64,000 nt of DNA. Origin: a virus (Duplodnaviria > Caudoviricetes). Below the pieces are notes generated by a model. That model was given only the letters and a program-made list of their open reading frames with translations, ran no database searches and had not been told where the DNA came from. The position numbers and the translations under genes are program-made. The DNA is taken from the IMG/VR virus record IMGVR_UViG_3300032281_000616, positions 1 to 64,000 of that record; one strand, written 5' to 3'. Shown one piece after another: positions 1 through 64,000 of this stretch; position 1 is the first letter of the stretch; every line of letters starts with the position of its first letter.

Positions 1-627
1 AACTTTTTGATTGATAGAAATTGGTAAATTATCCACAATCTTTACTCTATCCTTAATAGGAATATCGATAAAAATAATCGATCCTCCATCGAATTCAATT
101 TCTCTAATATATTTTACAATTTCGTATGTATAAGCAGATCCGATATTTTTACCCATATCATCACCATCTTTCTTGATAGCATCAATAGTTGCTTGAATTA
201 TTGTGTTTTCCTGCGTAAGAAGTGGAACCTCCAGATTAACTTTGATATCTCCTGATATTGTCTCAGATTGTTTGATTTTTTTACTCTTAACAATTTTTGC
301 AACAATTTTATTTAAATCAACTTTATCATCACCAATTTTCGCATCTTTTCCGATAGATTCTGCTCTTAGTTTTAGAATAATCGGTAATTTATCAGTAACT
401 CTCAGTAAGCTATCGCCAGTATTATCGATAATGATTTGATTGATAATTTTTTGAAATCTTAAAGTTCCAATAGTTCCATCAGCAATAGTAGAAATCAAAT
501 CTTTTTGTTGTTTAAAACTTAAAGGTGTGCTATCGATTTCTTTACCTGTGGAAAGAACCTCAACTTTGATTTTCTTCTCTTTAATCTCTTGAATTTTGTC
601 AAGAAAGTTTTTAACATTGTCATCCAT
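1..627 (-). CDS. baseplate hub subunit, gp26-like (runs off left edge)
   Basis: Not in the ORF track; manual reading gives ATG at 627 (MDDNVKNFLDKI...) and the same frame reads ...PIKDRVKIVDNLPISINQKV at positions 60-1; TAAATA 6 nt upstream; lies beside the tube genes. Confidence 0.55.
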   Translation of the reverse strand, partial: MDDNVKNFLDKIQEIKEKKIKVEVLSTGKEIDSTPLSFKQQKDLISTIADGTIGTLRFQKIINQIIIDNTGDSLLRVTDKLPIILKLRAESIGKDAKIGDDKVDLNKIVAKIVKSKKIKQSETISGDIKVNLEVPLLTQENTIIQATIDAIKKDGDDMGKNIGSAYTYEIVKYIREIEFDGGSIIFIDIPIKDRVKIVDNLPISINQKV

Positions 628-650
628 ACCTTGTATTTAAGCACAGAATC

Positions 651-1373
651 TTAGATTGTCAACCCATCATTTTGAGTTCTAACTTCGTCTGAATATTTTT
701 GAATATAATATTCAATATCCAAGGGTGTACTATCCATCAGTATATTACCATCAATTCTTTTTGATAAATGAAATATAACATCTCTGAAATAATCTTCGCT
801 GAAGTTATTAAATAACCCCTTTAAAAAGAAACATGGTTCATTTGTCAAAAAATTAAATTTTAATAAGGATAATACTGGATTATTAAATCCCACAATTTTA
901 TCTTTATTATTCAATATTTTGTTTAATATCGTATTGTACACTCTAGCTGGTAAAGAGTCTATAATAGATCTTTTCTCCTGTACACTTAAATCTATTAAAT
1001 TAATAGAAATACCAGATATATTAATCTGTTGTATTAATGAGTATATTGGTATTGTTTCTTCTTGTACGATCGTATCAAAGGTTTTTGGAATGTCAAGAAT
1101 TATTTTCAAATCATCCTTCACTATTTCGATTTCTTTACCCAAATTCTCGGGTAATTCTGAAAGTATATAGGATAATGATATGTTTACAGGCTTATCAGTT
1201 AAATTCAAACTTAAACTTGGAGAAACATCATACTCCCAAGATTTAAGAATATTTCTAAATTTTTCAAAAACATTAGATCCTTCGTATGAATTGAAATAAT
1301 CCAACAAAACTTCAGTATTTTTTCTCTCAAGTGATTGAGAGATTTTTTTCAAATCTCTAAAACAAATATTCAT
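651..1373 (-). CDS. baseplate hub assembly protein, gp26/gp51-like
   Basis: 240 aa; EKRSIIDSLPARVY resembles the gp26 C-terminus; short C-terminal segment resembles gp51; coupled TAATG to the upstream gene. Confidence 0.4.
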   Translation of the reverse strand: MNICFRDLKKISQSLERKNTEVLLDYFNSYEGSNVFEKFRNILKSWEYDVSPSLSLNLTDKPVNISLSYILSELPENLGKEIEIVKDDLKIILDIPKTFDTIVQEETIPIYSLIQQINISGISINLIDLSVQEKRSIIDSLPARVYNTILNKILNNKDKIVGFNNPVLSLLKFNFLTNEPCFFLKGLFNNFSEDYFRDVIFHLSKRIDGNILMDSTPLDIEYYIQKYSDEVRTQNDGLTI

Positions 1374-1978
1374 TAAAGTTGAACGTAGTTTTCACAAGCG
1401 AATGTTACTGATTTGATTTTTATATCGGTGTTGTCGTAATTTAGAGTGTATCCCTCTACTGCTGTAGGAAATAGTTTTTTAAATTGAAATCCTTTAATAA
1501 ATTTACCTCCATTGGTATATTGCTTAACTACCATATTACCTTTCAATGATGGACCGTTTTCTACCAGACCTTTAATACCTAAAGCAATCATCCATGGTCT
1601 AAAAAATGTGTGTTCTATATCGATTTCAGTTTCTAGGAAATTAACAGTTAATTGTCTATCGTTTAAAAAATTTGATCTTTTAGTTAAACCATAACCCGGT
1701 AAAAATCCACCAGTGCTTCCATTAATTTGAATTGGATCGAATGTAGATGTCTCTGCTGGTAAACCAACCTCTTGAGCCACTAGAATCGATCCAGATCGAG
1801 TATATAACCCCGGACTGCCCTTCGCTTGCCAAGACTCACCAGCATCGCTTAAAACGCTATTTATGGCACCTGTGGACACGCCATCGATGGTTACAGTCCA
1901 TAAGACGGGAAGATTTAAGAAAAATCGTCTATCTCCTGAGAATGCTGAATAAAATTCCTCAATATTAGGTCCACCCAT
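1373..1978 (-). CDS. tail-tube-fold protein (gp54/gp19-like tube initiator)
   Basis: AQEVGLP, LTVNFLET...FFRPW and KLFPTAV...LNYD...VTFAC tube-fold motifs; adjacent to gp19. Confidence 0.5.
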   Translation of the reverse strand: MGGPNIEEFYSAFSGDRRFFLNLPVLWTVTIDGVSTGAINSVLSDAGESWQAKGSPGLYTRSGSILVAQEVGLPAETSTFDPIQINGSTGGFLPGYGLTKRSNFLNDRQLTVNFLETEIDIEHTFFRPWMIALGIKGLVENGPSLKGNMVVKQYTNGGKFIKGFQFKKLFPTAVEGYTLNYDNTDIKIKSVTFACENYVQL

Positions 1979-2002
1979 GAGAATATTTAATACATAAATA
2001 AA

Positions 2003-2034
2003 AAATCACAATAATCCGAGGACTATTGTGATTT
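2003..2034 (-). terminator. intrinsic terminator after the tail tube gene
   Basis: Minus strand AAATCACAATAGTC-CTCG-GATTATTGTGATTT hairpin followed by a T run. Confidence 0.6.
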
Positions 2035-2053
2035 GAGAATTTACAATTTTAGA

Positions 2054-2620
2054 TCAGTTGCTAAAATCTTCATACCAATGATAACTCCAAGTCGTACCTA
2101 GAGTAACAACCTCACCAGTTCCATCAGCAATAGAGTAATTCATTTCACCAATAGTTCTAAGATTGACTCCAACAAGCTTAATTGTTTTTACAACCTCCAT
2201 ACCTTGTCCACCCTGATTACCTTGACCACATGGAACTTTAAGAACATCAAGAATCATATAGGATTCTGGTCCCGGCATACACATTTGACCAGTTGTGGTT
2301 TCATTATTGAAAGTAGCCCTAGACATTTTCTCTAGTTTTGTTCTAAGATCCAATTCTTGGTCTGCGAAAAATTCAATTGCATAAGATTCTGATCCGGGAT
2401 ATACTGCTCTACCATTAAGGTGAAAGATTTGTCCACTATAGCTAACTGTTTTATCCTCAATATCTCTACCGGGAATTTTAGCTGTTTTAGCAAAAACAAG
2501 TTCATTTTCGCCGTCGAGATCAAGTCCTACAGCGCGAATTTGTTTAACCCTAAGAAAGAAATCCCTTTGGAATTGCTTTTGAGCTGCTATATTATAGAAA
2601 GTTTGAATATCTACTGCCAT
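2054..2620 (-). CDS. gp19: tail tube protein
   Basis: KTAKIPGR...YSGQIFHLNGRAVYPGSESYAIEF pattern; TAAATA 5 nt upstream; downstream of the sheath gene. Confidence 0.72.
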   Translation of the reverse strand: MAVDIQTFYNIAAQKQFQRDFFLRVKQIRAVGLDLDGENELVFAKTAKIPGRDIEDKTVSYSGQIFHLNGRAVYPGSESYAIEFFADQELDLRTKLEKMSRATFNNETTTGQMCMPGPESYMILDVLKVPCGQGNQGGQGMEVVKTIKLVGVNLRTIGEMNYSIADGTGEVVTLGTTWSYHWYEDFSN

Positions 2621-2624
2621 ATAA

Positions 2625-3146
2625 TTATTTAGTCTTTCGATAACTAAAAACTAAATTTCCACAATCATAAATCCTCCTATACCCATTTGAATACATTATT
2701 TCCCTTTCTGTCCTAGTATCACTATCAAAAGATATTTTATGTTTTTGAAAATTCATCCTATGATATAATGTCAAATGCTTTACGTAATAGTAATTCGGAG
2801 TGGTGGTTCTCAACAAATCCATCCCAAGAGATTTATACAAATTCCCATTACTATATCTAAGATCGCAATAAGAGATAAAATTATCGACATTAGAATTTTT
2901 TAAAATTTTACTCGCACCACCAATAACCGAGGTGTTCAATTTATTACAGAATCTTATCAACTCATATTCACATTTACCCCTCGTCAATTTTCTTTTACCG
3001 AAGCACATTAAAGAAACTAACTCATCATTATAATATAAGCCATATGACTCAGAATAAGAACAATGTCCTTGTATATGATTAATATCCAGAAACTTATTAC
3101 CTTCTCGGCTTGAAACTTCCGAAAATCTGCATTTTCTGGTATTTTT
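2625..3146 (-). pseudogene. N-terminally truncated Hef-like homing endonuclease remnant
   Basis: Track ORF 2625-3008 extends in frame upstream as TRKCRFSEV...FLDINHIQG...YGLYYNDELVSLMCFGK until a TAA at 3147-3149; no in-frame start for the N-terminus. Confidence 0.62.
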
Positions 3147-3215
3147 TTAATTCTTCTTTTAAATTCATAGATTTGTTAACTTGGCTTCTAATTATAATTA
3201 ACATACCAATAAGAA

Positions 3216-3248
3216 AAAATCCAATAAGTTTTTATCTTATTGGATTTT
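3216..3248. terminator. hairpin terminator downstream of the sheath gene
   Basis: AAAATCCAATAAG-TTTTTAT-CTTATTGGATTTT perfect 13-bp stem. Confidence 0.55.
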
Positions 3249-3270
3249 AGTTTTTATCTTATCGGATTTT
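3227..3270. repeat. 22-bp tandem duplication (one mismatch)
   Basis: AGTTTTTATCTTAT(T/C)GGATTTT at 3227-3248 and 3249-3270. Confidence 0.75.
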
Positions 3271-3275
3271 AGTTA

Positions 3276-5591
3276 TTAGATCAATTCATTGAAGTTAGCA
3301 TCAGATCTTGTTGAAACGAATTCAACAACGATAAATTCTGCTGTTCTCACCAACTTAACCAGAATTGTAGCTCTTAGCTCATTATTATCGATAACCTCTG
3401 GTGTATTAACTCTTTCATCTGCTACGATAAGATAATCATATAGACCACCATTACGTTTAGCGTATTCGAAGATTGGAGTTAGGGTATTAACGAAACGGGT
3501 TCTTGTGAATTCGGTATTTGGTTCGAAGACGAAGAAAATACTAGCTTTCTTGGTAGGTCTTTCTAGAGCGAATAAGCATCTACGAGCATTGATTCTATCA
3601 ACTGCTCCGGGTTTCTTACTCAGAGTCTTTTGACCGAAGATTGCCATTCCTTGTGATGGATTGAATAGAACAGGATTTAGATTGCTCTTATAAAGCTCAT
3701 CACGTTGTTTTTGGTTTGGTGTGATTGCGATATCAACAACATTTCCACTAACAAGTCCTCTGGTATATCCAGCAGGTGCAGACCATGGGAATTCAGCAGC
3801 ATCATTACGAGCATAAGTAGCCCCAGCTACAGAAGAGAATGGAACCCAGATCTTATCACCTAAGAATTCGTCATAAACTTGAGCCCAGTTTGCGTAGGTT
3901 GCAGCATATGAAGTATTTTCTAGTTCAAATTGATGTCTGATAGCCCAGTAGATATCAGTTTGGAAGTTTTTAGTTCTATCTGATAGAACTTTGGTATTCT
4001 TACCTTGAACCACAATCTGACGAATTGGGTCAGCGATAAAGATACAGTCACCACGACCACCTGTATTAGATGGAAGGTTGCAGAAGTTTTCAAATACATT
4101 GAAGATTGTGCTATAATCTCCACGAAGATCAGTTCCAGCAGAATCGAGAGCATTGGATGTTCTGAGAGCACTGACTGCATTGTAAGTCACGGTATCATCA
4201 TAATATGATAGATTTTGTGATTTTGTCATCGCGTAGATGGTTCCAAGACCAGCTTCTACAACTACATCAATATCATAAATCTCATCATTCTTAACAGCTT
4301 CTAGAGCACGTTCAAGTTTGCTTGGGATTGATCCAAGAACTTTAGAAATAACTTGAGAATCGGAATAAGCACCAACTGGATATAAGTTATCAGCATAACC
4401 AAGATTGGTTACAAGAGATGTGAATGCTCCAGCAGCAATACCAGATACAGTTGAAGAAGAACCCGCTAAATTGCGTGTTAGAACGCGAATTTTCTTTTGT
4501 GGGATACCAGACGCATTCAAAGCAGTTCCACCAAATTTATTTGATAGATATGGATTAACTAAGATTTCGACATTTCTATCATTTGCATCAACATTCTCTA
4601 AGAAGAATGATGTTTGTGGTCCACCAGTAGGGTTGATGCGTTTTCTGTAAGAATCGATAGATCCAGTGATCTTACCATCTAGAACATAGTCTAGTTTATA
4701 AGATTCTGTAGCATACAGGCTCTTACGAAGTTTGAATACGCCGATGTTAAGTAAGTCATCATCGTCACGACCATCAATGTTATAATCTGTAAGACCTTCA
4801 AGGATTTGTGAGATGCTGTTTTGAACTCCACCGATGTTAGTAGAAGATAGAGTAAACTCTAGAGTTCCATTTGGAATAGTTGTAAAGTCATATGCTCCGA
4901 TTCCAGTAAATTTAGAAGATACACTAACAGTTTTAGCTCCAACAATCGCATTGAAGTCGGAAGCTGGGTTGATGTTTGTGTTATCACCAATACCAACATA
5001 ATAACCCTCAAATTGGCTATTGATTGTGGTTTGAGCCTTATTTAAGATAACAATACCTGCTTTACCTAGTTGAGAAACAGACGATAGGGCTGCACGGGTA
5101 GATCCGCTTTGAGCCCATGTAAATAATGAACCGTCTTGAGCTTGTCGATACTCATCTTCTGATAGAGTAACATGAACAGGATTACCGAGAACATATGTTC
5201 CAGATAATTGATTTAAATTGGTTTCAACAGCGGATAATACACCACCAGCATCAGCTTTTACAAAATTGACAGGATATGCTAGAGCAGAATACTCAGAACC
5301 GAATCCAGAACCAGAACCTTCACCATAAGGAAGTCGGAATGTGTAGATATTGGCTGGAGAATTTAGTAATTCCTTAACACCATGATAAAAATATCTCTCA
5401 GCAGCATTTGTTGGAGCACCATAAATAGCTAATAGCTCATCTCTACTGGTGATCTTAATAACTTCATCTGTTACTCCAGAATTAGAATATCCAGCAATAA
5501 AAACATTAGTCCCGACATTTGGACTAGCCACTAAATCTATAGAACGCTCCCTAATTTCGACACCGGGGCTCTGAATTACACGAGTTGACAT
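3276..5591 (-). CDS. gp18: contractile tail sheath protein
   Basis: SPGVEIRE N-terminus; PWSAPAGYTRG, NPV...GQKTL...VDRINARR and FVFEPN sheath motifs. Confidence 0.93.
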   Translation of the reverse strand: MSTRVIQSPGVEIRERSIDLVASPNVGTNVFIAGYSNSGVTDEVIKITSRDELLAIYGAPTNAAERYFYHGVKELLNSPANIYTFRLPYGEGSGSGFGSEYSALAYPVNFVKADAGGVLSAVETNLNQLSGTYVLGNPVHVTLSEDEYRQAQDGSLFTWAQSGSTRAALSSVSQLGKAGIVILNKAQTTINSQFEGYYVGIGDNTNINPASDFNAIVGAKTVSVSSKFTGIGAYDFTTIPNGTLEFTLSSTNIGGVQNSISQILEGLTDYNIDGRDDDDLLNIGVFKLRKSLYATESYKLDYVLDGKITGSIDSYRKRINPTGGPQTSFFLENVDANDRNVEILVNPYLSNKFGGTALNASGIPQKKIRVLTRNLAGSSSTVSGIAAGAFTSLVTNLGYADNLYPVGAYSDSQVISKVLGSIPSKLERALEAVKNDEIYDIDVVVEAGLGTIYAMTKSQNLSYYDDTVTYNAVSALRTSNALDSAGTDLRGDYSTIFNVFENFCNLPSNTGGRGDCIFIADPIRQIVVQGKNTKVLSDRTKNFQTDIYWAIRHQFELENTSYAATYANWAQVYDEFLGDKIWVPFSSVAGATYARNDAAEFPWSAPAGYTRGLVSGNVVDIAITPNQKQRDELYKSNLNPVLFNPSQGMAIFGQKTLSKKPGAVDRINARRCLFALERPTKKASIFFVFEPNTEFTRTRFVNTLTPIFEYAKRNGGLYDYLIVADERVNTPEVIDNNELRATILVKLVRTAEFIVVEFVSTRSDANFNELI

Positions 5592-5627
5592 ATCACTATT
5601 TAGTTATTTTCTCGTAGATTTTTTCGA

Positions 5628-6212
5628 TCAGTAATCTCTTACCAATTCAGTATGAAGTTGTGAGTATAAAAATGTGAAACCGCTAGTGATCTCAGTTCCT
5701 TCAGAATTTTGTTGATTGTATTTGATTTCGTTAATGCTAGTAGGAAAAGCTTTCTTATATGTGAACTTAATACGCTTCTTACCAAACTCATCCAATCCAT
5801 ATACTGTGATATCTGTCATGTAATCATTAAAATCACCATCAACAGGGATATTGTTTTGGTTATATATACCAGTTTCTTGATCGTGTAATAGATTCAACCA
5901 AGAGTAGATCACCCAATAGTTATTGTATTCAGAATCTACCTTGAATTCAACATTCAGAGGTGGGTAAGAATCTTTACTGAATGATGATATATATAAGGTA
6001 GATCCAGAATACCTAGTTTCTACACCTTTTACAGTAATCTCTGGAACCATTGTTCCGAAGATTGAGAATTGGACAGAATCAGGATTTATATGATTATCAT
6101 CTCTTTGATATCTGGATACTATTGGTTTTAGAATTGGTGGAACATCAAAAACTAAGAGGAATTTATCCTCCCTTGCTCTGTTTAAGTATGATTGTTTTGT
6201 GATATCACTCAT
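5628..6212 (-). CDS. tail terminator / tube-fold protein, gp3-like
   Basis: VPEITV...YPPLNVEFKVDSEYNNYWVIYSW and YKKAFPTSINEI motifs; own TAAATA. Confidence 0.55.
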   Translation of the reverse strand: MSDITKQSYLNRAREDKFLLVFDVPPILKPIVSRYQRDDNHINPDSVQFSIFGTMVPEITVKGVETRYSGSTLYISSFSKDSYPPLNVEFKVDSEYNNYWVIYSWLNLLHDQETGIYNQNNIPVDGDFNDYMTDITVYGLDEFGKKRIKFTYKKAFPTSINEIKYNQQNSEGTEITSGFTFLYSQLHTELVRDY

Positions 6213-6216
6213 ACAT

Positions 6217-6399
6217 TTATTTAGAAATCTGGTAGGTCGTCAATATATCATATACAAACGAGTTATAATATTTATCTTTTTTCAATACATCCACCAAAAA
6301 CATAGGAATATCCGATCCTATTTTTAATTTACCTGACATTATTTCATATCGAAAATTCATCAACAAATTATATGTGACTGTTATATCAAAGGTTATCAT
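6217..6399 (-). CDS. small hypothetical protein
   Basis: 60 aa; TAAATA 6 nt before the ATG; fills the gap between neighbours. Confidence 0.4.
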   Translation of the reverse strand: MITFDITVTYNLLMNFRYEIMSGKLKIGSDIPMFLVDVLKKDKYYNSFVYDILTTYQISK

Positions 6400-6412
6400 T
6401 TCTTGTATTTAA

Positions 6413-6988
6413 TCAAAAAATTGAAAAATAATTTGGTCCGATACCCCACATTCCACGATGCGAATGACTACAAACTTTAAATTCTCCATCTTCCCAAACA
6501 AACCAAGGCAATCCACTATCACCAGCTATTATATCTCTATTATAATAAGTCCCAAACACAATTCTATCATCCAACAGGGCTCTACGGAGAGATATTGTAT
6601 TGTCTTGATGTAAAGTTCCCATCAATTGCATTTTTTTGATAGTTTTACTTATCTTATAAATTTTTACACCCGCTGGCCATTTTTGTGTTAATTTGCATAT
6701 GGACACATCATCGGAAGCGTATGTATTGTCAACGGATTCGATTTTTCTGAAGATTTTTACCCCATCTTTAATAACATAAACCGAATTACCAACAACTGGA
6801 TTTGAGTGCTTGCATACAATAATCTCATCTTCCCCAGATACCCATCCTTTTATCCATCCTTTGTCAACAACAGGATAATCTGATAGAACTACTCCACTTT
6901 TATCTATAGAATCCCAATTTATTTTTTCTTCAAATAAACTACGAATCCAGTTGATAAGACTACGAAATAAATTTAATTTGCGTCCCAT
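6413..6988 (-). CDS. trypsin-like serine protease (putative)
   Basis: IIVCKH, DDVSICKL and AGDSGLPW give His/Asp/Ser in chymotrypsin order; start reassigned to 6988 (TAAATA + 5 nt). Confidence 0.55.
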   Translation of the reverse strand: MGRKLNLFRSLINWIRSLFEEKINWDSIDKSGVVLSDYPVVDKGWIKGWVSGEDEIIVCKHSNPVVGNSVYVIKDGVKIFRKIESVDNTYASDDVSICKLTQKWPAGVKIYKISKTIKKMQLMGTLHQDNTISLRRALLDDRIVFGTYYNRDIIAGDSGLPWFVWEDGEFKVCSHSHRGMWGIGPNYFSIF

Positions 6989-6996
6989 TGTAATAT

Positions 6997-9840
6997 TTAC
7001 CATTGCATCACTCTCTCCATAGCATCATATCTATCCTGACTATAAGATCTAGATGGGTCCACATAAGGCATTGCTCCATTCAGAGGCATCCAGCCTTCAG
7101 CAAATAATCCAGCCATTTCATCATCAGCTTCTCCAAATGCACCAAAAGCCATTGGAGATAGATTAGAATTCTCGATTTTATCAACTTGTTCATTTGTATA
7201 GATAGATGTTGGATTTTCAAACATCTTTATACCGTAATTATATGGAGTTATCTTAGCGGGTTTACCATAATCATCTTCTTCATCGATTTCGAAATACATT
7301 TGTGTGATTTCTCGATGTAAAATCATCAAAGCCCAAACAAATGCCATAACACGGTCATCATGTTCACCACCTTTAGCTTTCCATGTAGCGTTTGGATATC
7401 TAATAAATGTTTTGAATTCATTCAAGGTATGAATTGATCTGAATGTTACGTTTCTGATTTCATTAATGAAATATCTCTGATTTAAAATAGCAGCATGTTT
7501 AGTATTGGTATGAGATAATACTCCAAACTGTTGATTTTTGTGTGCTTGTTTCGCACCCCATGACACAACCTTCTCATAGGCAAAATCCATTGCTAATCTA
7601 TCACAAACTTGACCACCTTGGTTATTTCTTTCAATTAAAACTAATGGACTTCCCCAATTTAGGAGAATATCATGTAATTTATTAGAGAATTCTGCTGGGG
7701 CTATAGTATTACTATGATATTCAGCAACTTGTCTGATATCTTTGAGATCAGTAATGTCTAGCATTTGAATTACAGAGGCATCTCCACCAACTCCTTCAGA
7801 TACATCGACACCCGCCACGTATAATCTTGATGGATCTGGATCTTCCCAAATTTTATAATGACCATCATCTAGTAAATGCTTGGGTTCCGAACAGTTTTTC
7901 TTCAATTCATCGAATAATTCAACATCGATAGCTGAAGTTCCATCATCTGCGAAGTGACATTCATATTCTTGGGCGAATGCTTCATATGAACCCAGTTTGG
8001 CTATTTCTTTGCGCTTCCACTCCTCATCACGACCGGGAATTTCTGTCCACTGAACTTCTTCTGGGTGAAACTCATTCCACTCAGGAGTTCCCTCTTTTAA
8101 TGCCGCCGAATAAAAAGTATGAAATATATTATTTTTACCCTTCGGGGTTGATGTTATTAGGATTTTTGATGTTTTGGCTCTGGAAATCGTTGGTATAACC
8201 GAACGAACAAAGTCTTCCACAATACTCTGAGGTTCCAAATACGAAAATTCATCCAATAATAAACATTGATGACTGACAAAACCATTGGTGATATATTTAA
8301 AATTTTCAGATGCTACAATATCATACACTTCTGTCATCCCCCCATCCTCAATTTTCACAACTTCTTCGTATCCACTCTCAGTTTTTAACTGATCTCCAAC
8401 TTGTAACCCCGATACTGGTATTTGTACATCGTTATATGTGAAAAAAATATGATCTTTGGTTATGCTGACGGATCTTTTAGTAGTAAAAACTTCCACACAT
8501 TCTCGAACTCCGTTACTGATTACATTTTTAAACTTTTTGAACCCATCATCGGTCAATATTTCAACCTTATTATTATGAATCGGGCTGTAATCGATATGCA
8601 TTATTTCTGGATATGACTCCGTATACATCTTCTTTAAATTCAGAAGCTTTTCCTTGGCCCTTTTCTTTTTCTGCGCCACGGTATCCCAAATTATAAGCAA
8701 TTTATATCCCTTATCTGTCAAATAATCATATTTTACTATATCTTTATCGATATGTTTTTGAAACAGGTGATGTTTTTCATTTATTTCGACTATAAGTTTC
8801 TCCCCCACCAAAGCATCACAGACAAATGGGCCGATTCTTTTAGAATATTCTATGTCTTCATCCAGTATTTCGAATCGAACCTTTAAAAGCTCTAATATTT
8901 TTAACTCATTTTTACCAATATTTGTTTTATATGTATTATTGGAATTGTTCGACAACCTTCTGTCTATATGTTCGAAATATCTATTTGAACATCGAGTCCC
9001 ACAGGTTTCGGGATACTTTAATAAATAATCATTAAATACCACTTTTTTCGTATTACAAACTACACAGTGAGGAGATTCTTGTAAATTATTCACGAACCTA
9101 TATGCGGCAGCTAATTTGGATTCTTTTCCATCCCAACCTATGTGATCAGTATAATTTCGAAAACTATTCAATGTTTGACGGGTCTGCTCTTCCTTATTAA
9201 GTCTTATTTCAAACATTAGAATATTGTCTCGTATCAATCTACATTTATCAATGTCTGACATAAGAATGAATTCCTCAATTATATTAAACCTATCCAAACA
9301 TTGCACATATGCGAACTTCGGCTGAAATAATTTTCCGTTTTTGTTTATTATTGCTTGTTTTGTTTTTGAAAAATTTAAATAAAATATTCTCGTTCTGATA
9401 GATGGATTGAATTCATCGAGATACTTTGTATCGTTCATCAAATATTCTAAAATATATGGATGTTTTTTGACATTGCTTATGGCTGATGCCGATTTAAAAA
9501 ATGTTCTTAGCTGCTCATCATTCAACTTACTCAAATCAAACTGTTCATATAAAGTATCACTATATCCGAGTTCAAATGATAGATATCTATAATTTCTCCC
9601 CTTTTCAGAGTTGCTGGGTATTTCTCGAATATCATTGAAATAGTGATATGCCCGTTGACCCATCTCTTTTCTCAAAAAATGATCATCTAAATATGATGTC
9701 TTTTCTTTCAATTCATCATACAAATGTGGATATTTTTTAAATAATGTATATATACTATTTGATTTTTTGCTATCCTTGTATCGGTCAAACACAAAGTCCA
9801 GATCTATAGAGTTGCTCAATCGTCGTTTCATATATAGCAT
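6997..9840 (-). CDS. gp17: terminase large subunit, C-terminal part, preceded in frame by a Vsr-like endonuclease region and split-intein IntC
   Basis: CLLLDEF Walker B, ITSTPKG, AQEYEC, GVDVSEGVGGD and HDDRVMA terminase motifs from aa 526. Confidence 0.9.
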   Translation of the reverse strand: MLYMKRRLSNSIDLDFVFDRYKDSKKSNSIYTLFKKYPHLYDELKEKTSYLDDHFLRKEMGQRAYHYFNDIREIPSNSEKGRNYRYLSFELGYSDTLYEQFDLSKLNDEQLRTFFKSASAISNVKKHPYILEYLMNDTKYLDEFNPSIRTRIFYLNFSKTKQAIINKNGKLFQPKFAYVQCLDRFNIIEEFILMSDIDKCRLIRDNILMFEIRLNKEEQTRQTLNSFRNYTDHIGWDGKESKLAAAYRFVNNLQESPHCVVCNTKKVVFNDYLLKYPETCGTRCSNRYFEHIDRRLSNNSNNTYKTNIGKNELKILELLKVRFEILDEDIEYSKRIGPFVCDALVGEKLIVEINEKHHLFQKHIDKDIVKYDYLTDKGYKLLIIWDTVAQKKKRAKEKLLNLKKMYTESYPEIMHIDYSPIHNNKVEILTDDGFKKFKNVISNGVRECVEVFTTKRSVSITKDHIFFTYNDVQIPVSGLQVGDQLKTESGYEEVVKIEDGGMTEVYDIVASENFKYITNGFVSHQCLLLDEFSYLEPQSIVEDFVRSVIPTISRAKTSKILITSTPKGKNNIFHTFYSAALKEGTPEWNEFHPEEVQWTEIPGRDEEWKRKEIAKLGSYEAFAQEYECHFADDGTSAIDVELFDELKKNCSEPKHLLDDGHYKIWEDPDPSRLYVAGVDVSEGVGGDASVIQMLDITDLKDIRQVAEYHSNTIAPAEFSNKLHDILLNWGSPLVLIERNNQGGQVCDRLAMDFAYEKVVSWGAKQAHKNQQFGVLSHTNTKHAAILNQRYFINEIRNVTFRSIHTLNEFKTFIRYPNATWKAKGGEHDDRVMAFVWALMILHREITQMYFEIDEEDDYGKPAKITPYNYGIKMFENPTSIYTNEQVDKIENSNLSPMAFGAFGEADDEMAGLFAEGWMPLNGAMPYVDPSRSYSQDRYDAMERVMQW
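8266..8628 (-). mobile_element. IntC half of an atypically split TerL intein, ending in His-Gln
   Basis: VEILTDDGFKKF, SITKDHIF (block B), EVYDIV (block F), YITNGFVSHQ/C (block G, Cys+1). Confidence 0.85.
8680..9080 (-). mobile_element. Vsr/DUF559-like homing endonuclease domain fused to IntC
   Basis: CVVC...CGTRC zinc motif, then CDALVGEKLIVEINEKHH...KD..K..YL...GYKLLIIWD; boundaries approximate. Confidence 0.7.
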
Positions 9841-11482
9841 TATTTAGTCTGACTGTGACATTTGTGTTAGCGTTAACGCAATTGATAGTTTGTCCCCGCG
9901 CTGCTGAACCAGTCGTGGTGGAAATACCTATAAGACTACCGTTAGCAAATTCTGAACTTTCTTGCCCCCAAGTTACAACAGCGGGTTTTAACCATATGGG
10001 AAGTTCTTGATAAGCTAATTTGACCCGTTTAAAGATCATCTTCGCAGTATCTTCTTTGTTTGCCACGATTACAGTATTTTTATAATCATGGAAACACGTA
10101 TACCATAGTGCCAAGATCGTTAACACCGTGGTATTGTGGGTTGGAATATTTGTCCTTCCACATAAAAATAGACTATCAGGTGAATCTACGGTAATGCACC
10201 TCACTGGAACCGACTCAACTTCTTTTATCTCTTTGATATAATGCCATTGATTCCTTTTATTTGATTCTGGAGTTGATATTTCATTAATTATAATTCTATC
10301 CTTTTTGAAAGGTAGTTTACAAACATATTCTCTTGGTTTAAACTCTAATACTCCACATTCTTTACACTCTATACCATATAATGTCGGTATTTTAGTTTTG
10401 AATGTTGTTTTATACCCCAAACTCTCAATCAATTCTTTAACTTGATGGCATAATTGAATATTGGTGTTGTAAAAATTACAATTTCCTGATTTATCAACAT
10501 AACCATCAGAATCTATCAAACCCATCAATAATTCCAATCTTTGATCTCTAGACCCCAATAGGTATTCTGGTGGTATATGTTTATTTCCAATCAAATTAGA
10601 CTGTCTGAGTTCTTTATGTAAAGAAGTCTTATATTTCTCATTCCGATCATTTTTTCCTAGATTAATAGAATAAATATTTCGATTTTTGTGATATTGGATA
10701 TTGATACCGTATCGATCTTTATATTTTTGCAAATTATTAACAGTTTCCTTTAGATCTCTAGTCCCTGATGTGATTCTCGACCCGTCTGTTGCCCCGTCAC
10801 CCAACCACATTCCAAGAATATACGGATCTATAATGTAATCCTTTTCACTATTTTCCAACCCTTGCACGCAAGAAGGAATTCTATAAAAAGGTTCTCCTGC
10901 TTTTGTCGTGTGATCACCCAACATCTCCTTAGTAGTTTTTACACTACCTTCTTTATTTTTTCGATTTCTGTCATTTTTCGATTGAACGAACCAATTATGA
11001 TCAGCATCCGCCACAATTTCTTCCCCATTATCAAATATAACAGAATAACATTTCCTATCATAGAGAATTTCATGAGCCTTTACGACACGACAAATTTTTC
11101 CATCTATACCATACAATTCATCCCCATCCTTTAATTCACCTATGGTTGTCCATCCATTTGGGGTATTAATTGGAGTATCCAAGGCTAATGCTTTTCCACT
11201 TTGACGACTTGACAATACGATATTGAATCGATGGTCTTTAAAAGCTTTTAATAACCTTAACTGATAGGGTAATAAAGGAATCAACACTTTACCCAAATCC
11301 GGTTCAATTATGTAAAAGTAATTCTGTGCAAAATAAACAAGATCGTTCTTACACTTCTCAATCTCCAAAGCCATCTCTGGAGTGTATTCAAACTTAGCAT
11401 CTTGGGATGGTAAATTTGGATTACCTAAATACATCTCCTTCTTGGATAATTTGGGTTCTTTAATTTTAGATAGTCTAGGCAT
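9785..11482 (-). CDS. gp17: terminase large subunit, N-terminal part, with a cis intein and split-intein IntN
   Basis: YLGNPNL, YFAQNY, LLPYQ, SRQSGK/TT Walker A interrupted by an intein, ARGQTIN followed by IntN. Confidence 0.92.
   Translation of the reverse strand: MPRLSKIKEPKLSKKEMYLGNPNLPSQDAKFEYTPEMALEIEKCKNDLVYFAQNYFYIIEPDLGKVLIPLLPYQLRLLKAFKDHRFNIVLSSRQSGKALALDTPINTPNGWTTIGELKDGDELYGIDGKICRVVKAHEILYDRKCYSVIFDNGEEIVADADHNWFVQSKNDRNRKNKEGSVKTTKEMLGDHTTKAGEPFYRIPSCVQGLENSEKDYIIDPYILGMWLGDGATDGSRITSGTRDLKETVNNLQKYKDRYGINIQYHKNRNIYSINLGKNDRNEKYKTSLHKELRQSNLIGNKHIPPEYLLGSRDQRLELLMGLIDSDGYVDKSGNCNFYNTNIQLCHQVKELIESLGYKTTFKTKIPTLYGIECKECGVLEFKPREYVCKLPFKKDRIIINEISTPESNKRNQWHYIKEIKEVESVPVRCITVDSPDSLFLCGRTNIPTHNTTVLTILALWYTCFHDYKNTVIVANKEDTAKMIFKRVKLAYQELPIWLKPAVVTWGQESSEFANGSLIGISTTTGSAARGQTINCVNANTNVTVRLNNAIYETTIEQLYRSGLCV
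9788..9880 (-). mobile_element. 31-aa IntN of the atypically split TerL intein
   Basis: CVNANTNVTVRLNNAIYETTIEQLYRSGLCV then stop; resembles the short AceL-TerL-type IntN (CV..DT.V......IE.LY). Confidence 0.8.
10133..11191 (-). mobile_element. class 3 intein with LAGLIDADG endonuclease (353 aa) in terminase Walker A
   Basis: Ala1 (ALALDTP), DADHNW, VRCITV, IPTHN/T; ILGMWLGDG and LLMGLIDSDG motifs. Confidence 0.88.
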
Positions 11483-11509
11483 ATTACATATTTAAGACTA
11501 AATAACTAT
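11483..11509. promoter_or_regulatory. back-to-back late promoters (TAAATA on both strands)
   Basis: Minus-strand TAAATA at 11489-11494 and plus-strand TAAATA at 11499-11504 within 27 bp between divergent ATGs. Confidence 0.7.
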
Positions 11510-12493
11510 ATGAAACAAAAAGACTCTGTATCTTTAGGTGATATTTATGGAAAAATGTTGAATTCTGTTCACACAATCAAGGAATCCAAGACTCCGAAAA
11601 CCTTCGATGGTGAATTCCGTAATAAGAAACAAAAAGATGGTCCCGAATCTGCTGATGGATACAATAAAGCAGAGAATAAAGCAGCTGAGGAGGATGAGGA
11701 AAACGATGATGTGTCCAAATATCTACCCAAATCTAAGATCTCGAAGAGTGCGGATAAATTGAAAGAAAAATTAAAGAATCCCAATATTTCAGCTAAAGAT
11801 AAATCGTCAATAAAAAAATCTTTAAAGAATATAGAAAGTGGATTAGAAGCCGCTGAATCAGAAGAAATTCAAGAATCTAAAAAAATTGCAACCGACAGGC
11901 TAAATAAGCATATGAGCAAATCAGCTTTTGATAAATTGTTTAATAAGGTTCTTAAAGAAAATTTCGGTCAACCTAACGAAGGAGATGATCTCGATGCCCT
12001 TGGTCTTGATGATGCAACACCAGATTCCGATATGGAAGATGACTTTGGTGGTGAAGAAGACGACTTTGGTGGTGAAGAAGATTCTGTTACCTTTACATTA
12101 GATCGCGCAATGGCACAAAGCCTAATCGATGTTCTTCAAGGTGCTCTTGGAGATGAAGAAGGTGGTGATGAATTCGGTGGTGAAGATGATGATCTTGACT
12201 TCGGTGGTGAAGATGATGATATGGATTTCGGTGGTGAAGATGATGATATGGATTTCGAAGAAGACGAAGAAACCCAAGGCACTAAGCCTGCTCCAGATAA
12301 GAAAGCAGCATTCCAAGCTAAATCTAATAAGGTTGGTGGAAAAGCTAACCCAAAGGGTGGTAATAAAGCCAAGACAGATGTAACTGATGACACTAAGACT
12401 ACTCATAGTGCTCCTCCAATCACAGCCCTTATGGGTCACAACAATCAGGTTCCTAAATCAACCCTAAAGGCTAAACAAGATTACTTCCGCTAA
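11510..12493 (+). CDS. acidic prohead core/scaffold-like protein
   Basis: Very acidic centre with FGGEDDD repeats, basic termini, late promoter. Confidence 0.45.
   Translation: MKQKDSVSLGDIYGKMLNSVHTIKESKTPKTFDGEFRNKKQKDGPESADGYNKAENKAAEEDEENDDVSKYLPKSKISKSADKLKEKLKNPNISAKDKSSIKKSLKNIESGLEAAESEEIQESKKIATDRLNKHMSKSAFDKLFNKVLKENFGQPNEGDDLDALGLDDATPDSDMEDDFGGEEDDFGGEEDSVTFTLDRAMAQSLIDVLQGALGDEEGGDEFGGEDDDLDFGGEDDDMDFGGEDDDMDFEEDEETQGTKPAPDKKAAFQAKSNKVGGKANPKGGNKAKTDVTDDTKTTHSAPPITALMGHNNQVPKSTLKAKQDYFR
12173..12253 (+). repeat. three 27-bp tandem coding repeats
   Basis: TTCGGTGGTGAAGATGATGAT(CTTGAC/ATGGAT) x3. Confidence 0.85.
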
Positions 12494-12523
12494 TCTTAAA
12501 TTATAAAAATCAACAAACAATAG

Positions 12524-12548
12524 AGCCTGCTTAATCGCAGGCTTTTTT
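12524..12548 (+). terminator. intrinsic terminator
   Basis: AGCCTGC-TTAATC-GCAGGCT followed by TTTTT. Confidence 0.75.
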
Positions 12549-12561
12549 GTTAAATATTATT

Positions 12562-12939
12562 ATGAATAATTCCGATATGAAAAAATTGGGGATGATATAT
12601 GAAGGACACTTCTACCATGATATGGATCATGACATGAAAAACCAATATTATCAGACCATAATAGAAGTGATTAAGCCATTTTCGGAACACTGTCATGAAA
12701 TAGCGGTTAAGCTTGATAATTTAACCCATGAGATTGATAATTTATTCTATACTGAGGAGTGGAAAAATTTAGAGCAAATGTTTGAAGCATATACGGAAGA
12801 TTCGAGGGTAGAGAGACGGGATTTTATAGGTTATATACTAGACGCTAAAAGTAATTTGACTTCGGCAGTACACAAACTGGAAAACTCTAATATTCAGTCG
12901 GAACTCTCAGATGTTTTAACAGGGCAGAAGATACAATAA
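12562..12939 (+). CDS. hypothetical late protein
   Basis: TAAATA + 5 nt + ATG at 12562; N-terminus MNNSDMKKLGMIYE. Confidence 0.5.
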   Translation: MNNSDMKKLGMIYEGHFYHDMDHDMKNQYYQTIIEVIKPFSEHCHEIAVKLDNLTHEIDNLFYTEEWKNLEQMFEAYTEDSRVERRDFIGYILDAKSNLTSAVHKLENSNIQSELSDVLTGQKIQ

Positions 12940-13301
12940 TGAAACTCTTTAAAGAATTCTTCAATGATTATATTCTAAATGAATATCGTCATAATCTAGC
13001 TGATGGGACTCCTACTCCTTCACTTCAAGCTCATAATGGTAAAAATCCAAATATTTTAGATAAGAAGAATCTTCATACCGTAGGTCCATATAAAAAACAA
13101 AACGAAAAGCTTAATATTGGTGGTAGTATTCTAACCTATCCAGAATTGGAACAGGCTGGGATCAAGGATGCTATGAATATGAGATTACCGACAGTATTTA
13201 GAAACGTTAAAAATTCTGGTGCTGATATCGAGGTATACAAGAATCAAAAAGGTATGATCGTGGGTAGAGTCATTAAAGCTTCTCCAGCAACAGCTAAATA
13301 A
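12939..13301 (+). CDS. hypothetical late protein
   Basis: 120 aa, coupled TAATG; N-terminus MKLFKEFFNDYILNE. Confidence 0.55.
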   Translation: MKLFKEFFNDYILNEYRHNLADGTPTPSLQAHNGKNPNILDKKNLHTVGPYKKQNEKLNIGGSILTYPELEQAGIKDAMNMRLPTVFRNVKNSGADIEVYKNQKGMIVGRVIKASPATAK

Positions 13302-13305
13302 GTGT

Positions 13306-14091
13306 ATGGGATGCCCTCCAACACCTTTATCTTGTTTAGAACCATCGAACATATTTGCTGGCGTATACAATCCTCGATGTGGAGGGTTTGCAGATCCTAG
13401 TAATTTTCAAGCTGAGAGAGCTATATTTAAAAGTGGCTTTGATGAAATGATCAATAACTATGGGGTGGAATTCAATTATTATGTAAATGGATTCAATCTA
13501 TCAGCTATGAATATGTTGTATGGGGAACATCCAACTCAGGAATATTCTGAACCTATTATAATTAAGGCTTACTTAGAATTGGAAGAGTCTATATCTTTAT
13601 CGAGATGGGGAATGGAATCAAGTGATGATCTCACAGCGTATATATCAATACGAAAATTTACTGATGTCATGACACCTCTAGCATCCTCATTTTATATTGA
13701 AAATGGTCAAAGAATAGAGCCAAAATCTGATGATTTAATGGAAGTTACAGCTTTGGGTTGTGATCGTCCGGGTAATAGAGGGTCTAAAATATTCAGAATA
13801 ACAGAGGTATTAGATCAAGACGTTAGTGGTGGGTTAAATCCAATGCTTGGGCATTATGTGTGGAAAATAACTGCAAAACGTTATGAGCACGATGGGTCCA
13901 CTAACGCACCTGAAGAAATTGGTAATGATCAAGTATACGACAACGAATTCAGTGGTAAAGTATCGTCTGTATTGTTCCCGTCCTTAACTGCTGATGATAA
14001 AGTTTATTCATCAAATGCTGATGATATTTCTAAGAATGAAATATATGATATGAATAAAAACGATAATACTTTATACGGCGAGTATTATTGA
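13306..14091 (+). CDS. gp14: neck / head-completion protein
   Basis: YGVEFNYY, LYGEHPTQEY, AYLE, ISIRKF, EPKSDDL and YVWKITAKRYE motifs. Confidence 0.72.
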   Translation: MGCPPTPLSCLEPSNIFAGVYNPRCGGFADPSNFQAERAIFKSGFDEMINNYGVEFNYYVNGFNLSAMNMLYGEHPTQEYSEPIIIKAYLELEESISLSRWGMESSDDLTAYISIRKFTDVMTPLASSFYIENGQRIEPKSDDLMEVTALGCDRPGNRGSKIFRITEVLDQDVSGGLNPMLGHYVWKITAKRYEHDGSTNAPEEIGNDQVYDNEFSGKVSSVLFPSLTADDKVYSSNADDISKNEIYDMNKNDNTLYGEYY

Positions 14092-15719
14092 ATCAACGGT
14101 GTAGCTGATACTGTGTATCCAGTCGTTTCTGTTAATCTACCCATAGATATAGCGTTTAAATCAGCTTGATGTATTAGTTCGTTAATTTCATCTATATAAG
14201 TAGATACAAATCTTCTACCCCAAGGTGACATAACCATTATACCGTGTAGATACAGTTCGTTTTGGTGCAGTAAAAATACAGGTGTTCCAGAATCACCACC
14301 CCAAACTTGATATTTAAATCCAGATATAGAATTATTATTAGTCGCACCACTAAAGACATCATTCACATGACCCATTATATCGTTTTGAGCTGGATAATCT
14401 ATTATTGGTGTAGGTGGGATAGCATTAGGGATATTTCCAAATCCTTGAGAAACTCCAACTTCTATTAAAGGTTTAGCGGATAGTGGATCACATCCATCAA
14501 TAACATTATAATTATATCTGAGTGTATTGAATATATAATTCGGATCAAGACTACCATCATCAATCACATCATCAGAATAATAACTTATATAATTTCCCAT
14601 TATATCTCCAATTTTAACGATATTCAACCCCTCATTCTCCATGTTTCTATCAAGAACAGCAACACATAGATCCACATCAATGTTCGGTTGTTGATGCAAT
14701 TGCATAGCTGTAAGACTCGTATTATCAGATCTCACGAACGTTATATTATTTCCAACACGTAAATCAATTGGCCATGTCCCCAAAGCGTGTGGGAAAGCGT
14801 GGGCGCAGTATAACACATGTCTTGGTGTTATCAAAACACCACCATACGATTCATACCCAAATGTTTTATGAACAGCACATCCAGTAAACTCCTGTTTTAT
14901 ATCATTGGCCCAAAAATTAGGGTTTCTGACATATGTTTTAGTATTATGATTTTTAACACTAAACATATTCATATACTTAGCACCTCCAGATAAACCAACA
15001 ACTCTTGATATTACATTGGAACTTAAACTATCCATTACTATAGGTATTTGTGAATTGATATACGCGGCTTGTGAAAATCTAATCGAAGAACTCATTGAAT
15101 TGACTGCTGTTTCTCGATATTGTATCAAATCGCCATTTGAAGTATTCGAGTAAGTCGATAAAGTCACCCCAGTAGATTGTCCATTTTTATACCAAATTCC
15201 CGATATAGAAGTTATCGGTAAATTGGGTGGTGTATACCATGATCTGATTGGTTTGATTAATACTCCACCGGGTGTAGGATTACCATATGGTGGTCCTACT
15301 AAATTAGTGCTCGGTGGTGTATTTGGGAGTTTTGTAGCCTTTGTTATTCTCCCATTTGAAAATTTTGTTATACTGTTTTTCTGAACAACCTCCCTCCAAC
15401 CGAACCTATAACCAGAAAGAGCATCGTTTTCAGTGACGGTGTAAGTTGTAGTATTTATATCTGCCATAAATCCTCTATATAATGTTGGTGAATATATATA
15501 CCATCCAGCAGATAATATTGTTGTCCCTGCGGACCATACGGCTGGGGTAGCCGATAACGTATACCCAGCATAAGACTCCCACACGAAAATTGTTGAATTA
15601 AAATAAAGGAAACCGCTCAATGTAGAAGCGGATAATAGTATCGGTCCACTGGTATCAATAGGTTTAGCTCTATTAAATCTATCAATCACCAAGTTATTAG
15701 ATCTAAAAAAACTTCTCAT
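14085..15719 (-). CDS. virion-type protein with a C-terminal trypsin-like serine protease domain
   Basis: YGGVLITPRHVLYCAH, DVDLCVAVL, GGDSGTPVF; ATGA-coupled start at 15719. Confidence 0.65.
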   Translation of the reverse strand: MRSFFRSNNLVIDRFNRAKPIDTSGPILLSASTLSGFLYFNSTIFVWESYAGYTLSATPAVWSAGTTILSAGWYIYSPTLYRGFMADINTTTYTVTENDALSGYRFGWREVVQKNSITKFSNGRITKATKLPNTPPSTNLVGPPYGNPTPGGVLIKPIRSWYTPPNLPITSISGIWYKNGQSTGVTLSTYSNTSNGDLIQYRETAVNSMSSSIRFSQAAYINSQIPIVMDSLSSNVISRVVGLSGGAKYMNMFSVKNHNTKTYVRNPNFWANDIKQEFTGCAVHKTFGYESYGGVLITPRHVLYCAHAFPHALGTWPIDLRVGNNITFVRSDNTSLTAMQLHQQPNIDVDLCVAVLDRNMENEGLNIVKIGDIMGNYISYYSDDVIDDGSLDPNYIFNTLRYNYNVIDGCDPLSAKPLIEVGVSQGFGNIPNAIPPTPIIDYPAQNDIMGHVNDVFSGATNNNSISGFKYQVWGGDSGTPVFLLHQNELYLHGIMVMSPWGRRFVSTYIDEINELIHQADLNAISMGRLTETTGYTVSATPLIQ

Positions 15720-16123
15720 AAAATATCCCAAGTATTATTACCCAAATGATATATTTGAGTTGATGTTTGTGAAGAGATTATATTCCCACTGAGAGTTGTA
15801 TTATAATTCAAGGATACACTTAAGTTAGAAGGTATAATCCTTAAATTTCCAACACCTGAATTCCTAATAAAGATCAAAACCTTGTCTGGGAATACGTTAG
15901 ATGGAACATATAAAATATGATCCTCTGTGTGTATTTTTTTAATGATATATCCAGTGTCGGATAATGATAATGTATATGTTGACCCATCAATTTCAACATA
16001 ATCGATGAAACTATACATATTGGAATTCTGCACGAGATAATTCTTATTATCTTGAACGATTGGAGTGAATCCACCGTAAGGAGCAGTAGATAAAGTTGGA
16101 AATTGTGAAATTTTTATATCCAT
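15716..16123 (-). CDS. small tail/baseplate protein
   Basis: MDIKISQFPTL...PIVQ N-terminal motif, shared with fibre 25934-27103; TAAATA + 5 nt. Confidence 0.45.
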   Translation of the reverse strand: MDIKISQFPTLSTAPYGGFTPIVQDNKNYLVQNSNMYSFIDYVEIDGSTYTLSLSDTGYIIKKIHTEDHILYVPSNVFPDKVLIFIRNSGVGNLRIIPSNLSVSLNYNTTLSGNIISSQTSTQIYHLGNNTWDIL

Positions 16124-16127
16124 ATTA

Positions 16128-18314
16128 TTATTTAACGATAGACAATGCTTGATATAAGGTATCAAGGATCATATGATCAAATACTCCAGATTTTTCATAC
16201 AATAAATCGTTCGAAACATATCTATCTATGTTTGTTTTGGTATTTTTGTAATCAATTACACCACCTATCGGTGTGTCATCAGTATTATCGACATAATCAA
16301 AAAACATATAATACTTACCGATATCGGCTATATTAAAATCTGTTGGTAATACTAAAGGCCAACCCCAGTTACTATTATAGCTTGATAATGGATATGTATT
16401 AGAACTTAGAGATATACTCGGCTGATATGTGTTTAGTTTGAGATATGTATTGCTAAATTTTTCGAGTGCGACTATAGGTGTGTTCTTATCTACTGTGTAT
16501 GTAAAAACATCAATTTTATCCCCAATATTTTTTCCATATTCTAGTTTTGATGTTCTTCCTTGAATATCAAAATTCTCATTAAATTTATTCAATTCACCGA
16601 CCAAAGAATGTTTGTTTAAGGATGCTAAATTGATAATTCTCTTCAATTTTTCAGGATATGTATACTTTTCTTCTCCTGTATCATTATAATACAAATAATC
16701 GGAGATCGAATTCAGATAATCCACTTCACATGTGTCTAAATTCTGTGTATTATTTATAAAATTGCTGATTTTTTCATATATTTTGACACCTATATCCTCG
16801 TGATTAAGATTTTCATTACCCAACACACCACCAATAAAATCTTCGAATAATCTAGGTTTATTCATCATCGATTCTTGAAATATTAAATCTTGTATAGTTT
16901 TTGAGGATGAAAAATCTTCATCTTTCTTATACAGATCGTAAAAATTTTTGTTATACACATTAAATTTATTAGATTGTCCAGTTAAAGTATATGTTGATAG
17001 TTGATCGCTTGAGAGTGTCGTGGTTATATTAATAGTCACATTGTATATAGGATCAGATAGATCAGTAAACTTAACAAATCCTCTAAAAAATCCATCACCA
17101 CTAGGATCATTTAATTTGTATATGTTATAATTCTCTGATGGTATTAAATAATGTAAACCACTTCCGTATATAATGGAACCACTTTCATCTAACAATTCTT
17201 GACCACCTTCATTTAACAAGACAACATCTCCAATAGCGGATAATGTTATATTTAAAGATGATAATTGAATATTATTAAAATTCTTCACAGTCGTATTATC
17301 GACATCTTTAATCTTTACCACGAATGGTATTTCCGTGTTGGAAAATTTTATAGGTGAAATATTAAATGATTGACTGATGTATTTTTCACCATCCAACCCA
17401 TTTGATGTAATTGATAGTTTGTATGCAGGATTATCTGTGATTTTAGCACTTAACGTTATTCCTAAATTATTCAAATAATTAACCTTTGATTTATTGTAAA
17501 ACTTTACGTCATTATTTGTTTTATCGAACCAAGTTTGGATTAGTATTTTATCTGATATACTATCATCTTTGAAATACGCTTCACCCTCACAAATTTTTCC
17601 TACGACTTTAGCATTTGGGTCATCTTTTGAACATCGTTCTATGGAACTATTTTTTACTCTAGCATATACATCTGATCCACTGAGAGTAATATAAGGTATC
17701 TCCTCATATTCGTAAGAAGATAACAAATAATTATAATTCTTTTTATAGAAAGTATTGTATTTCTGTAAATGATTAAATTTATCAGAACTAAGATTCCAAT
17801 AATTAATTGAATTACTACCAGATACACTATAAAATATGTTAGATACTGATTGATACGGTGGGAAGTAACCAGTGAATATGATTGGTCCTTCTATAGATCC
17901 AACCTTAAATTTCAAATCATCTATAATGTCGAAAATTATCTGATCACCATCTTCAGATATCATCGGATTGCCATCCTCTGTAATAACCCTACCATTTATA
18001 TTAATTTTATGCGTGAAAGGTATATAATCTTTTATTACAATACTCTTTTCGAATGTTGAAATTTTAGCATTCGTATCACAATCATATATGATCAAGTTCA
18101 CATTATATGTTCCGGGAAATGTGTAATGCTTACTAGCCGAATATGCTGTTGTTGTGGTCCCATCTCCAAAATCCCATACAAGTCTGCTAGTTGTTTTTTT
18201 ATCTAGATCAGGATAAAATATTAAGGGGGTTAATTCTAAAGCATAAGAAGATAAAGAATTCTCATTCTTGTAGTCTATAGAACTAAAATTTATATATGTG
18301 GTTGTATTACTCAT
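16128..18314 (-). CDS. baseplate protein with a PKD/Ig-like domain
   Basis: WDFGDG...HYTFPGTYNVNL PKD signature; directly downstream of gp6. Confidence 0.55.
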   Translation of the reverse strand: MSNTTTYINFSSIDYKNENSLSSYALELTPLIFYPDLDKKTTSRLVWDFGDGTTTTAYSASKHYTFPGTYNVNLIIYDCDTNAKISTFEKSIVIKDYIPFTHKININGRVITEDGNPMISEDGDQIIFDIIDDLKFKVGSIEGPIIFTGYFPPYQSVSNIFYSVSGSNSINYWNLSSDKFNHLQKYNTFYKKNYNYLLSSYEYEEIPYITLSGSDVYARVKNSSIERCSKDDPNAKVVGKICEGEAYFKDDSISDKILIQTWFDKTNNDVKFYNKSKVNYLNNLGITLSAKITDNPAYKLSITSNGLDGEKYISQSFNISPIKFSNTEIPFVVKIKDVDNTTVKNFNNIQLSSLNITLSAIGDVVLLNEGGQELLDESGSIIYGSGLHYLIPSENYNIYKLNDPSGDGFFRGFVKFTDLSDPIYNVTINITTTLSSDQLSTYTLTGQSNKFNVYNKNFYDLYKKDEDFSSSKTIQDLIFQESMMNKPRLFEDFIGGVLGNENLNHEDIGVKIYEKISNFINNTQNLDTCEVDYLNSISDYLYYNDTGEEKYTYPEKLKRIINLASLNKHSLVGELNKFNENFDIQGRTSKLEYGKNIGDKIDVFTYTVDKNTPIVALEKFSNTYLKLNTYQPSISLSSNTYPLSSYNSNWGWPLVLPTDFNIADIGKYYMFFDYVDNTDDTPIGGVIDYKNTKTNIDRYVSNDLLYEKSGVFDHMILDTLYQALSIVK

Positions 18315-20115
18315 CTACTACAACAATTTTGGTTATTAGTGATTTTGGATTATATATGTAAGGAAATTTAAAAAACTGTAAAGTCGTTGTCTGATTTATT
18401 AGACTTTCATCAACACCATCATATACTGGGTTCCATGAAATGAACGATAATCCATTATAATATATATTCTCTTTGTTATTAAAAGTCTTTAAAGACTTCA
18501 CACCGTCTATTGATAAAATTGATGATGTTATATCGGACATATTTATAGTTTGTCCGAGTGTAACATTTGTTGGTTTGAAATAATTTAGAATGATATCAAC
18601 TACTTTATTTTTTATGCTTTCTTTATTTATATTGTTATTCTTTTCTCTAACAATTATCAGTTGTGTATCTTTCGAAATATCCTTTGTTATTCCGACATTA
18701 GCAAATCCGATATCCAAAGCTATGTATACCGGATCTCTTGGAACTATTTCATTGGATATCATCTTCTTATCATCGGTCAAATCCTTAACAAGATTTTTGA
18801 AACTATTAGTTAAGAAATCTGGGTATTGAGCATCTTCTAATATTTGAAATTTTGGAACTAGGAACACATTAACGTTATTAAAATCACAAGAGTCTGCGAA
18901 ATTTACTTGATTCAATATAACCCGATTAGATTTGTTTGGATCTATACATATTTTGTAAAAATAATCGATATATTCATCTACGAATGTTTTGTTATTCACA
19001 ACTTTAACATCTTGTAAGATATTTGGTATAGACTTTTTGAGATATCTTTCAAAATCATTCTCGGTTACTAGTCTAAGTTGAGATGATAAAAATGTGGGTG
19101 CATTTTCTCTTATCTCCTCGACAGTTTCAGCATCTTGAATTATAGTTGAATTGGATGGATTCGTGAAAGTTAAGAAATTTCTATTCGAGTCTGAAATTAA
19201 AGTAGAGTCCAATTCTTGAGTAAGTCCATCGTATATTGTATTAAACCTAGAGCTATTGTAGGTGAACAATTTATTACCGTTTATGGCATTTTTACTTATC
19301 TGTCCTTTTTGACCATCGCTGAGAATATAAAAAACAGCAACTTCGTCTCCGGGATTTAATTTTCTCCCAAAAACTGAATTACCAAATTTAATTTCGTAAT
19401 GTCCATTTTCATTGAGCCTCAACTCATATACACGTTTATTAGACTCTGTTAAATACAAACTATCTGACTCAGTATATTCAAACCATGTGTCATTATCTAA
19501 TTCTTTAACATATACGCTAATCGAATTGTGTGAGATAAATCTAGTATCTTTACTATCTACGATATTATCCACAACAATCGGAAAAGTTTCGTAGTTTAAT
19601 CCTTCCGCTGTATATATCGGATATTCCCCGACAGTTCCTTGATATAGGATAGAATTTTCTCCAATAGAATCAATTTTCTCGTCTCCACTTATCAATTTTT
19701 CAAAATATTCGTCGTTAGGGAAAGTGTATTGAATATTATCGATTAAAAAATAGCTATATTTACGTATACGGTAGTTACCAACATTTAAACTACCAGATGC
19801 GTTACAATCAACTGAAACAAGAGAGGTCTGTTTACCTGTAGGCTTATAACCTATCATTTTTACGATTTTATTCATGTTCTCATAGATTGAAGCCTGTGAA
19901 AATGACGACTCAGATGATGTTTGGTTCAAATAAAATAACAATACGTGGGTAAAATAGCCCAGTATATCTAACAATGATGATATATTAGAACCCTCATAAT
20001 TTTGATCTGTAAACTGACCCTCTTCGTTCAGCCTACTGATCATGAATGATTTCAATGATGTAGCATCAAAATTAACGTATGCATTTTGAGGTAAATTGTA
20101 ATCGGGCGTTGCCAT
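18307..20115 (-). CDS. gp6: baseplate wedge subunit
   Basis: FDATSLK...FTDQNYEGSNISSLLDILGY...IGYKP; AETVEEIRENAP...RLVTENDF. Confidence 0.85.
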   Translation of the reverse strand: MATPDYNLPQNAYVNFDATSLKSFMISRLNEEGQFTDQNYEGSNISSLLDILGYFTHVLLFYLNQTSSESSFSQASIYENMNKIVKMIGYKPTGKQTSLVSVDCNASGSLNVGNYRIRKYSYFLIDNIQYTFPNDEYFEKLISGDEKIDSIGENSILYQGTVGEYPIYTAEGLNYETFPIVVDNIVDSKDTRFISHNSISVYVKELDNDTWFEYTESDSLYLTESNKRVYELRLNENGHYEIKFGNSVFGRKLNPGDEVAVFYILSDGQKGQISKNAINGNKLFTYNSSRFNTIYDGLTQELDSTLISDSNRNFLTFTNPSNSTIIQDAETVEEIRENAPTFLSSQLRLVTENDFERYLKKSIPNILQDVKVVNNKTFVDEYIDYFYKICIDPNKSNRVILNQVNFADSCDFNNVNVFLVPKFQILEDAQYPDFLTNSFKNLVKDLTDDKKMISNEIVPRDPVYIALDIGFANVGITKDISKDTQLIIVREKNNNINKESIKNKVVDIILNYFKPTNVTLGQTINMSDITSSILSIDGVKSLKTFNNKENIYYNGLSFISWNPVYDGVDESLINQTTTLQFFKFPYIYNPKSLITKIVVVDE

Positions 20116-20129
20116 TATTACTATTTAGC

Positions 20130-20615
20130 TCACAAAATAGTGTATCCAACATTATTCAACTCTGATTTGATAGAAACGCCGTATATATTCAAAGACGGGA
20201 CATCGATAGTCAATGATATATTGTATTGATTGATGTCTTCATCCCCTATAACAGATACATCCCGCACAACAACCCTTGGTTCCATTATAGGTAGTTGTGT
20301 TTCGATCAGGTCTTGGATGATTTCTGAAGTAAAATCATCGATTGGTTCGAATACAAATTGTCTCAAATCGACCCCATAGGTGGGATTTAGTATTTTATCT
20401 CCCGGTGACGTTAAAAACGCTGTTGTGATGCTATTTTTAACCGATTCTATGTCATATATTGCTCTGACATCTTTCAGAGTTTCTGTTTTATTTAATTGAT
20501 TGTTATACGATACGTCTTGAGATAAATCTAACGCTAAATCTTTATATAGATAATCACTTTTCAGAGATTTATCTGAAAGTTTATCTATTTTTAGGGAATT
20601 GATTTTAATTGCCAT
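20130..20615 (-). CDS. gp25: baseplate wedge subunit
   Basis: YKDLALDL, SVKNSI...PGDKILNPTYG..LRQFVFEP, EPRV. Confidence 0.85.
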   Translation of the reverse strand: MAIKINSLKIDKLSDKSLKSDYLYKDLALDLSQDVSYNNQLNKTETLKDVRAIYDIESVKNSITTAFLTSPGDKILNPTYGVDLRQFVFEPIDDFTSEIIQDLIETQLPIMEPRVVVRDVSVIGDEDINQYNISLTIDVPSLNIYGVSIKSELNNVGYTIL

Positions 20616-20620
20616 ACACG

Positions 20621-21337
20621 TTATATCGTTAATTTTTCAACTTTATGCCCTTTGCACATTTTAATAATATTATTAGAACATCTATTTAGATTAGATGATT
20701 CTAAATTATTTTCTCTAGCATACTTAGCCAAGTTATCGACAATTATTTCTTTTCCATTTGGGTCAGTTATCAAAAAACGTCCATTATACTTTGTTTTTTT
20801 ATTCAAGATTTTTAATCCATACTTTTCTTTAACCGATATATACTTTTTGGGTTTGTTTAAAATTGAACTTACATTATTCGGTTTACATTTTACAATCTTA
20901 GCTATTTCAGTAACCTTCATATTTTTATTATATAAATCAAACATCAAAATCACATCCTCGTCTGTAAAATTACGCAGTGCCTCGAATAGATTTTTGATTG
21001 ATTGCTCGGATGATTTTCTCCCTAAACTACTCCTAGCATTTTTACATATATTATACCTAGGATTTAAAATGTCTAAATAATATTGCTCTCGATCAATACA
21101 TTGATCTCTTTCACACACCTCCACAATTTCAAATACGAAATCAGTAGTCCTTGCGTTATAAGCATTTTGTAAAAACACACAAGGATTCTTGTTCAACTTT
21201 AAAAGTCTATTATGAGCCGAAAATCTTCTTCCCAAACTCACTGATGAACTTCCAATATAAAAATTATCGTTTGCTGGATTTGTTATTTTATAAACCCCAG
21301 TTTGATCACATAATTCTTTACTCAAATTTATCGACAT
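20621..21337 (-). mobile_element. GIY-YIG homing endonuclease
   Basis: GVYKITN...FYIGSS...RR..H, EQYYLD; likely start at 21337, just after the upstream stop. Confidence 0.85.
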
Positions 21338-21338
21338 A

Positions 21339-23141
21339 TCAGTCCCAGTTATCACATGACAATTTTTTAGCTGATCCGGGTTTAGCATTCGAGCAGGAAT
21401 GTCTAGACCTAAATGCTTTAGCTCTTTTAGAATTTCCACCTCCAACCCGAACACCCTTTTGTCCAAAATGTATTTTCTTATAGGAACCATCTGGTTGCTT
21501 TGCACATTTCATCCATTTTTTACCTTTTCGGTCGCTGCTGGTTTTTTTAGTTGGTCCAGTGCATTTTTCTAAAATCTCTAGCAAGTCACATTTGTAGTCA
21601 TCTTCATCAAAAGACATTTCGTTTAATACTCGATCAAAAAAATCATCAAATGATTCATTTTTTATTTTAGTTTCGTCTTCGATATTCATTTTTAAGAATG
21701 CAGGTGGAGTTTTTCCACGATCTATCATCCATGGACGATCTACTCTTTTTTTCATCTGTTCCTTTGAGAAGGTTGGGATCGGTAACTGATCTATTAAACC
21801 TTTTATGTAAGTTTTGGTGTTAGGATCACTCCACTCTGCTTTACTCTCTGAAGTATTGGTTGATAGTTTTGTTAGCAATGTTGATAATTCTCCTTTAGAT
21901 GCATCTGTCACAGTTGTATTAAGCTTATCTAGAGCAATTGGATTTTTATCTGAACTTCTAAGGGAACTATAAACTCTCGATAAAACCATGAATGGTAGTT
22001 TATTGAAGTCTCGCATGGTTGTAATATTAACATTTTTATCCAATGCTCTACCAGTATCGAAATCTTTATTCTCGTAGTCTCTTTCAAATCTAGCAAGATA
22101 TCCTAAAATCGGGTTAACATTTTCATCATCAGATTCTAGAGCTTTTAAACGATCAATTGCATCGTTTAAATTCGATGGCATCTGATCCCAGTTTAGTTGA
22201 TCTAAAGATTTAATCTCAGTCCCAGCCTTTTCTTGATATTCTTTAACTAAACCGGATGCGGTAAATTTAATCAAGTCTAAAAATCCAGATATAGCTGCTT
22301 CGTTAACTGCTTCATTCGTTTGATTAATTTGATTGATACGATCATATAAATCCTCAAGTTCCTCAGTGGTTTTTTCTAATTTATCTTCCCATTTAGCCAT
22401 CTTTTCCTCAATATCATAAATATTAGCCTTTAATTTTTCTATATCAACAGGCTTCATAGTCGCTTGATCAAAACGATCTCTTTTTTTATTTAAAATGGTC
22501 GCTAATTCACTAACAGTCTGTTCAATTTTGCCTTTCTGTTTTTCGCTCTTAGCTCTACCTTTTTGGGTATTTAAAGTTTCTATGTTCGCTTCTATCTTAG
22601 AAATCTCCACTTCCATATTATCCTTTTCAGATGGGGGTAATTTTGTTCGATTAATGATTTTATTCTTCTTATCTAGATCATCTCTCATACCAGTCAAATC
22701 ACTTCGATATTTTGTTTGATTTCTTTCAAGCTTTTCTAGTTGATTTTCTTCATCATACTTCTCAACTTTCCCGTTTTCATCAACTCCTCGAATATTCTTA
22801 TACGAATCTCTTGAATCATTAAATCGTTTTGTTATTTTTTGAACCTGTTTATCAAAAAATGGATCATTGAATAGGAGTCTAAACGATGTTAGCATACTCT
22901 TCCACAGCTTTGATTCTGTAGCAAATCCAGATTTACCTGTATTTTGAGATGGATCATACTCCCAACGATCTATTGGTGTGCTTAATTCGAAATTATCAGA
23001 CTTACCGACTGAACTAGACGAATATCCCGATGGGCCTTCCGATTCTTTTGTTCTATTAAGCCTAGCACCTCCCATATTTTTAGGTGCTGATGGTCTAAAC
23101 CCAGCTTCGGTAACTATTTGAACCAATTTATCAAACTTCAT
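21339..23141 (-). CDS. coiled-coil late protein with a basic Cys-containing C-terminal domain
   Basis: Long E/K heptad region; C-terminus KKIHFGQ...AFRSRHSC...SCDNW; TAAATA + 5 nt before MKFDKLVQIVTE. Confidence 0.55.
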   Translation of the reverse strand: MKFDKLVQIVTEAGFRPSAPKNMGGARLNRTKESEGPSGYSSSSVGKSDNFELSTPIDRWEYDPSQNTGKSGFATESKLWKSMLTSFRLLFNDPFFDKQVQKITKRFNDSRDSYKNIRGVDENGKVEKYDEENQLEKLERNQTKYRSDLTGMRDDLDKKNKIINRTKLPPSEKDNMEVEISKIEANIETLNTQKGRAKSEKQKGKIEQTVSELATILNKKRDRFDQATMKPVDIEKLKANIYDIEEKMAKWEDKLEKTTEELEDLYDRINQINQTNEAVNEAAISGFLDLIKFTASGLVKEYQEKAGTEIKSLDQLNWDQMPSNLNDAIDRLKALESDDENVNPILGYLARFERDYENKDFDTGRALDKNVNITTMRDFNKLPFMVLSRVYSSLRSSDKNPIALDKLNTTVTDASKGELSTLLTKLSTNTSESKAEWSDPNTKTYIKGLIDQLPIPTFSKEQMKKRVDRPWMIDRGKTPPAFLKMNIEDETKIKNESFDDFFDRVLNEMSFDEDDYKCDLLEILEKCTGPTKKTSSDRKGKKWMKCAKQPDGSYKKIHFGQKGVRVGGGNSKRAKAFRSRHSCSNAKPGSAKKLSCDNWD

Positions 23142-23177
23142 ATTGTTATTTATCATATGATATTACTAAATATGAAC

Positions 23178-24005
23178 ATGGGAATAAAATTTAACCAAAT
23201 TTATGATTCAATCTTGGAGTCAGTTACTACACGAAATAGTGCTGGAGGCGGCTACCTTCCCGGTGATATAGTAGAATTTAGATCAGACTATAAGAAAAAT
23301 GTCACATACAAAGCCATGCCTAGTAATATGCGCGATGAAGTTGATCAAATGACTAAATGTGGGCTTAATATTCGTGTTGTTCAAGTCGGTGATCGTCTTT
23401 CTGGTGTTTCTGCTGGGAATCAACATAAAAAAGCTGATGATGTAGTGGTTACACTTGCTTGTGATCAAGGAGGTGGTAGATATTATAGCACTGTTACTGT
23501 TGGTACAGATATGATCGAGCCAGTAACAATGAATGATCCTAGCCCGACAATCCCTGATAAATTTTATAGAGACGATAGTAAGTATATGTCAGGTAAAGCC
23601 GAGGAGTATGTTTCTGATATGAAAAATATCACTCGTCTTACTGATAAAGGTAATGGTAAAAACACTCCAACTAACTTGAGACTAGCTGGTGAATCCACCA
23701 TGTTAACTAAGGATAATAATAAACTTGGAGATATACTTGAAGAAATGTATTCACCTACCGATTATTATCCCATTTATCAAAAGGTTTTGATTGAAGAGGG
23801 TATGCTTCGTAGACTAGCCACCAAATTCGCGGGTGGTTTTAAGTCTAATCCACTTCAAAAACAGGGACAGAATCATCAATTTGCCCAATCAGCGGCATTA
23901 GATATCGGAAAAGACATCAGCAAATCCTTTGGTGGAGATTATAATCAACACGCTCAAGCTCTATACAAATATATTCTGGACTATATCTCCCAAGTTGTAA
24001 AATAA
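23178..24005 (+). CDS. hypothetical late protein
   Basis: TAAATA + 5 nt before MGIKFNQIYDSILE. Confidence 0.55.
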   Translation: MGIKFNQIYDSILESVTTRNSAGGGYLPGDIVEFRSDYKKNVTYKAMPSNMRDEVDQMTKCGLNIRVVQVGDRLSGVSAGNQHKKADDVVVTLACDQGGGRYYSTVTVGTDMIEPVTMNDPSPTIPDKFYRDDSKYMSGKAEEYVSDMKNITRLTDKGNGKNTPTNLRLAGESTMLTKDNNKLGDILEEMYSPTDYYPIYQKVLIEEGMLRRLATKFAGGFKSNPLQKQGQNHQFAQSAALDIGKDISKSFGGDYNQHAQALYKYILDYISQVVK

Positions 24006-24030
24006 TAATCACAACAAACTAAATAATATC

Positions 24031-24696
24031 ATGGCATCATATTCCCAACGCGATCAAGTAATGCTAACTGAGGCATACACTCTACAACTACTCAAGGAGT
24101 CTATTCCCGGAATGACACTAAATCAAGTTCACAACAATCTAGATCTGATGACAGAATCAGAATTAAGATATGTTTCTACTGTATCAGAAAGAATTTTAGA
24201 AGGTTTCTTCGGTAATCTCAAAGCGGGTCTAGGAAATCTTGGAAAAGGTGTTGGTAGTGCTGCTTCTAGTGCTGCCCAAAGCGCATCCCAAGCTGTTGGT
24301 AATAAAGTTGGGCAAGGTGTTCAAGCTGCTAAACAATTTGGGTCTAATATCGCTTCTGGTGCTAGAAAAGTAGGTTCTGGTGTCGCTTCTGGTGCCAAAC
24401 AAATCGGATCTAATGTATCAGATATGTATCAAACTGGTGTAGCTGATAAACAATCACAAGATGCTCTATTACAAGCTAGGGAATCAACTCAACAATTGAT
24501 TGATTTGATTACACAAGCCCAACAGTCAGGAATTTTAGGAAATGTTCGTGGAAATGTTGCTGATATGTCCCTGAGTGAAATTATCGACACTCTTGATGCT
24601 GTAAAACGAAGCACTGGGGACTTTGCCCAACAAGCTAGGGATAAAGGTCCTCTGGGTGGAGTCGGTAAAGCCTTTAGACAAGGCATGGGACGCTAA
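24031..24696 (+). CDS. Gly/Ala-rich late protein
   Basis: TAAATA + 5 nt; repeated small-residue amphipathic segments (GSNIASGARKVGSGVASGAKQIGSNVS). Confidence 0.55.
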   Translation: MASYSQRDQVMLTEAYTLQLLKESIPGMTLNQVHNNLDLMTESELRYVSTVSERILEGFFGNLKAGLGNLGKGVGSAASSAAQSASQAVGNKVGQGVQAAKQFGSNIASGARKVGSGVASGAKQIGSNVSDMYQTGVADKQSQDALLQARESTQQLIDLITQAQQSGILGNVRGNVADMSLSEIIDTLDAVKRSTGDFAQQARDKGPLGGVGKAFRQGMGR

Positions 24697-25613
24697 ATCT
24701 GTTCCAAATTCAATACACAAGCAAAGAAGTTAATCTCTTTATCATTAACTCTGGTAGCTTTCTCAAGATGATCGGCAATGGTTAATATCATTGCCTTTTT
24801 CTTTGAATCTTCTATGCTTTTTGTATAGATATAATTCAATAAATCAACTAATAATTGATCCCAATCAGAATTGAAGATCTCATCGTTCTGTATTAGGTAT
24901 TTCCTCAAAGATAGTGTATTACCATCTTCGATATTTGAGCATATTTTCTCACAAACTTTATTATTATTGACTTTTTGAGTGATTTTTAATTCAGATCCGA
25001 CGACATACTTCTGCATCTCATTGATACATTTTCTTAAATCAGGAAAATGTGATTTTACTAGTGTGGCTAGCTGTTTCTTCTCATCCTGAGAAGTTTCGAC
25101 ACCTTCTGCAATGAGTATTTGTAAGCATCTCTTTAGTGCTTGTGGTAAAGATGGTCTAATATCCAAAAACTGACACCTTGATTGTAAAGGTGTTGATATT
25201 TTGTGTTTGTAATTACCTGTGAGTATGAATCTAGCGTTATCAGCATAAGATTCCATCATGTTTCTTAGGGCGTCTTGCCCATTTTTACTAAAATTGTCGA
25301 TTTCGTCTAAAATAACGACCTTTATATTACCATCGAAACTTTTAGTTTGAACAAATCCATTGATTTTGTTTCTTACGGTATCGATACCGTTCTCATCAGA
25401 TGCATTGATATAAAGATAATCACATTTTAGAATATCCAATACAATAATTCTGGCTAAGGATGTTTTTCCGACCCCAGCATTACCCGTTAATAGCAAATTT
25501 GGTATTTCTTCACCGAAAGATTTTATGATATCCTTCGTTTCTTCAGAAATACACAAATCATCCAATGTATGTGGACGATACTTTTCAACCCATAACCCAG
25601 AGAAATCACTCAT
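24693..25613 (-). CDS. gp44: clamp loader ATPase subunit
   Basis: LWVEKYRP, GNAGVGKT, INASDENGID, ILDEID, LQSRC. Confidence 0.92.
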   Translation of the reverse strand: MSDFSGLWVEKYRPHTLDDLCISEETKDIIKSFGEEIPNLLLTGNAGVGKTSLARIIVLDILKCDYLYINASDENGIDTVRNKINGFVQTKSFDGNIKVVILDEIDNFSKNGQDALRNMMESYADNARFILTGNYKHKISTPLQSRCQFLDIRPSLPQALKRCLQILIAEGVETSQDEKKQLATLVKSHFPDLRKCINEMQKYVVGSELKITQKVNNNKVCEKICSNIEDGNTLSLRKYLIQNDEIFNSDWDQLLVDLLNYIYTKSIEDSKKKAMILTIADHLEKATRVNDKEINFFACVLNLEQI

Positions 25614-25643
25614 GGAGCTAGATTATCATGAAATGATCAGATG

Positions 25644-25859
25644 TCAAGCATCCATTTCGTTTTCAATGTATTCTTTGATAGAATCTAGAGTGATTGTATC
25701 ATTGTCATTAATGAAATTTTGAATGGCTTCGGAAAACGAATCACCCATAGAACTCAATTCTTCATCTTCAGTCGAATCTAAGAATTCTTGTAATTCATAG
25801 ATCGCATCGATAAGTTTCTCTTCTTTATCCTTTAGTTTTTTAAGTAGTTTTTTACTCAT
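25644..25859 (-). CDS. small acidic hypothetical protein
   Basis: 71 aa; upstream TAAATAGGAACAAATG. Confidence 0.5.
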   Translation of the reverse strand: MSKKLLKKLKDKEEKLIDAIYELQEFLDSTEDEELSSMGDSFSEAIQNFINDNDTITLDSIKEYIENEMDA

Positions 25860-25933
25860 TTGTTCCTATTTATCCGAAATGTTTCAAAAGCAAGAATACA
25901 TTGAAAGATTTTTCACATCGACTAAATAATAAT

Positions 25934-27103
25934 ATGCCTAAAATTTCCCAATTAACATCTGCTGCACAACCGTTGTCTGGTGGTGAGAGTGTTTTAATGA
26001 ACCAAAACGGTGTGACCGTTACATCAACTCTTAGTAGTGTTAAAACTTACGTTTTAAGTGGACTATCTTTGAGTGCATCTGGTAGTGAATACGCTTTAAA
26101 AAATTTGAATAATAATTTCACTGTTGGTCAAACTGTATATGGAAATTTAACAGCTAATAATATTTCTTTATCTGGAACTTCTATAATGTTGAGATCTATA
26201 GGTTCAAATGGTGTTGGATTATTGAATTATACCTTGAGTGGAAGTGGTTCAAGTAATATAGCTATTGGTTTTAATGCATTAAGTGGTAATGGTCTAAACA
26301 GATTCGATAATATAGCAATTGGTTCATACTGTTCGTTAAGCGCGAATGGTGATTCTATAGTTTCAATAGGAAGTAGTGCTGGAGTTCAAAGCTCTGGCTC
26401 AATATGTAACTTTATCGGTTCCAATGCTGGATCAGCTAACACGGGTGAATCTGTTAACGCTATGGGATTCGAGGCTGCTTATGGAAACATGGGGGATTAT
26501 GTGAATGCGTTGGGTTCTGGGGCAGCATCAAGAAACATGGCCAGTAATGTAAATGCATTCGGTCAAGATGCTCTAAATGGTAACATTGGTGTGGAAAATA
26601 TCAATGCATTTGGAAACAATGCCTTGGGTGGAAGTAATGAGGGTAGTGATGTAAATGCCCTTGGTCAGGCAGCGGGGTATGATAATTACGGAAATCACCT
26701 AAATGCTCTCGGAAATCAAGCTGCTTATAATAATGATGCAAATCATGTAAATGCCCTTGGTCAGGCAGCGGGGTATGATAATTACGGAAGCTACGTTAAT
26801 TTTATGGGGCTTTCTGCTGGTTCATCAAATACAGGAAATCATGTTAATTGTATGGGACAAGAAGCTGGTGAAAGTAATAACGGGGATCATAATCAATTTT
26901 TTGGTAAATTAGCGCGAACCAATCCTACAACTTTGAGTGGTTGTTTAGTTATTGGTAATGAAGCCCAAGCAACCCAGAACAATACCATAGCTCTGGGTTC
27001 TACAATAACTCCTTTTTTAACATCAGGAAGTGGAGTATCTACGGGAAATTACTTAGTCATCAGACTCAATGGACAAAATTTGAAAATACCATTATATACA
27101 TAA
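25934..27103 (+). CDS. tail fibre/adhesin-like protein with 16-aa N-A-x-G repeats
   Basis: MPKISQL N-terminus; repeated VNALG..A.Y.N.G units resembling trimeric beta-roll heads. Confidence 0.6.
   Translation: MPKISQLTSAAQPLSGGESVLMNQNGVTVTSTLSSVKTYVLSGLSLSASGSEYALKNLNNNFTVGQTVYGNLTANNISLSGTSIMLRSIGSNGVGLLNYTLSGSGSSNIAIGFNALSGNGLNRFDNIAIGSYCSLSANGDSIVSIGSSAGVQSSGSICNFIGSNAGSANTGESVNAMGFEAAYGNMGDYVNALGSGAASRNMASNVNAFGQDALNGNIGVENINAFGNNALGGSNEGSDVNALGQAAGYDNYGNHLNALGNQAAYNNDANHVNALGQAAGYDNYGSYVNFMGLSAGSSNTGNHVNCMGQEAGESNNGDHNQFFGKLARTNPTTLSGCLVIGNEAQATQNNTIALGSTITPFLTSGSGVSTGNYLVIRLNGQNLKIPLYT
26649..26789 (+). repeat. exact 45-bp direct repeat within the fibre gene
   Basis: ATGTAAATGCCCTTGGTCAGGCAGCGGGGTATGATAATTACGGAA at 26649-26693 and 26745-26789. 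Confidence 0.85.
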
Positions 27104-27112
27104 ATATAAAGG

Positions 27113-29788
27113 ATGGCAATATCCTCACAGTTCGGATTTCCAAATGTCCCAAAATCAATAACAAATCCTAATATCCTAAAAAAGGATGCGTTGGATGTAG
27201 GGGGTCCTATGTCATTTTTGACATTCATTAAAATTATCAGTGATTCTTATTCTCCCGAGTCATTACAGTCTTACTACAATTTTTACCTGAAAAAATGGAA
27301 TAGTAGCAATAATCTGAAGGTTGACAATGAAAAATCTTTAATTATTGAAAAATATAGAGATTTTTTAAAAGACATCAATATACATTACACGACATCGGAT
27401 GAAAGAAAATTTTTATCTAATATAAATTTCAATGATCCACACGACTTAGATATCGCTTTAAGTTTTTATAGTAAAAAACTCAGAGAGATATCATTATATT
27501 ACAACGAGAAAAGAGAAAATTTAAAATTTAATATTGTAAAAAATAAACTAAGGGGGACCAATTATGGTATAGAAAAATCTCTAAAAGATTTAACTATTTC
27601 GTATTTAAAAAACTTAGAAAACTCTTCTACACTTTTTAATATAGATGAAATAATACCTAAGTTAGATATCCAAATCGAAGAATTATATAATACATACTCC
27701 TTATATTACAATCAAACTCCAGATGGGACATATGATCACAAAGATTTAGATTATGGTTATGATATTTTCTTAAAATCGAATCAAGAGATTATCGATGACG
27801 TTTTTTCTACACTATCGGACGAATTATTACAACTAAAGGAGATAGATTCTTTATTGGATAATAAAAGAGATCTTACGAAAAAATATCTACTGACAGATTT
27901 CTATTATCTTTCAACTGGGGATACCACATCCAATTTCGTATCAGGTAAATTATTTGAAAGCTCTAATAATGCTATAAATTTCTCTAATAGAGACTATCCA
28001 ACATCTGTATCAAAAGATAGAATTGATTATTTTCAAACTGATAAAGAATTGGGATTCTTTAAGCCATCAAAGGTATCTATCGTGTTAGTAGATGGTCAAA
28101 ATGATTCATTCACTATAAATGTGAATAATCTACAACCAAATTCACTATATTATTTCCCAAATCCAACTATCTTACCTAAGAGTAGCGACATATTAACGTT
28201 TGTCGTAGACTCATCTTTCTTAAAAAGAAACTTTTCGTCTGGTAATTCCAGAAATATTCCAAAATCAGATCAAAAAGACACGAAATATTATGGTTACGTA
28301 TCTAAAATTGATCAGAATAAGAAAAAATACTTGTCTGATATATTCAATGAAGGGTATGTAGAGGATATAAAATATGACATAAATGGGAATTTATTAGGTT
28401 TATTCAAAAATGATAAATCTTTCATTCAATATATCCAAAATATAGATACCAATAATCTATATAGTCAAGTTATCAATGGTCATAAGTTCTTCGATGATCT
28501 ATATCTTGAAGGTTTGAATTATAATTATACTATAATTGATGATTATACCTTCAACGAAACCAAAAGATCTGGATTATCGAGTAATACGGGAACTTTCATA
28601 AGCACCAAAGCAGATCTGGAAATAAATTTCGGCAAATTCTCTCCATTTTTCTCATTAAAAGAACCAACTGAATCTAATCTTGTCGGAAAATACAGAATAA
28701 TTGAGGGAGCTTATATGGCTGATAGTCGAGATATTCCTTATATAGACTCTGTATCTTCGGATTTATCAGCATTCTCCACATCAACCGATCCATTCTATTT
28801 TAATACTTTAATCGAGGGTGGTATCCACACCTCAACACAAAGAGCGTTGTTAGATGCCACTCAGCCTACACTCACAGCTAATTTCACTGAATATTCTAGG
28901 CTATCTGGTCTAGTGACAGTAGATGGTGGAAATTTTAATTCTGGTGATTTTGGAATAGATTTAAAAAGAATTGATTATGTTTATGTCGATGAAGAGTCGT
29001 CAAACAAAACTGTATTGTTATCTGCGTCCGAATACTTCGGTGAGTATGAACCTGATTGTGGGAGAATATACATAAAAAATTCTAAAACCCGTGAGGTTTT
29101 ACCTTTAACTGTAGCACTCGGATACTTATCGACCAAATATAGTCCTGATGTATTTCAAGAGATTGTGGATAGTGTTATATCCTTCGAAATAATCTTGGAT
29201 GTGTTGTTTATCGAAACAACATCTTACCTAATAGTGGATAAAATTGAACCATCCGGTAACATATTCAAAGAACCTAGAGTTCCTTCATTGATTATATCAA
29301 AGAATTTAAATAATTTCGAAAGAATATCAAACAGATTCAGAATAAAGAATAAAGTTTTTTACATAAGAACAAAAAATATAACATTGGACGATGAATCTAT
29401 GTATATATATCCAGAAATTTACGAATTCGACACAGCGAATTTCAAAAATACTAAATTGTATCCAACTAATACATTGTCGTTGACATCAACTGATACATTC
29501 AGAATACCTACAAACAATTATAATTACTTTGAACTAAAAAAACCTAGACTTACATATTCATCGTCATCTGATACATTCGCATTATCATTTATACTAAAGG
29601 ATCAAAACTACATGTCTGATATCTTTACTTATAAATTTGATATATTATCAAATGTCAACATTCTCAGCACTGAGATGTATAATAGTAATATTCTAAGATA
29701 CACCAATGACATGTCATCGTTATCGACTGTTTCTATTTATCTCTCTGGTTACACTCCAACATTCGAAGATAATACTTTAATAATATGA
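27113..29788 (+). CDS. large virion (baseplate/tail) protein
   Basis: 891 aa; late promoter; structural cluster context. Confidence 0.45.
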   Translation: MAISSQFGFPNVPKSITNPNILKKDALDVGGPMSFLTFIKIISDSYSPESLQSYYNFYLKKWNSSNNLKVDNEKSLIIEKYRDFLKDINIHYTTSDERKFLSNINFNDPHDLDIALSFYSKKLREISLYYNEKRENLKFNIVKNKLRGTNYGIEKSLKDLTISYLKNLENSSTLFNIDEIIPKLDIQIEELYNTYSLYYNQTPDGTYDHKDLDYGYDIFLKSNQEIIDDVFSTLSDELLQLKEIDSLLDNKRDLTKKYLLTDFYYLSTGDTTSNFVSGKLFESSNNAINFSNRDYPTSVSKDRIDYFQTDKELGFFKPSKVSIVLVDGQNDSFTINVNNLQPNSLYYFPNPTILPKSSDILTFVVDSSFLKRNFSSGNSRNIPKSDQKDTKYYGYVSKIDQNKKKYLSDIFNEGYVEDIKYDINGNLLGLFKNDKSFIQYIQNIDTNNLYSQVINGHKFFDDLYLEGLNYNYTIIDDYTFNETKRSGLSSNTGTFISTKADLEINFGKFSPFFSLKEPTESNLVGKYRIIEGAYMADSRDIPYIDSVSSDLSAFSTSTDPFYFNTLIEGGIHTSTQRALLDATQPTLTANFTEYSRLSGLVTVDGGNFNSGDFGIDLKRIDYVYVDEESSNKTVLLSASEYFGEYEPDCGRIYIKNSKTREVLPLTVALGYLSTKYSPDVFQEIVDSVISFEIILDVLFIETTSYLIVDKIEPSGNIFKEPRVPSLIISKNLNNFERISNRFRIKNKVFYIRTKNITLDDESMYIYPEIYEFDTANFKNTKLYPTNTLSLTSTDTFRIPTNNYNYFELKKPRLTYSSSSDTFALSFILKDQNYMSDIFTYKFDILSNVNILSTEMYNSNILRYTNDMSSLSTVSIYLSGYTPTFEDNTLII

Positions 29789-30276
29789 ACAAACAAACAA
29801 TTTCGTTGGATTCATCCACAACATCGTATAATAGTATCTTATCTGAGGTAATTTTAGATGATCATAGTGAATTATCTTTCAATTTGTCTAATGTATACGG
29901 TGGTGTGCTTCCATTGTATTTGAAAATTGATTGGGGTGATCTTAATTCGGAGGTTTATGAAAATGATGTTTATGTGGTTGATAAAAATGATGTAAATGCT
30001 CTCACTTACAACCCTGTTTTGAATAAAACATATAGTCATGAGTATTACCCATCTGATAATTTCTTATACAAATCACTATCTGCTCAAATTCTCGTAAGTT
30101 ATTCAAATGGTGATTATAATTGGTTTATAATTCCTATAAAAATCAGAACACACGACTATTTTGAATCAATTTACGATATGGATCTACATTCTGTGAATGT
30201 AATACCCACTTATCCACAAAAAATAGAGTATTCTATTGTCGAGAAAAAAAATAATTATCTTGTTACTATGCAGTAG
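29785..30276 (+). CDS. virion protein
   Basis: 163 aa, coupled to the upstream gene; LKIDWGD Ig/PKD-like motif. Confidence 0.4.
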   Translation: MNKQTISLDSSTTSYNSILSEVILDDHSELSFNLSNVYGGVLPLYLKIDWGDLNSEVYENDVYVVDKNDVNALTYNPVLNKTYSHEYYPSDNFLYKSLSAQILVSYSNGDYNWFIIPIKIRTHDYFESIYDMDLHSVNVIPTYPQKIEYSIVEKKNNYLVTMQ

Positions 30277-30291
30277 TATTAAATATTCTTA

Positions 30292-32559
30292 ATGTTAATC
30301 AACTCACTGTCTAGTCTCAAATCAAAAACCCTCAGTAGTAATTTAAAGGGTTTGAGTTTTAAGAATTTTAGTCGAAGTTATCCGGGTGGGTATAACTTAA
30401 CCTTTAATCAGGCTTTATCATCATTTAGAGGTTCGAAAGTGAAAAATTACTCAAATTTTTTATTAACCAACTTAAAAAAACTATCAGACTTCACTAATAT
30501 AGATGATGTTGGCTTAAAAACATCAACAGTATTTGGACCAATTATGTGTGGATCTGATTATTTACAATATTCCGATGTTGATCCATCTCCATTTTCAAAA
30601 ACAGGTAAATATTTTGAACATTTTAATTATGGCGCACTGACTATTTCTTCTACAGAAAACGAAAATACACAATTCTCTTTTATTGTTCTGGAGGATAATA
30701 TGTGTCACATTATTTTCTTCAAAAATAACGATCCTTATTACTTATGTAGCGACGAAAACAATAATCTTTTGTTCGTTAAAAAGAATAAATTAATATTTGA
30801 TGAGAACAAAATCAATCCACAGGACTTTTTTTATCTTTTTTCTGAAAAAACTAATAATATTCTATTATTCAAAACTAATTTTGACTCTAATTATATTTTA
30901 TTCAAAAAAGACAACCAAATATCTTTAAAGAAAGTTATAGATGATAATATCGCAACCTATATTTCGTCTCCTTTTGCTCTAAGTAAAAATTTGTATATAA
31001 ATCCAAATTTGAATCTGGATACATCGTTTGTAAAATACAACTTAGATAACACTGTAGATAAAGGAGTTAGTTTTTTCGATTCATCTAATAATTTTATATT
31101 GCATAAACCTCTTTTAGATGACAATCTAGATGTTTTGGTCCTAAAAAATCAATTATCACTGGATGATGTATTCACCAACAATAATAATTTACTATCTGGT
31201 TACGCACTATCATATTCGGATAGACTACGAGAATATACTACTATATCCAACGATGTCGATGAGGAATATAGCGATGATATTTCATTAAATTATGTCTTCT
31301 ATAATCAAACATATTCCATAAAACCCGGATCTAATTACATTACGACATCCGAGAGTTTGTATCCATTTAAATCTTTGAATATAAATGACACCAAATTTGT
31401 GGAAAATGGTTCATTTTCTTACTTAACTCCTGAATATGCTGATAAAGTTTATCATATATCAAAAAATTCAAACAATAAAGATAATAACCAACATCTTCTA
31501 TGCACATGGTTGTCAGGATCTCCGATGAGTGAAACTAAGGTTTGGGTAGATAGATACTATTATCCAGATAGAATCGAAAAACAAGAAGCATTAATGAGTA
31601 AACCCATGTTCAATGATACATATAATGATTATATTGAACAATTGGTATTGAATAATCAATCTTATAGAGATTCTGTAGATAATCTGAAATTCTTTGATAA
31701 AAAAAGTGATTTAGTTTTCATAGCCAATGAGACATACAGATACGATAGAATACAAAAAACAGATTTCCCTAAATTATCTTCACAATTTAATTACTGTAAC
31801 AGTTATTCTAAAACTTATCCTAGTAATTATTATAGATCTATTAACGAAGCTGGGTCTTTTAGTATAAGTTTCGGTTTTCTTGCATCTGGAGAAGATTGGA
31901 ATATTTCTAGTGATAGAAATTCTATAGATTGCGGTATGAGCATATCAAAAAGTAATAATTTATTCAATTTTACTTATAAAATATACAATCCATCTACTGA
32001 AATCCTGAATACGTTCAATGTTCAAAAACAAATAAAAACCGATGATATTAATATTTTTAGTTTTAGTTTGGATAGTAAACTAGGTTATGGTTATGTTTTT
32101 CTAAATAACGAAATTGTTTTAGAGATCAGATTATCTCCATATGAATATTTCACTAAACAATTACTCCATGGTGATATATTCTATTATGATGGTAAAACCA
32201 AGAGAGATATATTGGATGTTTACTACAATAGTGAATTATTCAAAGATTTGATAATAAATCCATATTATATAGATCCTGAATTAGCCTTTACTACACACAT
32301 ACTGAATACTCAAAGTGATATAGATGAGATAACGATATCTTTACCATCTGGTATGAGGAATGGTATCGATAATATACAGTCCATCAACTTAGCGTGTTCA
32401 TCACAATTCAAATCGAATTTCGTAAATATCAAGATCAACAATACTGGTGTGGATGAACAAAGTAAGACTAAGATTAAGGAATCATTAGAGAACGATTTAT
32501 CGAGAATCCTCCCTATAAATACACAAATAAACAACATAACATTCGAGGATTATAAATAA
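30292..32559 (+). CDS. large virion protein
   Basis: 755 aa; late promoter; beta-rich C-terminal region. Confidence 0.45.
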   Translation: MLINSLSSLKSKTLSSNLKGLSFKNFSRSYPGGYNLTFNQALSSFRGSKVKNYSNFLLTNLKKLSDFTNIDDVGLKTSTVFGPIMCGSDYLQYSDVDPSPFSKTGKYFEHFNYGALTISSTENENTQFSFIVLEDNMCHIIFFKNNDPYYLCSDENNNLLFVKKNKLIFDENKINPQDFFYLFSEKTNNILLFKTNFDSNYILFKKDNQISLKKVIDDNIATYISSPFALSKNLYINPNLNLDTSFVKYNLDNTVDKGVSFFDSSNNFILHKPLLDDNLDVLVLKNQLSLDDVFTNNNNLLSGYALSYSDRLREYTTISNDVDEEYSDDISLNYVFYNQTYSIKPGSNYITTSESLYPFKSLNINDTKFVENGSFSYLTPEYADKVYHISKNSNNKDNNQHLLCTWLSGSPMSETKVWVDRYYYPDRIEKQEALMSKPMFNDTYNDYIEQLVLNNQSYRDSVDNLKFFDKKSDLVFIANETYRYDRIQKTDFPKLSSQFNYCNSYSKTYPSNYYRSINEAGSFSISFGFLASGEDWNISSDRNSIDCGMSISKSNNLFNFTYKIYNPSTEILNTFNVQKQIKTDDINIFSFSLDSKLGYGYVFLNNEIVLEIRLSPYEYFTKQLLHGDIFYYDGKTKRDILDVYYNSELFKDLIINPYYIDPELAFTTHILNTQSDIDEITISLPSGMRNGIDNIQSINLACSSQFKSNFVNIKINNTGVDEQSKTKIKESLENDLSRILPINTQINNITFEDYK

Positions 32560-32564
32560 AATAT

Positions 32565-35414
32565 ATGGATGATGAATATCAATGGCCGGGATTGTCTTTA
32601 TCCCAATCAGGTGGAGTCGTATCAATTAATCTAAAGGAAACCGCTCTTTTAGATTTTGAAAAATATTACACCAATACATATTGTGCTTCTGATGCTCTTC
32701 TCACCCAACAAAGTAATCTAGGAATCACTGGCAGTTTTTCTGCAATCATAAGTATTTCTGTTTTAGATGTTGATGGTTTGTTATTGAAACAATTTTCTAT
32801 ACCTTATATCAAGGGTAAAAACGATTATTCTGTAACTTATACAACAAATAAATCCCAAAACCTTACAGTAATTGCAAATATTCAAGTTACCACAGGGGCA
32901 TGTGGTCAATATATTCGTTATTATGCTGCGAAATATATTGGGGCAACCACTGAAACAACATCCAATCTTCCAGTTTCTATAGATCTCGTGCTAAAGACTT
33001 CACCAACAATTGGGTTGTCATTCGGTCCTTGGAGATATAAGAGAAGCAATGATGTAACTGGTGGTTATTTTGTTGGTGGTGCTGATACATTTTTTCATAC
33101 AATATCTGAAATACCTTACAATTATTACAGTGTTCGTGGAACTAATCCGAAGATTGTTTATAATTGGCCTGATACGATATCATATAAGATATTTGTTGAT
33201 TATAAAAAGGATTCAACTAATTGGGTTAACGTATATAACGAGATAACAATCTCCGAAGACACCTTTTCCAACTTCGCTAAAGTAAAATCATTTGAACATA
33301 ACGCTGTGATGGAGTTAGACTCAAATGATTTGGTTCAATGGACCGGAAAAATGCAAGAGAATTTTTACAATGCAGGTAAAGGTGAATTTTTAGCATTAGA
33401 AGCATTTGGTTTAAATACACCAAGGGAGTTATTCAAAGAACTCGGAACTTATAGGGTATATATAAACAAATATGATCGTGATGTTGCTGTAGCCACGAGT
33501 AACGTATTCTTCATTGACGTTTCAGACATAATCACAGATGTTCCTGAAGAGCCTACTGAACCTACCGAACCCAATCCACCGGAAGAACCAACTGATCCTG
33601 TAGATCCCCCTATAATCCCCGAAGAGGATGAGGTTCCCATACCAACAACATACAAGTTCAACGAGGTTGCTTACTTTAAGCATACCAATGGTGAAGCATT
33701 TACTTTAAATGGACTTCCATATTATGGATTTTTCCATATTTTGAATGGGGAAGCTTATGTAGGAAGAACACATTTAGAATCTCAGACAAAACTAACCAGA
33801 CAAGATACTCTAATTGCTGATATCTTTCTAAGACAGTATCATTTCGATACATGTTTTGGTAATTTCTCTGATATATCTAATGATGCTCAAATAGACGCAT
33901 TTGAATTATTAAATCTCCAAGGTCTGAATAACTTAATTGATAAAATCAATAGCAATAATATCAAATGTTACAGAAATTTAATTATTCAAAATCCAACTGT
34001 TTATAACTTTTTAGATAACAATAACCATTTCTATGGTTTATCAACATTTGAGCAAGAGACTCGATATAAATGGAATACTACGGATGAAAAGTGGAACAAT
34101 TTCAACTTCACTTTCATAAATTCTACAAAATTTGAACCTATAGAATCTGGATTACCAGCTAAAAACAATTACGCTTACATTCAACCATTTAGTGACAATA
34201 AAAACTGGGAATTTTTAGCTAATGTTAAAATCGGTTCTTTTGTGTTAGATGAATATGACGGTTTTAAATACTTTTGTTCCAATGGATACGACACATATAT
34301 TCTAGAGGGCAATTTCTCCAATACAAATCCTCTAAAATTGATATCTTCAGAAAAACAAACCGAAGAAATTATCGATATATACAATGACCAAGAAAACAAC
34401 AAAATATTTTTGGTTAAAAATAACGGTATAGAAATCTACGATTCAACAGCATTCTTGAATTGTAATAATTTGATTATTTTAGATAGACTAGAGACAAATA
34501 CAACTAATGTTGAAAGTATAAAATTTGGAAAAAACATAAGATCAGCTTTAAGTGGTTCATACATTGGATTCTACAACAAATACTCAAATCAAAAGTATTA
34601 TGATTTCGATTTGAAACAATTCGGTATAAAAAATATCTTAGATATATCTATTAGAGATATCGATGATAATATTATCATACTCTATAAGTTGAATACTGGA
34701 TTCTATGTTTGCTTCTTTGATCCAAATAACATTCAAAATACATTCTTCAACAAAAAAATATATGAGTTGAGTGATGTTAATAGTAAAATAGAATTTTCTA
34801 GAATAGATTCTAATATATTTCATATTCACAACAAAAAAGAATACCAAACTAGGTCACTTACATTCCCAGAATATCCAAACGGAAGACTAGAAACTGAGAA
34901 TTTGTTATACCATAATTTCGAATATCGTTGGGGTAGCACTAAACAAGCATACAACTATGTTGATGTGAAGTGGAATTCTAATAATAGTGATTCTAATTCT
35001 TATAATAATCAACTCAACTCACATATGATTAAGAATAATTATATGTATATGTTGTTGCATAATAATGGTAGAATATATTCGATTAAACAACCTGTGAATG
35101 ACAGATATATCGCAGCAGCACCCTTAAACTTAGAAAAGAAGTTCATCGAGACTCAATGTTCTCAATCCTCCTTCGGATTATATTTTAATTCGATGATAAC
35201 CAATATCGTGAAGGATATTTTGAATATATACAACAAAACTTCACATACTTTTAAATTTGAGCAGTCAAAAGTGATATACAATAAGCTTAAAGAGTTGACT
35301 ATAGCGACAGAGAACCTATATATTAATGGAAACGAAACGATTAATGTTTTGACATTGAGAAGAATTTTATCATCAATCATAGATATTCAGAAAAAATTAC
35401 TTCCTAATTCTTGA
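32565..35414 (+). CDS. large virion protein with a Pro/Glu/Thr linker
   Basis: 949 aa; full TATAAATA upstream; VPEEPTEPTEPNPPEEPTDPVDPP linker. Confidence 0.45.
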   Translation: MDDEYQWPGLSLSQSGGVVSINLKETALLDFEKYYTNTYCASDALLTQQSNLGITGSFSAIISISVLDVDGLLLKQFSIPYIKGKNDYSVTYTTNKSQNLTVIANIQVTTGACGQYIRYYAAKYIGATTETTSNLPVSIDLVLKTSPTIGLSFGPWRYKRSNDVTGGYFVGGADTFFHTISEIPYNYYSVRGTNPKIVYNWPDTISYKIFVDYKKDSTNWVNVYNEITISEDTFSNFAKVKSFEHNAVMELDSNDLVQWTGKMQENFYNAGKGEFLALEAFGLNTPRELFKELGTYRVYINKYDRDVAVATSNVFFIDVSDIITDVPEEPTEPTEPNPPEEPTDPVDPPIIPEEDEVPIPTTYKFNEVAYFKHTNGEAFTLNGLPYYGFFHILNGEAYVGRTHLESQTKLTRQDTLIADIFLRQYHFDTCFGNFSDISNDAQIDAFELLNLQGLNNLIDKINSNNIKCYRNLIIQNPTVYNFLDNNNHFYGLSTFEQETRYKWNTTDEKWNNFNFTFINSTKFEPIESGLPAKNNYAYIQPFSDNKNWEFLANVKIGSFVLDEYDGFKYFCSNGYDTYILEGNFSNTNPLKLISSEKQTEEIIDIYNDQENNKIFLVKNNGIEIYDSTAFLNCNNLIILDRLETNTTNVESIKFGKNIRSALSGSYIGFYNKYSNQKYYDFDLKQFGIKNILDISIRDIDDNIIILYKLNTGFYVCFFDPNNIQNTFFNKKIYELSDVNSKIEFSRIDSNIFHIHNKKEYQTRSLTFPEYPNGRLETENLLYHNFEYRWGSTKQAYNYVDVKWNSNNSDSNSYNNQLNSHMIKNNYMYMLLHNNGRIYSIKQPVNDRYIAAAPLNLEKKFIETQCSQSSFGLYFNSMITNIVKDILNIYNKTSHTFKFEQSKVIYNKLKELTIATENLYINGNETINVLTLRRILSSIIDIQKKLLPNS

Positions 35415-35443
35415 AATATAATTTGAGTCGTTAAATAAATAAA

Positions 35444-36331
35444 ATGAGTTCTCTTAATGACACTTTAATTTCTGATACATTCGATTCCCTGATACACGCT
35501 AATGGTAATGTATTACCTGTCAGTGGATTGATCGATTTGTATGATGGTAGCGGTAATAAAAGCTCTCTATCTATTGGAAGAGATACTTCAGGTATTAAGG
35601 TTGCTGGTAAGGTTACAGCAGATACTTTAACTGTCGGAAGTGTAAATTATCCAACATTAAATGGAACAATCGGTCATATTGTATATCAACAAACAGCTAC
35701 ACAATGGGGATACTTGGGACAAATTCCTTCTTCTTTATTAGAAACACTATCACCGTCTCCAGCTAAGACTTATAGTAATCCAATTACATCGATAACTGTT
35801 AATAGTAAAGGTCAAGTAACGGATGTTGTAGAGATTGATGATTTTAAGGCTAGTAAAAACATCATCGCTCATCATGCGCCACATGTTAGTGTGACATCGA
35901 CAGCTATTATCATACCTGCTAGTCTTTCTGCTGTAAGTTCTTGGGTTAGAATTGACCTAACAAATGATGGATTGGGATCAACAAATCCAGATTTACCGAC
36001 CGCATCTGTTATAAATTCAACTAAAGCGATTACAGGATTCTTGAGATCTTCTGGTGTTGTTGATCACGGTGGGAAACAAACATTCATTCAAGCTACACCA
36101 AGTCCTAATTTATTAAATGGAACTAATCCTTATATGTATCCTGTTTTATATGATATTCCGACAAATTCAAGTGATCAACGAGGATTGGGTGGTATGTTTT
36201 ATTGTCCAGTTTCTAAAGAAACATCTGGTGGTGTCGAGAGAAACGTTATTTACTTGAGAAATAGAGGAGATGGTTCATCTACCCTAAACGCAACCAGTTG
36301 GGTTTTAACAATCATAGCACAACACGTATAA
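35444..36331 (+). CDS. tail fibre protein
   Basis: YSNPITSITVNSKGQVT fibre motif; LYDGSGNKSSLSIG. Confidence 0.55.
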   Translation: MSSLNDTLISDTFDSLIHANGNVLPVSGLIDLYDGSGNKSSLSIGRDTSGIKVAGKVTADTLTVGSVNYPTLNGTIGHIVYQQTATQWGYLGQIPSSLLETLSPSPAKTYSNPITSITVNSKGQVTDVVEIDDFKASKNIIAHHAPHVSVTSTAIIIPASLSAVSSWVRIDLTNDGLGSTNPDLPTASVINSTKAITGFLRSSGVVDHGGKQTFIQATPSPNLLNGTNPYMYPVLYDIPTNSSDQRGLGGMFYCPVSKETSGGVERNVIYLRNRGDGSSTLNATSWVLTIIAQHV

Positions 36332-36332
36332 T

Positions 36333-37679
36333 ATGCCAGATATCGACATTTCAAAAATAAAAACCCGCAGGGGAACAGATAATCAAAGAAAAAACATAAT
36401 CTTTGATCAAGGGGAAATTGTATCTACCGTAGATACTAAGAGAGTTTTCTTAGGAACAGGTGTTCTAAGTGGTGGTGTTGTGGTCGGTAACAAAATTCAT
36501 TCATCAATTACAAATTTCACATCTCTGTCTAATGTAATTGCTGAACCGGGAGATTTAGTGTATTGTAATAATACATTTTACCAACTAACAGCTTACGGGT
36601 ATAACAATATCTCGAATTGGTCCTTGGTTAATACTAAGGTCAACTCCTCATATTTCGATTATGGAAATAATAACACCTTAACTCTAAAACAAAGTTCGAT
36701 TCCTGTTAATTTCTTAACTCCATCGACTATAACCAATGGATTAAAAGTTGAAAGTAATCTTTTACAATTGGATTATAGTCCAACCTTCTTCACTTTATCA
36801 GGAAATTCCTTAATTCCAAAGATTCAAGGTCTTAGTGCTCTACAAATACACCCAAACACATTTTATAAAGGTATTAGTGGTGGTGGATACGATAAAATTG
36901 GTCTAAATGTTGATCCAAATTACTTCTATTTTAATGGTAATGTTCTCAGTTTGTCTGCTACACCAAGCAACCAAGTATACTTCACAGATTTAAGTTCATC
37001 TTGGTTCGGTGATGGATTAATTTATGATTTCGGTGGAAATGTAATAAAAACAACTTTAGTTAGTGTTGATGAAGTAACTCTAACTAAGAGTTTAACTGGT
37101 GGTGTATCTCTGAAATCGTCCCTTATTGGTTCTGGATTGGTTCTAAACAGCGGAACCCTCTCATCCAACATAACAGGTGTCAGTAATAACACTCTAACTA
37201 GAAATTTCAGTGGAGGTGTAGCTCTCAATACGGCTATGTTTGGTAGTGGATTGGTATATGACTCAGTGACCACATCATTATCTACCGTTTTGACAAATGT
37301 AGATAATGTATCATTAACAGCTACTAATAATGGAGTAATTTCTATCCCAAGAAACGCTTTATCGGGAACAAATAATTGGCCACAAATCACTGTAGATCCA
37401 TATGGTAGGGTTACAAACAATAAATCATCCATTTTGGATGTTTTGACCGGGAATGCTGCTTTAAGTTCTTATAACAATTCAAATAGTCTATCAGCTATAT
37501 TCAATGGTGATTCAATGGGTCTATCTGGACTACAAATAACTAAGTTTACTGCTTTATCTTCCGATGGAACTACCATTATCAATCTTTCATCTGCTGGATT
37601 TATAACTTTTGAAGGAAATACAACAACGAGAAACGGTTCAACTGTAGGACGATTCGCAATCCCAATTTTTAGATACTAA
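36333..37679 (+). CDS. tail fibre protein
   Basis: IKTRRGT...GEI..TVDTKRVFLG N-terminal fibre domain; G.GL shaft repeats; ITVDPYGRVT. Confidence 0.65.
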   Translation: MPDIDISKIKTRRGTDNQRKNIIFDQGEIVSTVDTKRVFLGTGVLSGGVVVGNKIHSSITNFTSLSNVIAEPGDLVYCNNTFYQLTAYGYNNISNWSLVNTKVNSSYFDYGNNNTLTLKQSSIPVNFLTPSTITNGLKVESNLLQLDYSPTFFTLSGNSLIPKIQGLSALQIHPNTFYKGISGGGYDKIGLNVDPNYFYFNGNVLSLSATPSNQVYFTDLSSSWFGDGLIYDFGGNVIKTTLVSVDEVTLTKSLTGGVSLKSSLIGSGLVLNSGTLSSNITGVSNNTLTRNFSGGVALNTAMFGSGLVYDSVTTSLSTVLTNVDNVSLTATNNGVISIPRNALSGTNNWPQITVDPYGRVTNNKSSILDVLTGNAALSSYNNSNSLSAIFNGDSMGLSGLQITKFTALSSDGTTIINLSSAGFITFEGNTTTRNGSTVGRFAIPIFRY

Positions 37680-37682
37680 TAT

Positions 37683-38612
37683 ATGGAAATTTTTCAAAAT
37701 ACACTATTACAATTGATAATCAGACAAGGATTAAACTCCGATAGAAAGAAAATAGTCTTAAAGTCTGGTGAATTGGGATATACTACCGATACTGAACGTC
37801 TTTTCATCGGTAATGGCTCTTTGAGTGGTGGTCAGGTTGTTGGTAATCTGTTTAAGGGTATATCAACTGATATAACCACATTATCTCCATGTGAAGTTGG
37901 GGATTTTGCTTTCGATAGTGATAAAAACAAATTATATAGACTAAAAATCAACAATGGTAGTAATTTATCTGATTGGGAACTTATCGGTGGTGTATATACA
38001 TCTGGAGATAATTACATCCTAATATCCACAGACAATAAATTAACATTAAATCCTCTATCTGCTGGTTCCGTATCAACAAATCTTTTAAATTCTCCTTTAG
38101 GACTTAGTGGTGGAAAAATAACCCTAAATCCTCTATCTGCTGGTTATGTGTCATCAGATTTAGTCGAATCTCCTCTATATGTCGAAGATGGTAGGATCAA
38201 ATTCGGTAATGTTGCTATCAATGATGTATCTACCAACACATTAACGGTTAGTAGTGGTCTTACGATGGTTGCTAATGGAGTTCCTGCTACAGGAACAGCG
38301 GTGAATCCATTATCTACCAATATATACATCGAATCTAATCAGATATATGCTAAGTATAATGGCATAGCTCTATCCGCTGAATATTCTAAGAACATTACTA
38401 GTGTATCTAGACTAAGTGCTGGTCATTATAGGTTTTTTTATTTGAATAAACCTACGTCCTTTATGATTCCAACAGTCCAATTATTTGGAAATAGTTACTG
38501 GGATTATCAAATTAGAACTATTAGTATCAATTTGTCTTCTTGTGATGTCAAGATATTAAGTGGTGGGAGTGTTCCAAGTGATGCAATCTTCACTCTCTTG
38601 ATTAATTATTAA
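37683..38612 (+). CDS. tail fibre protein
   Basis: IRQG...LKSGELGYTTDTERLFIG paralogous N-terminal domain; VSRLSAGHY C-terminal domain. Confidence 0.65.
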   Translation: MEIFQNTLLQLIIRQGLNSDRKKIVLKSGELGYTTDTERLFIGNGSLSGGQVVGNLFKGISTDITTLSPCEVGDFAFDSDKNKLYRLKINNGSNLSDWELIGGVYTSGDNYILISTDNKLTLNPLSAGSVSTNLLNSPLGLSGGKITLNPLSAGYVSSDLVESPLYVEDGRIKFGNVAINDVSTNTLTVSSGLTMVANGVPATGTAVNPLSTNIYIESNQIYAKYNGIALSAEYSKNITSVSRLSAGHYRFFYLNKPTSFMIPTVQLFGNSYWDYQIRTISINLSSCDVKILSGGSVPSDAIFTLLINY

Positions 38613-38613
38613 T

Positions 38614-39426
38614 ATGTATCCAGCCGATGTAAATATTCCTATAAATGCGAAATATTTTGGGTTTATAGATAGAAAAAATCCCTATAATCCACATTGGGAC
38701 ATAACTTGGAGTTTTACCTTTACTTTATCTGGATCTAATCATGCAATCTGCACATTCTTAACGAATAATCCCAATTTATCTGCTGGTATTCCCGGACATT
38801 ACCTTGGTTTTCAAGGTTCTTATAATTATCTAAGAGACGAAAATAGTAATATACTATTATCTGAATTAGGTGATGAGCTTTTTGCTGAGAATGAAGCTCT
38901 AACAGGATATGATATGAGTGGTGTCATTGGGATAGCTCTTGATTCAACTGGATATTTTGCGCTTTCAAATGAAACCAATCCCGGTGTTGGTATACAAAGT
39001 GTTAAACCTAATAGCTTAATCATCAGAGATTCTAGTTCTAAAGTGTTGGTGAATGAATCTTTATCGTCTTTAGATTCTAATTTTCAATTAACCACGCAAC
39101 TACCCCAAACAATTCGTATAAGATGGGCTAATGGTGGTAGAAAGTTATCAGTCGATTATAAATCGTTATCATCTGATTATAAAACTCTAAAAAGTATAAA
39201 TTTATCGTTCTTCGATCCTTACGATCATGATGCTCTTTATCCAAGTTTCTCTTTTTGTTCACCACTTTCTGGATCACAGACCCCATCAACTCTAAAATTG
39301 AAGAATTTCCACACTCAAGGTAGTTTAGAGGAAGCGTCTCATGAAATATTAGACTACACACCAATCATCAAATCAAATAAGACTGATTATACCACTATAT
39401 CTGGAATAACAGCTATACCTATCTGA
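38614..39426 (+). CDS. lectin-like virion protein (putative)
   Basis: Beta-rich 270 aa (GIALDSTG, IRIRW); located in the fibre operon. Confidence 0.35.
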   Translation: MYPADVNIPINAKYFGFIDRKNPYNPHWDITWSFTFTLSGSNHAICTFLTNNPNLSAGIPGHYLGFQGSYNYLRDENSNILLSELGDELFAENEALTGYDMSGVIGIALDSTGYFALSNETNPGVGIQSVKPNSLIIRDSSSKVLVNESLSSLDSNFQLTTQLPQTIRIRWANGGRKLSVDYKSLSSDYKTLKSINLSFFDPYDHDALYPSFSFCSPLSGSQTPSTLKLKNFHTQGSLEEASHEILDYTPIIKSNKTDYTTISGITAIPI

Positions 39427-39430
39427 TCAA

Positions 39431-39949
39431 ATGCCTGAAGAAACTTCAACAACTACTACGGAGACTTCAACGACTACTCCTAGTCCATCATCGACTAGTA
39501 CAACTACGTCTACGACAACCCCCACAACAACCCCTGATCCGGGTGGTAGCACAACACCCGATCCTAATGGTAGCACTACGCTACCACCTGATCCTCCTTA
39601 TACAACTAGCACAACCACTCCTAGCCCATCATCAACTACGAGTAGCACAACTACGTCTACAACTACTACGACGACCACAGAAGGTCCTTGTGTGCCTTGT
39701 TTACCACCCCCCGATGGAATACCAGATCCGCCACCCATACCTGAGTTAACTACTAGGACGGTTAACCCTATTGTTATCACTATAACAACACCAAAACCTA
39801 TCAATCCTCTTACAAATATTATCTTAACAACTGTAAGACCGACCACTACAACATCGACAACACCTTCGACAACATTTACATCTTCCTCAACAACTCTAGA
39901 TGTGACTCGAAAAAATTGTGTCGATGGTTGCAATAAATTAGGATTTTGA
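39431..39949 (+). CDS. mucin-like Thr/Ser/Pro-rich protein
   Basis: Hand count: 112 of 172 residues are T/S/P, about 61 Thr; four Cys in two pairs. Confidence 0.7.
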   Translation: MPEETSTTTTETSTTTPSPSSTSTTTSTTTPTTTPDPGGSTTPDPNGSTTLPPDPPYTTSTTTPSPSSTTSSTTTSTTTTTTTEGPCVPCLPPPDGIPDPPPIPELTTRTVNPIVITITTPKPINPLTNIILTTVRPTTTTSTTPSTTFTSSSTTLDVTRKNCVDGCNKLGF

Positions 39950-39961
39950 TAATTATTCTCA

Positions 39962-40744
39962 ATGAGAAAATTAACCATTGGTATGGCTACCCACGATGAT
40001 TACGATGGGGTGTATTTCACAATACAAAATATTAGATTATGTCATCCAGAAGTTATGGATGATATTGAATTTGTTATTATCGACAACAATCCTTCGGGAC
40101 CTCATGGTGCTTGCGTAAGAAAATTTATCGAATGGGTTAAAGAACCTGTTCAGTATCTTCCATTCACCAAATATAAATCTACAACCATCAAAAATAAAGT
40201 ATTCGAACTAGCTGATACACCCTATGTAATGTGTATCGATAGTCATGTTCTTCTAGAACCCGGATCTATAAAGAAACTTATAGATTTTTATGACTTTGGT
40301 AAAGATTTCGGTAATCTTTTACAGGGTCCTTTAGTGTATGACGATCTAATATCCATATCCACTCACTTCGATAATGTTTGGTCCAACTATATGTGGGGCC
40401 AATGGCAAACAGATAATCGTGGAAAGGATAAAAATGGTGAACCTTTTGAAATACCGTCCCAAGGTTGTGGATTATTCACCTGTAGAAAGGATTCTTGGGT
40501 TGGATTCAACAAAGAATTTCGAGGATTTGGTGGAGAAGAAGGATATATTCACGAAAAATTCAGACAAAAAGGTAAAAAAACCTTATGTCTACCATTTTTA
40601 CGTTGGACTCATCGTTTTGATCGACCAAATGGTGTGACTTACCCTAACGATCTCAAAGAAAGATACAAAAACTACTTAATTGGGTTCACTGAGCTTGGAT
40701 TAGATACCAAGGAATTGAATGAACATTTCAAAGATATAATTTGA
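39962..40744 (+). CDS. GT-A fold glycosyltransferase with ppGalNAc-T-like motifs
   Basis: FVIIDN, CIDSH (DxH), GCGLF, GFGGEE and WTHRF. Confidence 0.75.
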   Translation: MRKLTIGMATHDDYDGVYFTIQNIRLCHPEVMDDIEFVIIDNNPSGPHGACVRKFIEWVKEPVQYLPFTKYKSTTIKNKVFELADTPYVMCIDSHVLLEPGSIKKLIDFYDFGKDFGNLLQGPLVYDDLISISTHFDNVWSNYMWGQWQTDNRGKDKNGEPFEIPSQGCGLFTCRKDSWVGFNKEFRGFGGEEGYIHEKFRQKGKKTLCLPFLRWTHRFDRPNGVTYPNDLKERYKNYLIGFTELGLDTKELNEHFKDII

Positions 40745-40981
40745 TCACAATAATCCATTTTTTATCTCATATTCCACATCATGGAGCATTGAAACCGCTC
40801 TTTCCTCCATATATTTCTCAATTGCTGCTGGTTTTATTAATAATTCCATATTATCAACACCCAATTGTTCAGCCTTTTCCTTAATAAATTCAAAAGCTTC
40901 CACTAAACATGCCCATCTCGTAAATTCTGTAGAACTCATTTCCTCAATAGACCCATCACCACGTTCTATACACACTGTCAT
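40745..40981 (-). CDS. hypothetical protein
   Basis: 78 aa ORF abutting the GT stop. Confidence 0.5.
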   Translation of the reverse strand: MTVCIERGDGSIEEMSSTEFTRWACLVEAFEFIKEKAEQLGVDNMELLIKPAAIEKYMEERAVSMLHDVEYEIKNGLL

Positions 40982-41010
40982 AATTTGTATTAGTTTATCT
41001 TAGTGTTTTA

Positions 41011-41298
41011 TCACCAATCCCACTCTTTGACTGTCGGTTCACCACCAAATGACTTAACCCAAGGAATTAGTTTATCGGTGAAACATTTTGGACAAATATC
41101 GAATGTTATAGTTTCTCCAGATCCTCCTTCTGGATAATTTGATCCAGTTTTCATCCAAATTTCTGATTCATGTGCATCGTAACAGTTCTCTTTCCAACCA
41201 TCCTCTGTGGAATCACCGCAAATATCGCATAGAGTGAGATCTAATCTATTATATTCCTTGATAATTTCCATTTTGGAAACTTTTGTATATTTTTTCAT
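41011..41298 (-). CDS. hypothetical protein with two CxxC motifs
   Basis: CDIC and CPKC. Confidence 0.55.
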   Translation of the reverse strand: MKKYTKVSKMEIIKEYNRLDLTLCDICGDSTEDGWKENCYDAHESEIWMKTGSNYPEGGSGETITFDICPKCFTDKLIPWVKSFGGEPTVKEWDW

Positions 41299-41325
41299 AC
41301 GATATAACTATATTCTAGTGTTTTA

Positions 41326-41775
41326 TCAGACACTTTGATCCATGGGCTCAGACAAAAGCACAGTATCATAGTTAATTGTCACTCGATAATTGTTCTTACA
41401 CTTCTCACACTGGACTTCATTATCAGTATTAGGAGAAAATAACCCCTTAAAGGTGTTTCCACCACATACACAAGGTAATTCTACTAATTGAGCATCAAAA
41501 ATCTCCTCATAATCTTTGATTACCTTACTTTGCTCCTCATTTACAGACTCCAGATCAAAAATACTCGTTAAAAGCTTCTGTGTTTCTTCATCTTCCTCTG
41601 GATTAGGCTCTTTTAGGATCAAAAACGTGAATATTCCTGCTGGGATACTCATTAGAATAGGAAAGGCAACTAAAAACCATGGGGCTATTAGAAAATATCC
41701 CGATATTGTCAATAAAATGATTAACCACACCCAAACACCGAGAATTATTGATCTTTTCTTCCAAATTGCTGTCAT
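41326..41775 (-). CDS. membrane protein with a C-terminal zinc ribbon
   Basis: Two hydrophobic segments, then CVC...CEKC; start uncertain (41775 or 41853). Confidence 0.5.
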   Translation of the reverse strand: MTAIWKKRSIILGVWVWLIILLTISGYFLIAPWFLVAFPILMSIPAGIFTFLILKEPNPEEDEETQKLLTSIFDLESVNEEQSKVIKDYEEIFDAQLVELPCVCGGNTFKGLFSPNTDNEVQCEKCKNNYRVTINYDTVLLSEPMDQSV

Positions 41776-41812
41776 AAACTGAATTCTAGCAGAGTTTTTG
41801 ATGAAGTCAAGC

Positions 41813-42208
41813 TTAATAAAGCTCTTCTTCCATTCTTTCGTCCTCAATATCATCCATCACATGCTTCGCACCAATGGTGTATTTCTCTAAAATGTAATCA
41901 ACATTCTGCATAAGATACAAAACCATCTTCTCTGTGTTCTTTTTAAGCTTCAGAAGCTCTTTTTTGTTCTTAACATCCTTGGTTTTTAGGATATCTTCAA
42001 TGGTTTTTGCAGCTTGCATCCCATTATCGACCATTTCTCCATAATATGTTGGGAGATTTTGCATCTCATAGGGTAATGCATTAGGTCCATTGTGTGTTTC
42101 TCTTTCCTCTTTCTTGTATTTTTTCATTTGCGCCGATGGATCGAGGTCGTGGTCGATGTCGGGACTTGCAAATTTTGTTGAATAAGGGGACTCTCCTTTA
42201 GCTGCCAT
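41813..42208 (-). CDS. hypothetical late protein
   Basis: TAAATA + 5 nt. Confidence 0.5.
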   Translation of the reverse strand: MAAKGESPYSTKFASPDIDHDLDPSAQMKKYKKEERETHNGPNALPYEMQNLPTYYGEMVDNGMQAAKTIEDILKTKDVKNKKELLKLKKNTEKMVLYLMQNVDYILEKYTIGAKHVMDDIEDERMEEELY

Positions 42209-42241
42209 AGAATTATTTAATATAAATGACTAAATATAGAT

Positions 42242-42508
42242 ATGAGTCTTAAAAAAAAAGATCAGGATGCTATTGCTAAGTTATATATAGAAGGATTCGA
42301 TGGAGCGTCAGATGGGCCAGAGGATTATGCGGTAGATGACGCAGTTAATGCTATTTTAAATACTTTGGAACGAACCATGCGAAGAGAAGACATCAAATCC
42401 ATAATGATGATAGTAACAGATCCCAAAAACTTAGAAGAGGTTCGTTATATTGTGGATAGCGAATTAGGTGGGAAATCTCCACAATATTACGATGATGACC
42501 AATATTAA
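42242..42508 (+). CDS. hypothetical late protein
   Basis: TAAATA + 5 nt; MSLKKKDQDAIAKLYIE. Confidence 0.5.
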   Translation: MSLKKKDQDAIAKLYIEGFDGASDGPEDYAVDDAVNAILNTLERTMRREDIKSIMMIVTDPKNLEEVRYIVDSELGGKSPQYYDDDQY

Positions 42509-42532
42509 TCTCTCAAAATACTAAATATACCT

Positions 42533-43039
42533 ATGAGTAATAGTAATCTATTCGCAAAACGTTTCTTCCAAGTTCTTAGAGAAGATGCAAGGGAACTTGA
42601 ACGCAAAGCTATGGAAGGAGTTCTAGATGATGGAACTAATCCAGAGGACTTTGAGGTTGATATGACACCTGATACCAATCAGGTAGTTGACCAAGTTTCT
42701 AAACAAGCTGCTGATGCCATGTCTCAGAAGAATCAACAAATGATTGATGAACTACAAAGTTGGATCGATGATATCGAATCCTTCTTGAAAAGAATCAATA
42801 GCGAAGACCCAAATTCAATTCAATCTCGTCTAGCTGCTGCTGAACCCGATACAGTCATGGATAAGATGAAGCAGTCTCAACAAACCAAGATTTCTCGTGT
42901 TGCTGCTGACTTAGCTTCCTTACATCAAAACTTCTTAGGGTTTATGAGTCAGACCGCCAATTCACGTTACAAATACGTAGCTATCCCTCTAGCATTCGGA
43001 TTAAGTTTAATGCAAATGGGTATGAATTATTTCTGTTGA
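42533..43039 (+). CDS. hypothetical late protein
   Basis: TAAATA + 5 nt; MSNSNLFAKRFFQVLRE. Confidence 0.55.
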   Translation: MSNSNLFAKRFFQVLREDARELERKAMEGVLDDGTNPEDFEVDMTPDTNQVVDQVSKQAADAMSQKNQQMIDELQSWIDDIESFLKRINSEDPNSIQSRLAAAEPDTVMDKMKQSQQTKISRVAADLASLHQNFLGFMSQTANSRYKYVAIPLAFGLSLMQMGMNYFC

Positions 43040-43073
43040 TATCTCAAAATATCAAACCCGATTAAATTAATTC

Positions 43074-43694
43074 TTATAAGACTGCACTCAAGCCATTGGT
43101 GAGTTTATACATCATTTTTCTTTGATCTGTTGCCGATAGCGTAGCCTCGTAAACAAATCCGTCACTTCCAGTTATCTTAACTAGATATTTGTATGGATTG
43201 GAAGCAATATCTGCTACTTCTTGTCTGGATAAACCCAGATCATTAGAAGTATATCTAGTATCAACTAAGTTGTGGTCTTTATCAGAGAAGTCTAGTGGTA
43301 ATTGAGCCTCTGTTTGCTTTATATCTCCCCAAGCAACTCTACCAACGTTCATTACACATTCAATCTGATTTGGATCAAATACCAATTTACCATTATCGGT
43401 AATATCTTTCAAATCAGGAGTTATGGTGGATAACTTTGTTGAGTAATATGGATGTCCGTCTCGCAAACATTTGATCAATGCTCTGATATCGTATGTTTTA
43501 TTGTCGATGACAACTTTACCGCATGTATTATTACACATGCCACTATCGAAGAGAACCTTTCTTGGTAGAGTATATCTACCTGAATTGTAAGGCTTAGTCT
43601 GTAAACGAAGACCACCCTTTACTGTTGTATCTAACACAAATCTTTGTTTAAGATGTTCTAGGGTGAACATCGGTGTATTTCTATCTGTTTTCAT
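43074..43694 (-). CDS. hypothetical protein
   Basis: Likely start MKTDRN at 43694, 6 nt after TATAAT. Confidence 0.5.
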   Translation of the reverse strand: MKTDRNTPMFTLEHLKQRFVLDTTVKGGLRLQTKPYNSGRYTLPRKVLFDSGMCNNTCGKVVIDNKTYDIRALIKCLRDGHPYYSTKLSTITPDLKDITDNGKLVFDPNQIECVMNVGRVAWGDIKQTEAQLPLDFSDKDHNLVDTRYTSNDLGLSRQEVADIASNPYKYLVKITGSDGFVYEATLSATDQRKMMYKLTNGLSAVL

Positions 43695-43700
43695 ATCGAA

Positions 43701-43731
43701 ATTATAGTAACACACCTCTCGGTAAAGTCAA
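43701..43731 (-). promoter_or_regulatory. sigma70-like early promoter candidate
   Basis: TTGACT at 43726-43731 and TATAAT at 43701-43706 (19-nt spacer, non-optimal). Confidence 0.35.
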
Positions 43732-44810
43732 CCCTTCGAGAGAAGAATTTTTATTTTCATAATAGCCGACTTTCCACACTCTGAATTCTTTTTTATCCAA
43801 GCTGGAGACACTTGATCCAACCCACACGCGACACAAACCTCATTTAAGTCTTTGTATTTCTTTCCCCAAATCTCAGGCCAAATGAATACACATTCCCCAG
43901 CCTGTAATAATGATAATGTTTTCTCTCTGGATGTCTCATCTATCCACTGCGAGTCCAAAACCCATATCTTATCAAACAATTTCAGAGATTCCATCTGATC
44001 CTTCTGAGTCTTTGTTAGAGTGAATCCCTTACCCTTATTGATCCCAGCTACACCAAGACCATTCTTAACGAAGAAAGAATCAATTGGACCCTCAAATAGA
44101 AAAACTGTATCCAGATTAGGATCAACCTTATCTATACCGTATAATGTTTTATCTGCATTAAGCTTAGAAAGGTAGGATGGGTTATCATCCCAATCAAATA
44201 GTTTGCGTGTCTGGTAGAAGACGATATCCCCTTTCTCGTCCTTGAATGGTATCACTAGACGCTCAGGCTGAAACTTGTCTTTCAAGCTGATATAGAGGGC
44301 ATCTGGACGGTTTATAGCGGTGTCTAGTCGCCTCTCTTTGATATAGTCCAGAGCAAACTGCACTCTGCTATTGGTTTTGTAAAAATTAACCTGATTCGGA
44401 TCAAAAAGATTGATAGAATCTACTGGAAGAGTCTCAACTTTTAATTTAGGAATATCATCTTCAAAGAATGTATCACTATATCCAAAATCTCCTTTATCTA
44501 ATTCATCACATAGTTCTTTATGTGTTATACCAGATACTTCTCTGATCCAGTTGTATGTGGATAGATTACTTCCACAATTGAAACATGATATATTGCCCCC
44601 GTCTGGATCATACCAACATCTTTTCTTTCTTCCCCAAGAGGTTCCTTCTCGACATATAGGACAACATGAGTTGTATTTTCCAGACGCCTTATTATAGACT
44701 ACTTTGTAACCCAGTTCATAAAATTTAGATACAACATAGTCAACAGGGAGATTAAAATCAAAGCTTGCTTTCTTTTTTGAATCGAGCGTTGGTAATTTTT
44801 TTAATCTCAT
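43728..44810 (-). CDS. gp61: DNA primase
   Basis: CPICREG...CFNCG zinc finger, RLVIPF...YQTR, FEGPIDS TOPRIM, KDLNE. Confidence 0.9.
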   Translation of the reverse strand: MRLKKLPTLDSKKKASFDFNLPVDYVVSKFYELGYKVVYNKASGKYNSCCPICREGTSWGRKKRCWYDPDGGNISCFNCGSNLSTYNWIREVSGITHKELCDELDKGDFGYSDTFFEDDIPKLKVETLPVDSINLFDPNQVNFYKTNSRVQFALDYIKERRLDTAINRPDALYISLKDKFQPERLVIPFKDEKGDIVFYQTRKLFDWDDNPSYLSKLNADKTLYGIDKVDPNLDTVFLFEGPIDSFFVKNGLGVAGINKGKGFTLTKTQKDQMESLKLFDKIWVLDSQWIDETSREKTLSLLQAGECVFIWPEIWGKKYKDLNEVCVACGLDQVSPAWIKKNSECGKSAIMKIKILLSKG

Positions 44811-45045
44811 CTTTTTCCGCTTTTGATGGTTGTGGGTCTACTAAATCGAGTATACCATTCTTAACTCCAAAGTCAAAATCCTTTTTAGAAATCCATCGAA
44901 TGTCCATTTTTCCATCAAAAATATCACAGAAACCATATGTGTCTCCATGTTTTTTAACAAAAATTATAGTATGGCCTTTGTATTGACCATCTAAGACGCC
45001 ATAAGTTTTACCAAACTCTAAATCCTTTTTAAAAAATTGAATCAT
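44758..45045 (-). CDS. hypothetical protein
   Basis: 95 aa ORF in a coupled run. Confidence 0.5.
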   Translation of the reverse strand: MIQFFKKDLEFGKTYGVLDGQYKGHTIIFVKKHGDTYGFCDIFDGKMDIRWISKKDFDFGVKNGILDLVDPQPSKAEKDEIKKITNARFKKESKL

Positions 45046-45335
45046 TCCATTCGTTCGTTCATAAACTTACTAACACTCTGCATGAATAAATCATCGAGTG
45101 CAGCTTTTTCCATTTTTTCCTTATAGATAGTCATATTGATCGGATTTCCATCTAGATCATAACCCATCAATTTAAAACATGTTAAAAACTCTCCTAGAGT
45201 GGATATCATAGCTTTGTTTATCTGGACTTTACTTGGAACTTTTCTTTTTTCCTTCAATCTAGTTGTGAGTGCTTCTCGAAGAATATTAGTTATTTCTTCA
45301 TCTGTGAACTCTTCGGGAATTTCTTCATCCTTCAT
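45042..45335 (-). CDS. hypothetical protein
   Basis: TAAATA + 5 nt; 97 aa. Confidence 0.5.
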   Translation of the reverse strand: MKDEEIPEEFTDEEITNILREALTTRLKEKRKVPSKVQINKAMISTLGEFLTCFKLMGYDLDGNPINMTIYKEKMEKAALDDLFMQSVSKFMNERME

Positions 45336-45343
45336 TCAATTAT

Positions 45344-45679
45344 TTAACTCTTTTTCTCAAAAGAACAACCCTCTGCCTTTTGCGGGATTCCTCTCTCGAT
45401 CAAATTAGTTATAATAACCTCCATAGACTTAGTTTTGAGATTGAAGTTCTTGATGAATTTATTTCCACCATCATTAAACTCAAAGGCTACTTCTCCCTTA
45501 TCATCTTTATTTTCGTAACAAGTAATGATCAATGATACCCCACCCGGATCGACCATAACAGTCCATCTTCTTGGATCTAGAATCCCATAATCTTTAAAGA
45601 GTCTGATGGTAACGAATCCAGAATCTCTCAATCTTTTAATAAAGTAACTTCCTGTAGTAATTTTATTTTTATTTGTCAT
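45344..45679 (-). CDS. hypothetical protein
   Basis: 111 aa ORF in a coupled run. Confidence 0.5.
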   Translation of the reverse strand: MTNKNKITTGSYFIKRLRDSGFVTIRLFKDYGILDPRRWTVMVDPGGVSLIITCYENKDDKGEVAFEFNDGGNKFIKNFNLKTKSMEVIITNLIERGIPQKAEGCSFEKKS

Positions 45680-45965
45680 ACTTATATATTTCTAATTTAA
45701 TATATTCCATAACTTCTGGAGAAACTGCTATCATCCAAACAAAAGGCAATTTTTCATTACACCAAACACCCACATGCATATCCCCACCCGATATATTTTG
45801 ACTGTCCAACTTCCACACATAATTATTTTCTATATCTGAAAAATGTTCGATCCAAAATTCCGGTATCGGTAATGTATCCAAATGAACTGTTAATATTGAT
45901 GGTTTTCCTTTTTCTTTGGCATCTTTAAAAATGCGTTCAACGTAATTTGTAGGGTCTTCTCTCAT
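45669..45965 (-). CDS. hypothetical protein
   Basis: 98 aa; TAATG-coupled to the endonuclease gene. Confidence 0.45.
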   Translation of the reverse strand: MREDPTNYVERIFKDAKEKGKPSILTVHLDTLPIPEFWIEHFSDIENNYVWKLDSQNISGGDMHVGVWCNEKLPFVWMIAVSPEVMEYIKLEIYKYDK

Positions 45966-46768
45966 TATTTATTCGATCCTTTTAATTTGGATTGTCTTAT
46001 CTTTTCTTTGGTTTCTTCTGAAAGAATTACACCAAGTCTAGGGCTAGGTTTTCCTCTTCTGGATTCACTCATTTTCATCTTTGTTTCTTCTGAATGTTTG
46101 CGACCTTTGAGATTATTAGACTTTCCTTTTTTCGCTTCACTCATTTTCATCTTTGCTTCTTCCGTGTGCTTCTTTCCTAATTTAGCGTTTCTCATTTTTT
46201 CTATAGTTTCTGGTGAATTTTTTCTACCTAACCCACACTGGCTAATTTTTTGTTTATGTTCCTCTGATATGGTCTTTCCGACTCTAAGTGTTCTCAACAT
46301 ATCCTGTATGTGCTTGGGTCGAGGGACTCTCATCTTATCTATACGTTCTTTTGAGAGTGGTCCCCGAATTTGTTTAGCTCTCGCTATCCTCAATTTAGCT
46401 CTATGTTCTTCAGAAAATGGTTTTTTAGGAACCCCCGCACCATCACCCGAATGTTTTTGGATATTATAACCTATATCTTTGTTGGCGGAGTTGTATTTTT
46501 TTATATAAAAAGTCTCCAATTCCAAAAGTTCTATATTATTTTTTGATTTGTCAAAATTCTCAAAAATTTCCAATATTTCAACATCAAAAGAATTCCAACC
46601 ATGTTTTATGATAGCATTTTCTAAATACCATCTTCCCTTGGTATTATTCTCTCGATACCTATGTTGATTAAGTCTTTTATGTAAGTTTATAGATTTACCT
46701 ATATAAATCTTACCATTGTTTTTACATGTTAGTTTATAAATTCCTGCTTCCTTCGGATAAGTTTCCAT
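45965..46768 (-). mobile_element. GIY-YIG homing endonuclease with NUMOD3-type repeats
   Basis: GIYKLTC...IYIGKS..L.KR..QH; KHSEETKMKMSE-type repeats; own TAAATA. Confidence 0.9.
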
Positions 46769-46781
46769 TAATGTATTTAAC

Positions 46782-47504
46782 CTATCGGGTCAAACTTGAT
46801 ACAATATAATTCAATTGTATGTTTCCAGATTCCACACTAATCTTCCCGATACCATTCTTGGATACTTCAAATTTGGCTACGTCACCGTCTCCAAAATCAA
46901 TAAGTCTGACATTATCTAAATTGAGAATGAATTCATCCATCTCAAAATCAACCTCTTCGCCAACAACTGTTAGTGTATCGGTATTCTTCATGGTTCTATC
47001 AGCTAGGGACCAAGTGAGATGATCATCCTCTGTATAAATGTATAGTTTATTGGTATCCTTGAATATGCTACTATTAGATAGTAGTGTTTTAAGAAACTGT
47101 TTAGATATTTCGAATTCGTAATCGAATGTAAGAGATTTAATCTTAGCTAAGGTTATTTTCGCTTTAGCTAGGATACCCTCATCATACAAATGATAATTAA
47201 ATTTTACTAGTTTAGATTTATATTCCAGATTATTTCTATTCAATTTAAATTGAATGTCAGTAGATCCAACCATATCTAAAAGTTTAGATAACTTTGATAA
47301 GGATGGTAAATTCAGAGTCGTTTCAACATCAAAGTCTCCTTCCATAGAGGACCAAAGAAACATACTCCTATCGTCAGAAGCGGCGATGGAGTATATTTCG
47401 TCAGACTTAACTTCTAGAATCGATGTATCACTAATCTTTCCAAGACTGCGTAGGAATATTTTGAATTCCTTTGACTTTAGGTTCAAGTTTGACTGGTTGT
47501 TCAT
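46782..47504 (-). CDS. gp45: sliding clamp
   Basis: About 240 aa, gp45-like pattern (SIAASDDRSMF, LSKLL, YHLYDE); located next to gp32. Confidence 0.65.
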   Translation of the reverse strand: MNNQSNLNLKSKEFKIFLRSLGKISDTSILEVKSDEIYSIAASDDRSMFLWSSMEGDFDVETTLNLPSLSKLSKLLDMVGSTDIQFKLNRNNLEYKSKLVKFNYHLYDEGILAKAKITLAKIKSLTFDYEFEISKQFLKTLLSNSSIFKDTNKLYIYTEDDHLTWSLADRTMKNTDTLTVVGEEVDFEMDEFILNLDNVRLIDFGDGDVAKFEVSKNGIGKISVESGNIQLNYIVSSLTR

Positions 47505-47967
47505 TTTTGTTCTTTGATTCTAGCAAAGAGATTAACTTTTGCAACAACTTATTATTCTTTTCCAACAATTCATTCGTCTTCTTCTGCTCCGTTAAACTAA
47601 AATCAAATTCTAGTTGTGGATCTTCTTGTTTAGGAAACATTGATCCACTAGGTCCCGGAATTTGACCTCCGGTTGTAGATGGTTCATAATAATTAGTAGG
47701 TAAAGGTATATTAGTTACTTGGGGAGGTTGTATATATTGAGGAGGAGGTTGAAAAGGAGGTGGGGTTGGAGTCCTCACTGCATTTTGTACAATGTTCTCA
47801 AACCCCCGCTTCAGTTGATCCGTCCCCGATACAATAGCCCCAATGCTGTCTTGTGGTCTGGTCCCCGTCATTCTGTCAATCTCTTTAGATTCGGCATATA
47901 GAGGTCCAGCTAGACCTACCAGAAGACCAATATCTTCTGGGTTTAGTGCTTCGTATGGGTCATTCAT
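47431..47967 (-). CDS. Pro-rich hypothetical protein
   Basis: 178 aa between gp32 and gp45; overlaps gp45 by 74 nt. Confidence 0.45.
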   Translation of the reverse strand: MNDPYEALNPEDIGLLVGLAGPLYAESKEIDRMTGTRPQDSIGAIVSGTDQLKRGFENIVQNAVRTPTPPPFQPPPQYIQPPQVTNIPLPTNYYEPSTTGGQIPGPSGSMFPKQEDPQLEFDFSLTEQKKTNELLEKNNKLLQKLISLLESKNKNEQPVKLEPKVKGIQNIPTQSWKD

Positions 47968-47968
47968 A

Positions 47969-48907
47969 TTAATCTTCTAGATCAAGTCCAGCAAGTAGCT
48001 CATCTACATCGTCTTCTGCTGGTGCTGGTTCAGCTTTTTTACCCTTACCTTTTTTCGGTTCTTCCTTTGGGGTAAAATCCATAGGAATTTCATCATCTAG
48101 ATCTTCATCTACTGGTGCAGATTTACGTTCAGATAATTGTTTCTTGACTTCGGATTTCTTTTCTGTGGATTCGCAGAAGAAATGATCCTCAAGAAGTTTT
48201 TCAAGTTCTTCCTTAGTCTTCACAGTATAGATTGACTTTAGATCGTGAACTTGTTCATAAACCTTTTCAATTTCATCGTCATCGAGATCAAGCTTTGACT
48301 TGGTTGTGAAGAATGAACTCTTAAAGGTTGTAAACTCACCTTGTTTCTCAGCCTTGATTTTTAGATCCGCTCCATCCTTTGATAGATCAAAGATTGCTGG
48401 ACCAAACTCTTCAGCACGATCACCTGTCATCGCATCATCTACCAAAGATTTAATCTGATATCCCATGCGAAGGATTTGGATAGTTCCATTCAATTCTGGA
48501 TTAGCTGGATTATCTACCCATAAGGCATTAACCAACCATTGTTCCTTATTTGAAATTGGATTATCAAATGGAACCTTCTTACCATCTTTATCAACTGGTG
48601 GAACTGGGTTAGCCTTTTTCCACTCTTGATACTCTTTCCAGTATTGGTTAGTAACTGGATCTTCATCTCCGAATGTTTGGAGAGAAATTGCTGAAGTATA
48701 TTTCCCTGTTGAACGACTCTTCCAGCTATTGATATAGTGGTGGAAGAATGTGTCATCGATATTATCGACATTTGGAATTAGTCGAATTGTATAGGTGTGT
48801 CCTTCTGGGAACTTCATGATATTTGCGAATGAACCACCACCGTCTGTCTTTTTCAACTGATCCTTAAGAGAATCGAACATTGACGCATTGAATTTATTTT
48901 TTGCCAT
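47969..48907 (-). CDS. gp32: single-stranded DNA-binding protein
   Basis: Basic N-terminus, YTIRLIP, FFHHY, NALWVDNPANPELNG, acidic tail ending LDLED. Confidence 0.85.
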   Translation of the reverse strand: MAKNKFNASMFDSLKDQLKKTDGGGSFANIMKFPEGHTYTIRLIPNVDNIDDTFFHHYINSWKSRSTGKYTSAISLQTFGDEDPVTNQYWKEYQEWKKANPVPPVDKDGKKVPFDNPISNKEQWLVNALWVDNPANPELNGTIQILRMGYQIKSLVDDAMTGDRAEEFGPAIFDLSKDGADLKIKAEKQGEFTTFKSSFFTTKSKLDLDDDEIEKVYEQVHDLKSIYTVKTKEELEKLLEDHFFCESTEKKSEVKKQLSERKSAPVDEDLDDEIPMDFTPKEEPKKGKGKKAEPAPAEDDVDELLAGLDLED

Positions 48908-48970
48908 ATTTTTTGTTTTTATCTTTTTTTGTTTATTTTGTTTTATTGCTCGCTAGGAGAACTATATTTA
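48908..48970 (-). promoter_or_regulatory. TAAATA promoter plus an approximately 52-nt A-rich leader of gene 32
   Basis: TAAATA at 48965-48970; leader CAATAAAACAAAATAAACAAAAAAAGATAAAAACAAAAAAT before the ATG. Confidence 0.5.
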
Positions 48971-48986
48971 GTCTTCAGATGAAAAT

Positions 48987-49466
48987 TTACAATCTTGGTT
49001 TGTATGCAGCTACACCCACTGGACTTGGATTCTTAATTTGACTCTCTTCCTTTTCTTCTTCTGTCATTGTGTCAATCTTTTCTCCAGACAATCTACGAAT
49101 ATCAAAATCTACGCTAAGGGGAACTGTTCCAGTTTCTTCTAAGATCTGTTGAGACTGTAAAGATACATGAACACATCCATTGATATGGAGTCTTAAGGAA
49201 GTAATAACTCCTTCATATCCGCTTGCATTATCTTTAGCATAAGATCCGAGAATGTCAACTGGAAGATACGGTGGAACCACTGTCACACCACCCTCAATTG
49301 AGGAATCGACAATCCACCGAGCTTCTAAAGGTTCTCCAGTTTTTGGGCTTGTTCCTCTTGGTTGAAAATAATAATAAATATTTTCGTTCTGTTCAACTTG
49401 CATGAGAGTAAGCATACCCTCTTGATTTGTTGATTTATCTTTTACGTTTGTTCCTAATTTTAGCAT
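48987..49466 (-). CDS. hypothetical protein with an internal duplicated domain
   Basis: LGTNVKDKSTNQEG and LGSYAKDNASGYEG repeats. Confidence 0.55.
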   Translation of the reverse strand: MLKLGTNVKDKSTNQEGMLTLMQVEQNENIYYYFQPRGTSPKTGEPLEARWIVDSSIEGGVTVVPPYLPVDILGSYAKDNASGYEGVITSLRLHINGCVHVSLQSQQILEETGTVPLSVDFDIRRLSGEKIDTMTEEEKEESQIKNPSPVGVAAYKPRL

Positions 49467-49927
49467 AATACTGTTTCTAATTTTTCCTTAGCTTTCTTTC
49501 CAAAATCTTTCATCCTTTTTGAATTATAAAACTTTTGTCTTGTTTTTTGAAAGTTGACAAAGAAATTCGGAATCACGAAGTTCAACAATTCAGAGTCTAG
49601 CATAGGTTTTGATATTTGCAAGGTGTGAAGAGTGTGAAAATCGATTTGGTGATTTTTTAAATGTGTCACCCAACAAGGTAAGGTATGTTCTGAGTATGTC
49701 AGGTAATCCGAGAATGTCAACCCCTTATCTTTACAAAATTTAAACACATACTTGAGTCCAGATTTTAAACGCTCAATCGATTCATCTTTATCTGGGTCAT
49801 CTAGGACAAGTGATTTTACATACTCGACATATAACTTGATAGCTTCCTTCTCTTCTATATCCCAAGGTGGTATTGCTGCAATAAAGTATTCTCGGTTAAT
49901 GTTTGGGTATTTTTTAAATATCTTCAT
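49460..49927 (-). CDS. hypothetical protein in the replication cluster
   Basis: 155 aa, ATGA-coupled. Confidence 0.45.
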   Translation of the reverse strand: MKIFKKYPNINREYFIAAIPPWDIEEKEAIKLYVEYVKSLVLDDPDKDESIERLKSGLKYVFKFCKDKGLTFSDYLTYSEHTLPCWVTHLKNHQIDFHTLHTLQISKPMLDSELLNFVIPNFFVNFQKTRQKFYNSKRMKDFGKKAKEKLETVLC

Positions 49928-50172
49928 GCGAATTTATAAGGATTTCTCTCGACTGCTATAAACGCTGCGTGTATTATGACTGATCTATCTGAATTTCTTC
50001 CTTGGTATGTAACTGGTCCGATATGTTTAAACAAACAATCTCTACTCAATAGATTCTCAACTTGAGAATATAAACCTTTACCTAGTTGCCACGAATCAAA
50101 TGTATCCAACCCCTCAATATATTCTTTAATCTCGTCAATCGATCCAGCTATTAAATCAAATTTTTGAATCAT
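49924..50172 (-). CDS. hypothetical protein
   Basis: 82 aa, coupled at both ends. Confidence 0.45.
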   Translation of the reverse strand: MIQKFDLIAGSIDEIKEYIEGLDTFDSWQLGKGLYSQVENLLSRDCLFKHIGPVTYQGRNSDRSVIIHAAFIAVERNPYKFA

Positions 50173-50444
50173 TTCTTTTTGTTTTGTCCATTGACAAATT
50201 TTGTGACATACTTAGATTTGCTGATAGAATTGTCGAATGCTAAGAATACCTTCACCAATTCAAAATCACTATCTAAAGATAGCATAGTCTTAGCTACGTT
50301 CTTTAATTTCTCGTCTTGGAGAGTTTGAACAAAAACATTCTGGACAGATAATTTCTTCCCCTTTAGATTCATTACAAATGTGCAGAATGAAAGGAAAATA
50401 TGATCTGATTCTTCGCTTATTAAGTTTGATGATGGGTCGCTCAT
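50169..50444 (-). CDS. hypothetical protein
   Basis: 91 aa, coupled. Confidence 0.45.
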   Translation of the reverse strand: MSDPSSNLISEESDHIFLSFCTFVMNLKGKKLSVQNVFVQTLQDEKLKNVAKTMLSLDSDFELVKVFLAFDNSISKSKYVTKFVNGQNKKK

Positions 50445-51025
50445 ATTGTGTTATATTCTTTGGTGTCCATCCAAAATACCTTAGTGTCTCTACCCTTCAA
50501 ATAATTGAAAATGGTGTGTGGATATCTAGTATATGACCAATTATCGAACAAGGATATTGATGGGTTCTTACCTCTAATTCCATCAGAGTGTATTAAGAAA
50601 AACGGTTCCATCTGTGTCCAGACCTTTCTCGGAAACTTTTCTCTAAAATTGATCATATTTCTTTTATATATACCCACACAATATTTTCTATGATATTCTG
50701 AAAATGTAAAATATGATACGGTTTCATTCTTAAGTGATTTATATGCAGCTAACGTAATTGAAAAAGTAGTTGTTCCAGTCTGTCTACCCATTGTCATTTT
50801 CTTATAATCTTTATTATACCAATCATAAAACATCTTTTGGTCTTCGCTTATCGGAAAGCCATTAAATTTATGAAAAAATTCATAAAAATCTTCTTCATCC
50901 GTTCTGATGACTTTAACTTCATCTGATTTTGCTTTGATAGATGTTCCAATTAAAGCAATAGATGATAATACTCCTCCTATAAAATTTCTTCTTCTCATTT
51001 TTTTAATTTTCTCTGTATTCTCCAA
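50441..51025 (-). CDS. degenerate terminase-ATPase-like protein with a twin-arginine-like N-terminus
   Basis: RRRNFIGG plus a hydrophobic stretch; GRQTGTTT; GIRG...LFD. Confidence 0.4.
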   Translation of the reverse strand: MENTEKIKKMRRRNFIGGVLSSIALIGTSIKAKSDEVKVIRTDEEDFYEFFHKFNGFPISEDQKMFYDWYNKDYKKMTMGRQTGTTTFSITLAAYKSLKNETVSYFTFSEYHRKYCVGIYKRNMINFREKFPRKVWTQMEPFFLIHSDGIRGKNPSISLFDNWSYTRYPHTIFNYLKGRDTKVFWMDTKEYNTI

Positions 51026-51291
51026 GTTTTCATTTCATTGGATTCTTTTTTAGGTTTTGATAAAAATTGTTTTAAGTCTTCTTGTAAGACAAACTTATTG
51101 TAAAAATTATCCCACTCTTTTTTAAAAGCATTCTTTCTAGGGACTCTCGCTGTTGCACTTATTTCTACCTTTTCTCCCATACATCCTTCAGTATGGGCAG
51201 TTTTATACCCAAAACATTTACAAGATGGACAATACCAGTTTATTTTACCATGTTGTCCATGATAGTCACCAAGATTTCCCAATCTACTCAT
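50995..51291 (-). CDS. hypothetical protein with CxxC
   Basis: WYCPSCKC. Confidence 0.45.
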   Translation of the reverse strand: MSRLGNLGDYHGQHGKINWYCPSCKCFGYKTAHTEGCMGEKVEISATARVPRKNAFKKEWDNFYNKFVLQEDLKQFLSKPKKESNEMKTWRIQRKLKK

Positions 51292-52145
51292 AAACTCGAA
51301 AGATTCGTAGTGAATCCTAAAAACTTTTCAGTCATTTGACCACCCGATGCATACTCACCCCCTCCACCATCACATAAATTTTCTGCCATATAAACAATAT
51401 CAGCAGGTGATCCTAGAGGTTTTCGGAAAGAGATGAACTTCGTGTCGGGATTGACCACGATGATAACATCAGCTTTGTGATTGTCAATCAATTCCTTCGC
51501 TATTTCGTTCACTGAGAGCTTGGAGAACGCTGCCAGCACCTTCCAACCCTTGAATTCACCAGAATATAGGTCTATTGTCGAGACTTCTTTCTCGATTTCT
51601 TTAAAAAATCCTTCAGCTATATTAATCTCCGTATCAGTGAAACCATCAAATCCATCAAAGAATCTATCCACAAACTTATAAAAGCTTCTGTAACCAGATC
51701 TACGATAAATTGCATTTAAATACTTGGATTCTTCGTGTTTTAAAAGATATTCATTGTAATCATCAACATAAACCAGTAGTTTTTTAACATTTACCGAGAA
51801 TTCTCTGATCTTTTTAAACTTTTTGTAGATTAATTTGGAACAAGATGAACATTCTTCTGTAATTAAAGTAGAGTCATAGGCTGTAAGCTTCTCTCCACGG
51901 TCTGAAATGATGACCAAACGAGGATCATCGATCTTATTGAGTAGTTTTTGATCAATAACCATACCCACAACAAAGACTTTATCATAATTTTCTAGATTAG
52001 TCTTGGCCCAAGTAGTATAATTTTCCTCAAATTTACCAAAGAAGCATGATTGATATTCAAATTCTTGAAAAACTTGTCCAAGTAAGATTACTGAACAGGC
52101 ACCATCAAGGTCTGAATTCGACCAAATAAATATACGACTACGCAC
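51288..52145 (-). CDS. DHH/DHHA1-family phosphoesterase-like protein with degenerate motifs
   Basis: SDLDG motif 1 and GGGGEYASGG C-terminal motif; DHH replaced by DRG; GTG start proposed 5 nt after TAAATA. Confidence 0.6.
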   Translation of the reverse strand: MRSRIFIWSNSDLDGACSVILLGQVFQEFEYQSCFFGKFEENYTTWAKTNLENYDKVFVVGMVIDQKLLNKIDDPRLVIISDRGEKLTAYDSTLITEECSSCSKLIYKKFKKIREFSVNVKKLLVYVDDYNEYLLKHEESKYLNAIYRRSGYRSFYKFVDRFFDGFDGFTDTEINIAEGFFKEIEKEVSTIDLYSGEFKGWKVLAAFSKLSVNEIAKELIDNHKADVIIVVNPDTKFISFRKPLGSPADIVYMAENLCDGGGGEYASGGQMTEKFLGFTTNLSSL

Positions 52146-52174
52146 GTCGATATTTACATCGTTATTCATATATG

Positions 52175-52516
52175 TCAATCTAATTTTTTACTTAACCTGT
52201 TTCTCAATCCCATCGCTTCCCTTTTACTTTTTTCTCTCCTAAAGTTAGGATATACTGCATTATAAGCCAAGTCTACTTCCTTTTTTAAGTCTTCGACATT
52301 TATACTGCCACCGTAAACCATAAGTTTTAATCTATGTAATGATTTCCACGCTTCTTGTAAATCAGAAAAAGGAATTTCAATCCCATCCTCTACTTGATTA
52401 AGTCCACTGCCATCTGGAGCAGAAATGATTCCACCATGCCCAACAATTGATACATCATTATTTTCTAATATAGAACCGTATACCGTCTCCAAATTTATTC
52501 TATCGATTTTTTCCAT
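52175..52516 (-). CDS. hypothetical late protein
   Basis: TAAATA + 5 nt; MEKIDRINLETVYGSILE. Confidence 0.5.
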   Translation of the reverse strand: MEKIDRINLETVYGSILENNDVSIVGHGGIISAPDGSGLNQVEDGIEIPFSDLQEAWKSLHRLKLMVYGGSINVEDLKKEVDLAYNAVYPNFRREKSKREAMGLRNRLSKKLD

Positions 52517-52537
52517 GATATTATTTAGTTACAAATA

Positions 52538-52783
52538 TTAGTCCAGTTGTTTAAACGCTCTTACAATCGCATCCGTATCACATTCGTAAATTCCAGAAGA
52601 ATTCACATTATTGAGTTCTACGATTTTCCACCAATCTCCAACCAATCCAAGATCTAGCACAAAAGCGTTGTCAATTGAACCAAACATCTTAACCATTCTC
52701 ACACATTCATGAAAAACGTCCTCATGGGGTTCCACTCTATAATGATGAACCTCCCTATTTACGATTTCATTCATATATGTCAA
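52538..52783 (-). pseudogene. C-terminal fragment of an ATP-grasp (R2K-like) protein
   Basis: AFVLDL...WKIVELN.VNSSGIYECD...IV.A matches only the last part of the ATP-grasp fold. Confidence 0.45.
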
Positions 52784-53144
52784 CTATCACATCGGGAGAA
52801 ATAGTTCCAGCATATTGATAGGTATCACCACTCAAATTATTATCATCTATTTCCAAGAGAGCCGGGTCTAATTTACTGATGTCTATTTTCAATATTACAA
52901 TTAAATCTAACCAATCTTCATCAACTATATCTGATGTTTCAGCATAAGATTCTGCCACATTTGGATCATCCGACAAATACACGACATCTGGAGAAGAGTC
53001 ATCCCAAAATTTATTGATCCCACCTCGCAAGCCAGATTGTTTGATCTTACTTAATAACGGTTTATAAGTAGCGTGATATAAATAATCCGGTAAGTTTATA
53101 TACATATTTTCATATATAAGTTTAATATCTTTTAAATATTTCAT
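52767..53144 (-). CDS. ADP-ribosyltransferase-fold protein (Tpt1/KptA-like)
   Basis: YLYHAT...IKQSGL...VVYLSDD...A..YA...VILKID; late promoter. Confidence 0.6.
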   Translation of the reverse strand: MKYLKDIKLIYENMYINLPDYLYHATYKPLLSKIKQSGLRGGINKFWDDSSPDVVYLSDDPNVAESYAETSDIVDEDWLDLIVILKIDISKLDPALLEIDDNNLSGDTYQYAGTISPDVIVDIYE

Positions 53145-53152
53145 ATTAGTAT

Positions 53153-53650
53153 TTAATTCTTGGAAAGTCTCTCCAACACGCTCAGTTCTTCATCATCCAT
53201 CAATTCCTCCGATTCCTCGCTCTGAGATATACTCAAAGTTTCATAATCTATACACATAGGTTGAACCATTCCTCTGGGACCATATCGATTCTTGATCATC
53301 CCCAGCTTAACTAACCCCAACTCCATATCTTCTTCTGTTTGGAATATGGATAATATAACATCTGATACGTGCGCGATCCCCATGGAGTTTTTGGTTAATA
53401 TTCCATTACAATAAAATAATTGATCTCCAGTAACACTAATATCGACTGTTTCCATATCACCCAACGCCACAATGTCTAAAATTTCATCATTATATTCTAA
53501 TAATAAATCACTTTTATTATTTTTGTCTTCTTGTTCACTTAATACTAGATTAACCACCTCAACACATTGCTCGGTGTCAATATCTGGATTGATTAATCCA
53601 ATATTTTTCATCAATTCCACCCTCTCTCTCACAAATTTATCGTTATTCAT
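53153..53650 (-). CDS. gp41: split-intein IntC fused to the C-terminal part of the replicative helicase
   Basis: EILDIVALGDMETVDISVTGDQLFYCNGILTKN/SMG, then MIKNRYGPRG; IntC ends at 53387. Confidence 0.88.
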   Translation of the reverse strand: MNNDKFVRERVELMKNIGLINPDIDTEQCVEVVNLVLSEQEDKNNKSDLLLEYNDEILDIVALGDMETVDISVTGDQLFYCNGILTKNSMGIAHVSDVILSIFQTEEDMELGLVKLGMIKNRYGPRGMVQPMCIDYETLSISQSEESEELMDDEELSVLERLSKN

Positions 53651-54737
53651 TTCTTATCCTATTGAAGAGTTCTTTATGTGTCGGTAATTCATCAGCCCAC
53701 ACATATATTATCTTAAATCCTATATTTTCAGCTACCTTCTGTTTATACTGGTCAAATTCTAAAGATTTTTCATACGTTGTGAAATTGTTTTTCCACTCAT
53801 CTTTCCTCCTAGCGTGCCAAAAGGAGTCATTATATTCTATAATAATTCTTTTTGATTTTATTACGAAATCGTATGCGAAATTTTTACCACTTACAGAATC
53901 TTTCGTCACGAATTCCTTTTTCTTAGCTATACCCCAAACAATATCATCTTTAGATATTCCACTTTTTCTCAATAATTTATACAGTGGTATGAAATATTTC
54001 AAAGACGCTTTTGATACGTGACTACTAATAAACAGCGTCCCATTATTTTTCATTCTACTTTCTAATCTTTTTAAATTTGCTTGGCGATATTTTTCAACCC
54101 CCAACACTTCACCATATCTCTCCACGAATCCCTCAAGTGAATTCAAATATGGTCGAGTGATCGTTTTCATGATCTCTTCAACATCTTCTTTAGAATACCC
54201 CAAATCTTCCCAGTGTTTTCTACTGTTCGGTGCTTTTCTATTAACGTAACGTGTTCTAAATTTTTTTGGATTATTTAAAAACAAATTTTTATTCGCTTCT
54301 ATAGCCTTAACCACATTTTTGTTTTTATAGTCATAAACCTTTTGTATTGATTCCGCTTCACTAAATCCTTTGTTTATCCAATATTGTGTAACGTGGGGAG
54401 TTATCTTATCGACGCACAAAAGCTTAAGGTTATTGCTGTGTTTTTCACCAGATCCCTCACCATACCTGATATCCATTCGTCTTTTTGTTGATTTGGAATC
54501 ATAGTATTCATAAACCAATTCTTTAAGATTTTTGGGGTTGTTGTTGATTTTATTAATCTCTTCAATAGTTTTGTGTCTTTTATAAAAAACCTCTCTACCC
54601 ATTGGGTATAAATTATAATCATTTAAATAAATTCTATAGAATTCTTTAAGATTTGTTCCTGTGTGTATCCATCTATCAAAATATTCATCAAATTCACTCG
54701 GATCTTTGCATTGTCTTCTTTTCGGCTTATCGCTCAT
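53643..54737 (-). mobile_element. free-standing Vsr-like homing endonuclease between the helicase fragments
   Basis: YDFVI...IIIEYNDSFWH...D..K...A...GFKIIYVW; YW..KGFSE and ERYGE..G repeats; own TAAATA. Confidence 0.8.
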
Positions 54738-54768
54738 AACTATATTTAGTATCGGCGTTACGTTTATC

Positions 54769-56121
54769 TCAAATGCTATTCAATTTATCGCCAACATTTA
54801 ATCCTTCTCGAATCGAAAGTCTACCACGGTTACTTGGGAATTTGTGATCCTCGCTCACTATTATTTCCTTCCCAGACTTCAATCTGATTTTAAAGCATGG
54901 TTTTATTTTTTTATGATGTATCTGAGTTACTGTTTTGTATTCATCGTTTGATTTGATTTGATCTCCGAATTTCAAATCTCCTATTTTTTTATATTCTCCA
55001 CTTCTTAATGTGACCAACTGATTGACTTCTATACATTCTCCAATACCTTCCAAACCCGGATTTTCCTTACCGTATCCGGGTTTTGATAACTGACACGCTG
55101 AAAAAAACGGGCATTTGAAAATATAAGATAACGCTCTGATCTTTTCACAAATATGCTTCACTCTTTCATATGAATTAGAACCAGTTTCGGTCGTTAGCAA
55201 ACTTATATAATCAATAACCACGGCATCTATATTTTCTCCAGAGTCTTTAATTTTTTTTATAAATGCTTCTATTTGCTTCGGTGTTATACTAGATGGTGGA
55301 AATTCTTTGATCATTATTTTTCCATCTGGGTTATTCTTCTTTTCATCCATTAAAGCGTTTCGCAATGGGTGAGTGTTAAATTTAAAATCCTTCATCGGGA
55401 TTTTAGTGATATTGGCTGATATACGTTTGGCATACACCATTTCGGACATCTCCAGAGAAATTACAAGCACACTCTTGCCTTGTTTAGCGATGTTCGCGGC
55501 TACATTGCCCAGAAAAATACTCTTACCTATATTTGCCTGCCCAGCGAACATATAGAGTGCCTTACCAGACTCTAAATACCCACCTCCGGTAGCCTCGTCT
55601 AACCATTCCCACCCCGAAGAAATATAATTTTCGACGTTGAGGATATCATCAATGATTAAATCGACATCTTTGTAAATCTCAATACCTCTATCAATATTCA
55701 GATTAATCTTACAAATATCGTCAAACGCTTCAAGAACTTTCTGAGGATTTTTTACTTTATCCTCCGCATTCTCAGCGATGTCCAGCATTTGGACCCAAGT
55801 GGCTCTTTCCTTTAAAAACCTTTCTGTATTATCATACAATTCAGCATTGTCAAATTCTTTATCTAACTTTTTAAAAGATTCTAAAAGCTTTCTAAAGTTG
55901 TTTTTGAGAATATCATTGGTTAGATATGTCTTAACCTCTGTGAAGGTTGGAAGCTTTTTTCTCTTTTCGTAAAAGTCATTTACGATTTTGAAGTATTCGG
56001 CTATGTTTTGGTTTTCAAAGTATTCTGGTTTTACATAATCTGCAATAGTGTTTAAGTATACAGGGTCAGTGATCGCTTTATATGCTATCACAGTTTCAAA
56101 AAAATCCAAGTCAAGGGTCAT
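54769..56121 (-). CDS. gp41: replicative helicase N-terminal part plus split-intein IntN
   Basis: AGQANIGKS Walker A, VVIDYISL Walker B, CQL..; GE/CIEV junction. Confidence 0.92.
   Translation of the reverse strand: MTLDLDFFETVIAYKAITDPVYLNTIADYVKPEYFENQNIAEYFKIVNDFYEKRKKLPTFTEVKTYLTNDILKNNFRKLLESFKKLDKEFDNAELYDNTERFLKERATWVQMLDIAENAEDKVKNPQKVLEAFDDICKINLNIDRGIEIYKDVDLIIDDILNVENYISSGWEWLDEATGGGYLESGKALYMFAGQANIGKSIFLGNVAANIAKQGKSVLVISLEMSEMVYAKRISANITKIPMKDFKFNTHPLRNALMDEKKNNPDGKIMIKEFPPSSITPKQIEAFIKKIKDSGENIDAVVIDYISLLTTETGSNSYERVKHICEKIRALSYIFKCPFFSACQLSKPGYGKENPGLEGIGECIEVNQLVTLRSGEYKKIGDLKFGDQIKSNDEYKTVTQIHHKKIKPCFKIRLKSGKEIIVSEDHKFPSNRGRLSIREGLNVGDKLNSI
54772..55035 (-). mobile_element. 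88-aa IntN of a gp41-1-like split intein
   Basis: CIEVNQLV...KIGDLKFGD...IIVSEDHKFP...GLNVGDKL then stop. Confidence 0.88.
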
Positions 56122-56620
56122 CTTTATGTTTTTTACCGTATTCGTTTGCTGTATATAAACATTCCCACATAAATTTTGTAAAGAAATCCATTTTCTTGAC
56201 TATCGTTTTTGGGTCAGATCTATCTAGTTTATCTAAACCTAGATGTTGAGCGATATTTGATTGATTTGTTATCGTCTCGAATAATGTCAACCATAAGAAA
56301 CTGTTATAAATCGACAATCTTTCCATTGATTCTTTAGTTTGATTACCATCCTCATCAAATTTACACAGAGATAAAATTGTATTAAATTGGTATATGCTAG
56401 GTATAGTCGATGGATGCAACATATTAGGAAGATCCGCATATATGTATGCCATCACACCCGCTTGTGATAATAGAGACAATGCTTTCTCTACAGCATCGTG
56501 TTTATTTTTTTCCTCATCATTACAGATTTTTTTCCTATTTTCTCTTATCTGATCCACATTAACTTGCATATCTTTAATCTTACCCAAAGAACAAGCATCT
56601 TTTATTTCTTCATCTGTCAT
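56111..56620 (-). CDS. hypothetical protein
   Basis: 169 aa, coupled. Confidence 0.5.
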   Translation of the reverse strand: MTDEEIKDACSLGKIKDMQVNVDQIRENRKKICNDEEKNKHDAVEKALSLLSQAGVMAYIYADLPNMLHPSTIPSIYQFNTILSLCKFDEDGNQTKESMERLSIYNSFLWLTLFETITNQSNIAQHLGLDKLDRSDPKTIVKKMDFFTKFMWECLYTANEYGKKHKDDP

Positions 56621-56838
56621 ATTATTCCGTATTTCTCTTTTCTAACCTCTATTATTTTATCCTGTAAATCCTTTGGTAAATCCAAATATCTATAATTCAA
56701 TTTCTTTTCTAACTCAAAAATCTCTTCTGTTGATACTCCGCGATAATTTCTATAATTATCATCTGATCTCAAGGCTAAGATTATTAATTTTTGGTGGAAT
56801 GAAACCAATTCCGCAATTAATTCAGTTTGATCCAGCAT
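56617..56838 (-). CDS. hypothetical protein
   Basis: 73 aa, overlapping both neighbours. Confidence 0.4.
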   Translation of the reverse strand: MLDQTELIAELVSFHQKLIILALRSDDNYRNYRGVSTEEIFELEKKLNYRYLDLPKDLQDKIIEVRKEKYGII

Positions 56839-57526
56839 ATTTGTTTAAGAACCATCGTTCACCGTTCAAAAAATCCTCTGTAAATTCTCTCAATCCCGGA
56901 GATTCATGAGTAATTAAAATATCACCAACTCCAACTTTCAATCCAGCTAAGTGTGCATTGAGGCTAAAGTCTAAATCATAGAAGTGAAATTTACAAGGAT
57001 TATTTTCGTCAAATCTTAACGTCTCCATAGCTTCTCTATTTAAAGCCATAAAAACACCATCAATCATTACTGCTCGGTGTGGATATGGTCCAAAGTTTGA
57101 AGGGTATTTTTGTAAATGTCCTATCTCTCCCCTATAAGCATGTTGAACACATCCATGTAGATTCCCTCCTTGAAATCCTCCACCCATCAAATGCCACAAT
57201 GCGGGTAACTTCAATTCTATTTTAGATGCTCCAGCAACCCCAACTACATCATATTCATCAAATAATTTCTCTAATTTGGGGATTGGGTCTTCTTCTAGAA
57301 TCACATCGTCATGAACTAAAATCAAACAATCTATATCGTCAGAAATAGCATCTTCAATGGCTTCATTATATCTTTTAGATAGCTTTTCTTTATTGTTTAA
57401 TAGATACCAATGTGCAGCATGACCAACAAAATCTACACACAATTTCCTAGTCGATTGGTGGATGGTTGTTTTTTCTGAATTATCCTTAGATGTGGCGGAT
57501 ATATACCGAACTCTTTTAATCTCCAT
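56822..57526 (-). CDS. GT2-like glycosyltransferase
   Basis: LSKRYN, ILVHDDV (DxD-like), VVGVAG, IDGVFMA, FHFYDLDFS, ITHESPG. Confidence 0.75.
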   Translation of the reverse strand: MEIKRVRYISATSKDNSEKTTIHQSTRKLCVDFVGHAAHWYLLNNKEKLSKRYNEAIEDAISDDIDCLILVHDDVILEEDPIPKLEKLFDEYDVVGVAGASKIELKLPALWHLMGGGFQGGNLHGCVQHAYRGEIGHLQKYPSNFGPYPHRAVMIDGVFMALNREAMETLRFDENNPCKFHFYDLDFSLNAHLAGLKVGVGDILITHESPGLREFTEDFLNGERWFLNKYAGSN

Positions 57527-57532
57527 GGACCA

Positions 57533-57561
57533 ATCCTAGCACGGGTGACTTCCTGAGTCAA
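57533..57561 (-). promoter_or_regulatory. sigma70-type early promoter
   Basis: TTGACT-N17-TAGGAT with TGn extension, 6 nt before the ATG at 57526. Confidence 0.6.
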
Positions 57562-57578
57562 GACCCTAAATACCTTCA

Positions 57579-58304
57579 ATGACAGCAGAAACAGTTCTCT
57601 TTGGATATTTTGGGTCCAAGACTAGAATAGCATATAAATACCCAAAACCAATTTACGACACAATCATTGAACCTTTCGCGGGAGCGGCTGGATATTCATG
57701 TTTATATCCAGAAAAAAATGTTATTTTATATGAAAAGGATGAAATTATTGCTGGTGTTTTAGATTTTCTTATAAAATCAGAACCAGAAGATATCATGAAT
57801 TTGCCCCTGATTGCTCCGGGTGAAAGTGTGGATGATTATAATATTTGTCAGGAGGCGAAGTGGGCTATTGGTTACTGGTTAGCATCTGCAAAACAAAATC
57901 CCAATAAAAGATTATCTAAATGGGCTACAGAAAAAAGAATTTGGCCTGATTTGACTCTTAATTTTTGGGGAACTGGCTGTAGGGAAAGACTAGCGAAAAC
58001 AGTTTCTAAGATTGGGCATTGGAAAGTTTATCATGAATCTTGGGAGAATTCTGAAAGACATACTGAACCTGCAACTTGGTTCATTGATCCACCCTATATC
58101 AAAGAAGGAAAATGGTATAGGAAATCGAATAAACACATAGATTACGAAAAATTGGGTGAATGGTGTAAAACCAGACCGGGACAAACGATTGTTTGTGAGA
58201 GTAATGGAGCATCTTGGCTAGATTTTTCTGATCTATGCGAATTGAAAGGTGTTGGTAAAGGTAGAAAGCGTTCTACTGAAGTTATTTGGACACGAAACGA
58301 CTAA
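57579..58304 (+). CDS. DNA adenine methyltransferase (Dam-like)
   Basis: YFGSK, EPFAGAAG (motif I), FIDPPY (motif IV). Confidence 0.85.
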   Translation: MTAETVLFGYFGSKTRIAYKYPKPIYDTIIEPFAGAAGYSCLYPEKNVILYEKDEIIAGVLDFLIKSEPEDIMNLPLIAPGESVDDYNICQEAKWAIGYWLASAKQNPNKRLSKWATEKRIWPDLTLNFWGTGCRERLAKTVSKIGHWKVYHESWENSERHTEPATWFIDPPYIKEGKWYRKSNKHIDYEKLGEWCKTRPGQTIVCESNGASWLDFSDLCELKGVGKGRKRSTEVIWTRND

Positions 58305-58312
58305 ATAGTATC

Positions 58313-60019
58313 ATGAATTTTGATTATTTCGTAGAACGTGCGGATATTTTTACCGAGATGGCTCGCGCAACATCTATTTTTGGAAATTTTCCAGAAGTTA
58401 GAGATGCATATGTTTCATTATACGCAAATATTAAAAATAGTGGAGACGTTAATCCATCACAAACCAGTCAAATAAGAAACCGATTGTATAATTTCACCGA
58501 AACATTTTTAAATAGACAAGATGAAAGTGTTATGAATTATTATAAATCTATAGCCACGAATAGCAATGCTCGTTTTGCGAATTGGGCAAAGATCATGGAT
58601 ACACTTTTAAACGAAGGTAAAATTGATTCTAAAGAATTAATATCTTTCTGGAACTCTATTTTTGAGGATAAAGCGGAGGAATCAACCACAGAAGATGGAA
58701 GTGATTTAGATTCGAAGATGCTTGATTATATATCATCAGATGATAGTGACGAGGTAGAAAGATTAAACTCCAATCTTCGTATAGGTGTCAATCGTAGGAT
58801 GAAAGAATTGACTAGTTCTGGTACATACCCGATGTCATATCTTCAATATACTAAATTGACATCTTATCTTGAACCTAGACTTCGTAAAGCATTATATGAA
58901 TCTAGAAAACTTAAAAAAACAAACAATCCAGAATCTCAAACAGAAGCATCCAAATCCGATCTGGAAAATCCTTATGGTGATGTTCAGGGATGGATCGAGG
59001 ATGCCGCAGAAACATTAAAAGAAGGAATTTTATCATATAAGGAATTATATGATTCTGGTGAAATTGAAATGGATGAAATTGTCGATAATTCTGGTCGTCC
59101 AGATAAATTAGCTCAGATTTTGGTGATGTGGAAACGAGAGAATTTTGAAAAGTCACTAAACGATATCGTCACATCATTCGCCAGTCTTCAAAATAAACCA
59201 TCTCCAGAAAAATTCATGGAGAAAATGGTTAGTTTATCTGATAAAATGGCTGATTCTGGGAATAAATCCGCATCCGCTTTATTCATGGCTCTTGGAAGAG
59301 AGTTTAAAGAATTATATGAAACCGAAGCACCTGAAGATTATACTGAAACCGATGAACAGCCTTATGCTGGCTTTGATCTAAGAGTTTTAAGAAAAATATT
59401 TCAAGGGGATGGGGGGGAACTATTTAAAGCTTGGTACGAATTTCGTAAGGCTTTACAAGAATTTAATTTAGAAAGATTAGACTTTAGAAAATCTAATAAT
59501 TTAATGGATGCTAAGGAGAAATTGAGAGCATTTGCTTCTGGTGAAAATATTTCTAAATCTCCCGATTCCGGTTTAACAAAGGCTATTATTAGACAAAAGG
59601 CAGTTATCGCTAATATGCAAGATGCTGGTCAAGACACAACAAAGGAAGAACTTCGTCTACAAAAAATGGAAGCTAGTTTGGGTAAAGAGCAATCTCCCGA
59701 ACCAAAGCAACAAAAGAATCCTTATCAAAAAACAATTGATGATTTACAAATCAAGATTCAAAATGCTGAAGAGCAATTGAAATATGCTGAACCTGAATAT
59801 GCAACACAATTAAAACAAAGTATTGCTCGTATGAACGCCGCCTTAGAATCAGCTTATCAACAGGCATCAGATTGGCAACCTGTTCAAGAATCAGTATTAA
59901 GTTATATGACCGAGCAAGTAAATAGGGATAATAAATTCTCTAAACAAAAGGGTCAATTTGTAGATAGAGGATTTAAGAAAGTCAAAAATTACAACCATTG
60001 GATGATCGTAAATGAGTGA
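58313..60019 (+). CDS. large helical late protein
   Basis: TAAATA + 5 nt before MNFDYFVERADIFTEMAR; coiled-coil C-terminus. Confidence 0.55.
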   Translation: MNFDYFVERADIFTEMARATSIFGNFPEVRDAYVSLYANIKNSGDVNPSQTSQIRNRLYNFTETFLNRQDESVMNYYKSIATNSNARFANWAKIMDTLLNEGKIDSKELISFWNSIFEDKAEESTTEDGSDLDSKMLDYISSDDSDEVERLNSNLRIGVNRRMKELTSSGTYPMSYLQYTKLTSYLEPRLRKALYESRKLKKTNNPESQTEASKSDLENPYGDVQGWIEDAAETLKEGILSYKELYDSGEIEMDEIVDNSGRPDKLAQILVMWKRENFEKSLNDIVTSFASLQNKPSPEKFMEKMVSLSDKMADSGNKSASALFMALGREFKELYETEAPEDYTETDEQPYAGFDLRVLRKIFQGDGGELFKAWYEFRKALQEFNLERLDFRKSNNLMDAKEKLRAFASGENISKSPDSGLTKAIIRQKAVIANMQDAGQDTTKEELRLQKMEASLGKEQSPEPKQQKNPYQKTIDDLQIKIQNAEEQLKYAEPEYATQLKQSIARMNAALESAYQQASDWQPVQESVLSYMTEQVNRDNKFSKQKGQFVDRGFKKVKNYNHWMIVNE

Positions 60020-60449
60020 ATTTGATACATTATATAGAGAATTAATGATAGAAATGGCTAGACCAGCAACTTTTCTAGCATTCGATCAACAATTAAACAA
60101 TGCTTATGCTCAATGTTTGAAAATTATGAGAATGTATGGAGAAACAAACGCTCCAACTTTTGCTATTTGGGATTATATTTGGAGATGTTTACCATCCGAG
60201 GTCAAAGACGTTTACGGAGAAGAAAGAAAAAAACATAGTTCTCCAACATTAAAACATTTTATGTGTGATCTATTAAAAAACAAGCTGAACCCCCAAATTA
60301 GAGTTCAGCTTGTTGAAGATTTGACAAATGAATCTAAAATTAGATCGTATGTCAATAGACCTCTAAACGGTAGAGGTAATAGGGCTAAGGGTGCAGCTAA
60401 TCAATCAGGATTATCTCCTTGGTCATTAGATGATGTTTCTTCAATGTGA
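60012..60449 (+). CDS. hypothetical late protein
   Basis: Coupled; MSEFDTLYRELMIEMAR. Confidence 0.55.
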   Translation: MSEFDTLYRELMIEMARPATFLAFDQQLNNAYAQCLKIMRMYGETNAPTFAIWDYIWRCLPSEVKDVYGEERKKHSSPTLKHFMCDLLKNKLNPQIRVQLVEDLTNESKIRSYVNRPLNGRGNRAKGAANQSGLSPWSLDDVSSM

Positions 60450-61618
60450 TCTAACTTATCTGAAACCTTTTGTTTCAGCTTTTTCAAAGTATCTAGTGGA
60501 TTCGATGATTCTTCCACCAATTCTTCCTCGTCATCATCAAATTCTGTTGGTATTTCTTCCACATAATCAACACCGTATGTCCACTCCTTTTGAATTCTCT
60601 TTTCAAACTCTGGAATTAAGGTATTTTCCCAAAGATCCTTATCTTTAGACCAAGATTTGAGATATCCTAGCTTATTACCGTTCCAATCATAGTAAGTAGA
60701 TCCCTTATTATCAATAATCTCTAGACCTTTCATCAACTCAGCTAATCCATAATATCTGTTAAGACCTGTTGAGAATGATAGATACATTTCACCTTCAAGA
60801 TATTGCTTAATCAAGCGATTCTTTACGGTTAATGCTCTGATTACAACACCTGAATACTTCTTCTGACCAGCAGCAAGTTTAGATTCGAGTGTTTTTCCAC
60901 CATCATCAGCAACTAATTTTCTAGCAAGTTGAACTGTTGTAGTTGGAAGATATACAGCAGCTTTTCCACCAGCAATATCTTTCTCAATTGTTGGAAACAT
61001 CTGTGCTGGATTATCATAAATATGGTTAGTCATAATAATCGGACATTTTGTGATAGTTGAGTAGATGTTGCAAGTCTTAAGAAGACTTTTAACAGATTTA
61101 GCGAATGTTCCCATATCAGCAGATTCACTATCCTTTTCCATTCTAGTTTTCTCCATTGCTGAAAGCATATTAGCAACTGAATCGATAGCGATAATGATCT
61201 TACCATGTAGATTGTTTTCTTCTACATGGGTTAAAATTTTCATCACACCATTTCGACATTGTTCGATGGATTTAGGATTGGAATATTTGACTTTATTAAC
61301 ATCCAAACCAAATCTCTTAGCACCTACAGCATCGATACCACCTTCTGTATCGAATAATACAACACCCATTCCTTGTCTTTGAGCATTTGCTAAGATTTGT
61401 AAAAGGAAACCACTCTTGAAAGTCTGGGAAGCACCTACAAACTGTGTAATACGTCCTTTGGGAATTCCCCTCTTTGTTGATCCAGAAATCAATGCATTAA
61501 GCATTAAACTCCCGGTATCAATCCAATCATCGTCTCCTAAAAACGATTCATTTAAATACTTTGCACTGATATCAATCTCGTTAAGAGAATCGAGTGCTTT
61601 TTTAATATCTCTATCCAT
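60401..61618 (-). CDS. uvsX: RecA-like recombinase
   Basis: IDTGSLMLNALISG...GIPKGRIT...GASQTFKS, IDSVANM, MTNHIY, AGGKA. Confidence 0.9.
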   Translation of the reverse strand: MDRDIKKALDSLNEIDISAKYLNESFLGDDDWIDTGSLMLNALISGSTKRGIPKGRITQFVGASQTFKSGFLLQILANAQRQGMGVVLFDTEGGIDAVGAKRFGLDVNKVKYSNPKSIEQCRNGVMKILTHVEENNLHGKIIIAIDSVANMLSAMEKTRMEKDSESADMGTFAKSVKSLLKTCNIYSTITKCPIIMTNHIYDNPAQMFPTIEKDIAGGKAAVYLPTTTVQLARKLVADDGGKTLESKLAAGQKKYSGVVIRALTVKNRLIKQYLEGEMYLSFSTGLNRYYGLAELMKGLEIIDNKGSTYYDWNGNKLGYLKSWSKDKDLWENTLIPEFEKRIQKEWTYGVDYVEEIPTEFDDDEEELVEESSNPLDTLKKLKQKVSDKLDHIEETSSNDQGDNPD

Positions 61619-61622
61619 AATT

Positions 61623-61820
61623 TTAACAAAGTGGGTTGGTTGAAAGTCCTGTGAATCTTGTATTGATTAATTCATACCCTAAAGTTTCTTTTCTAAAGAC
61701 TAATTCAAGATGTGAACGAATCATATTCATTGTTTCGGGTGTTGCTCCTGAACTATGATCTATGGTATCGTTTAACTCAAACCATCCCTGTAACCAATAG
61801 CAAAAGTTATCAGATGTCAT
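61623..61820 (-). CDS. small hypothetical phage protein
   Basis: MTSDNFCYWLQGWFEL N-terminus; start at 61820 preferred. Confidence 0.5.
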   Translation of the reverse strand: MTSDNFCYWLQGWFELNDTIDHSSGATPETMNMIRSHLELVFRKETLGYELINTRFTGLSTNPLC

Positions 61821-62154
61821 CAATACTAATAACTTTAGGTTGGGTTTGTTTTGGTTCTTCTGGTGGAGTATTGATCTTCTCATATTGAGAGAGAATGCGT
61901 TCATCCAGAACTACATTACTAGTCACAACATTTGACTTCGTGTAAGTCCAAGCATTCTTATCTCTATTACTCTTATCAATGAACTCGAAGAAAAATGTTG
62001 GGAATGTCTGAACCTCCAATTGTCCGTTTTGTTGAGGTTGAACGTGTAGAATAACTGGATTCTGAATAGTGATTACAGAATCAGTTTCTTCGACCAATTT
62101 TCCGATAATATTTCGACCCACATGGTCGATAATTGCTACGTGCTTATTTGTCAT
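61810..62154 (-). CDS. hypothetical protein
   Basis: 114 aa, beta-rich. Confidence 0.5.
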   Translation of the reverse strand: MTNKHVAIIDHVGRNIIGKLVEETDSVITIQNPVILHVQPQQNGQLEVQTFPTFFFEFIDKSNRDKNAWTYTKSNVVTSNVVLDERILSQYEKINTPPEEPKQTQPKVISIDDI

Positions 62155-62175
62155 ACACCTAAATTTATCATATTA

Positions 62176-62424
62176 TTACTGAGAGTCAAGTAATGCTCTT
62201 GAATTATCAAGTTCTTTTTTAGCGTATTTACCTACATTACTCTTTTTATTGTTAGCCAATCCATTGATGTAATCTAGTTGAATCCTGAGAGCGTTTTTTA
62301 ATTTCTCTAATTCTGGATTGTTGTAAGAGTCTAGTGGTTGATCGTATATCAACTGAGTTAGTATTTTGATAGTAATAGCCTCGCTATCGTCCAGTCCTTT
62401 ACAGTAAGCTTGATTTATTGTCAT
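62176..62424 (-). CDS. hypothetical protein
   Basis: 82 aa downstream of the polymerase. Confidence 0.5.
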   Translation of the reverse strand: MTINQAYCKGLDDSEAITIKILTQLIYDQPLDSYNNPELEKLKNALRIQLDYINGLANNKKSNVGKYAKKELDNSRALLDSQ

Positions 62425-62430
62425 AATTTT

Positions 62431-64000
62431 TTAACTGAGAAAATCCTCTAATTCTACTCTAACATTTTCGTTTGGTTTTCGTAATGTCCAATTTACTGCG
62501 TTGTAAAACGCTTTAACTGATGCGAATACAATTTTATCAAACTGTTTCTCATAGTCGACCTCAAAAAGGTCTTCAAATTCTTTTGGATATTTGTTATGGA
62601 AAGCGATTGTCTCCAAACCATATCTATTCGGTGTTTTTAAACTAACAAATCTAACTTTATCCCCACTTTTAAACTTCGGGTATTTGTTATTAAGTTTAAA
62701 TTCTTTGATTATGTAATCGTGTCTATATGCTGCCTTCAAAGCGACAGGCATTCCCTTAGCAGTTTTCAACGCATCACACTTTCTAGAATATTCTTCATAA
62801 TTATTCATTCCACTAATATTGCATATGTTATGATACGGCAAAGATTTAAACTTTTCATATGCGTCATTAAAATAAGAATTACACTTTTCTCTATTCTTTT
62901 CTAAGATTAGACATTCTATTACAGTCTTGATGTATGGTTTAACCACCTTTGGCATTTTTCCAGTAACCACAGCAACACCCTTGTATTTGAATTTGTTGAC
63001 TTTAAGACCTTCATCATCTAATACATGCAAAACGTATTGTTTCTTTTCTAAGAAAATTCCAGCATCACAAACAGATTCCCTTTTATACACAATCCTAGAA
63101 TCCAAGGATCTAAATTTTTTAGAAACCCATTCGGATATATGTGTGTTGATATAATCAGATATTTTATCACACTCTTCATAGAATTTATCTGATATTTTAT
63201 CTCCCTCTAAAAGATTCAATCCATACTTATCTTCTAAAATATGAAGAGAGAAATATCCTGAGTCTGTATCAGCCCCAATACAACAATTCTCTGCTTCCTC
63301 ATCAGAAATTCCATATGTATTCTGCATATATTCCACAAACAAATCTCTGTTTTTTCCATTGATTGCTTGTCCAGTCAATGTAATTGATGCCGCAATATCA
63401 TCATCACCTAAAGGAGCATAAGCATTTCCCATGTAACCATACATAGAATTTAGACAAATCTTATAAGCGTTTTGGAATGTGTCGCATTTTTGGATCTCAG
63501 ATTCTAGGTTTTTTATTTCTTCTGGAGATAACTTATCCTTATTATCGTTTAAATAACCTTCCTTCTCTTTACCAAGATTCTTCATGTTCTTCCTTTTTGT
63601 GTAAAGGTTCTCTAAGAATTCTGGCATCAATCCCTTCTCTTTTTGTGTGAATAAATGTTTAGATTTTGATATTGCAACCTTCTCCTCCTTTAAATATTTG
63701 GCAAAGGCGTCTTTGTTGAGTGTAAATGTTCTACCTGAAACATGATGTATATTATAGTCGTCTCCAATAGTCTCAAGACTACCTAATTTAGTCTCTGGAG
63801 AGATATTCAAAGATATCATAATACTTGGGTAAAGCGAATTAGCATCGAAAGATACAACATTTCGAACGTGACCAACCTTTGGGTCTTGAACAGCACCACC
63901 CGGATTCTTTCCATCTTTAAGAGTCCTATAAAATGTAGAAATATATTTGTTATGCTGTCTAGCTTTGATGGCTACAGCACCATTAATTACCGGAACGGTA
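62431..64000 (-). CDS. gp43: family B DNA polymerase, C-terminal part (runs off right edge)
   Basis: Frame is open upstream of track start 63819: SFDANSLYPS; then KICLNSMYG, ADTDS, KKQY..KG. Confidence 0.95.
   Translation of the reverse strand, partial: TVPVINGAVAIKARQHNKYISTFYRTLKDGKNPGGAVQDPKVGHVRNVVSFDANSLYPSIMISLNISPETKLGSLETIGDDYNIHHVSGRTFTLNKDAFAKYLKEEKVAISKSKHLFTQKEKGLMPEFLENLYTKRKNMKNLGKEKEGYLNDNKDKLSPEEIKNLESEIQKCDTFQNAYKICLNSMYGYMGNAYAPLGDDDIAASITLTGQAINGKNRDLFVEYMQNTYGISDEEAENCCIGADTDSGYFSLHILEDKYGLNLLEGDKISDKFYEECDKISDYINTHISEWVSKKFRSLDSRIVYKRESVCDAGIFLEKKQYVLHVLDDEGLKVNKFKYKGVAVVTGKMPKVVKPYIKTVIECLILEKNREKCNSYFNDAYEKFKSLPYHNICNISGMNNYEEYSRKCDALKTAKGMPVALKAAYRHDYIIKEFKLNNKYPKFKSGDKVRFVSLKTPNRYGLETIAFHNKYPKEFEDLFEVDYEKQFDKIVFASVKAFYNAVNWTLRKPNENVRVELEDFLS

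Follow-up and report, generated by a model that had tools for sequence, protein, structure and literature searches.

The gp17 gene (TerL, the essential DNA-packaging terminase) of a 202-kb freshwater T4-like phage is carried on two overlapping ORFs and is probably a 'fractured gene', broken before Walker B and rejoined by a mobile split intein whose endonuclease is fused to IntC. The locus lies within the 64,000-nucleotide stretch analysed here (hereafter the window; positions 1 to 64,000 of IMG/VR record IMGVR_UViG_3300032281_000616) and its features are listed in Table 1. ORF2 is read in the +1 frame relative to ORF1, with an overlap of 56 nt. The gp17 N-extein ends in ...GSAARGQTIN directly ahead of IntN, and CLLLDEF follows the terminal SHQ of IntC (Q525, codon 8268-8266; Cys+1, C526, codon 8265-8263). 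Alignment to the uninterrupted gp17 of phiM9 placed the break point within the ATPase core, past the arginine finger and ahead of Walker B, and the predicted spliced junction gives back the RG.S.N-x-LLDE order of uninterrupted gp17 when aligned to phiM9 gp17 and to P0073. The two-ORF layout, IntN, IntC, Walker B and TAAATA proposed in the initial annotation of this DNA were each recovered at their places in the window.

Table 1. Features of the fractured gp17 locus (window coordinates).
Feature	Coordinates	Strand	Basis or remarks
ORF1, gp17 (TerL) N-terminal part and IntN	9785..11482	minus	565 aa; phrog_36964 terminase large subunit, E 1.7e-81
Class 3 LAGLIDADG intein in Walker A, within ORF1	11191..10133	minus	
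IntN	9788..9880	minus	31 codons, conserved core ~27 residues; Cys1 9880-9878, TGA stop 9787-9785
ORF2, predicted homing endonuclease, IntC and gp17 C-terminal part in one frame	6997..9840	minus	947 aa
Predicted homing endonuclease part, ORF2 residues 1 to ~410	8611..9840	minus	helical N-terminal region, Cys4 knuckle, nuclease core
Cys4 knuckle	9066..8989	minus	C259, C262, C280 and C284 invariant
Vsr-like/EDxHD nuclease core	8907..8683	minus	invariant residues, DUF559, 3r3p fold match
IntC, residues ~413-525 (~113 aa)	8266..8604	minus	blocks B, F and G, end SHQ; phmmer vs PDB, Foldseek
C-extein: Cys+1, Walker B (CLLLDE), rest of ATPase domain, gp17 nuclease domain	6997..8265	minus	Pfam Terminase_6N and Terminase_6C; alignments to phiM9 gp17 and P0073
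CTAAATA gene-start motif within IntN coding sequence, late-promoter-like	9841..9847	minus	upstream of ORF2 ATGs 9840 and 9831
Mosaic patch: both inteins and ~1 kb of flanking extein DNA	7750..11420	minus	vs intein-free sister L019

From its residues and predicted fold, the element is a class 1 intein with an atypical split, akin to VidaL and Cat (AceL/GOS-TerL). It carries the class 1 (HINT) set of nucleophiles at positions 1 and +1, block B (TKDH, a Thr-x-x-His), block F (VYD) and the penultimate His. Cys1, which follows RG.(S/T).N, was invariant in 7/7 aligned IntN pieces, and in the 14-member family alignment H464, D507 and C526 were invariant, with H524 present in at least 90% of the sequences. 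The IntN core of ~27 aa ends in ...IEQLY and block B sits in ORF2, an arrangement that falls within the atypical short-IntN class (15-35 aa, PMC13014065). By sequence alignment, IntN covers both strands and the first helix of the AceL/GOS-TerL IntN, which is the S2 split position and bears out the original proposal of a terminase intein split atypically after its first helix; searched alone against the PDB, IntN gave no match. IntC matched VidaL (6vgv, 1.9e-6) and CatC (6dsl_B, 3.3e-4) in phmmer searches of the PDB, and residues ~413-525 of an AF2 model (pLDDT 81.5) matched the HINT fold of the VidaL, gp41-1, DnaB and Cat inteins with a Foldseek probability of 1.00. A predicted complex of IntN with the endonuclease-IntC protein reached an ipSAE of 0.71 as compared to 0.00 for the best of three controls, a mark attained by 58/80 solved complexes and 2/110 mismatched pairs; this pass may mirror likeness, because similar complexes (Cat 6DSL, VidaL) have already been solved. 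Model runs had at least 86% of contacts in common, with a partner pLDDT of at least 69. The Cys4 knuckle contacts the IntN hairpin in this model.

The N-terminal part of ORF2 is, by its conserved residues and modelled fold, a member of the Vsr-like/EDxHD homing endonuclease family with predicted activity. Residues E312, D342, E355, H358, D367 and K370 were invariant in 14 sequences; four of them (E312, D342, H358 and D367) form a composite Glu/Asp/His/Asp set, whose mapping to I-Bth0305I rests on a short alignment. Pfam DUF559 matched 11/14 family members (best E 2.2e-6). The top Foldseek match of the nuclease was 3r3p_A (I-Bth0305I; E 6e-3, probability 1.00, TM 0.59 by target), with 1cw0 and 1vsr next, and single-sequence searches likewise ranked I-Bth0305I as the best solved structure, then Vsr. 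The matches to I-Bth0305I by sequence and by fold are weak (E 0.025 and 6e-3). A profile of the whole endonuclease searched against the PDB did not recover 3r3p and returned one chance-level match only.

Conservation across the alignment indicates that fusion of endonuclease to IntC is the rule in this intein family. In an exhaustive profile search, 12/12 near-full-length endonuclease homologues lay N-terminal to IntC and terminase in one protein (the P0018 and P0025 sequences end inside the endonuclease). Clustering at 50% identity placed the fusion in at least 14 clusters, of which 11 include the entire endonuclease, and it is retained down to ~25% identity. We looked for a stop codon between endonuclease and IntC and found none in 14/14 family members. 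The single reading frame joining a Vsr-like endonuclease to IntC, as first proposed, holds. An alternative would be that IntC-TerL-C is also, or solely, made alone, through proteolysis or through translation that starts internally near Met405/Met414, leaving the endonuclease free-standing. Met414 does lie approximately at the IntC start position of two relatives that lack the endonuclease (P0102 and P0103), and in the fractured genes described in PMC2677866 the endonuclease has an ORF of its own, often overlapping IntC. We nevertheless consider this unlikely: neither Met405 nor Met414, which the initial annotation had put forward as IntC starts, is conserved even among the nearest relatives, no CTAAATA-type motif precedes them, and no family member interrupts the fusion by a stop. 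The linker, moreover, is conserved as protein, with an aromatic motif and no conserved internal Met, and was modelled by AF2 as a helix continuing into the first IntC strand.

The same two-ORF design was found in at least nine other metagenomic lineages at 25-53% identity, in independent metagenomes. It is present in the window, L001, L002/L006, L004, L007, L008, L010 and L012, with a relative frame of +1 or +2. The intein is naturally split in these genomes, the window having two frames with a stop after IntN, and L007 and L008 a spacer of 34-35 nt between the ORFs together with a stop in the ORF2 frame. The Walker B site was also encountered in three further states: intein-free, split without endonuclease (P0102 and P0103), and contiguous with an in-frame nuclease (P0024). 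At a second terminase site, the cultured Vibrio phage Va1 also has an endonuclease-IntC fusion; its two halves are annotated as 'putative DNA packaging protein' and 'putative terminase'. On these comparisons the layout is that of a widespread, mobile family of the fractured gene / atypical split intein kind. The initial annotation had suggested a snapshot of how atypical splits arise, with an endonuclease inserted near residue 25-30 and a fracture thereafter; the word 'snapshot' is unfit because the fusion is a stable architecture across at least 14 clusters, down to ~25% identity.

Programmed +1 ribosomal frameshifting within the 56-nt overlap could in principle fuse the ORFs into one cis intein with the endonuclease after its first helix, which was the alternative first offered for this locus. 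The +1 frame of ORF2 is indeed shared by the window, L001, L002, L006 and L004, the overlapping frames of the window clade leave room for a rare +1 shift there, and the contiguous, in-frame P0024 implies that a cis form of the intein is viable. In the L001 clade the end of ORF1, CTT TAA A, resembles the RF2 shift site. However, the ORF1 stop varies by clade in both position and context (GTT TGA C, CTT TAA A, TCT TAA A), no Shine-Dalgarno-like stimulator was found upstream of it, the frames of L007 and L010 are +2, and no single shift of any kind could join the ORFs of L007 and L008 because a stop in the ORF2 frame separates them. The ORF2 frame, furthermore, begins with an ATG right behind a gene-start motif. 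A frameshifted cis intein is thus very unlikely.

That motif is a plausible start signal for ORF2 and is of the type usual for this phage, in line with the suggestion that TAAATA could drive the second ORF. Out of 26 CTAAATA occurrences in the window, 17 have an ATG within 14 nt, nearly always at 5 nt, that opens an ORF of at least 60 aa, gp18 and gp19 included, so that the phage's own gene-start motif reads (C/T)TAAATA-N5-ATG. ORF2 plausibly has its own CTAAATA-type start signal, although its candidate ATGs stand 0 and 9 nt from the motif as compared to the usual 5-6 nt; L004 and L008 carry ATAAATA-N6-ATG at the equivalent place. The T4 consensus TATAAATA showed no enrichment across the window, with 8 occurrences found versus 12.7 expected, and was set aside.

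It is highly improbable that the intein is dead and that its pieces merely hold the terminase halves in a non-covalent complex, in the manner of the intein-less split NrdA of phage Aeh1. Split enzymes that function without splicing are known (PMC3045599 and PMC2677866) and a Gln end is unusual: Q525 was seen as the terminal residue, as had been claimed, and Gln occupies this position in the window clade where most other family members have Asn. Gln is nevertheless a known variant that is able to splice and that slows some inteins (PMC4031507), all splicing residues are retained across relatives of ~25% identity, and the break falls inside the ATPase core, between arginine finger and Walker B. 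The possibility that a one-base assembly or sequencing error splits a single real ORF, for which no supporting point was found, is negligible: comparison of contigs gave zero differences over 9400-10200, a span that includes positions 9780-9845, with a contig made by another assembler (run X1, 43x word depth, probably the source sample), and the same split recurs in many independent metagenomes and assemblers.

Traces of recent movement were visible against the intein-free sister phage (P0073/L019), which is 97-100% identical to the window outside ~11420..7750 and 65-83% identical inside. Its intein-free allele reads TIH/V where the window gp17 reads TIN/C. Judged by this pattern of identity, the patch is a co-conversion-like signature of recent mobility and lends indirect support to the predicted cleavage of the element-free allele; it spans two inteins and may have been moved by either nuclease or by ordinary recombination.

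From the observed anatomy, conservation, fold and family assignments and recombination patch, we infer splicing, the start site, and the activity and target of the nuclease as follows. ORF1 would yield TerL-N with its IntN of ~30 residues, and ORF2, started within the IntN coding sequence by its own CTAAATA-type signal, a single endonuclease-IntC-TerL-C polypeptide. IntN would then dock onto the nearly complete IntC, and trans-splicing via Cys1, the block B Thr-x-x-His, the block F Asp, His-Gln cyclisation and Cys+1 would join ...RGQTIN to CLLLDEF... and restore an intact terminase, setting free IntN and the endonuclease-IntC protein. The latter would act as the homing enzyme, presumably cutting intein-free gp17 alleles in co-infecting phages, and homing would copy the element in along with flanking extein DNA.

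This proposed fractured gene shares with those of Dassa et al. (2009, PMC2677866), as far as the accessible part of that paper describes them, a phage origin, late-promoter-like elements ahead of the endonuclease and the order, on one strand, of host N-part with IntN, Vsr-like endonuclease, and IntC with host C-part. Their Lake Gatun gp17-like terminase locus is broken at an unusual point and, as here, has an IntN keeping only motif N1 and a long IntC (122 residues). The one-locus, one-strand order of a fractured gene is found in the window, whereas the free-standing endonuclease is not: in the loci described in that part of the paper, the endonuclease is a free-standing ORF that follows 27-51 non-coding bases and often overlaps IntC in another frame, while here it begins within the coding sequence of IntN and continues into IntC without a change of frame. 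This fusion corresponds to half of the hypothetical step IIIa set out there.

AceL-TerL, GOS-TerL and Cat (PDB 6DSL) have in common with the present intein a terminase host, a short IntN with a near-complete IntC and the S2 split (PMC13014065), and AceL also has Cys1 and Cys+1. Their tool forms differ in having an IntC of ~104 residues without endonuclease, and the intein described here is Gln-ended. A Cat-like allele (the second intein of L004, E 1.4e-15 to CatC) sits at QEF./C, where the ATPase domain ends, and not before Walker B. VidaL (PDB 6VGV), an ultra-short atypical split intein, is the best match of IntC by both sequence and fold but is split after strand 2 (S1), with an IntN of 16 residues (PMC13014065). 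I-Bth0305I (PMC3239194, PDB 3R3P) shares the E...D...H...D residues and the domain order, with DNA binding at the N-terminus and the nuclease at the C-terminus; it is encoded by a group I intron, whereas the endonuclease of the window bears a Cys4 knuckle and is linked covalently to one half of an intein. As in canonical maxi inteins (LAGLIDADG or HNH), splicing domain and homing nuclease would form one polypeptide once excised. In those the intein is contiguous and its blocks B and F flank the nuclease, whereas here a Vsr-like nuclease follows the first helix and the intein is split at the N-terminal side of the nuclease.

In the literature searched, the 2009 paper describes Vsr-like and GIY-YIG endonucleases as unknown inside inteins (PMC2677866), and a 2025 preprint places such endonucleases, beyond split inteins, solely on the anti-sense strand (10.1101/2025.01.02.630785). 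The present family would provide natural intermediates for the gene-breaking model of 2009, where they were only postulated: a Vsr-like endonuclease in frame with one intein half and, in one relative, fused in frame to both halves. It would also connect the odd position at which the widely used short-IntN inteins are split with the insertion point of an endonuclease. We tentatively propose that an endonuclease placed after the first helix, as the N-terminal domain of IntC, may explain atypical splits, whose existence would follow because the endonuclease sits at that point. AceL-, GOS- and Cat-type tools might then be endonuclease-less descendants, and the Walker B site might display a life cycle of empty, split with fused nuclease, split without nuclease, and re-fused contiguous states, the last carrying its Vsr-like nuclease in frame, at a non-canonical position. 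The nuclease domain may also promote or gate split-intein assembly, through the modelled contact of the Cys4 knuckle with the IntN hairpin. At least 12 diverged Cys1/Cys+1 atypical split inteins, with or without nuclease and ending in Asn or Gln, are candidate orthogonal trans-splicing tools. For annotation, the family matters in that such terminases are now called as two unrelated genes.

Recovery of relatives depended on the search used. Megablast of the locus versus GenBank phages gave no match, and no relative emerged when viral contigs were scanned with a single sequence; the alignment-based scan found one. Among public runs, none from RNA was listed as a holder. Residues 377-532 also drew matches from Kuttervirus and Campylobacter phages. 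The one Kuttervirus record examined, Salmonella phage 38, has a mini-intein, contiguous and located at Walker A, that is a different element.

The large terminase gene gp17 is broken just ahead of Walker B by an atypically split intein, and every part of this split locus described in the initial annotation was found in the two ORFs. ORF1 ends with ...GSAARGQTIN followed by 31 residues that open with Cys-Val-Asn, display the intein block A pattern and a short helix (...TIEQLY) and run to the stop codon. ORF2 residues ~413-525 carry block B (TKDH), block F (VYD) and a terminal Ser-His-Gln, after which come Cys+1, LLLDEF (Walker B) and the remaining gp17 (Pfam Terminase_6N and Terminase_6C). Since RG.S.N/H-x-(I/L)LLDE spans the insertion point in the uninterrupted gp17 of phage phiM9 and in a near-identical intein-free relative, removal of the element would restore the arginine finger and Walker B region. 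No assembly error was detected at the ORF1/ORF2 overlap, as a contig from run X1 (probably the source sample), produced by an independent assembler at 43x word depth, displayed zero differences over 9400-10200. Synteny likewise agrees with the two-ORF layout, which recurs in other metagenomes at 44-53% identity (L001, L002/L003/L006, L004/L005) and at about 25-31% identity (L007, L008, L010, L012).

Features of the terminase locus, states of the Walker B insertion site, and DNA identity to L019, the locus of the intein-free sister phage
Feature	Position or protein	Strand	Description
ORF1	11482..9785	minus	T4-type large terminase N-terminal part, 565 aa
ORF2	9840..6997	minus	947 aa, +1 frame, 56 nt overlap with ORF1
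Walker A intein	11191..10133	minus	contiguous, LAGLIDADG domain, in ORF1, SRQSGK/A...THN/T
State: empty	P0073		uninterrupted gp17, 602 residues
State: split, endonuclease fused	the window and its two-ORF relatives
State: split, no endonuclease	P0102, P0103		IntC with own Met
State: contiguous	P0024 (L016)		IntN, nuclease domain, IntC in one frame; single contig
Identity to L019	upstream of about 11420		97-100%
Identity to L019	11422-11192		65-77%
Identity to L019	between the two inteins		72-83%
Identity to L019	8265-7916		68-73%
Identity to L019	7915-7741		84-92%
Identity to L019	downstream of about 7740		98-100%

The endonuclease part of ORF2 was used in an exhaustive profile search against 1.84 billion cluster representatives, which returned 55 matches. 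Each of the 12 near-whole-endonuclease matches formed the N-terminal part of a longer protein, with one common layout (endonuclease, IntC ending in H(N/Q)/C, Walker B, terminase), two of them, P0018 and P0025, breaking off inside the endonuclease, and none of these 12 from the 1.84 billion representatives was a free-standing ~400-residue endonuclease. Fusion of the endonuclease to IntC is the rule in this family. Shorter matches comprised the knuckle and nuclease module only and resemble ordinary free-standing endonucleases. Elsewhere in the same genome, outside the window, G000:C1:106436-106615, inside a 533-residue ORF, weakly matches the Cys4-knuckle part of the profile (E 2.2e-5). The linker joining the final nuclease strand to the first strand of IntC bears a conserved aromatic motif and is modelled by AF2 as a helix (393-409) that continues into that IntC strand. 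Met405 and Met414, proposed earlier as IntC starts, were dropped because no Met is conserved in the linker across the family alignment; Met414 lies approximately where the IntC of endonuclease-less relatives begins.

Among the fractured genes described by Dassa et al. (PMC2677866) is a gp17-like locus from Lake Gatun whose break point is unusual; its IntC has 122 residues and lacks only motif N1. Fractured-gene endonucleases are described there as free-standing, and Vsr-like and GIY-YIG types as not known inside inteins; in our family, the endonuclease is in frame with IntC. The model of that paper includes a hypothetical step that brings the endonuclease in frame through loss of its flanks; relative to it, our family has completed this step on the 3' side, and P0024, the contiguous-intein relative, on both sides. 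A 2025 preprint (10.1101/2025.01.02.630785) lists Vsr-like endonucleases in two settings only, alongside split inteins, for which it cites Dassa et al., and anti-sense to actinophage inteins. An in-frame Vsr-like endonuclease-IntC protein was not found described in the searchable literature. Inteins ending in Gln are already known (Pab and Mma PolII, CIV RNR; PMC4031507); in this family, the Gln end occurs in the window clade and P0024, most members having Asn. The locus belongs to a conserved, mobile family and combines kinds already known, the fractured gene and the atypical split intein. Calling it a 'snapshot' of how such splits arise is not supported. Splicing, the ORF2 start site and nuclease activity are predicted.

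A search with the C-extein as query revealed four states of the Walker B insertion site (Table). In the contiguous state (L016 2060-5095; P0072, P0024; one contig), the endonuclease is represented in frame between IntN and IntC by its nuclease domain alone, and the intein ends in Lys-Gln/Cys without a penultimate His. On this one contig a different atypical split intein also breaks the gene at Walker A. The junction residues are His/Val in the empty allele versus Asn/Cys in the window. The low-identity patch relative to L019 is the pattern that would be expected of homing with co-conversion of the flanks; ordinary recombination would look the same, and as two inteins lie inside it, the patch is not assignable to one nuclease. 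The second of these, the Walker A intein, is absent from L001, L004 and P0073. It carries Pfam LAGLIDADG_3 (E 1.1e-10), and its Ala1, Trp after the block B His, Cys in block F and Thr-His-Asn/Thr are class 3 (WCT) features.

IntC matched VidaL (6vgv, 1.9e-6) and CatC (6dsl_B, 3.3e-4) in sequence, and VidaL, gp41-1, DnaB and Cat inteins in fold (AF2 model on a 14-sequence alignment, mean pLDDT 81.5). The split falls after the first helix, the same S2 position as in AceL-TerL and GOS-TerL (PMC13014065, 2026). L004 carries a second split intein without endonuclease at QEF./C (L004 6680-6810; P0006 C-end, P0010 N-end), with an IntN of ~26 residues, 41 nt between the ORFs and an IntC matching CatC (1.4e-15); this is probably the AceL/GOS-TerL site. 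As the Cat-like allele proper occupies another terminase site, the Walker B element is an allele of its own, related to the Cat-like one. The nuclease domain corresponds to Pfam DUF559 in 11/14 members, and its best solved relative is I-Bth0305I (sequence E 0.025; fold E 6e-3, probability 1.00), the prototype enzyme for EDxHD homing endonucleases, a Vsr-like family originally discovered through fractured genes (PMC2677866, PMC3239194); Vsr ranks next in fold. Residues E312, D342, E355, H358, D367 and K370, the four knuckle cysteines and the splicing residues are all invariant in a family whose overall identity is about 25%, which argues that both predicted activities, splicing and nuclease, are under selection. 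A complex of IntN plus 15 extein residues with endonuclease-IntC was modelled at ipSAE 0.71 (best of three controls 0.00), the mark being reached by 58/80 solved complexes and 2/110 mismatched pairs; since like complexes of Cat and VidaL are already solved, this score shows likeness and not proof. The runs had at least 86% of contacts in common, with partner pLDDT of at least 69. The modelled IntN contacts IntC residues 423-443, 503-508 and 516-526, and its hairpin also touches knuckle residues 267-288.

The T4 consensus TATAAATA is not enriched within the 64-kb window, and the phage gene-start motif is (C/T)TAAATA, then 5-6 nt, then ATG. CTAAATA precedes an ORF of at least 60 aa in 17 of 26 occurrences in the window, gp18 and gp19 included. 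The TAAATA singled out in the initial annotation as a candidate driver of ORF2 is part of a CTAAATA at 9847-9841. ATGs follow it after 0 and 9 nt, the latter also present in the L001 clade, and L004 and L008 have ATAAATA-N6-ATG at the ORF2 start. We infer that ORF2 has its own late-type start, the putative ATG probably being that at 9831. The motif with exactly 5-6 nt before ATG was observed at most gene starts on both strands (5603, 6224, 11498, 11900, 13294 and 20128 among examples), a spacing that leaves almost no space for a leader or Shine-Dalgarno sequence and suggests that late messages of this phage may be leaderless or near-leaderless.

In the window clade, the ORF2 frame opens within the IntN coding sequence (overlap 56-110 nt), the first ~45 ORF2 residues are kept in that frame, and the ORF1 tail past ...LY.SGLC is of variable length. 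The alternative of one cis intein joined by a +1 ribosomal frameshift of ORF1 into ORF2 is not supported, since ORF1 stop contexts are not conserved in this clade and, in L007 and L008, the 34-35 nt between the ORFs, a stop in the ORF2 frame within this gap and a relative frame of +2 or +1 leave no single shift that could join them; on these sequences, a conserved programmed frameshift is not the family's mechanism.

Several family members have a further short IntN at their C-terminal end (P0011, P0014, P0017, P0023 and P0015 being involved), directly after Walker B (LDEAAFID/CLKGNT...) or at QEFE/C, and their terminases thus consist of at least three pieces; in P0015 the post-Walker-B site is occupied by a contiguous mini-intein. 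In the cultured Vibrio phage Va1 (MK387337.2, L014 652-4069), gp17 is split at QNFE/C with a 32-residue IntN, and a second ORF of 762 residues, overlapping IntN by 29 nt, carries a zinc-ribbon and Vsr-like endonuclease in frame with an IntC (HN/C end) and the terminase nuclease domain. The layout thus extends beyond the Walker B site and beyond metagenomes; in the Va1 record, the two ORFs carry no labels other than putative packaging protein and putative terminase. Salmonella phage 38 (Kuttervirus, L015 1468-3677) has a contiguous mini-intein in Walker A (RQSGK/C...SHN/T), 27% identical to the window's IntC, and the record gives its terminase as two CDS, broken after QEFG.
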